In this document: positions 1-31,987 of the stretch, one piece after another | Layout of the letters: the number at the start of each line of letters is the position of its first letter | Position numbering within the stretch: the stretch's first letter is position 1 | Source of the DNA: a virus | Lineage: Duplodnaviria > Caudoviricetes | IMG/VR virus record: IMGVR_UViG_3300027828_000080 | Location: 1 to 31,987 of that record | Length of the DNA stretch: 31,987 nucleotides | Strand: one strand, 5' to 3' | Made by a program: the position numbers and the translations under genes | The notes under the pieces: model-generated | Databases searched by the model: none | Told to the model about the DNA's origin: nothing | Seen by the model: only the letters and a program-made list of their open reading frames with translations

Positions 1-2
1 CT

Positions 3-233
3 TTGATGGGTGGGGTTATGGCCGCGGCGGCTCGGGCCAGCGGTGTCCAGCAAATCCCCGGGACGATTCCTGGTGTTGGTGAAACGCCGGGGACGCAATC
101 TGTTCAGTCCTTGGAGTCGGCGATCAGAACCACGGCACTGTCCGCAGAGACGCAACGACAACAGCTGATCGATGCCACGATGGGCATTGGCTCCAGAACG
201 CCGATCGATCGCATTAATGAGGTGTTGATTTGA
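3..233 (+). CDS. C-terminal fragment of an upstream tail protein, possibly tape measure (5' truncated)
   Basis: Frame is open from the window edge and its stop overlaps the TTG start of the next tail gene (TTGA). Product is inferred from position only. Confidence 0.5.
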   Translation: MMGGVMAAAARASGVQQIPGTIPGVGETPGTQSVQSLESAIRTTALSAETQRQQLIDATMGIGSRTPIDRINEVLI

Positions 234-3145
234 CCGACGTTACGACCATCTTTTTGGTTGAGTTTGATGTCTACCACGTGCCCAGTGCGACCGCTTTGAC
301 CCTGCGGTTTGCCACCGACATTTACGTCACGTCAGCGGCCGACACACCGGCGTCCACGCTTTACGAGGCGCGCGTGATTAATCCGGGTGAGTGCTCCCGC
401 TTCATGTTTGGCGAAGGCCGGTCGCCGATTTCCGGCCTTGGGCAGCGCCCCCAGATCAAATACGGCGCGATCGAACTGTCGATTGGGTATGAGGGGGATT
501 CCTACCAGGTCACCGGATCGGAGACCGATTCACTGGTTTTTGACTATGCGTGGGAGGGCTCTGAGGTCCGGGTTCTGACCGTCGAGCGCGGCGCGGCGTA
601 CTCAACCGCCGTTGAGCACTTGCGAGGCACTGTCAAAACCATCGAATGGGACGAGATGTCGTACACGGTCCGATTCAATGATCGTCTGGGCGATCTTGAC
701 ACGTCCTACAACAAGGGCCGCCTGCTTGGCACGAACAGCGCTTCATACGGCTTTGAGGCACTGAGCAACAGCGTCGGGGCCGTGAAGCCCATGCTGCTCG
801 GGACCTGCTACAACGTCACGCCGGTCGTTCTGAACGACAATAACCTCATTTACGGCCTGAACTTCATGCCCGACGGGATCTCATGGAGAGACCCTCAAGC
901 CAGCCACGAGGTCGAGCTCTCGACGTCCAATGGGTCTACAAGCCGATCTCCGTTGGCGATCGCGGCGATTGACGCCACGCACGCCATCGCCATCGACGCC
1001 GCTGGCTCGGCCGGCCCATGTCACTATTGGCTGGTGTCATTCACTGACGACGCCGTGACCGAAGAGGCCCAGGACATCGGGGCGCCGCCAAGCAGTGCGG
1101 AGTGGGTCAAGGCCTATGCGGCGGGAAACGATCGCGTCCTTGCCGTGATGGGCACGCCGGACACGGGTGGAAGCATTGATCTCGCGCTGCTCAGCGCAGA
1201 CACCAGCGCCAGCCCCAAAACATTGACGGAAGAGGCGCAGGCCACGGTCGCGTCCGATGATGGGGTGGTCGGCGAGCCCCACGTCATCGTCACGATTCCG
1301 GTGGATGGGTCGAGCCCGGGTGACGGCGAGGCGGTTGTGGTCTGGATCGATGCGGCCGGAGACGTCAACGCCGAGATCTACGACTTCACAAATTCGACAC
1401 TGACGCAGCGCACGGGTGGTCCGATCGCAATTGAGAACAGCACGAATGCGATCACACGAATCTCGGCGTGTCTTTTCACTGACCCGGCACTCGGTGAAGA
1501 CGCGGAGGTCGCGATCGCGTGCGAGACATCGGGCGGGATCGAGATCATTGGATGGAACGTGACGGCCGGCACGATCAGATCCCTGTCCTACAACTCGACG
1601 CTCGCTGACCTTGTATCCATCGCGCCCATGCAGGCCCCGGCCAGCAACACGAACGCAAGCACGGCACTTGGGTTTGTCCTGATGGGGACGAAGTCGAGCG
1701 TCACCGCCTTTGAGCTTCTCTACGGCGACCCGAGCGACACGGGCGGCCTTCCGGTCATCGATACGCACACCATGGTCAATGATCACTGCCCAGATCTCTG
1801 CGGCGAGATCGTGTACCACAAGGATTCGGAGCTTTTCGCCATCACGGGGTCCGCGGCACAAGACGCCAGCAGCGACCAGCGACCGCAGCTGATCTCAGTG
1901 CTCGCAAACGGGCTGCGGATCCGTGCCGGGGGAATGGCTGCGCTGAGCTATGCGGCGTCTCGGTGGGCGGCGATCTGCGTGCCGGCAACAGGCGATTCGC
2001 CGAAGGTGGTCGGATGCTATGGGGTCCCAGCTACGAGCGCGAGCGTAAACGACGTCAGACAGGCGGTTGTGCTGACCGGGACCAGGACGTCTACGAACCA
2101 TCGGGTCAACAGCGTAAGCAGCGTCTACGACAAGGGGATCGCGCTTAACGCGCCGACCGTCACGGATTTTGCGAGCCCGGCTGAGCTCAAGGCGGCAACG
2201 ATCGGGTCCGGCGATTACGGGACGTGCCTGGACGCGGGCATGATCAGGCTTGGCGCGTTGGCCGACGGCACGGTCACATGTGACGCGGTGAGCACCGTCA
2301 ATTTCACAGCGAACGGCACGGCTTGGCGCGAGGCCGAGGGCGTTCTGATCGACCCGTGCTTTGTCCGAGGCCAGACCGGGAGCCCGGTGCGGTTCGACGC
2401 AGCGCGATGGTATGAGGCTGGCAGCCTCGAGGACGCCCAGGACGATGTTCAGAGTTTCGGTGTGCCCACCATGGGACTTTATGTCGATCGAGAGCGGTCT
2501 GCGCTGGCCCTGCTGACGGAAATACTGTTTGCCCACGCGATAGGTATTGCAGCGCAGCGCGACGGAACATATGCCGGTAGAGGGTTCGATGGGGCGGCGC
2601 CGTCTTCTGGCGTTACTATCAACGACGACGATTACATCGACGGGACTCTGGTCCGGCCGCTCAGCAAGGATCCCGGGAGCGGCATTCCAGCCTACCGGAT
2701 CAGAGCCCACTACGACAGAAATTGGACGGTGCAGACCGGAGGCGACCTTGCCTCTTCTGTTCCTGAGGAGTCAGATGCGACAAGCCACGGGCGCGCGTTT
2801 TTGGCATCGGAATATCGAACCGCGGTGTCTGAGGATCCGACGGTTTTGGCAGCATATCGTGTCAGCCCGACCGTCGACCTCTACACGCTTTGGCGGGACA
2901 GCGAGACCGACGTGCTCTACTACGTGGCGCAGGTCTGGGAAACCCTTCTGCAGACCAAGCGGGGCCCATTCCGCGTGACCGTTCCATACTCGGTGGGCTA
3001 TAACCTTGAGGTAGGCAAGCGCTGCTCGGTGTGGCCATCTGATGGTCGTGTCGTCGGCGGCAAGATTCTCACTGCGTTTGTGTCCGGCCTTGTGCACCGA
3101 TTCAAAGACGGTGAAATCGACGTAGAGTTCTGGGATCTCAGTTAG
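230..3145 (+). CDS. Large phage tail tip/hub protein with a central beta-rich insert
   Basis: 971 aa. Tail-like segments KPMLLGTCYNVTPV...LIY and VYDKG...GDYGTCLDAGMIRLG...VTCD. Lies between the putative tape measure and fiber genes. Confidence 0.72.
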   Translation: MTDVTTIFLVEFDVYHVPSATALTLRFATDIYVTSAADTPASTLYEARVINPGECSRFMFGEGRSPISGLGQRPQIKYGAIELSIGYEGDSYQVTGSETDSLVFDYAWEGSEVRVLTVERGAAYSTAVEHLRGTVKTIEWDEMSYTVRFNDRLGDLDTSYNKGRLLGTNSASYGFEALSNSVGAVKPMLLGTCYNVTPVVLNDNNLIYGLNFMPDGISWRDPQASHEVELSTSNGSTSRSPLAIAAIDATHAIAIDAAGSAGPCHYWLVSFTDDAVTEEAQDIGAPPSSAEWVKAYAAGNDRVLAVMGTPDTGGSIDLALLSADTSASPKTLTEEAQATVASDDGVVGEPHVIVTIPVDGSSPGDGEAVVVWIDAAGDVNAEIYDFTNSTLTQRTGGPIAIENSTNAITRISACLFTDPALGEDAEVAIACETSGGIEIIGWNVTAGTIRSLSYNSTLADLVSIAPMQAPASNTNASTALGFVLMGTKSSVTAFELLYGDPSDTGGLPVIDTHTMVNDHCPDLCGEIVYHKDSELFAITGSAAQDASSDQRPQLISVLANGLRIRAGGMAALSYAASRWAAICVPATGDSPKVVGCYGVPATSASVNDVRQAVVLTGTRTSTNHRVNSVSSVYDKGIALNAPTVTDFASPAELKAATIGSGDYGTCLDAGMIRLGALADGTVTCDAVSTVNFTANGTAWREAEGVLIDPCFVRGQTGSPVRFDAARWYEAGSLEDAQDDVQSFGVPTMGLYVDRERSALALLTEILFAHAIGIAAQRDGTYAGRGFDGAAPSSGVTINDDDYIDGTLVRPLSKDPGSGIPAYRIRAHYDRNWTVQTGGDLASSVPEESDATSHGRAFLASEYRTAVSEDPTVLAAYRVSPTVDLYTLWRDSETDVLYYVAQVWETLLQTKRGPFRVTVPYSVGYNLEVGKRCSVWPSDGRVVGGKILTAFVSGLVHRFKDGEIDVEFWDLS

Positions 3146-3155
3146 GAGACGCGCT

Positions 3156-3971
3156 GTGTCAAAAATGGTAGTTGCTACGCCGCTGACCATCTCAGCGATC
3201 ACCGCCTCGTCCGCAGTGCTGTCGGCCGACAACCTGAAGGACCGCAGCCCAGCGCTCAAATGGCGAACAACATCCTACAATTCCCAGTACCTCGAGATCG
3301 ACATGGGCGCTGCGGTCAAATTCAACTTGATCGGTCTGCTCCACACCAACCTCAGCTCGGCCGCTGTCTACCGTGTGAGAGCCGCGACCAGCCAGGCCAA
3401 TCTGACGGCAAGCCCAGGCTATGACAGTGGGGCCAATCAGGCCGCTGTTTTCGTTCCCAGCCCGGCCGACGATACGGTAAAGACGCGCTCCCTGTTTCAC
3501 TTCCCGGCCGCGCTTCAGGACTATCGCTGGATTCGGATTGATGTCGACGACGGGACGGCCAACGCAGACGGGTACATTGAGGCCGGCGTGCTGTTGATCA
3601 GTCGCGGATTTCAGCCCGGGATCGGCTGCAACATCAGCTGGGAAATGGACTACCAGGACGCCAGCAAGCAGCACAAGTTGCGCGATCAGAGCCGCGTGAT
3701 CGATCGCCGAGAACGCCTCCGCCAGATCCGATGCAGCCTGACCAGCCTTACCGCAGCGGAGGTAAAACAAAGTGCGAGGCCCATTCAGCGAAAGGTCGGA
3801 AATTCAGGCCCGCTGCTTGTGCTGGTAGACCCGGCCGAAAATGAATACAGGGACGACGGCGTGGTCTGGGGTATTCCTGCGCGAACACCGACGATCCGCG
3901 GCGCGTCTGTAAACACGTACGTCATGGACCTTGTCGTGGATGAGCTTCCGGTCGGGGAGCTTGTGACGTGA
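3156..3971 (+). CDS. Phage minor tail protein (N-terminal galactose-binding/discoidin-like beta sandwich)
   Basis: AGGAG RBS at 3144-3148. Motifs NLKDRSPALKWRT, YLEIDMG and YRWIRIDVDD. Coupled to the fiber gene by a GTGA overlap. Confidence 0.7.
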   Translation: MSKMVVATPLTISAITASSAVLSADNLKDRSPALKWRTTSYNSQYLEIDMGAAVKFNLIGLLHTNLSSAAVYRVRAATSQANLTASPGYDSGANQAAVFVPSPADDTVKTRSLFHFPAALQDYRWIRIDVDDGTANADGYIEAGVLLISRGFQPGIGCNISWEMDYQDASKQHKLRDQSRVIDRRERLRQIRCSLTSLTAAEVKQSARPIQRKVGNSGPLLVLVDPAENEYRDDGVVWGIPARTPTIRGASVNTYVMDLVVDELPVGELVT

Positions 3972-6754
3972 CCGATGCCATCGATTATGACCCGTTCACA
4001 ACCCTGGAGGCCGACGCCAAGACCGGCGCGATCTCTTTTGTTCCGGTCGACGTCGTGCTCGACGCAATGGCGTGGGGCAATCTCGCTATCTCAACCACTC
4101 AGGCGAGCGATGTGGACGCCACAGCTTCCCAGAACGTCGCCGGCATTGCCGTCGGGGTCACAATCAGGGCGGCCGTCTCTGGCGGCAACTTGGCGGCGGG
4201 GCAAGCGCTTGCGGCAATCGTGAATGGAACAGAAGTCGCCAGCATCGCCTCGGGTCAAAGCCAGATGGATTTCACTGTCTATGATGGCGACACCCTGGCT
4301 TTTGAATTGAGCTGCTCGGCCGACCTTTCAAGCCGGACCGTCACCGTCACCAACCAAACCAATGGTGGAGCCGCGATCGACACGTTCACGATCGTGGCAA
4401 ATGTCGCCATTGATGAGACTCCAGACGCGATGGACTGGGCCAACATCACCATCGTAACCACAGCCTCCACGGCCGCCGCTGCGAACCCGGCCAAGACCGT
4501 CGCTGGGCTTGAGCTCGAGCCGGTAACATTGCGCGCCACACTGTCCGCTCCGTTGCCCGGCTCTTGCTCGCTTGACGTGATCGTGAACGGTACGACCGTC
4601 GTTTCCCTGAGTAGTGGCTTTCAGGAGTTCTCCGTCAGCAATACGGACACGATCGCTTTCCAACTCAATGCGACCGAGGACGTGGGATCTAAAACTGTCA
4701 CGGTCACCAACACCACAGATGAGGGCTCCGTACTCGACACATTCACTGTGCAGGCCAATGTGAGCGCAGACGAAACGCCAGACGCCATCAATTTCGCTGA
4801 CATTGCTGTGGCGACGACGGCGGCATCCGGTTCGGGTTCTAACTCGAATCAGACAGTTCAAAACTTTGAATTGACCACACTTACCCTGCGGGCTGCAGTG
4901 AGTTCCGCGCTCGGTGCGGGAAACACGCTTTCGATCATCGTCAATGGGACTGAGGTCGGATCGATTACTGGTGCCGTCCAGACAAGCCAGGATTTTACCG
5001 TCGCGGATGGGGACGTCGTTCACTTCTCACTTTCCAGCACGGCCGACCTGGCGAGCAAGACCGTCACCGTGACGAACGTTACAGACGAAGGGACAGTTCT
5101 CGACACATTTTTGATTTCGGCGAACGTCTCGATGGACGAAACACCTGATGCTGTCGATTGGGCCGACATCGCGCTGCTGACCACAGCTGCGTCAGGGGCA
5201 TCCTCTAACAGCTCAAATACCATTCAGAGCTTCGAAGTTGATCAGATCACGCTGCGCGCCACTGTGAGTTCAGCCATCGGAGCGTCCGCTACGCTTTCCA
5301 TTTTGGTCAACGGCACTGAAGTTGGTTCAATCACCGGCGTCTCGCAGACCACGCAGGACTTCAATGTGGCCGACGGAGACACGGTGGCATTTGAGCTTTC
5401 GGCCAGCGCCGATCTTGGCGCAGTCACGGTGACGATTACAAATCAGACAGACGAGGGCGCCACGCTCGACACGTTCTCGGTCAGTGCCGACGTGCTCTAC
5501 GTCCCGCCGTGGTATAATCCCGGCGCGGCCATCTCACTGGACTTCGAGAACGACCAGGCTCAGATCGGCGGATCTGATGTAACGTCGCTGTCCGCGTTGC
5601 TTACGGTCACGAACTCCGGCGGAACGTACCGCGACTCGTCCGGGCACATTCAAGCCGCGAGCTCGAATGCGCCGCGGTTTTCTTACATTGGTGGGCGTCA
5701 GGGTCTCTTGATAGAGGAGGAGCGGACGAATTTGCTTTCCCGCTCGGAGGATTTCGGGGCGACATGGTCAAAAGGCTATTGCGTCATTACCGACGACGAC
5801 GCGACAAGCCCGCGCGGGACGGCAACGGCGGATAAAATGACCGACAACGCGGCGGGCGGGTCGAGAACGGTTAGCCTACAAATGTCACGCACCGTCGATA
5901 CGTTGTCGCAATATACGCTTTCGTGCTTTGCAAAAGCGGGATCGGTTGATTACCTGTATTTGGTTCCGCGATTCTTTTCCAGCGTGTCGAGTAGCGCATA
6001 TGCATACTTCAACGTCTCAACCGGAACCGTCGGATCCGTGCATGCCGACCTCGACGACGCAGGGATCGAGGATTACGGAAACGGCTGGTACCGGTGTTGG
6101 ATGGTCTTTACGACCCATAGCTCCGACACGAGCGGTTATTATCGACTCGGACTTGCGTCGGCAGACGGCGTCAGCACTGTAACGGCGGACGGCTCTAATT
6201 ATCTTTGGGTTTGGGGCGCTCAGTTCGAAAAAGGCGCGGTCCCGTCGAGCTATATCTATAATGCAAGTTACATTGGTGGGCAGACGCGAACCGCGGACGA
6301 CGTCTCAATGACAGGAATTGTGACCTCCGGGTGGTATGATCAGGCGGTCGGGTCACTCTACGCCGATGCCCGGCCTGATTACGTTGTGTCAGGCCAGACA
6401 ATCGCCTCATTCTCAGACGGCACGGCAAATGAAGTGATTGCGGTTACGGCCGGCGCGGACACACACCTTCAGGTCATCGATGGTGGGGCTGAACAGGCGA
6501 ACATCGATGCCGGCACGTTCGTCGAGGCCACGGCCGGAAAGATCGCCGCCGGATGGGCTGCAAATGATTTTGGGGCCGTGATCGATGGTGGTGCCGTAGT
6601 CAATGACGCGGCTGGCGCGATCCCAACGACAGACGAGTGGCACATCGGCAGCCGATATGACGGCGCCGGTGGTTTCCTGAATGGCCATCTGTTCTATCTG
6701 GAGTATTTCGACTCGCGGCAGTCTGACACCGCGCTTGATGCGCTGACCGCTTAG
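3968..6754 (+). CDS. Tail fiber/receptor-binding or spike protein: four Ig-like repeats plus C-terminal carbohydrate-binding/lectin-like domains
   Basis: 928 aa. Four ~120-aa repeats, then APRFSY..GLLIEEERTNLL..SEDF, GNGWYRC, WGAQFEKGAVPSSYI..TRTAD and a ConA/LamG-like end, as in phage fiber/spike proteins. Confidence 0.8.
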   Translation: MTDAIDYDPFTTLEADAKTGAISFVPVDVVLDAMAWGNLAISTTQASDVDATASQNVAGIAVGVTIRAAVSGGNLAAGQALAAIVNGTEVASIASGQSQMDFTVYDGDTLAFELSCSADLSSRTVTVTNQTNGGAAIDTFTIVANVAIDETPDAMDWANITIVTTASTAAAANPAKTVAGLELEPVTLRATLSAPLPGSCSLDVIVNGTTVVSLSSGFQEFSVSNTDTIAFQLNATEDVGSKTVTVTNTTDEGSVLDTFTVQANVSADETPDAINFADIAVATTAASGSGSNSNQTVQNFELTTLTLRAAVSSALGAGNTLSIIVNGTEVGSITGAVQTSQDFTVADGDVVHFSLSSTADLASKTVTVTNVTDEGTVLDTFLISANVSMDETPDAVDWADIALLTTAASGASSNSSNTIQSFEVDQITLRATVSSAIGASATLSILVNGTEVGSITGVSQTTQDFNVADGDTVAFELSASADLGAVTVTITNQTDEGATLDTFSVSADVLYVPPWYNPGAAISLDFENDQAQIGGSDVTSLSALLTVTNSGGTYRDSSGHIQAASSNAPRFSYIGGRQGLLIEEERTNLLSRSEDFGATWSKGYCVITDDDATSPRGTATADKMTDNAAGGSRTVSLQMSRTVDTLSQYTLSCFAKAGSVDYLYLVPRFFSSVSSSAYAYFNVSTGTVGSVHADLDDAGIEDYGNGWYRCWMVFTTHSSDTSGYYRLGLASADGVSTVTADGSNYLWVWGAQFEKGAVPSSYIYNASYIGGQTRTADDVSMTGIVTSGWYDQAVGSLYADARPDYVVSGQTIASFSDGTANEVIAVTAGADTHLQVIDGGAEQANIDAGTFVEATAGKIAAGWAANDFGAVIDGGAVVNDAAGAIPTTDEWHIGSRYDGAGGFLNGHLFYLEYFDSRQSDTALDALTA
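4049..5500 (+). repeat. Four tandem ~360-bp coding repeats (units start at about 4049, 4412, 4769 and 5135)
   Basis: Each unit follows D(E)TPDAxxWxxI...TLRAxVS...IVNGTEV...DFxVxDGDxxxFxL...TVTVTNxTDEGxxLDTF. Confidence 0.93.
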
Positions 6755-6978
6755 GCCGCCTCGTCCTCTGCGCTCATCTCATCTGCGGTGAGGCGGACAA
6801 GCTTGGCAACGCTGGGCCGAATCTTCCGATAGCCATAGTAGAAGCTCGCTATCGATGTCTGGCTGAGCCCGCTCGCGGCAGAGAACGCCGCGAAGCTGGC
6901 GCGCACGCCCAGACCCGGGCAGGCCTTGGCGAGCTGGGCCTTGAACTGTTCGCGGGTCATGGGTTTGGCGACTGACAT
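6751..6978 (-). CDS. Small XRE/Cro-like helix-turn-helix protein
   Basis: 75 aa MSVAKPMTREQFKAQL...FAAFSAASGLSQTSIASFYYGYRKIRPSVAKLVRL has an HTH pattern. GGAG RBS precedes the ATG at 6978. Confidence 0.72.
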   Translation of the reverse strand: MSVAKPMTREQFKAQLAKACPGLGVRASFAAFSAASGLSQTSIASFYYGYRKIRPSVAKLVRLTADEMSAEDEAA

Positions 6979-6999
6979 GGTTGGCTCCGTTGCTATCAA

Positions 7000-7016
7000 G
7001 TTACCAAAATGGGAAA
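7000..7016. promoter_or_regulatory. Operator-like palindrome copy A (GTTACC-AAAAT-GGGAAA), over the -10 of a leftward promoter TTGACC-17-CATTTT (7034..7006)
   Basis: Three mismatches to GTTGCC-N5-GGCAAC. Same position relative to its promoter as copy D. Confidence 0.5.
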
Positions 7017-7050
7017 CTATTTGCCCCAGGTCAAGGCAGGAGGGTTAACC

Positions 7051-7269
7051 ATGGGTATTCGCGCGGAGTTTCGCTATTGGCGCGGGCTCGGCTTCACGGT
7101 CGAGCAGCGCCGGTCAGGACACCTGCGTCTCGAAAAGGACGGGATCGTTATTTTCACAGGGGCGACGCCGTCGGACAAAAGGGCCCGACGGCACGCCTTG
7201 GCGGAATGGAGGCGAAGAAAACGCGCGGCTAAGGAGCGGGACCGACTTCAGCCGGCGAAAGCCCATTGA
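7051..7269 (+). CDS. HicA-like (dsRBD-fold) toxin/RNase-like protein
   Basis: GGAGG RBS. 72 aa, basic. GFTVEQRRSGHLRL...IFTGATPSDKRA matches the G-H and TPSD-x-R pattern of phage HicA-like proteins. Confidence 0.62.
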   Translation: MGIRAEFRYWRGLGFTVEQRRSGHLRLEKDGIVIFTGATPSDKRARRHALAEWRRRKRAAKERDRLQPAKAH

Positions 7270-7660
7270 GCTGTTGGGCGATCGCAAGACACGATTCCGG
7301 GGCTGGCATGCCGGTCGCCGTGAAGTGGATCACGGCACCACCACCGAACCCCAGCTCAGCCATCACATCTGACGTGTTGACCGAACATGTCGAGTAGGCA
7401 TCGGTGACCTCGAGCCCGTCGGGCTGGGTCCACGAGGACTGCAAGAGTTCGCCGTCTCGGGTCTCTGTCGGCGTGACCTGGGCGGTTCCGGTGTAGAGCC
7501 CGGCAGTCATGGACGGCGACCCGGTTTCATCAACGGCATCGATGTGTGCACCGATCCCGGCCTGGGTGAGGTGATAGACCGGGTTCTGCGGGATCCCGGC
7601 ACAGGCGGTCAGCATGGCGGCGAGGCCAAGGCAGCCGCAGATGATCAGCAAGCGCTTCAT
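7229..7660 (-). CDS. Lipoprotein (possible outer-membrane spanin/lysis accessory)
   Basis: Signal peptide MKRLLIICGCLGLAAM with lipobox LTAC. Last gene of the lysis cluster. AGGAG RBS. Confidence 0.65.
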   Translation of the reverse strand: MKRLLIICGCLGLAAMLTACAGIPQNPVYHLTQAGIGAHIDAVDETGSPSMTAGLYTGTAQVTPTETRDGELLQSSWTQPDGLEVTDAYSTCSVNTSDVMAELGFGGGAVIHFTATGMPAPESCLAIAQQLNGLSPAEVGPAP

Positions 7661-7932
7661 GGTGATTCTCCTTGAGCAGGCGGCAGGTATGCGCCGACGT
7701 GATTTCCGGTGACCGTGACGCTATCACATTCTCGGTCGACCACCACCTTCGATTGCCGTGACGGGCCCAGTGTGATCCGGTCCGGCCCGATGATCCCGAT
7801 CAGGGACCACGTGTCCGTGGCCACAGCGCAGGGAGAGCTGCCCGCAGGAGGCAGGCCCGGGGTAACCGCACAGGCGCTCAGCGCCGCGCAGATCGCGCTC
7901 AGCGCGCCTATTCTGAGTTGGCGGTCCACCAC
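7657..7932 (-). CDS. Small lipoprotein (o-spanin/Rz1-like candidate)
   Basis: GTG start overlaps the end of the holin. Lipobox LSAC followed by a Pro-rich linker and extra Cys residues. Confidence 0.55.
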   Translation of the reverse strand: MVDRQLRIGALSAICAALSACAVTPGLPPAGSSPCAVATDTWSLIGIIGPDRITLGPSRQSKVVVDRECDSVTVTGNHVGAYLPPAQGESP

Positions 7933-8132
7933 GTCACCGTGTAGATGGCCAGGAAGACGGCGACCGCGATGATGCCCTCCGGTGCTGACAGCTGGTCCAG
8001 AGTGATTTGATCTCCGCTGACCCTGGTGCCCATCGCAGCCAGCGCCGTGACCGTGGCGGACGTCGCAGCGGCCCACGCCTTGCGCGCGAGGCGCAGATCA
8101 AAGAACTCCTTGAGGCGATCGAGAAAGTTCAT
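7908..8132 (-). CDS. Putative holin
   Basis: 74 aa with two hydrophobic segments (AWAAATSATVTALAAMG and GIIAVAVFLAIYTVTWW). Directly downstream of the endolysin candidate. Confidence 0.68.
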   Translation of the reverse strand: MNFLDRLKEFFDLRLARKAWAAATSATVTALAAMGTRVSGDQITLDQLSAPEGIIAVAVFLAIYTVTWWTANSE

Positions 8133-8661
8133 GGTCGAGATTCCTCACGTTGAGTCCGACGGTGTCGCCGTCAAGCAGAGCCTCTGCGATCACGGGATAG
8201 ACGTCAAGGTAGGTGTCCGTGCTGTTGGAGACCCAGAGCGGGTTGGCCCATGGATTCGGGGCCCGGCCCAGGAGCGGACAGCCGTCGGTGTTTCGGTGGT
8301 AATTGCCGATGTGTGGCTGAATCCATGTCCAGATCTCGAGGTGGCCTTCCGCGTTGATCCGGCTGACCTCCGGCCCCTTCCCGGCCTGGTCGGCGGGGCC
8401 GCCCGGCATCCTGATCCAGAGCATGCCTTTGTGGATCGGCGCGATCTGGGGCGAGCGCTTCGGGTCAGAATATTTGCTGTGAAGCCCTCCCTCGGTCCGC
8501 AGAACAATTTCGTACCGCCCGTCCGGGATCCTCGTGTTACCGCGGATTTTGATGGGCTGGTACGGGTCCTCGAGGACGTGGCAGGCGAAACGGCCGTCGA
8601 TCAGCCAGACCGAAAGCGTGGCCGCGCCGTCATCGGCAAGCCGAATATGATCAATCTCCAT
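8098..8661 (-). CDS. DUF5675-family protein, putative endolysin (L,D-peptidase-like His/Cys)
   Basis: CHVLED...KIRGNTRIPDGRYEI...HIGNYHRNTDGCPLLG fits the TxIPxGxY and HxGNxxxxTxGC signature. Confidence 0.8.
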   Translation of the reverse strand: MEIDHIRLADDGAATLSVWLIDGRFACHVLEDPYQPIKIRGNTRIPDGRYEIVLRTEGGLHSKYSDPKRSPQIAPIHKGMLWIRMPGGPADQAGKGPEVSRINAEGHLEIWTWIQPHIGNYHRNTDGCPLLGRAPNPWANPLWVSNSTDTYLDVYPVIAEALLDGDTVGLNVRNLDHELSRSPQGVL

Positions 8662-8941
8662 TGTTGCGCTCCACAGGTTCTGGTTGGGTCGGGATCTCGC
8701 CGGTCACGGCGAATCGAAGGACCGCCACCTCGGTCTTGAGTGAGGCGACCGTGTCGGTCGTCCTGATGTGGCCGGATTCTAGGCTGGCGATCCGGTCGTC
8801 ACGGTTTTTGAGGTTGGCGACCTCGACACTGATCCAGCGCGCCCAGCCACCTGCGCCGAGCACAGCGGCGATAATGATCGCCGTGAAAATCTGCGACCAG
8901 GACGGCCGCCAGCGCTTCAACCTGTCAATGGAACCACCCAT
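8651..8941 (-). CDS. Single-TM coiled-coil membrane protein (holin/antiholin or i-spanin-like)
   Basis: Basic N-terminus, TM segment IFTAIIIAAVLGAGGW, then heptad-like VANLKNRDDRIASLE...VASLKTEVAVL. Confidence 0.6.
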   Translation of the reverse strand: MGGSIDRLKRWRPSWSQIFTAIIIAAVLGAGGWARWISVEVANLKNRDDRIASLESGHIRTTDTVASLKTEVAVLRFAVTGEIPTQPEPVERNNGD

Positions 8942-9225
8942 ACGATCGCCTGCTTGCCCGTGTGGTTCGGGCGCCTGACACCGCTGTCCATGATTCGTGG
9001 CGGATCTTCGGCCAGCAGTTCGGACGTCCGTGGCTGAACCGTAGCATAAGGCAGGTCGAGGATCGAGCACACCTCTTCGGTGGTCAGCCCGCCCCTGTGG
9101 CTCGCGCCCAGGACAGCATTGTAGACCAGCTCCCGGATGCTCGGTGCCCGGGCCGTCAGGTCCGTTGCGGCCGCGACGCTGGTGTCCACGCCGCGATGGC
9201 CTGGCTTGTCAGGGTATCCGCTCAT
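8917..9225 (-). CDS. Winged-helix DNA-binding protein
   Basis: DTSVAAA...GLTTEEVCSILDLPYATVQPRTSEL...IMDSGVRR..TGKQAIVW is a common phage wHTH pattern. Confidence 0.78.
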   Translation of the reverse strand: MSGYPDKPGHRGVDTSVAAATDLTARAPSIRELVYNAVLGASHRGGLTTEEVCSILDLPYATVQPRTSELLAEDPPRIMDSGVRRPNHTGKQAIVWVVPLTG

Positions 9226-9464
9226 GTGTAGTGCACCGTGACCTGACCTGCCGGGATGCGCGCGATCAGCGTGTCATCGCTGTAGACCGCAAACCACGGG
9301 ACGTCACAAAACTGAGCGGGCTCGCCGTAGGCCTCGATCTTCGTGACCTTCACCTGGGCCTCTGCCTGATATACGCTCTGGCCGACGCAGTAGCCGCCGG
9401 CGCCCTCACCCTCGAACCAAATGGATTTGATCTCGCGCTCGTCATTGAGAATTGTTGTGGTCAC
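9222..9464 (-). CDS. Hypothetical protein
   Basis: AAGGAGG RBS and 4-bp overlaps with both neighbours. Confidence 0.7.
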   Translation of the reverse strand: MTTTILNDEREIKSIWFEGEGAGGYCVGQSVYQAEAQVKVTKIEAYGEPAQFCDVPWFAVYSDDTLIARIPAGQVTVHYT

Positions 9465-9733
9465 GACAGACCCTCCTTATCGACCAGCCATTCTGCGATT
9501 TCGAACACGACTCGCTGGCCTTTCTTGAGCCGCTCTTCGGTGTACCCGTCGGCCAGGCGGCCGTGCCCGCGAGAGATCCAGACCGGGTCGGGCAGCGCGT
9601 CACCGCCCGCGCGGCAGGCCGGCCTGAACCCGATCGCCGCGGCGGTCGACGCAACCCAAGTGCCTTCGATCTGCTCGTACTCATCTTCACCGTACGGGTC
9701 GGTGAACGCGCTCTCGTCACGCAGTCGTGTCAT
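9461..9733 (-). CDS. Hypothetical protein
   Basis: GGAGG RBS before the ATG at 9733. C-terminal EIAEWLVDKEGL resembles small phage proteins. Confidence 0.65.
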   Translation of the reverse strand: MTRLRDESAFTDPYGEDEYEQIEGTWVASTAAAIGFRPACRAGGDALPDPVWISRGHGRLADGYTEERLKKGQRVVFEIAEWLVDKEGLS

Positions 9734-10091
9734 CAAGCGCCTCCATTTCATCCCAGAGGCCGGCCAGGGCCAACCGCCCCTTCTCGGTAATGAACTCATT
9801 TGAAAGCAACCGACCGTGGCGTCTCAATCGGGACCATTTCACGCGCCCAGGAAATGCAGGCCAGCGCTGCTCGGCCTCGCTGATTCTAATCACCTCTCGC
9901 GGTTGGCCTGGCGGCGTGCTGACCTCGAACGAAAATTCGGTCAAACCGTTGCGGCGGCACCAACACCCGGTCTGGCCCCTGTTCGTGCACAATATTGGTC
10001 CACCACCGGCGTCGACCAGCTCTTGCAGCCACTCTCGCTGTGGTTCTGACAGCCGCCGCAAGTCTTCGATCCTGCGCATCGACATGATCAT
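9717..10091 (-). CDS. Hypothetical protein (possible wHTH-like)
   Basis: Coupled to the bet stop codon. LSEPQREWLQEL...ITEKGRLAL. Confidence 0.6.
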   Translation of the reverse strand: MIMSMRRIEDLRRLSEPQREWLQELVDAGGGPILCTNRGQTGCWCRRNGLTEFSFEVSTPPGQPREVIRISEAEQRWPAFPGRVKWSRLRRHGRLLSNEFITEKGRLALAGLWDEMEALDDTTA

Positions 10092-11050
10092 CCCTCCTCG
10101 CCAACCGTGACCGGGTCGCCCTTGTCCTCGGCCTGAGCCCGCTCCATACGAGCCCGCTCCTTCTCAAGCGCGGCCTTGAGGTCAAGCGCGTCTGATTTGG
10201 CCGCGGCCCAAAACTGCTGGAGTCCAACCCGGTTCATTTGCATGAACATATCAAGCTCTTCGGGGTGGTTGACGCCCCGGATGTAGGCCAGAACCCGGTC
10301 AGCGAGCTCGCCGATGGGAACCAGCTCAAGGGGCTGGCCGTAGCCGAACATGAAGGCGATCGAATCCTTGCCGCCGATCGCGGTCATGCGCGCCTCTGCC
10401 TCGTACTTTTCTACCTGCTCAGAGGCGGTCAGCTCCTCATGGGTCCGGGCCATCTCGTCGTCGGTGTAGATCCCGGCCATGTCTTCGGGCCAGCCCATAC
10501 GGAGGGCCAGGGCCTCAGCGACCTTGCCGATCATAAGGCGCGGCATCTTGGCCCACATCTCAGAAAGCTTCTGCTCGTCTGTGGGCTGGCCGTTTTCCCA
10601 AACCTGTTTCTTCGGCGCGTACTCATCCCAGTAAGCGATGGCCCTGACCGGGCTCCATTCACCATCTGATTTTTTGTAAACCGTCACCATGGCAGACACG
10701 ATGCCCTTCGGGTTCAGCGGAGTCCGCTCGTTCTCATCATATTCGATGCGCGGCGGGTCTTCCGCTGGCCGGTAATCCCCACACCGGGCCGCGATGGCAC
10801 GGAACCCATCGATGCCCGTGATGATGGACATCTTCCGCTTGTCCTTGTTGTTTTTGCTGTAGACCACCGCGTAAATCTGCTTGCGGAACGGGTCGAGCCC
10901 GACGCGCTTGCATACCTCGATGAACAGGTCGAACTCGTCGCGATTCGTGTCGGCCGCGACCGTGCGCTTGATCAGGTCGATTTGCTGGTCGTTCCACTTG
11001 GTGGGCCGGACCGGCGTGACGACCACGGGCTGGCGTTTGTCGTTTGTCAT
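10088..11050 (-). CDS. bet: Phage recombination protein Bet (RecT/Redbeta single-strand annealing family)
   Basis: DEFDLFIEVCKRVGLDPFRKQIY, ITGIDGFRAIA and WAKMPRLMIGKVAEALALRMGWP...GIYTDDEM. Confidence 0.92.
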   Translation of the reverse strand: MTNDKRQPVVVTPVRPTKWNDQQIDLIKRTVAADTNRDEFDLFIEVCKRVGLDPFRKQIYAVVYSKNNKDKRKMSIITGIDGFRAIAARCGDYRPAEDPPRIEYDENERTPLNPKGIVSAMVTVYKKSDGEWSPVRAIAYWDEYAPKKQVWENGQPTDEQKLSEMWAKMPRLMIGKVAEALALRMGWPEDMAGIYTDDEMARTHEELTASEQVEKYEAEARMTAIGGKDSIAFMFGYGQPLELVPIGELADRVLAYIRGVNHPEELDMFMQMNRVGLQQFWAAAKSDALDLKAALEKERARMERAQAEDKGDPVTVGEEG

Positions 11051-11059
11051 TGGCCGCCC

Positions 11060-11587
11060 CTATTTCTTGCGGACGGTCAGGGACACGCCAGCCTCGCCGA
11101 GCTTTACGCCAGGGATCGACTCGCCTTCTTTGGCCGCCTCCTTCACGGCCTTGAGCAGTTCCGCCCGGTCCAGCCGCGGGTCCTGCGCCTTCCAGTACTT
11201 GGCTGGGATCACGGACTCGTCTTCGATGTCGAGGCCGGGCGGCACCTTCCTGAGACTTAACGTGGCCTCGGCGAGCGGCATCTTCTCGAGCTGACCGATC
11301 ACGAAGGCCTGCTCGATCAGGGCGCGCTTGCGGCCCGCCGCCTGCTCAAACCTTGTTTTGCGCGCGGAAAGGTCGTCGATGCGGGCCTTGATTCCGGTCA
11401 CGAGCTCGAGGTCCGTCTGCATGGAGTTGAAGCAGGTCTCGATCGCTTCGTGCAGTTCGGTCTCACCCTCGATCATGTCGCGGAGGGTTTCGGCATCGTC
11501 TTCGTCAACGATTTCACTCAGCGCGTTCAGCAGGCCCTTGGCGTCCTGAATGCCCTGGAAAAGGTCGTGTTCTTCTGATTTTGACAT
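11060..11587 (-). CDS. Siphovirus Gp157-family protein
   Basis: DAETLRDMIEGET, a coiled coil, and TLSLRKVPPGLDIEDESVIPAKYW...LDRAELLKAVK..GESIPGVKL. Adjacent to bet. Confidence 0.88.
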   Translation of the reverse strand: MSKSEEHDLFQGIQDAKGLLNALSEIVDEDDAETLRDMIEGETELHEAIETCFNSMQTDLELVTGIKARIDDLSARKTRFEQAAGRKRALIEQAFVIGQLEKMPLAEATLSLRKVPPGLDIEDESVIPAKYWKAQDPRLDRAELLKAVKEAAKEGESIPGVKLGEAGVSLTVRKK

Positions 11588-11652
11588 CGGTCTTCCTCAC
11601 CTGTTTTTTGTCGCTCCGGCGCTGGGCCAGAATGATTCGACCATGGCACAGT

Positions 11653-11669
11653 GTTTTCGTCTTGGCAAC
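11653..11669. promoter_or_regulatory. Operator-like palindrome copy B (GTTTTC-GTCTT-GGCAAC) in the divergent early promoter region
   Basis: Overlaps a leftward TTGCCA-17-CATGGT (11668..11640) and a possible rightward TTGGCA-17-TAAGGG (11662..11690). Confidence 0.55.
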
Positions 11670-11713
11670 GCCCGTGGATCGGGGTAAGGGTGGGCCGCTC
11701 AAGGAGGATCCCT

Positions 11714-12097
11714 ATGGCAATCACCAATGAAGAACGGCTCCACATAGCCTGCGCGCAGTACCTGGATGTCAGGCTGCGGGGCAAGGCTATGTGGTGGCAT
11801 ACCGCAAACGAGCGCCAAACCAACGTCAGGCGCGGCGCGAAACTCAAACGTATGGGCGTCCGGGCCGGGCTGCCTGACATTTTCATTCTCAAGCCGATCT
11901 CGGCGGCCGGGGCCGACCAGGGCGATGATCCGGTCACTATCGGCCGACTGTACGCCGTCGAGCTGAAATCGCTCGAGGGCCGCCTGAGCCCGGTTCAGCG
12001 CACGCGAATCCAAGAGCTGGGCGCGAACGGGTGCCCAACCGTCGTGGTCAGGGAGCTAAAAACCCTGATCGAGGCCCTTGATCAATGGGGGCTCTGA
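11714..12097 (+). CDS. VRR-NUC domain nuclease (Holliday-junction resolvase-like)
   Basis: AAGGAGG RBS. EERLH...HTANE...LKRMGVRAGLPD...AVELKSLEGRLSPVQ is a PD-(D/E)xK pattern. Confidence 0.88.
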   Translation: MAITNEERLHIACAQYLDVRLRGKAMWWHTANERQTNVRRGAKLKRMGVRAGLPDIFILKPISAAGADQGDDPVTIGRLYAVELKSLEGRLSPVQRTRIQELGANGCPTVVVRELKTLIEALDQWGL

Positions 12098-12654
12098 TGG
12101 TCAAGCGCGCAGGATTTTCATGGACCGATGAAATGGTGGACCGCGTGCGCGAGCTTGCCACTGACTATTCCGCGGCGGTCGTGGCCCGGATGATCAGTGA
12201 TGAGTTCCATCCGGTGACACGCAACGCCGTGCTGGGGATCGGTCACCGTAAGGGCATCGCGTTCAACGCCGAAAATACGGCGCGGCGGCGGCGCCCGCCG
12301 GTCAGGGTCGCCAAATCAGCCGGGCGCGGCAAGCCGCCACGCCCCTCAGAGGCCGACAAGCAATTCAAATTCGGCCAACGGCCGCTGAGCCGTGCTGAGC
12401 TCAAAGAGCAGAAATGTCTGGCCGAAGCGAACCGCCTGACCGACGTGCGGTCCAAGCCCGGTGACCCGGCGCCGGTCGATCCGCCGATGCTCCTGAAGGA
12501 CCACCGGGCAGGGCAGTGCCTCTGGGTCCATGGTGACCCGAAAGAGGGCTCTTACCGGCTGTGTGGCCATGCCATCGTGCCGGGCACACCGTACTGCCCG
12601 GCCCACAAGGCCAGGACAACGGTGAAGGCATACGTCCGACTGAGGGACCGCTAA
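12097..12654 (+). CDS. gcrA: GcrA-family cell-cycle transcriptional regulator
   Basis: N-terminal WTDEMVDRVREL...SAAVVA...VTRNAVLGIGHR and C-terminal CLWVHGDP...LCGH...GTPYCPAH. Confidence 0.88.
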   Translation: MVKRAGFSWTDEMVDRVRELATDYSAAVVARMISDEFHPVTRNAVLGIGHRKGIAFNAENTARRRRPPVRVAKSAGRGKPPRPSEADKQFKFGQRPLSRAELKEQKCLAEANRLTDVRSKPGDPAPVDPPMLLKDHRAGQCLWVHGDPKEGSYRLCGHAIVPGTPYCPAHKARTTVKAYVRLRDR

Positions 12655-13493
12655 TGTCGCGAAAGCTTTGGAACAAATGGGCCCCTCAGGACTGGCTCGG
12701 CGACCCCAACCTCCGACTTTGCTCACCATCGACGCGCGGGATCTGGATGGACATCATCTGTTTGATCGAGACCCTGCCAGCCCACAAGGGCCGTGAGGGG
12801 CACTTGCTGATGCCCGAGGGCCAGCCCATGCGGGCCGTCGAGATCGCGCACGTGTGCGGCACAGATCCGGTCAGCGTCGAGGCCGCATTTAATGAGCTGA
12901 CCAGGACCCAAACCTGTGACCGCGCCCAGGACGGGGCAATCATCTGCCGCCGGATCAGGAGGCGACTCACCAGGTCAAGGCGACAACCACGGGATGAGTG
13001 GGACGAATGTGGGGCGAGATCGGACCGGGACCGGACCGAAACTGGGGCGGAAAGCGACGACACTAGAAACTACAGACTAGAGATTGATGATGTTGATGTG
13101 TCGGCGCAGCGCGCTGAAATAATGACAATCTGTCAGCCGGTCCTACGGCACGACATGCCGGTCCTGACCGGACTCAACCATCACATCGTGCAATGGGCGA
13201 GACATGACTGGTCTGAGGTCGTGCTGCCCGCCGTGCGCCGCGCCGTGGCCTTCTTGGCCGATCGTGGTGACGTGCTGCACTCACCGCTTTACCTGGATCG
13301 CGTGGTCGAGCGATACGCTCGTGATGCCGAAAGGCAAGAGGAGGAATCTGATGGGAACCGAACCAATGGTGGCCGAACGCGGGGAGGCCAGCGTCCGGCC
13401 CGGACAGGGCGAAACCGTATCGACGCTGACCTTGAATCCATCTACGAGAGCACGCGCCCAACAGGCCCGGAGCTGGCTCCAGGGCAAGACTGA
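12654..13493 (+). CDS. Phage replication initiator-like protein (YdaU/DUF1376-like N-terminus)
   Basis: WAPQDWLGDPNLRLCSPSTRGIWMDIICL N-terminus and a low-complexity linker. Followed by a loader-like gene. Confidence 0.7.
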   Translation: MSRKLWNKWAPQDWLGDPNLRLCSPSTRGIWMDIICLIETLPAHKGREGHLLMPEGQPMRAVEIAHVCGTDPVSVEAAFNELTRTQTCDRAQDGAIICRRIRRRLTRSRRQPRDEWDECGARSDRDRTETGAESDDTRNYRLEIDDVDVSAQRAEIMTICQPVLRHDMPVLTGLNHHIVQWARHDWSEVVLPAVRRAVAFLADRGDVLHSPLYLDRVVERYARDAERQEEESDGNRTNGGRTRGGQRPARTGRNRIDADLESIYESTRPTGPELAPGQD

Positions 13494-13908
13494 TCGTTGG
13501 GGCATCCGACGTGATTGGCAGGGGCGGGACATCGAGGCCCCTGATCTTTCCGGGCTCAACCTGCCAGAGATCTCAGCGCTCGTGGACGAGCTTGGCTTCA
13601 GTGCCGATCAAAACGAGGTCCGGGCCGCGATCGCTTCGCTCAGGGCCAGCCTTCAGGACGAGGGCCGCTCCAAGCCGGTCGCTGACCTGCACTACCGCCA
13701 GTTCGCCCAGGACCTGCTTTCCGTCATGGTCCCCCCAGACCTTTTGGCCGACGCCTGCAGGATTTGGCGGCTGAGCGGCACGGAGTTCATGCCCAGAACG
13801 GCGGGCGCGTTGATCGCTCCGGTCCGGGCAGAGATGGGCGAGCGCGCGGCCGTGCGATGTCTTTTGGCTGATCTGGCACGTTACGCAAGGGAGCAAAACA
13901 ATGGTTGA
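13351..13908 (+). CDS. Putative helicase loader/replication accessory protein
   Basis: GAGGAGG RBS. Overlaps the 3' end of the initiator. YRQFAQDL...PPDLLADACRIWR...FMPR pattern. Confidence 0.55.
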   Translation: MGTEPMVAERGEASVRPGQGETVSTLTLNPSTRARAQQARSWLQGKTDRWGIRRDWQGRDIEAPDLSGLNLPEISALVDELGFSADQNEVRAAIASLRASLQDEGRSKPVADLHYRQFAQDLLSVMVPPDLLADACRIWRLSGTEFMPRTAGALIAPVRAEMGERAAVRCLLADLARYAREQNNG

Positions 13909-14473
13909 GCTCGAGGACCTCATGAAGCCGAACCCCGCGGTCGACAAGACACTCGAGGACGAGCAGGTCCCACCACAATACCGCGCGATATGGCTTAAGG
14001 ACCTGGAATCGCAGGTCTCTGAGCGGAGCGACGCGCTGATCCAGTCGGTCTTCGCCGACGACGTCATTCGGCGCGGGTACGAGGCAAAGCGTGTGCCGCC
14101 CGCCACCATGTTCGGGATGGTTTACCTGATCTACGCGACGGCGTGGTGGGCGTCCCAGAACGCCAAGAGGGACGATGGGTTCGCGACAAAGGTGGCGACC
14201 ACGGTGCTGCCGCCGTCAATCATGACGGCCGGCCCGATGGAGGCCCGGCTATTCGATGATATGCTGGGCGTCGTGCTCAAAGCCGTGGGCGTCGAACCCG
14301 TCCACACGTGGTGGAAGAGGTACTACCTTGGTAAGAATTGGGGGCCCGCTCTCGGCCTCGACATCGATCCGGTCGCGGCTGACATCATGGCCGAAACCTG
14401 GGTGATCAGGATCGGATTCGAGGTCTATAGGGCATTTGCCCATGAGCGGGAGGTGGCCAGCCGAGAGCGCTGA
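13901..14473 (+). CDS. Hypothetical protein
   Basis: 190-aa ORF, GGGAG RBS, coupled to the upstream gene. Confidence 0.72.
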   Translation: MVELEDLMKPNPAVDKTLEDEQVPPQYRAIWLKDLESQVSERSDALIQSVFADDVIRRGYEAKRVPPATMFGMVYLIYATAWWASQNAKRDDGFATKVATTVLPPSIMTAGPMEARLFDDMLGVVLKAVGVEPVHTWWKRYYLGKNWGPALGLDIDPVAADIMAETWVIRIGFEVYRAFAHEREVASRER

Positions 14474-14501
14474 GCGGCACCGGGTGCCGCGGCCAATGGG
14501 G

Positions 14502-14518
14502 GTTGCCAATTTGGCAAC
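14502..14518. promoter_or_regulatory. Operator-like palindrome copy C (perfect GTTGCCAA-T-TTGGCAAC) within promoter TTGCCA-17-CATGGT (14503..14531)
   Basis: Perfect 8-bp-arm inverted repeat in an intergenic gap, following a GCGGCAC/GTGCCGC hairpin at 14474-14490. Confidence 0.72.
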
Positions 14519-14538
14519 GCTAGGGCATGGTCATCGGC

Positions 14539-14748
14539 ATGATCCAGACCAACGATAAAATCAAGGCCCTGAAGGCCGCTCAGGACGAGGCCCGCGCGGC
14601 CTACGAGCCGGTGCGGCTGGCATTTATCGATGGTCGGGTCGGTGAGGACGAACACGAAGAGGCCAGGTCCAGGTGGGCCGCGGCATTTGCCGAAAGGCTG
14701 AGGGCGGTGCGCTCAGCACAAGGCGGCGGAGGAAGAGATGAGCAGTGA
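14539..14748 (+). CDS. Hypothetical helical protein (probably leaderless mRNA)
   Basis: The ATG at 14539 lies 7 nt after the predicted -10 and has no SD. Alternative start at 14527. Confidence 0.6.
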   Translation: MIQTNDKIKALKAAQDEARAAYEPVRLAFIDGRVGEDEHEEARSRWAAAFAERLRAVRSAQGGGGRDEQ

Positions 14749-15049
14749 TTCACTACCATATTTGATTTTGATCGGGGTTCTGTTCCTCCTGCTACTGGTC
14801 TGGGACGGCGAAGCCGACGCCCAGCAGTGGCGGGACGACGGGGCCCCTCTCTGTGTCCTGAACGGTTATGACCGGCCGTGCGCTGACCCACCCTACGATC
14901 GCTGGGTGCCCGGCGCCGGTCCGGGCGGCGACACCTCGAAGTTTGATGACCCAGACGATGGTGATGACGGCTCAGGGCGATACCGCGACCGGCGGCGGAC
15001 CTGGCGTGATCAGGCCCGTCGGGAGATCGAGGAGACCGGGGGGCGATGA
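14738..15049 (+). CDS. Hypothetical secreted/membrane protein
   Basis: Hydrophobic LPYLILIGVLFLLLLVW followed by an ADA-Q cleavage-like site. Acidic, Gly-rich remainder. Confidence 0.6.
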   Translation: MSSDSLPYLILIGVLFLLLLVWDGEADAQQWRDDGAPLCVLNGYDRPCADPPYDRWVPGAGPGGDTSKFDDPDDGDDGSGRYRDRRRTWRDQARREIEETGGR

Positions 15050-15576
15050 CCAGCGAACAGAGAACCGTGGACCGCGCGATGATCGCCGAACACGACAGAG
15101 CCGTATTGAACTGGCTCGGCCGCAAGTGGCGGCATGAGATCAGGGTAGAGCGACGCCGGGCGCTGATGTCCTACAACCGGGAGAGGGATCTCGTACCATT
15201 TTTTCCGCAGCGCGCGATCGGCCGTTATTTCAATGGGTTTGAGCGTGACGAGCCACCGGCTCGCACGATTCCAAGGATCAAGGCTGCGATCAAGCGCATC
15301 CGGCGAGACCCAGCCTGCCAGGTCTGGGGCGGCCTGAACCTCCGCGCGCTCTGGGCCGCGTTGGCCGCTGAGATTGTGATGGAGGGCGGCCGCGTCCGTG
15401 ACCTGCCCGAATTCGATGAAGCGCGCCCCGAGCCCGGTCCCGAGCTTCAGGCCGCTTATGCCCGCGAGCGATCCCGGGCCCGCGCCCGGGCCTACTTCGT
15501 TGGTGAGGACCGGGACGTCGACATAGACAGGCCCTGGGAGGGCACGGAATTCGTGCCCGGCGCTCTCGCAGGTTAG
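15046..15576 (+). CDS. Hypothetical protein
   Basis: 176 aa, ATGA coupling to the upstream gene. Confidence 0.65.
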   Translation: MTSEQRTVDRAMIAEHDRAVLNWLGRKWRHEIRVERRRALMSYNRERDLVPFFPQRAIGRYFNGFERDEPPARTIPRIKAAIKRIRRDPACQVWGGLNLRALWAALAAEIVMEGGRVRDLPEFDEARPEPGPELQAAYARERSRARARAYFVGEDRDVDIDRPWEGTEFVPGALAG

Positions 15577-15590
15577 AACCGTTCGAAAAA

Positions 15591-15606
15591 TGTTTCACGT
15601 GAAACA
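15591..15606. promoter_or_regulatory. parS: parS centromere-type site TGTTTCACGTGAAACA
   Basis: Exact 16/16 match to the canonical bacterial chromosomal ParB-binding palindrome, in a 44-bp intergenic gap. Confidence 0.85.
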
Positions 15607-15620
15607 ATGAGGAGGATCCG

Positions 15621-16595
15621 ATGGATCTCGTGATTATCGAAAGCCCGTATGCGGGCAACATCACCAAGAACGTTGGCTATGCGCGCCGTTGCATGGCCGA
15701 TTCGCTCTCGCGCGGCGAGGCGCCGATCGCCTCGCACCTGATTTACACCCAGCCCGGCATCCTTCGGGACCATGATCCTGACGAGCGAAAGCATGGGATA
15801 CAGGCTGGGCAGGCATGGATGGAAAAGGCCGACCGGGTCGTTGTTTACACCGACTACGGAATCACAGACGGCATGGCCATCGGCGTCGAGCGCGCCGGTC
15901 AGCTCGGGATCGAAGTCTCGTACCGGCAGATCGGGCGGCCAGAGGACGGGGACGGCGGCGACCCGCTGCGGCCCAGGGTCAGCGCGTCGATCGAGGCGCC
16001 GGAAGAAGAGTTTGTGCTGGCCGAGGGCGTTGAGGTCAGACAGTTCAGCGCGAAGAACGTCCCTGAGCTCGGGGTTGGTATTTTGGTCTGGCAGATCGAG
16101 GACGGCCGACAGGCCGAACCAACGGCCCGCGCACGGCTGCTCTGGGACGGCCGTGAGGGCCTGGCCCGGGCCGCATTCAACGCCTACGAGGTGGCCCGGA
16201 TCCCGTTTGAGGGGATGACCACAAAAGACCTTGATGAGATCAGGTCGGCGCTGGGCACAGCCATTATTGAATTCGCCCCTGAAATCTTCCTGCGGTCCGA
16301 AACCATCGGCGGTGACCTCGGGCTCGGGCTTCGAACCATCAAGCCCGGTGGGCCGGACCAGGTCGCGATCAGTGTCGACTACGATCAATCTGGCGACCCT
16401 TTGCACGACGGAGTGCCAGAGCTCGGTGACTGGCTCAGGGATCTGTTTCAGGCCGGGTGCCCAGCACACCTGCTATCAAAGGTCTGCCGGGCCATGGAGA
16501 GCGCCGAGAGCGGCGAAAGCATCACGGTCGAATGGGAGGGATTCCCTGGTGGCGTGGCCACGGTCACGCGGCGCAAGTTCGGGCCCGCGGCCTAG
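15621..16595 (+). CDS. Nucleoside 2-deoxyribosyltransferase-like (DUF4406/DUF7768-type) domain fused to an unknown C-terminal domain
   Basis: VIIESPYAG...NVGYARRC...GEAPIASHL...ER..GI.AG.AWMEKAD.VVVYTDYGITDGM..G in aa 1-105. GAGGAGG RBS. Confidence 0.72.
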   Translation: MDLVIIESPYAGNITKNVGYARRCMADSLSRGEAPIASHLIYTQPGILRDHDPDERKHGIQAGQAWMEKADRVVVYTDYGITDGMAIGVERAGQLGIEVSYRQIGRPEDGDGGDPLRPRVSASIEAPEEEFVLAEGVEVRQFSAKNVPELGVGILVWQIEDGRQAEPTARARLLWDGREGLARAAFNAYEVARIPFEGMTTKDLDEIRSALGTAIIEFAPEIFLRSETIGGDLGLGLRTIKPGGPDQVAISVDYDQSGDPLHDGVPELGDWLRDLFQAGCPAHLLSKVCRAMESAESGESITVEWEGFPGGVATVTRRKFGPAA

Positions 16596-16726
16596 CGAGC
16601 CCATATCATCCGTGCTAGGACGGTTTCGCCCTTCGGGGCGATTCCTGAGCGGGGGCGGGGCCGACGACAAAGGGAAACCTCGTTGCCGGCTCCGTCCCAG
16701 TCTTGATCTGAGCCGATGGGGGCGCC

Positions 16727-17293
16727 ATGGCACACCACACAATTCGAGACGAGGAGGAGGACCGCCAGGCCTACGAGTCGCTCTGGTATCACGCCCTGAT
16801 CGGGCTGGCCTACGTCGCTCAGGACGGCACGTTCAAACGAGCGAACCCGGCCATGCAACGCATCGTCGGCTACACCGAGGCCGAGCTCCAATCCAGACGA
16901 TTCCAGGACATCACGGTGCCGGGAGACGTTGTCGCTGACGAGATCATGGCGGACAAAGTGGCGCGCGGTGAGGTTGACCACTACGACATGAACAAGGGCT
17001 ACATCCACAAGCTCGGCCACATCGTTCCGGTCCGCCTTCGTGTCGTGGGCCTGCACAGCGAGAACGGATTCGAGTTCTTTGTTTCCCAGATGGCTGAAAT
17101 CCACCAGCCCCTGGTCACGGTACCACCGGCCATGCACGGCGGGTTTCATCCCATGACAGCTGGCGAGATCAAGTGGACGAACATCGGCACCATGGTTTGG
17201 CGGGATCTGCCGAAGTGGGCAATCATCGTCGGCATGGTCTCGACCGCGATCGCAGGCGCCGTGGTCACGCTGAACCAGCTCGGCATTATCTGA
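16727..17293 (+). CDS. Stand-alone PAS (S-box) domain protein with a C-terminal transmembrane helix
   Basis: ALIGLAYVAQDGTFKRANPAMQRIVGYTEAEL..RRFQDIT.PGD...YIHKLGHIVPV is a PAS/PAC pattern. TM segment WAIIVGMVSTAIAGAVVTL. Confidence 0.85.
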   Translation: MAHHTIRDEEEDRQAYESLWYHALIGLAYVAQDGTFKRANPAMQRIVGYTEAELQSRRFQDITVPGDVVADEIMADKVARGEVDHYDMNKGYIHKLGHIVPVRLRVVGLHSENGFEFFVSQMAEIHQPLVTVPPAMHGGFHPMTAGEIKWTNIGTMVWRDLPKWAIIVGMVSTAIAGAVVTLNQLGII

Positions 17294-17312
17294 CTTGACT
17301 GGGGCCCCGACC

Positions 17313-17329
17313 GTTGCCAGTGTGGCAAT
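17313..17329. promoter_or_regulatory. Operator-like palindrome copy D (GTTGCC-AGTGT-GGCAAT) over the -10 of promoter TTGACT-17-CAGTGT (17295..17323)
   Basis: One mismatch to consensus. Intergenic, just upstream of the AGGAGG RBS of the MTase. Confidence 0.7.
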
Positions 17330-17344
17330 GCTCAGGAGGCGCCC

Positions 17345-18085
17345 ATGACAACCAAACACAGCACCGGAAACCGGGCCGACCCGGTCGGCGATCGCGGCGA
17401 TGATCTCTACGAGACTCCGACCTGCGCAACGCTCGGCCTGATCGACGCGCGCCCCGATCATTTCATGGGGTTCATCTGGGAGCCGTGCTGTGGGCCCGGC
17501 GCCATCGCCCGGGTCCTGCGCGGACTCGATGACGTCGACGTCACTGCCACGGATCTGATTGACTACGGCTGGGACGGTCAGGACGCTTCGCGCGCCGACT
17601 TCCTCATGGAGCACAAGGGACCGTGGCCACCGAACTGGCCCTATCAGATCGTCACGAACCCACCGTTTAAGCTGGCGACCGAAATGATCGCCCACGCCGT
17701 CTTCGACCTGCGCGCACCGGGTTGGTGGCTGCTTCGCACCCTGTTCCTGGCCGGCGGCAGCGAGGAGACCAAGGGGCGCCCGCAGCTGCGCGCGAGCCTG
17801 CGCGAGCACCTTACCGACGTGCTGCAGATCAGCCCCAGACTTCCCGCCATGTACCGCGGCGGCGAGATCGATTTTGATCAGGCTGGGGCCGAGCTTCTGG
17901 ACCGCCTGAAGGCGAACGAAATATCCCCGGCCGTCTATGACCTTGAGATCGAGGCTCTCGATGAAGAGCGCCAAGCCCGCGCGCAGGGCCGGTCAGCCAT
18001 GGACTTCGCCTGGTTCCGGTTCCAGCCCGAGCCAAAAACAGGGCCGACCCGGCTCGAGTGGATCAACTGCAGGAGGTTTGAATGA
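17345..18085 (+). CDS. SAM-dependent DNA (amino) methyltransferase
   Basis: DDLYETP, motif I WEPCCGPGAI, DFL, and catalytic IVTNPPF. Confidence 0.85.
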   Translation: MTTKHSTGNRADPVGDRGDDLYETPTCATLGLIDARPDHFMGFIWEPCCGPGAIARVLRGLDDVDVTATDLIDYGWDGQDASRADFLMEHKGPWPPNWPYQIVTNPPFKLATEMIAHAVFDLRAPGWWLLRTLFLAGGSEETKGRPQLRASLREHLTDVLQISPRLPAMYRGGEIDFDQAGAELLDRLKANEISPAVYDLEIEALDEERQARAQGRSAMDFAWFRFQPEPKTGPTRLEWINCRRFE

Positions 18086-18345
18086 CGAAGGACCCGGTAA
18101 GGGGCGTGCGAGCAGCGTTGCGCCCCGACGACCCAAAGGCGCGCGTGGAATCACGTATCAGGATTGTGGGCAGCACGACCGCAGACCTCACGATCTGGCG
18201 CGATGAGGACGGCGATCTCGTGGTCTGTCAGGGCAAGGGCCGGGTCGTGATGGCCACGAATCAGGCCCGCCTGGTCGCGTTGGCTCTCTTGGAGATGCTT
18301 GGCACCAGGGCCGACCAGCCAGAATTCACATTTCAGGAGAGGTGA
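18082..18345 (+). CDS. Hypothetical protein
   Basis: AGGAGG RBS and ATGA coupling. Confidence 0.65.
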   Translation: MTKDPVRGVRAALRPDDPKARVESRIRIVGSTTADLTIWRDEDGDLVVCQGKGRVVMATNQARLVALALLEMLGTRADQPEFTFQER

Positions 18346-18346
18346 C

Positions 18347-19075
18347 ATGAGCACATCAGACCTACAAGGAATTGTCGGCGGCGTCTCGATTTTCGGGGTT
18401 ACTGGCGGAGAGTGCGGTGAAGGAGAGGTGATGCTGCGCTCCACCTTCAATCATTCGGTTCTTATGCCCGCAGACGACGCGATCGAGATCGCCAGGCGGA
18501 TGATCACCACAGCCGAGTGGGCCAAGGCAAAGACCAAGGCTGAAAAATCAGGGTTTTCAGTCGACCTTGACTTAGCGGCACAGTGCCTACGATCAGGTAA
18601 GCCGCTGGCCTCTGACCCGCAGGAGCAAGGCTCGTCCGGGTTCAGCGCCGATCAAGTGCGTGACGCCTCGCAGAGAATCGCGCAAGCGACGGACGACGCC
18701 AAAAACGTCAGGCCCGAAGAGCTCAAATCCGTGCTCGAACAGGTCGACCAGGCCAAGGACATCGTGGCCAAACAGTCCTACACGCTGGCTGAAATCGAGG
18801 AGGCCCTGAAATGGTGGGAGCTTTTCGGCCAAAGCGACCCCGATTTTCACGAGGTGCCCGGCCCGCTGCATGACTGTGGCGACCACGGGCACGATTTCGG
18901 CAAAGAGCTCAGCGTCCTTTTCAGCAAGGTCGGCGTTCACAGCGACTGCCGCTACGTCGAGGTCAAGGACTCGGTGATCTACCAGACATGCAAGCGCTGC
19001 GGCGGCATGTGGCCTTACCGGCCGTCATTCGCTGGCCACTTCACCGTGCTCAAGGATTCCGACGATGCCAGCTGA
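18347..19075 (+). CDS. Hypothetical protein with a C-terminal Cys/His cluster
   Basis: AGGAGAGG RBS before the ATG at 18347. CGDHGH...CKRCG. Confidence 0.65.
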   Translation: MSTSDLQGIVGGVSIFGVTGGECGEGEVMLRSTFNHSVLMPADDAIEIARRMITTAEWAKAKTKAEKSGFSVDLDLAAQCLRSGKPLASDPQEQGSSGFSADQVRDASQRIAQATDDAKNVRPEELKSVLEQVDQAKDIVAKQSYTLAEIEEALKWWELFGQSDPDFHEVPGPLHDCGDHGHDFGKELSVLFSKVGVHSDCRYVEVKDSVIYQTCKRCGGMWPYRPSFAGHFTVLKDSDDAS

Positions 19076-19418
19076 GGGCCGCGCCTGCGAGACCTGCGCA
19101 TGGTACCAGCCGCTGACCGCGGGCGATGGCGGCGGGACATGCCGGCATGACGCGCCCGACGCCCACCACGGGTGGCCGGTCGTCAACGCCAAGGCGTGGT
19201 GTCGGCATTGGGATCTGGACTCGCCGCTGACCGTTGGTGGCAAGCCAATCCGGGATCTCGATGACGATGAGCTGCAGGACGCCCTGCGCTTCTGTTCAGA
19301 GGCCGAGAATTTAGAATCCTACGACTCAATGGTTCGGGCCCGCTGGGAGCAGGAATCGTGTGCGGTCGCGGTCAGGCGGGAAATAGAGCGCCGCGCGATC
19401 CTCAAGGCTGGGGGCTAA
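19065..19418 (+). CDS. Hypothetical protein with an N-terminal Cys motif
   Basis: CETCAWY...GTCRHDAP...WPVV...WCRHW is a four-Cys pattern seen in small phage proteins. Confidence 0.7.
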   Translation: MPAEGRACETCAWYQPLTAGDGGGTCRHDAPDAHHGWPVVNAKAWCRHWDLDSPLTVGGKPIRDLDDDELQDALRFCSEAENLESYDSMVRARWEQESCAVAVRREIERRAILKAGG

Positions 19419-19465
19419 CCGTCTGATTTGATTGAGATCAGACCCAAAAGTGTGAGGAGTCCATA

Positions 19466-19687
19466 ATGGGAGAATTGCTTGCGTTTATAGATGACAGGTT
19501 CAACGCCACGTGGCGGGCCGTCGCTTTCTGGGGGTCGCTTAACGCCACGCTGATTTGTTTTTTCAACGGCGCAGCGATCCCGGCGATGATCTTCGGGGTC
19601 TGGCTTGGGGTGGTGTCCTGCCTTTTGCTGGTGTCCGCGTTCAAAACGGCCGATCAGGACGAAGAGCAGTCGGAGGGAGTTGAGTGA
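19466..19687 (+). CDS. Small two-TM membrane protein
   Basis: GAGGAG RBS, two hydrophobic segments and an acidic tail. Confidence 0.62.
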   Translation: MGELLAFIDDRFNATWRAVAFWGSLNATLICFFNGAAIPAMIFGVWLGVVSCLLLVSAFKTADQDEEQSEGVE

Positions 19688-19775
19688 TGGGTAACAGAGG
19701 CATCCCCTTGTGGGCTCTTTTGGTTTGGGCGGGGGCCGTGTCGTTCGTTGCCACTCTCTTGATGTGGTGCCACCC

Positions 19776-20405
19776 ATGACCACTGACATAGACATTCCAG
19801 AAGAAAAGTGCCCGCATCAAAATCAGGAAACGGTAGGTGTGCGGGGCGCTGATGGCGTGGAGTTCGATGTGAAAGCTTGCGTCGATTGCGGGGAATTTGG
19901 CCCGTTCCCGCCCTCAACGCAGCTGCCACGCCTGGCCCTCTCGGTCCGTCAGCCCTGGGCGTGGGCAATCATCTTCGCGGGCAAGGATATTGAGAACCGG
20001 AGTGTGGCCGCGGTCAGGCACGGCATGAAGCCGGCTCCGATCGCTATCCATGCCTCAAAGGGCATGACGCAATGCGAGTACGAGCACGCCGCTGAGTTCA
20101 TGGCCAGCATCGGCGTGACGTGCCCTGCAGCGCGCGAACTGGTTCGGGGCGGGGTCATAGGCCATTGCGAGATCACGGGCATTGTGGACGCGCACGACAG
20201 CCCGTGGTTCTTCGGTCCGCGCGGGCTCGTCCTGGCCAATCCGACGCCATGCGATCCGATCGCCGCGGTCGGCGCGCTGGGCTATTTTCGCTGGGAGCGT
20301 GGCGGCGAGCTCGATGAGCCGAAAAAATGGATGCTGGCCGAGCCGCCCGGACCGGCGCCGGAGCCAATCACTACGCTCCCGCTATTCGACGGGCCCGAGT
20401 CATGA
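19776..20405 (+). CDS. ASCH-domain protein with an N-terminal zinc-ribbon-like segment
   Basis: ALSVRQPWAWAIIFAGKDIENRS, IAIHAS, GGVIG and WFFGPRGLVL. CPH...CVDC at the N-terminus. Start uncertain. Confidence 0.85.
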   Translation: MTTDIDIPEEKCPHQNQETVGVRGADGVEFDVKACVDCGEFGPFPPSTQLPRLALSVRQPWAWAIIFAGKDIENRSVAAVRHGMKPAPIAIHASKGMTQCEYEHAAEFMASIGVTCPAARELVRGGVIGHCEITGIVDAHDSPWFFGPRGLVLANPTPCDPIAAVGALGYFRWERGGELDEPKKWMLAEPPGPAPEPITTLPLFDGPES

Positions 20406-20674
20406 GGCCGTGGCAAGTCACGCTCGAGCGCTTGCGGTATCAGGCAAAAATGCGGTGCCTTGACCGCCATGAACTGGCTGAACTTCAAGAAGCTGAGGCC
20501 GAGGAGGAGGCCTATTCGGGGTCGACCGATCAAGCCGTTGATGAGCTAATCGGCCTTTTTTCTGATCTCTGTGACGCCATCTGGCATGGGCTCAGGGCGA
20601 ATCCGTGGCCTCTGATCTCATGGTGGGCTGGTGGTGTGATTATCGCACTCATTCTCGAGCTGGCCAACCGATAG
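20402..20674 (+). CDS. Hypothetical protein with a C-terminal TM helix
   Basis: ATGA coupling to the ASCH gene. TM segment LISWWAGGVIIALILEL. Confidence 0.6.
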   Translation: MRPWQVTLERLRYQAKMRCLDRHELAELQEAEAEEEAYSGSTDQAVDELIGLFSDLCDAIWHGLRANPWPLISWWAGGVIIALILELANR

Positions 20675-20684
20675 GAGGACGACC

Positions 20685-21005
20685 ATGAACGCCGACGTCA
20701 TCTCAGCCGGAAAGCCCTGGGGCGACACAGGGGGCACGGTCTACTACTTTGATTGCCCGGGCTGCGGCAGCCCACACATGTTCGTCATTGGCGGCGGCCG
20801 GGGCTGGACATGGAACGGCGACCACAAGAGCCCTACGGTCAGGCCGTCAATCCTCGTGAATGGCAACGCAAAGTGCGTCAACCCGGCGGCGCCACGGTGT
20901 CACAGCTATGTGACCAATGGGCAGATCGGATTTCTGAATGATTCGACCCACGAGAAGGCTGGCCAGACCGTGCCGCTACCGGCGTGGGACAGGGATTGGG
21001 ACTAG
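20685..21005 (+). CDS. DUF6527-like Cys/His metal-binding protein
   Basis: FDCPGCGSPH...WTWNGD..SPTVRPSIL...CHSYVTNGQI.FL.DSTH..AGQTVPLP. AGGAGG RBS. Confidence 0.8.
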   Translation: MNADVISAGKPWGDTGGTVYYFDCPGCGSPHMFVIGGGRGWTWNGDHKSPTVRPSILVNGNAKCVNPAAPRCHSYVTNGQIGFLNDSTHEKAGQTVPLPAWDRDWD

Positions 21006-21034
21006 GGCTGGCGACCGGCGCATGACCGTGATAC

Positions 21035-21051
21035 GTTGCCACCGCAGAAAC
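21035..21051. promoter_or_regulatory. Operator-like palindrome copy E (GTTGCC-ACCGC-AGAAAC)
   Basis: Two mismatches. Intergenic, followed by GCT like most other copies and then an AGGAGG RBS. Confidence 0.5.
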
Positions 21052-21068
21052 GCTTAGGAGGAGCAGAC

Positions 21069-21407
21069 ATGAATTTGCTACCGGACATCTACGGTCTCCG
21101 TGACAGCCTGAAACGCCGCAAGGGCGGTCTCAGCACCAAGTCGCTGACGGAATTTAACCGCCTGGCCAACAAGGCGCTTGACGCTAAGGGCGAAGCGCAG
21201 CGGCTGACAGCCGATGTCGAACGTTTGGAAGGTGAGGTTCGGGCGCTGGAGCGAAAGGTTGAGCGCGAGGGCGACCGCGCCGACTTCGCGCACGCCCATG
21301 CCAAGGCAGTGGCGTATCGGGACGCGCTGGACATGGTGACCGGACGAATGGGTGGGCAGACCATCCTCCCGACCGTGGAGCTGACCAGCGAAAAGGCTGG
21401 TGGCTGA
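21069..21407 (+). CDS. Coiled-coil hypothetical protein
   Basis: AGGAGG RBS. LTADVERLEGEVRALERKV heptads. Confidence 0.7.
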   Translation: MNLLPDIYGLRDSLKRRKGGLSTKSLTEFNRLANKALDAKGEAQRLTADVERLEGEVRALERKVEREGDRADFAHAHAKAVAYRDALDMVTGRMGGQTILPTVELTSEKAGG

Positions 21408-21618
21408 CCGCACTCCATGCGCGGTCCCGTTCTGCCGAAAGACCACCAAGGGCGGCGGTCCGGGATATGAGTGGATCTGCGCGGATCACTGGCGGCACGC
21501 CGATCGGGGTCTCCGTCGGCGCTACGCCGCGGCGCAGAGGGCCCAGAGGCCGGCCGCGAATCGCTTGTGGCGGGCCATCAAGGTGCAGGTCGTGGAGCGC
21601 GCGTTCGGCATCGGATGA
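21400..21618 (+). CDS. Small Cys/His (zinc-finger-like) protein
   Basis: CAVPFC...ICADHW motif. Overlaps the upstream stop. Confidence 0.65.
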   Translation: MADRTPCAVPFCRKTTKGGGPGYEWICADHWRHADRGLRRRYAAAQRAQRPAANRLWRAIKVQVVERAFGIG

Positions 21619-21832
21619 TCCACGGTTTACACTGTACCACGTAGTGTAATAGTCTCGATCTGACCGCGCGGTCTGACCACGTGTGGTCTTCCCAAGGAGC
21701 CCCCCCAAGGTTCCACACCACCAGTACCCCTGGCCCCGTCGGCCCCAACCGGCGGGGCCCTCGCTTGCCCGCCCGTGTTTTCGGTGCGATAACGTGCCCC
21801 GGTAGAAACATCGACCCCTCAGGAGGCACGAC

Positions 21833-22171
21833 ATGGCCAAGACACCCAGCACGAAGACGAAGACAAAGGCGCCGGCCAAAAAGGCCGCTGCAAAGCCTGC
21901 GCAGGCCAAGACGGACAAGCGCACCGAGCATCTGCACGAGATCATCGTCACGCACCACGCCGGAGCCGCGGAAGGCACGGTTAAGGTCAACGGCGCCATC
22001 GCGTCCGTGTTTTCGCGTCAGGAGGCCAAAGACGGCAAGGGCAACAGCCAGGTCCGCGACCGGCGCCCGTACCCGCACTTTTGGGCAGCTGATGGCGACA
22101 GCATCACGGAAGAAACGTACGGCAACATTACGTTCGAGATCCGTAAGACCGACCGCACGCGCTCGGCCTGA
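21833..22171 (+). CDS. Hypothetical protein with a Lys/Ala-rich histone H1-like N-terminal tail
   Basis: AGGAGG RBS. MAKTPSTKTKTKAPAKKAAAKPAQAK. Confidence 0.72.
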   Translation: MAKTPSTKTKTKAPAKKAAAKPAQAKTDKRTEHLHEIIVTHHAGAAEGTVKVNGAIASVFSRQEAKDGKGNSQVRDRRPYPHFWAADGDSITEETYGNITFEIRKTDRTRSA

Positions 22172-22211
22172 TCACGATGTCGATCGGTAAGGGAAAGCCC
22201 CGGGCAAGAGC

Positions 22212-23501
22212 GTGCCCGATGGGCTTGAGGTCAAATACTACGACCCGGCCAAACTCATTCCGTACGCCGGAAACGCCCGCACGCACAGCGAGGACCAGGT
22301 CACCATGATCGCGGCCTCGATCAAGGAGTTCGGGTTCACCCAGCCCATCCTCATCGATGACGACATGGGAATCGTGGCCGGACACGGCCGCGTTCAGGCC
22401 GCGCAGCTCCTTGGCCTCAAACAGGTCCCGACCATCCGGCTTTCCGGCCTCACCGACGCCCAGCGCCGGGCCTATGTCATCGCTGACAACCAGCTTGCAA
22501 CCCAAGCGGGCTGGGACAAGGAAATGCTTAAGGCCGAGCTGGGTCGCCTGCTCGATGATGATTTTGAGATCGGCCTGCTTGGGTTCTCTGACGTTGAGCT
22601 CGGCGCCATCATGGCAGACCGGAACCAGGGCCGGACCGACCCGGACGACGTGCCCGGACTCAGGGCAGAGGTGGTGAGCGCGCCGGGAGACGTTTGGCGC
22701 CTGGGCCGCCATGTCCTGAAGGTCGGAGACGCGACCAGCGCCGATGACGTGGCCGATGCGCTGGCCGGGGTCGTACCGCACCTCATGGTGACCGACCCGC
22801 CCTACGGGGTCAGCTATGACCCGTCATGGCGCGCTGAGACCAAAAGGTCGGACGGTACGCCGGTCAGCACCGGCAACGTTGCGACCGGAGAGGTCAGCAA
22901 CGACGATCGAGCGGATTGGCGCGAGGCCTGGGCGTTGTTCCCCGGTGACGTGGCCTACGTGTGGCATGGCGCGCTCCACGCCCAAGTCGTGGCCGACAGC
23001 CTGATCGCCACCGGCCTTGAGATTCGGTCACAGATCATTTGGGTCAAGCCCAGGGCGCCGATCAGCCGCGGCAACTATCATTGGCGGCACGAGCCGTGCT
23101 GGTACGCGGTGCGCAAGGGCAAGACCGGACACTGGGAGGGTGGCCGCAAGCAGAACACGGTATGGGAGATCGACAACAACGACGGCGCGAATCATGATCG
23201 AGAGCACGCCACCGGGCACGGAACGCAAAAGCCGGTGGATCTGATCAGACGCAGCGTCGAGAACAATTCCAGCGCTGGTCAGGCCGTGTACGAGCCGTTC
23301 GCCGGGTCCGGGACGACACTGATCGCGTGCGAAATGACTGGCCGCGCATGCCACGCACTGGAAATCGACCCGCGCTACGCCGATGTTATTATTCGGCGCT
23401 GGCAGGACTTCACGGGCGAGAAGGCCCACCTGGGGCGGGCAGACGGCCAAACATTCGAGGACATCGAACATGAGCGCGGGCAAGGAGCACGTACCGACTG
23501 A
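22212..23501 (+). CDS. ParB/Srx N-terminal domain fused to an N6/N4 DNA methyltransferase
   Basis: LIPYAGNARTHS...SIKEFGFTQPIL...AGHGR...YVIADN, then VTDPPY, HGTQKPV and EPFAGSGTTLIAC. Typical position before the terminase. Confidence 0.93.
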   Translation: MPDGLEVKYYDPAKLIPYAGNARTHSEDQVTMIAASIKEFGFTQPILIDDDMGIVAGHGRVQAAQLLGLKQVPTIRLSGLTDAQRRAYVIADNQLATQAGWDKEMLKAELGRLLDDDFEIGLLGFSDVELGAIMADRNQGRTDPDDVPGLRAEVVSAPGDVWRLGRHVLKVGDATSADDVADALAGVVPHLMVTDPPYGVSYDPSWRAETKRSDGTPVSTGNVATGEVSNDDRADWREAWALFPGDVAYVWHGALHAQVVADSLIATGLEIRSQIIWVKPRAPISRGNYHWRHEPCWYAVRKGKTGHWEGGRKQNTVWEIDNNDGANHDREHATGHGTQKPVDLIRRSVENNSSAGQAVYEPFAGSGTTLIACEMTGRACHALEIDPRYADVIIRRWQDFTGEKAHLGRADGQTFEDIEHERGQGARTD

Positions 23502-23916
23502 GGACCAGCGCAAGATCGTGCGGATCAGCGCGGCCATGGGCCTGCGCCGTGAGCAGATTTGCCTTCTCGTCCTCCAGGACGGTGCACCGATCAGCGAAAA
23601 TACGCTGCGCAAGCACTACACCGAGGAGCTCGACACAGGCGACGTCCAGGCCAACTATGACGTGGCGGCCATCGCCTACAAAACAGCCACGGACAAGACG
23701 CTGTTCGGCACTGCGGCGCAGGGCAACATGGTCCGCTATTGGCTCAGCGCGCGGGCCGGATGGAAGGAAGGCATGACCCATGAGCACACCGGACCAGACG
23801 GACAACCGCTCGAGTCCATTGATGCGAAGTGGGCAGAGCTTGAACGCCGAATCATTGGCATCGCTGAGTCCGCAGGAGCTGGTCGCAGCGCTGGCGGCGC
23901 TGAAGGAGACGCTTAG
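23470..23916 (+). CDS. Terminase small subunit (putative)
   Basis: HTH-like ISENTLRKHYTEEL..G, WLSARAGWKE and EHTGPDGQPL. Immediately upstream of TerL. Confidence 0.75.
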   Translation: MSAGKEHVPTEDQRKIVRISAAMGLRREQICLLVLQDGAPISENTLRKHYTEELDTGDVQANYDVAAIAYKTATDKTLFGTAAQGNMVRYWLSARAGWKEGMTHEHTGPDGQPLESIDAKWAELERRIIGIAESAGAGRSAGGAEGDA

Positions 23917-25183
23917 CGGCGCTGAGCTCGACGCACTTCTCGTCGATTACGAGTTCTGGGCTCGGCCCAACCAGCTTCCACCGGCGTGGGAGTGGTCCAC
24001 ATGGCTTGTTCTGGCCGGCCGCGGGTTCGGTAAGACCTGGGTCGGATCACACGCGACCAGCGCGGCCGTGATCGGCAGGACGCCGTTGTCAGGCGGTGCC
24101 CGTCACAACGTCGCGATCGTGGCCGAGACGGCGGCCGACGCCCGAGACGTCATGGTTGAGGGCCCGGCCGGGATCCTTGCGCAGACCCCGAAGGACTACC
24201 GCCCTCTCTATGAGCCGTCCAAGCGCCGCCTGACCTGGCCGAACGGAGCGACAGGTACCCTGTTCAACGCGACCGAGCCGGATCAGCTGCGTGGCCCGCA
24301 GCACGACTGGGCATGGTGCGACGAGGCCGCTAAGTGGCAGTACGCCCAGGAGACCTGGGACATGCTGCAGTTCGGCATGCGACTCGGCCGGCTCCCCCAA
24401 GTGGTGGTGACCACGACCCCGCGCCCGATCAAACTGATCAAGGAGCTGCTGGCCGACCCGGGCACAGCGGTGACGCGAGGCGCAACCATGGACAACCGGG
24501 CCAATCTGGCCGCGTCGTTCATCAAGAAGATCCACGACAAGTATGAGGGCACCCGACTGGGCCGGCAGGAGCTCTACGCCGAGGTGCTCGATGACGTTCC
24601 GGGCGCGCTGTGGCGCCGTCAACAGATCGAGGCCAGCCGAGTGCGGCTCGGCGAACACATTAACATCGACGATCTGCAGCGCATCGTGGTCGCGATCGAC
24701 CCGCCCGCAACGTCCGGCGAAGACGCTGACGAGTGTGGCATCGTGGTCTGCGGAATCGATCGCAAGGACCCGCCACACCTCTACGTGCTGCAAGACCTCA
24801 GCTTCCCCCAGGCCAGCCCCACTGCGTGGGCCAGCACGGCCTGTGCGGCGTTTCACCAATGGAAAGCCGACCGCATCATCGGCGAAGTGAACAACGGCGG
24901 TGAGATGGTCGAGGCCGTGATCAGGGCGCACGATCCGAACGTACCGCTCCGGTCAGTACACGCCACGCGAGGGAAGGTTCGGCGCGCTGAGCCGATTGCC
25001 GCCTTGTGGGAGCAGGGCCGCGGGCATATTGTGGGCGCCATGCCGCAGCTGGAGGACCAGATGGCTGAGATGACGCCGGACTTTGATTCCAAGGTAGCGG
25101 GCTACAGCCCTGACCACCTCGACGCCATGGTCTGGGCCGCTACGGACCTGACAGAGGCACCCACCGACGACCTGTTGCTATAG
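23780..25183 (+). CDS. terL: Terminase large subunit (Terminase_6 / GTA-like); start may be 23822 or later
   Basis: Walker A LAGRGFGKT, Walker B WCDE, VTTTP, and nuclease motifs VVAIDPP and SPDHLDAMVWA. Confidence 0.95.
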   Translation: MSTPDQTDNRSSPLMRSGQSLNAESLASLSPQELVAALAALKETLSGAELDALLVDYEFWARPNQLPPAWEWSTWLVLAGRGFGKTWVGSHATSAAVIGRTPLSGGARHNVAIVAETAADARDVMVEGPAGILAQTPKDYRPLYEPSKRRLTWPNGATGTLFNATEPDQLRGPQHDWAWCDEAAKWQYAQETWDMLQFGMRLGRLPQVVVTTTPRPIKLIKELLADPGTAVTRGATMDNRANLAASFIKKIHDKYEGTRLGRQELYAEVLDDVPGALWRRQQIEASRVRLGEHINIDDLQRIVVAIDPPATSGEDADECGIVVCGIDRKDPPHLYVLQDLSFPQASPTAWASTACAAFHQWKADRIIGEVNNGGEMVEAVIRAHDPNVPLRSVHATRGKVRRAEPIAALWEQGRGHIVGAMPQLEDQMAEMTPDFDSKVAGYSPDHLDAMVWAATDLTEAPTDDLLL

Positions 25184-25192
25184 GGGACAGCC

Positions 25193-26506
25193 ATGGCCAG
25201 ATTTCGCGACACGGTTTCCTCAATGGTTCCGTGGATCAAGCGCTCAGGAGTTTCAAGGCTTCTCGTGACGTACGGGCTCGGTCAGCCCAAGGCGACGCCG
25301 CGAAACTACACAGCCCTCTCGAAAGAGGGCTACCAGATGAACGCGATCGTGTTCCGGTGCGTGAACCTCATCGCCGGATCGGCATCGACCGTTCCGTTGC
25401 GCCTGAAGATGAAAGACACCGACGAGGTCATTGATTCTCATCCTATTCTCGACCTGCTGGCCCGGCCCAACGTCAAGGACCGCAACTGGGCAAACCTGGT
25501 CATGCAGGCCGTCGCGTTCCGGCTGTTGAGCGGCAACACCTACTTCGAGGGCACCGAGTCCAAGATCCGGTCCAAGTCTCCGCCGCTCGAGATCTTCACC
25601 CACCGGCCGGACCGCATGAAGGTCGTGCCAGGCCCTCACGGTCTGCCCGAGAAGTTCGTCTACGCCATCGGATCAAACAAAAGGGAGTGGGCGGTTAACC
25701 CGGTCGACGGCTCCGGCCCGATCCTTCACATCAAGCGATTCAACCCGCTCGATGACTGGTATGGCATGTCACCGATCGAGGCTGCGGCGATGGGCATCGA
25801 CGCACACAACGACGCGAATCGGTGGAACACCTCCCAGCTGCAAAACTCTGGAAAGCCGAGCATGGCCTTGGTCTACACGCCGCGCGAAGGCCTCGCCGCG
25901 CTGACCCGCGAGCAGTACGACCGCACAAAGAAATGGATCAAGGAAGAATTCGAGGGGCCGGACAACGCCGGCAAGCCCATGGTGATCGGCGGGAATTTCG
26001 ACTTCAAGACCCTGAGCCTGACCCCGCAGGAAATGGAGTGGCTCAAGGGCAAGCAGGACGCGGCGCGCGAGATCTCACTGGCGTTCGACGTGCCCGAGCA
26101 GCTCGTGGGCATCGAGGGCAGCCAGAAGTTCGACAACTTCGAACACGCCATCCTTGCACTCTGGGACTATGCGGTGTGCCCGAACCTGAACGCCGTGGTC
26201 GGTGAGCTCGGCGACTGGCTTCTCCCGCAGTACGATGGGACCGAAGGCATGGTGCTCGAGGCCAATTATGACGACGTGCCGGCCCTGGGACCGCGTCGCC
26301 GCGAGATCGCGGCCAGCCTCAAAGACAAGGCGCATCTGACCATCAACGAGAAGCGCGAGGCCGAGGGCAAGGAGCCTTATCCCGGCGGAGACGTGATCTT
26401 GATCCCGGCCACATCGGTTCCGCTGACCGCATCGGGCCAGCCCGCGTCGACCGAAGACGACCCCAACGATCAGACCCGCGCGGTCCGCCTGGCCTACGGA
26501 GACTAA
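25193..26506 (+). CDS. HK97-family portal protein
   Basis: NAIVFRCVNLIA, HPILDLLARPN, LLSGNTY, FNPLDDWYGMSPIEAA and LTINEKR. Confidence 0.95.
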   Translation: MARFRDTVSSMVPWIKRSGVSRLLVTYGLGQPKATPRNYTALSKEGYQMNAIVFRCVNLIAGSASTVPLRLKMKDTDEVIDSHPILDLLARPNVKDRNWANLVMQAVAFRLLSGNTYFEGTESKIRSKSPPLEIFTHRPDRMKVVPGPHGLPEKFVYAIGSNKREWAVNPVDGSGPILHIKRFNPLDDWYGMSPIEAAAMGIDAHNDANRWNTSQLQNSGKPSMALVYTPREGLAALTREQYDRTKKWIKEEFEGPDNAGKPMVIGGNFDFKTLSLTPQEMEWLKGKQDAAREISLAFDVPEQLVGIEGSQKFDNFEHAILALWDYAVCPNLNAVVGELGDWLLPQYDGTEGMVLEANYDDVPALGPRRREIAASLKDKAHLTINEKREAEGKEPYPGGDVILIPATSVPLTASGQPASTEDDPNDQTRAVRLAYGD

Positions 26507-26510
26507 GCCC

Positions 26511-27353
26511 ATGTTTGCCCCGGCCGGCGCCACAGATGACGAGCTGGGGGCCCGTGCTGGCCGGTTCCTAATGATTGAGGACCGGCTGGCCGCGGCCATG
26601 CGTGGGGCCCTGAACGCCGAGTTTGCCCGCGTCAGGGACGTCGTTTTGTCCAGCCTTGGAGGGTCGTCTGACCGCGATATTGACCGGCGCCTAGCCGTCA
26701 CTTTGGGGCTGATTCCAACGCTTCTTGCCGACCACCCGGACCAGCTCAACCGGATTTTTGTCCAGCATCTTGGGCGCGCATTTGATGTGTTCGGGGAAAT
26801 GGTATTTGACCTGGCGACGGAGATCGGGCGCTCAGGATTCAAGGCTGCCGATGACTTTCGCCCGGATGCGAGGTCGACGTTTCGCGCCGCGCGCCAGGCC
26901 TATCTCGATGAAGAGGGTGGGGCGCACATCGTGCGTATCTCTGACACCACCAGGGTTCAGCTTCTCGGCGAGTTGCAGGACGCCATCATCGACGGCACGG
27001 GGTATGCGGGCGCTGCGGCCGGTATCAGCACTGTAACGGTCGGGGAGATCGGAAGATTTCGCGCCACGACGATCGCCGGAACCGAGATGCACAGCGCCTC
27101 ACAGGCGGCGACCTACGAGGCGCACGGCGCGCTGGTCTCCGAGTTCTCGCTTGTGCGCAAGTGGGTTTCCGTGGAAGATGACCGTCGCCGGGACACGCAC
27201 CGAGCCGCTCATGGTCAAATCGCCCCCGTCGACGGCACGTTTCTGGTCGGCGGATTCAACCTCCGCTATCCTGGGGATCCGCGAGGGCCCGCAAAGGAGA
27301 TCATCAGGTGTCGATGCGTGGCGGCACTGCAGCCACCGGAGTATGACCAATGA
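26511..27353 (+). CDS. Phage minor head protein (SPP1 gp7/MuF-like)
   Basis: RATTIAGTE...KWVSVEDDRRRDTH...HGQ...F.VGG..LRYPGDP.....IIRCRC. Confidence 0.88.
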   Translation: MFAPAGATDDELGARAGRFLMIEDRLAAAMRGALNAEFARVRDVVLSSLGGSSDRDIDRRLAVTLGLIPTLLADHPDQLNRIFVQHLGRAFDVFGEMVFDLATEIGRSGFKAADDFRPDARSTFRAARQAYLDEEGGAHIVRISDTTRVQLLGELQDAIIDGTGYAGAAAGISTVTVGEIGRFRATTIAGTEMHSASQAATYEAHGALVSEFSLVRKWVSVEDDRRRDTHRAAHGQIAPVDGTFLVGGFNLRYPGDPRGPAKEIIRCRCVAALQPPEYDQ

Positions 27354-28027
27354 CCGTGCGATTTGCTGAACTGGATGTCCCCTTCCAGTGCAAGAGCGTC
27401 AAGGCCAGCAACGGGTCAGCGACCTTTGAGGGCATGGCCTCGGTGTTCGGACACCTCGATTCATACAACGACGTCGTCGAGCCCGGCGCGTTCTCTGACA
27501 CGCTCGCCGAGCACGCGGAGAAAAACCGCATGCCGGCCCTGCTTTGGCAGCACTGGTCTGACGAGCCGATTGGGGTCTGGCGCGAAATGCGCGAGACCGA
27601 TGAAGGCCTGTTCGTCCGCGGTGAGCTGTTCACCGATGACATCCCGAAAGCGCGCCAGGCCTATAAGCTGCTCAAGGAAAACGGGCTGTCCGGCCTCAGC
27701 ATCGGCTTCAACATTCTGGAGGCCGACGAGGACAAGGAGGGCATTCGCCATTTGCACGGCATTGACCTTTGGGAGGTCAGCGTCGTAACTTTCCCCGCAC
27801 TGGACACAGCGCGCGTGACCGGCGTTAAGGCCAACTCGATCAAGACGATTCGAGACTTTGAACGCGCGATGCGGTCCATCGGCTACTCCAGCCGTCAGTC
27901 AAAAGCACTGGCAGCGGAGGGCTTTTCGGCCGTCGAACGGGACGTCGATCCGGCCAATCATCGGGACGATGGTCATGAAGTCGTGGTGGCTCGCATGCGC
28001 GAGCTCGCTGAAATATTCAAGTCCTGA
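27350..28027 (+). CDS. HK97-family prohead maturation protease
   Basis: FEGMASVFG..DSYNDVVEPGAF, LLWQH, GLSIGF and LWEVSVVTFPA. Confidence 0.95.
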   Translation: MTVRFAELDVPFQCKSVKASNGSATFEGMASVFGHLDSYNDVVEPGAFSDTLAEHAEKNRMPALLWQHWSDEPIGVWREMRETDEGLFVRGELFTDDIPKARQAYKLLKENGLSGLSIGFNILEADEDKEGIRHLHGIDLWEVSVVTFPALDTARVTGVKANSIKTIRDFERAMRSIGYSSRQSKALAAEGFSAVERDVDPANHRDDGHEVVVARMRELAEIFKS

Positions 28028-28038
28028 GGAGGATCGAT

Positions 28039-29373
28039 ATGGACAACAAGGTTCTGGAAAAAGGCCTCGACGACCTCAAGAGCGGGTTCGAAGAGTTCAA
28101 GCAAAAGAACGACGAGCGGCTCGAGCAGCTCGAAAAGGGCAGCGAGGACGTGATCACCAAAGAGCACGTCGATCGGATCAATGAAGATCTGAGCAAGAAG
28201 CTCGACACCCTCAAGGAAGCGTTCGACCAGGTCGAAAAGGACCAGAAGGCCGAGCAGGAGCGCGCTGAAAAGCTCGAGAAGCTCCTTGCCCGTATGCCGA
28301 CCGGCACGACCGAGCGCGACGCAGAGCACGCACTGACCGTCGGCCAACAGCTCAAAAGCTTCAATGCGCTGATCAAGGAAGTGGACAAGGCCAAGGAAGC
28401 CGACGCCGAATCCCTGATCGCTTACAATGAAAACTTCGAACACGCGCTGCGCCGCGGCAAGCTGACCCCCGACCAGGAAAAGGCTCTGGCCGTTGGCCAG
28501 GACCCGGACGGCGGGTACTGGGTGAGCCCAGACAAGAGCGGCGAGATCGTCAAGATCGTCCACGAGACGTCTCCGATTCGCCAGCAATGCTCTGTGGTCC
28601 AGATCGGGACCGACGCGCTCGAGGGCACCCGTGACCTCCAGCAAGGCGCCGCGTCCTGGGTGACCGAGCTTGAGTCGCGCACCGAGTCGTCCACGCCTCA
28701 GATCGAGGTCTGGCGCATTCCGGTGCACGAGCTGCACGCTCAGCCCGCCGCGACCCAGAAGATGCTCGACGACGCTCAGTTTGACGTCGAGGGCTGGCTC
28801 GCCGACAAGACGGCCGAGGCCTTCATGCTCGCGGAGAACACCGCGTTTGTGTCTGGCACCGGCGTTGGTAAGCCCCGCGGGTTCACGACCTACGCCGCAG
28901 GTGTTCCGAGCTCCACCACGTTCGAGGTAATCGAGCAGGTCGGGACCGGGACGTCAGCGGCGTTCGATGCGACCACGCCGGGCGATGTGTTCCACACCAC
29001 GATCGGCAAGATGAAGCAGCCCTATCTGGCGGCCTGCCGCTGGGGCATGAATCGCACGACCTTGGCCGAGACGCGCAAGATCAAGGACGGTGACGGCACG
29101 TACCTCTGGGAGAAGTCCTTCCAGGCCAATCAGCCGTTCATCCTCTTGGGCTACCCGGTCGATATGTTCGAGGACATGGCTGCGATCGCTGGCAACTCGC
29201 TCTCGATCGCGTTTGCCAACTGGCGCCGGGCGTACACCGTGGTCGACCGCATCGGGATCCGCGTTCTGCGCGACCCGTACACGTCGAAGCCCAAGGTGCT
29301 GTTCGACACCACGAAGCGGGTCGGCGGCGACGTCACCAACTTCGAGGCCATCAAGCTGATCAAGTTCGGTTAA
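28039..29373 (+). CDS. HK97-fold major capsid protein with an N-terminal coiled-coil delta domain
   Basis: DPDGGYWV, SPIRQ, ATQKMLDDA.FDVE.WL, AFVSGTGVGKPRG and VLRDPYTSKPKVLF..TKRVGG. Confidence 0.96.
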   Translation: MDNKVLEKGLDDLKSGFEEFKQKNDERLEQLEKGSEDVITKEHVDRINEDLSKKLDTLKEAFDQVEKDQKAEQERAEKLEKLLARMPTGTTERDAEHALTVGQQLKSFNALIKEVDKAKEADAESLIAYNENFEHALRRGKLTPDQEKALAVGQDPDGGYWVSPDKSGEIVKIVHETSPIRQQCSVVQIGTDALEGTRDLQQGAASWVTELESRTESSTPQIEVWRIPVHELHAQPAATQKMLDDAQFDVEGWLADKTAEAFMLAENTAFVSGTGVGKPRGFTTYAAGVPSSTTFEVIEQVGTGTSAAFDATTPGDVFHTTIGKMKQPYLAACRWGMNRTTLAETRKIKDGDGTYLWEKSFQANQPFILLGYPVDMFEDMAAIAGNSLSIAFANWRRAYTVVDRIGIRVLRDPYTSKPKVLFDTTKRVGGDVTNFEAIKLIKFG

Positions 29374-29420
29374 GGCCGGGCCTGATCTGGACGCAACCCT
29401 GAACGAGAGGATATTGGGAA

Positions 29421-29891
29421 ATGCCCCAACGTGACTTCCACTCAAACCACAAGTCGGTCGGCCTGATCGACCCGATTGTGGGCAACAACGACACGGAGGG
29501 AACGCCGTCCGCTGGCCTCGACACTCGCGGCTTCGACGGCGCTGAGCTCTATGCGTATATCGGCGCCAGCGGCGACACCATCGCCTCCGGTAAGTCGATC
29601 AAGGTGACCCTGCAGGAAAGCGACGACGGCTCGGCATGGACGGCCGTCACGGACGCCAACGACGTCAACATCGGTGCTGCCGATTCGCTGGTTGCCGCCC
29701 CCGACTCGAGCGGTGTGATCGCCGTCGTGGACGGTGCGGCCGATGACGAGAAGCTGCTCCGCGTCGGCTATCGTGGGTCCAAGCGCTACTGCCGGCTGTT
29801 CTTCAACTTCTTCGGCACCCACACGAACGGGACGCCGATTGCAAGTTGGGGCCTGCTCGGCTACCCTCGCGGTACCCCGCTTTCGGACTAA
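29421..29891 (+). CDS. Putative capsid decoration/cement protein
   Basis: Directly after the MCP. Beta-rich, with LDTRGF, VTLQESDDGSAW and YRGSKRYCRL. Confidence 0.7.
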   Translation: MPQRDFHSNHKSVGLIDPIVGNNDTEGTPSAGLDTRGFDGAELYAYIGASGDTIASGKSIKVTLQESDDGSAWTAVTDANDVNIGAADSLVAAPDSSGVIAVVDGAADDEKLLRVGYRGSKRYCRLFFNFFGTHTNGTPIASWGLLGYPRGTPLSD

Positions 29892-29912
29892 GCGGTTCCT
29901 TCCTCGACCTTG

Positions 29913-29944
29913 CCCCGGGCGCCTTACAGCGCTCGGGGTTTTTT
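29913..29944 (+). terminator. Rho-independent terminator of the head operon
   Basis: 10-bp stem CCCCGGGCGC/GCGCTCGGGG (one G-U), 6-nt loop, then TTTTTT. Confidence 0.88.
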
Positions 29945-31127
29945 ATTCCTGATCGGCGCGGCGGGCCTGGTGGATCACCTGCCGGAACAGCCAGGTCTGC
30001 AGGGATCTCGTGTGGTCAGAGTAGCCCGTACTGATGTGGACCCACTCTTCGAACAGGGCGTGGATGAGCATGTCCAGGCCCTGATCAAAGCACTCCTGAG
30101 AAATGTAAGACCGGCCGGATTTGGCCATGGCGAGCGTGCCATCCGAATCGATCTTCTCAACGAAGATGATCTCGGCCGATGTCACGTCATAACCGGCCCG
30201 GGCCAGAAATCCTGTCGCCTCTTCGTACATCGCGCGCTGAGCAGCGGTGAGCTCAACGCCGTAGTGTGACGCTTCGGAAATCTTGCGGTGCGTGTGGTAG
30301 ACCGAGGCAACGGAACCGACCGGCACACGCCCCTGACCGGCCATCTCGTCGACCACGTCGAGCCATGTCTCGCTGGGGTCGGACCCGCACCCAGCCCAAT
30401 CAAAGCTGCCCTCCATGGCCTGATCACCGGCATTCAGTGCGTCATAGATCAGGTCCCGGTCGTCGCACGCGATAATCGATCTGATCACGGCGTCCCGCGC
30501 CTGAAACGCCCACCGGGCCGTGCGGTCCTCGGTCAGGTCGATCTTTCTCGTCACGTTGTAGGTCTTGGCACTGGGCCGATCGAGGGAGGCGACGGCCACA
30601 CCCTTGTAGAAGATCTTGGTGCTGGTCCCGGGCAGGACCTCGCACTCGGACAGAACGGTCCGCTCGCGTTCCGGCTCGATCAGATAGAGATTCCGGTCAC
30701 GGTACGCGGACTCGACGCCCGGATCATCGACGCAGATGATCGTACAGCCGACGCTGGCGGCCTGAACGCCACCGGACGGCTCCTTGTCGGTCATGGACCC
30801 GCCTTCGTCCCATGCGTTGCAGGCCAGCTCCCTGAGGGCCATCCAGTCCTCCCAGGTCTTGCCCATCTTGGTGGTGAAGCCCAGCGGTTCATCGTTCAGC
30901 GTGACGATGTCGTGCGGTTCTCCGCGAATCACCTCGGTCGCCGTGCCGAACTTGCACTCGACGCCATTCAGCCAGGCCGAAACCGACCCGCCGTTCCTGA
31001 GTATGGTGGCCACGGCGTACTTGAATCCGGTGCCGAAAAACCCGATGGCCGAGCCGGTTTTGACGTTCACGCCCATGACGGTGAGTGCGCGCAGGTCAGC
31101 CACGCCTGGGTTCTGGAAATAAATCAT
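29943..31127 (-). CDS. GHKL/HATPase-like protein with permuted motif order and a C-terminal zincin-like motif
   Basis: GGAGG RBS before the ATG at 31127. IGFFGTGFKYA (aa 28-38), RELACNAWD (aa 99-107) and C-terminal HALFEEWVH...DH. Confidence 0.72.
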   Translation of the reverse strand: MIYFQNPGVADLRALTVMGVNVKTGSAIGFFGTGFKYAVATILRNGGSVSAWLNGVECKFGTATEVIRGEPHDIVTLNDEPLGFTTKMGKTWEDWMALRELACNAWDEGGSMTDKEPSGGVQAASVGCTIICVDDPGVESAYRDRNLYLIEPERERTVLSECEVLPGTSTKIFYKGVAVASLDRPSAKTYNVTRKIDLTEDRTARWAFQARDAVIRSIIACDDRDLIYDALNAGDQAMEGSFDWAGCGSDPSETWLDVVDEMAGQGRVPVGSVASVYHTHRKISEASHYGVELTAAQRAMYEEATGFLARAGYDVTSAEIIFVEKIDSDGTLAMAKSGRSYISQECFDQGLDMLIHALFEEWVHISTGYSDHTRSLQTWLFRQVIHQARRADQE

Positions 31128-31166
31128 GAGATCCTCCTTCTGTTGGTCCCCGCACAATGCCCTTGC

Positions 31167-31183
31167 GTTGCTGGAATGGCAAC
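31167..31183. promoter_or_regulatory. Operator-like palindrome copy F (GTTGCT-GGAAT-GGCAAC) in overlapping divergent promoters
   Basis: Rightward TTGCGT-17-TAAAGT (31163..31191) and leftward TTGCCA-17-CATTGT (31182..31154). Confidence 0.7.
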
Positions 31184-31197
31184 GCTAAAGTGGCGGG

Positions 31198-31393
31198 GTC
31201 AGTGAGGCGGCGTGGAAAGCAGACACGCTGCACAACTAGCCAAGAGCATCCGAAACCGACTCTCGGGCGATGTCTTGGATAAGAGAGGGTCCCGAGAGGG
31301 GTAGCCGGTTGACAGCCCTAGCCGGACGCACGGCGGTAAGCCCGCCTGACGGTGGAAAGACACAAGTTGGAGTGGCGCCCAGCCCTCGCTGAC
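31198..31393 (+). ncRNA. Candidate structured ncRNA with tRNA-like topology (family not recognised)
   Basis: Terminal 10-bp stem GTCAGTGAGG/CCTCGCTGAC, D-arm-like and T-arm-like hairpins, and several internal hairpins. Starts about 7 nt after a predicted -10. No ORF of 60 aa or more covers it. Confidence 0.62.
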
Positions 31394-31400
31394 GCCTTGA

Positions 31401-31417
31401 CTTACCAGATTGGCAAC
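31401..31417. promoter_or_regulatory. Operator-like palindrome copy G (CTTACC-AGATT-GGCAAC) in promoter TTGACT-17-TACACG (31397..31425)
   Basis: Two mismatches. Same register in the spacer as copy F (both spacers end TGGCAACGC before TA). Confidence 0.65.
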
Positions 31418-31433
31418 GCTACACGGGAATCCA

Positions 31434-31544
31434 GACCGGGCCCGCGGCTAGGTGGTTCGCAACCCGCTGATCGGTGGTAGCTCCCCGTGAAGAGGAAGAG
31501 GCTGAGACGGTAAGCACGCCATCGGCGTGTGATGGGGCCCGGTC
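31434..31544 (+). ncRNA. Candidate second structured RNA or 5' leader
   Basis: Perfect 10-bp closing stem GACCGGGCCC/GGGCCCGGTC enclosing hairpins (GG-TTCGCAA-CC and GCACGCC-ATC-GGCGTGT). Begins just after promoter G. Confidence 0.52.
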
Positions 31545-31569
31545 GTTTAACCCAGTGAAGGAGCGCACC

Positions 31570-31833
31570 ATGTCATGGTCATTTTCAGTCGTCGGCCGGC
31601 CCAAGGCCGTAGCCGCCGCCTGCCGAGCCGAAGCCGAAAAATCACCCTGCGCTGAGCCCGAAGAGTCGATCCGAAAGACCACTCTTGAGCTCGCCGCGCT
31701 CAGCGCCGAAAACCACACCGACGATAATGTGGTGAAGGTCGAGGCCAGCGGCAGCATGTACTCCCAGGACGGCGCGTGCCACCAAAATCAGGTGAGCCTT
31801 TCCGTGCGGACGATTTACAACTTCGTGGAATAG
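31570..31833 (+). CDS. Hypothetical protein (87 aa)
   Basis: AAGGAG RBS before the ATG at 31570. MSWSFSVVGRPKAV...VKVEASGS. Confidence 0.72.
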   Translation: MSWSFSVVGRPKAVAAACRAEAEKSPCAEPEESIRKTTLELAALSAENHTDDNVVKVEASGSMYSQDGACHQNQVSLSVRTIYNFVE

Positions 31834-31987
31834 ACCTTTTTTGTCTTGCTGCGCAGGGGCAATGGGGCCCGGGGAGGTGGTCAATGGGACCGCCGCTGAT
31901 CCGGGCCTCGCTCTGTCAGCCTCAGCCGACCATCCCCAGCGCACACAGGTACACGTCGAGCAGGGCCTCTTGTTCGGCGCGCTCGTT

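Follow-up and report, generated by a model that had tools for sequence, protein, structure and literature searches.

Predicted phage RNA genes of a widespread family share a fixed tRNA-shaped frame around an insert that varies between phages

A predicted RNA gene near one end of a tailed-phage contig

The window analyzed here, by which we mean the whole stretch of DNA from position 1 to 31,987, is a 32-kb tailed-phage contig (IMG/VR record IMGVR_UViG_3300027828_000080, Caudoviricetes). Head genes lie at 23780-29373, and genes for a GcrA-like regulator and a PAS-domain protein at 12085-12654 and 16727-17293; the GcrA-like gene points to an alphaproteobacterial host. The RNA lies between a divergent gene for a 394-aa protein and a short ORF, and the features of the region are as follows.

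29943-31127, minus strand: divergent gene for a 394-aa protein (PHROG 8203), weakly GHKL-like; a neighbor, not a partner
31163-31191, plus strand: predicted promoter (-35 TTGCGT at 31163-68, -10 TAAAGT at 31186-91, 17-nt spacer), implied start at ~31198
31168-31182, no strand assigned: degenerate palindromic operator-like site of the TTGCCA-N3-TGGCAA type, in the promoter spacer
31198-31393, plus strand: predicted RNA of 196 nt, a frame around a 137-nt insert
31198-31207, plus strand: 5' strand of the closing (acceptor-like) stem, pairing with 31384-31393
31208-31209, plus strand: CG linker (CG in 208/223 family members)
31210-31228, plus strand: hairpin A (D-arm position), 5 bp with a 9-nt GAAAGCAGA loop
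G31219-C31220, plus strand: predicted kissing pair in the loop of hairpin A
31229-31365, plus strand: variable insert (cargo), 137 nt
31240-31298, plus strand: predicted H-type pseudoknot in the insert, judged on one variant only
31305-25, 31332-46, and 31352-63, plus strand: three further insert hairpins in the frame-constrained fold
31366-31383, plus strand: hairpin B (T-arm position), 5 bp (one G-U) with an 8-nt AGUGGCGC loop
G31375-C31376, plus strand: predicted kissing pair in the loop of hairpin B
31384-31393, plus strand: 3' strand of the closing stem, without an encoded CCA
31397-31425, plus strand: second promoter-like site, which carries the operator-like motif as well
31435-31545, plus strand: second candidate RNA or leader (z = -1.86), which follows a promoter-like site of its own and has a closing stem of 10 bp

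All of the elements named in the original prediction of this RNA (the closing stem, hairpins A and B, and the insert helices) were located, and the tRNA connectivity that it had proposed is present in the window RNA, in a frame that covaries across the family described below. The closing stem has 10 bp, one of them G-U, and hairpin B abuts its 3' strand. The plus strand folds at z = -3.06, with 1 of 200 shuffles as good; the shuffle comparison suggested along with the original prediction thus came out in favor of the plus-strand RNA, which beats the other 199. The minus strand is unremarkable (z = -1.48). In the single-sequence ensemble, hairpin A has a pair probability of 0.98, hairpin B one of 0.2, and the innermost pair of the closing stem one of 0.05, and the frame-constrained fold of the window RNA reaches -78.4 kcal/mol versus -83.5 kcal/mol unconstrained. 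Because its single-sequence pairing is weak and the constrained fold is less stable, hairpin B rests on the family and not on the window sequence.

No Rfam family matched at its gathering score anywhere in the window, none matched over the RNA at E <= 10, and ARAGORN made no call over it. Across 58 related loci, no Rfam family covers the frame, and only neighboring or nested tRNAs score; tmRNA, YrlA, RNase P RNA, SRP RNA, GOLLD, and ROOL gave no Rfam or ARAGORN match, and ARAGORN called no tmRNA among 223 family members. These searches agree with the earlier expectation that no known family covers the RNA and that signatures of tmRNA, RNase P, and SRP are absent, and, with the covariation of the family, they support the view of a stand-alone structured RNA absent from Rfam.

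Scanning metagenomes for relatives of the insert gave 22 matches, of which the 2 true ones were the window sequence and one variant; in the viral scan, 2 of 3 matches were true. This variant (loci L124, L393, and L493; 94% identical over the RNA region) is the only other version of the window insert that was found, and since the scans gave no further relatives, insert covariation is left with one natural variant against which helices can be tested. Its hairpin B reads GCCGG/CCGGC where the window RNA has GUUGG/CCAGC. The main insert helix and a pairing originally listed as an alternative to it can coexist as an H-type pseudoknot, with stem 1 at 31240-50/31269-78 (-9.5 kcal/mol) and stem 2 at 31260-67/31291-98 (-12.7 kcal/mol), each stable alone. 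The sole variant keeps both stems (G-U to G-C and G-C to G-U), and this predicted fold is suggestive only. A coding reading was considered and rejected: in the variant, the minus-strand 54-aa ORF at 31199-31363 has five amino acid differences and no longer has its stop.

The promoter proposed for the RNA stands as a sequence with an implied start at ~31198, but a strict sigma-70 scan called no promoter at the window RNA. The operator-like motif in its spacer occurs again at 31402-31416, 14503-14517, and 17314-17328 and, more weakly, at 7001-7015; there are five matches with <= 2 mismatches versus 1.04 expected, and none of 100 shuffles reached five. Copies sit in promoter spacers or just before genes, and the palindrome is probably the operator of a phage regulator. 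Because both promoter-like sites carry a motif also present at 14503 and 17314, the window RNA is probably under phage control. For the second candidate, at 31435-31545, 13 pattern matches held no relative beyond the window phage and none in named phages; it was rejected as a family member, as it is not matched by the covariance model introduced below.

The family and its shared frame

BLAST against named phages matched only the 5' hairpin of the window RNA. An exact search with the 19-base hairpin A found 121 viral loci in 20 of 64 collection parts, or ~390 in all, and 101 genome-contig stretches, many of them titled Proteobacteria; a search with hairpin B found 122 loci, or ~500 in all. The frame test looked for hairpin A, then hairpin B, and then a 3' strand able to pair with the bases that precede hairpin A. 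Among loci picked by hairpin A alone, the full frame was present in 108/121 viral and 78/101 genome loci, and swapped-5'-arm controls passed in 11 (viral) and 14 (genome) loci. The parser required 6/7 closing pairs, an insert of at least 25 nt, and GC in both loops; it returned 223 distinct members with RNA lengths of 85-251 nt. The family frame consists of a closing stem of mostly 7-9 bp (128 of 183 members), the CG linker, hairpin A, the insert, and hairpin B. Exact hairpin seeds and the GC demand of the parser mean that loop and hairpin invariance is partly built in; compensated stems were nonetheless found in each hairpin when members were picked by the other one. Closing positions 8 and 9, which were not selected for, pair in 77% and 61% of members, and later ones pair in near 40%. 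The closing stem, the 2-nt linker, and the 5-bp hairpin B match the geometry of a tRNA acceptor stem and arm, in which hairpin B would stack on the stem.

For covariation, alignment A1 was assembled from 183 cluster representatives and holds 68 members with unrelated inserts of 62-92 nt. In this alignment, 96.7% of cells are paired, and two-sided changes occur in 16 of 22 pairs, including 9/9 closing pairs and 4/5 pairs of hairpin B; the covariation score is 0.472, versus 0.101 for shuffled and 0.056-0.094 for slid alignments. Among 180 members, the top seven column pairs by mutual information are closing-stem pairs. The covariance model R1, built from A1 members, finds exactly 31198-31393 (53.9 bits) as the sole copy in the window. 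Covariation among homologs, a check put forward with the original prediction, is present in the frame. The RNA is assigned to the plus strand because G-U pairs far exceed A-C pairs in the closing stem (26 versus 1).

Members occur in the cultured Pseudomonas phages PotUPM1, Persinger, and Orimi01 and in Ochrobactrum phage POI1126, and a degenerate copy is present in Sulfitobacter phage pCB2047-A. Sequence conservation of hairpins A and B extends over alpha-, beta-, and gammaproteobacterial records as well as others. The possibility of a core host gene was set aside after a loose first look, with 1 of 101 related bacterial genomes. We are highly confident that the family is a real structured RNA; comparison of sequences shows the predicted frame pairs, the plus strand, the stand-alone position, and the hypervariable insert, and the predicted RNA genes form a family that is widespread among phages.

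The loop consensus is RGUAGCGH for hairpin B and GAAAGCAGA for hairpin A, and the window RNA encodes no CCA, in line with the absence of a T-loop consensus and of CCA remarked on earlier. Both loops carry GC at positions 5-6, placed for antiparallel pairing and flanked by G-U or G-C. In the viral collection, the canonical loop A with its kissing G changed had no matches; loop B with C6 changed had 16, 5 of them with the frame. Two members (L353 and L358) replace the G-C by A-U on both sides, two others (L350 and L352) have other complementary loops, and one (L357) has a mismatch. An element of phage HK620 (about 16110-16191), matched by 369 phage records and without an Rfam match at the gathering level in its region, has a family-type frame with hairpin B GCCGG/CCGGC and loops complementary over 6 nt. 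It has an AA linker and this 6-nt complementarity where the window family has CG and a 2-bp core, and R1 does not find it. Because of the compensated natural variants and the complementary HK620 loops, it is likely that the two loops kiss through two G-C pairs, replacing the D/T-loop elbow. The original prediction was right about the tRNA-like connectivity itself but missed both this likely pairing and the interchangeable cargo.

Genomic setting, expression, and inserts

One explanation of the RNA would make it a cis element or RNA partner of a neighboring gene, for example the one for the divergent ATPase-like protein or one in an antirepressor operon of the C4 type. The divergent arrangement in the window invites this reading, as do one locus (L472) with the RNA directly upstream of a homolog of the 394-aa protein and a ribosome-binding site plus start within ~50 nt downstream in 41/183 members. 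The protein belongs to a family of at least 161 members and has no Pfam or PDB sequence match; its model (pLDDT 92) has weak GHKL-like matches, to Hsp90/MORC folds with a best E of 0.004, and its C-terminal part is zincin-like. Of 80 loci of this protein family, 2 have the RNA within 2.5 kb, one of them being the window phage, and the other 78 lack it at that distance. The ATPase partner suggested earlier is thus not supported, and the ATPase nature of the protein itself rests on the weak GHKL-like folds. Only 5 similar pairs occur among the 185 neighboring ORFs of 93 loci, downstream ORFs are on the same strand in 46 cases and the opposite strand in 46, and the annotated neighbors span head, lysis, integrase, methylase, and nuclease genes (83 neighboring ORFs scanned). 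This explanation is already largely refuted, and we give it hardly any weight. By these sequence comparisons, members have no fixed partner gene and sit behind a predicted promoter of their own or in tRNA arrays.

TAnnnT ends 12-19 nt before the stem junction in 45/183 members; counted by window, there are 48 cases at 12-19 nt upstream versus 4, 11, 12, and 8 in the next windows. Because the distance peaks at 13, the start in the family is placed at the first base of the 7-bp stem. A tRNA lies within 1.5 kb in 10/60 loci, always on the same strand, and directly upstream in three loci, 3-4 nt before the 7-bp stem. Preferences of the RNase P type are modest (G at +1 in 76/183, U at -1 in 70/183), CCA is encoded after 7 or 8 pairs in 4/183 members each, and U-runs follow the closing stem in 19/223.

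Separately, members often have other small-RNA modules beside them, comprising further tRNA-shaped units, second copies, and the Proteo-phage-1 RNA (L018:1541-1610, L083:1536-1653, L062:546-768, L025:1198-1278, and L087:428-506).

Expression data consist of contigs for one relative, L018, and not for the window copy; 8 of 21 matching runs were compared, and two of these, X2 and X13, are taken as RNA runs on a guess. X13 has a single 185-nt contig (1344-1528) without flanks, whose 5' end is the first base of the 7-bp stem, and X12, from another study, stops at 1345, one base from the 3' boundary of that contig. In X2, a contig covers 1332-1548 at a depth of 334, with the downstream flank at 17.5; the missing upstream cover in this run is partly a strain difference. 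Contigs of X4 and X8 extend over the entire stretch, X14 covers part of the RNA together with flanks (1379-1583), the X15 contig runs on past the RNA, and the X1 contig extends from the RNA through the downstream flank without a boundary; X1, X4, and X8 have no 3' boundary at the RNA. Together these contigs give a weak hint that the RNA of this relative may accumulate as a discrete species. No CCA added after transcription is visible in the contigs compared. The X2 contig over the RNA, 279 nt long, is closed on itself and joins the 3' end of the RNA to genomic sequence 32 bases further upstream in a circle-like manner; the 32 extra letters are genomic, as X15 shows, and this self-closing contig is a single observation that may be a library artifact.

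Inserts range from 32 to 198 nt (median, 97) and fall into 183 clusters among the 223 members, so that at least 183 different inserts stand in sharp contrast to an invariant frame. Each has 1-4 outer helices, and a single helix spans >80% of the insert in 86/223, leaving no conserved position for an anticodon arm. Folding is close to that of shuffles (median z of -0.46, with flanks at -0.30 and the window insert at -1.3), and no motif common to the inserts was found; many inserts could be near-neutral, since their folding barely beats shuffles and they share no motif. GNRA-capped hairpins are enriched (25 versus 9.8 by chance), as is the tRNA T-arm motif, found in 10/223 inserts versus 0.41 expected, and Rfam tRNA matches lie inside three inserts. 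A CsrA-type sponge was rejected, GGA loops numbering 37 versus 33. In a 17-member subfamily (16 aligned), insert motifs are near-invariant while the closing stem varies; RNAalifold on the 16 recovered the frame and an insert stem of 3 bp only, owing to misalignment. Whole or partial tRNA-like cloverleaves nested in the frame were identified by ARAGORN and Rfam in L307, L119, L090, and L113.

Such cloverleaves and arms, together with the location of some members in phage tRNA arrays, bring to mind an RNA that serves as a decoy for anticodon nucleases, as had been suggested earlier, or that replaces the tRNAs they cut. The window copy and 213/223 members have no T-arm motif, and the family lacks both a conserved anticodon-arm position and an encoded CCA, so that we regard this explanation as very improbable overall; for the window copy, without an anticodon arm or T-loop, the suggested decoy is unlikely. 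A somewhat better, yet still improbable, explanation is that the frame stabilizes a trans-acting antisense RNA whose insert loops pair with host or distant phage mRNAs, the targets varying by phage. It would suit hypervariable inserts and the conserved single-stranded motifs of the one subfamily, and pairing is presented as a common mode of phage small RNAs in an excerpt of PMC12197685. Against it, complementarity of 93 members to their own flanks (1 kb on each side) is not in excess (mean longest match, 8.60 versus 8.58), there is one 11-mer match versus ~3 expected in 34 kb of the window phage, and U-runs after the closing stem are as rare as given above.

The main rival to a model in which the insert is the cargo is that the frame does the work, acting as a tRNA-shaped ligand for one conserved host factor (RNase P, the ribosome, or a protein that binds or senses tRNA), with the insert as tolerated filler that drifts or captures neighboring sequence, tRNA pieces included. 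Hairpins A and B are conserved in sequence beyond what end protection should need, the inserts fold only slightly better than shuffles, and T4 RNAC carries the 8-nt loop-B motif GAGUAGCG twice. Filler sits poorly, however, with a subfamily that keeps its insert motifs while its closing stem varies, with the enrichment of GNRA caps and T-arms, and with the absence of any parsed member with an insert of <32 nt when the parser floor was 25 nt; moreover, the HK620-type sister has other loop sequences in the same frame. We regard the frame as ligand as a serious but rather unlikely alternative.

Proposed role and comparison with known RNAs

For the explanation that we favor, we put the chances at about even: a stand-alone RNA in which a tRNA-shaped frame stabilizes and presents an exchangeable domain whose binding partner is a host protein. 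The RNA may have a promoter of its own, with transcription beginning at the first base of the stem, or may be released from tRNA-array precursors, presumably with processing by RNase P, and might then accumulate as a discrete RNA, for which one relative is the example. The frame is likely to fold into a three-dimensional tRNA-like L shape; the G-C kiss of loops A and B could lock the elbow and would serve as the D/T-loop contact does in tRNA. Such a frame would likely protect both RNA ends, and the insert would be the working part, displayed as a decoy or ligand that titrates a host factor, most likely one of anti-phage defense or translation; titration of such a factor would explain the rapid turnover of inserts.

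A broader version, which we hold only tentatively, is a general phage RNA display platform, in which a tRNA-derived frame with a kissing-loop elbow, ignored by host aminoacylation and T-loop-reading enzymes, has lineage-specific RNA effectors plugged into it (pseudoknots, tRNA pieces, and aptamer-like folds). If this is true, the family, the HK620-type sister, and T5 RNA2 form a natural library of hundreds of counter-defense or host-takeover RNA effectors, which could be screened by cloning inserts. With members in cultured phages, the question is testable by frame and insert swaps.

Like tRNA (RF00005), the family has a closing stem of at least 7 pairs, a 2-nt linker, a hairpin, a middle domain, a 5-bp hairpin stacked on the stem, and same-strand placement in arrays. 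It differs in lacking a T-loop consensus (its loop has 8 nt), the GG of the D-loop, an anticodon arm, and an encoded CCA, has a 5-bp D-like stem, and is missed by ARAGORN and Rfam. In the engineered tRNA scaffold, a tRNA frame protects a recombinant RNA placed at the anticodon arm. That scaffold is artificial and built on a canonical tRNA, whereas the window family is natural with a noncanonical elbow; a natural, nonchargeable scaffold could serve RNA expression.

The C4 antisense RNAs of P1/P7 (RF01695) and the CI RNA of P4 are, like the family, small phage RNAs with multi-arm folds. They are processed by RNase P, have complementary target sites close by, and are followed by a fixed gene. The family has no Rfam match to them and no fixed downstream gene, and its cis targets are not in excess; an excerpt of PMC2864571 lists C4 as an Rfam family of its own. 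GOLLD is described in passages of PMC12286853 as a phage RNA found close to tRNA islands, conserved at its ends and with a variable linker in which tRNAs sometimes occur, but many of its members exceed 800 nt and form cages, whereas the family spans 85-251 nt and has no Rfam match to GOLLD. The Pas sRNAs of E. coli, terminator-ended Hfq sRNAs according to an excerpt of PMC13192938, were rejected as relatives; a family member had no match in E. coli genomes. No description of the family was found in the literature searched, mostly open full texts, and pieces of the frame may be among the 8,495 unnamed DNA-virus candidates of Fremin et al., going by passages of PMC10690425. A hypervariable insert escapes clustering pipelines based on overall similarity, which may be why Rfam lacks the family.

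Among stable phage RNAs, T4 RNAC and RNAD belong to the tRNA region and are given as of unknown role in excerpts of PMC3014915 and PMC9697503. RNAD holds the complement of the motif found twice in RNAC; neither has an R1 frame match, their predicted folds are different, and RNAC has a canonical T-arm. As an observation on T4 itself (L401:1409-1672, rnaC and rnaD), the complement lies in a hairpin loop of RNAD, and the two RNAs could pair.

The closest known system is T5 RNA2 (AY543070; L403:6960-7084), annotated as a "tRNA-like stable RNA with unknown functions" and located in the tRNA region. Like the family, it has an 8-bp closing stem, a CG linker, a 5-bp hairpin, and an extra multi-hairpin domain, followed by an A and, stacked on the stem, a 5-bp hairpin whose 5' arm is GCAGG; the R1 alignment to RNA2 is in register, with a score that is not significant (7 bits, E of 6.9). 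It keeps a canonical T-loop and a G-rich D-like loop where the family replaces both, and it is nearly whole in T5-like phages (418/445 records at >= 80% cover) where the family swaps its insert. T5 RNA2 is possibly an evolutionary link between the family and tRNA. The stable tRNA-like RNAs of T4 and T5 have had no known role for decades, and a related architecture now appears as a family of hundreds, which is tRNA-scaffold-like, not a tRNA, and best filed among the phage tRNA-like stable RNAs.
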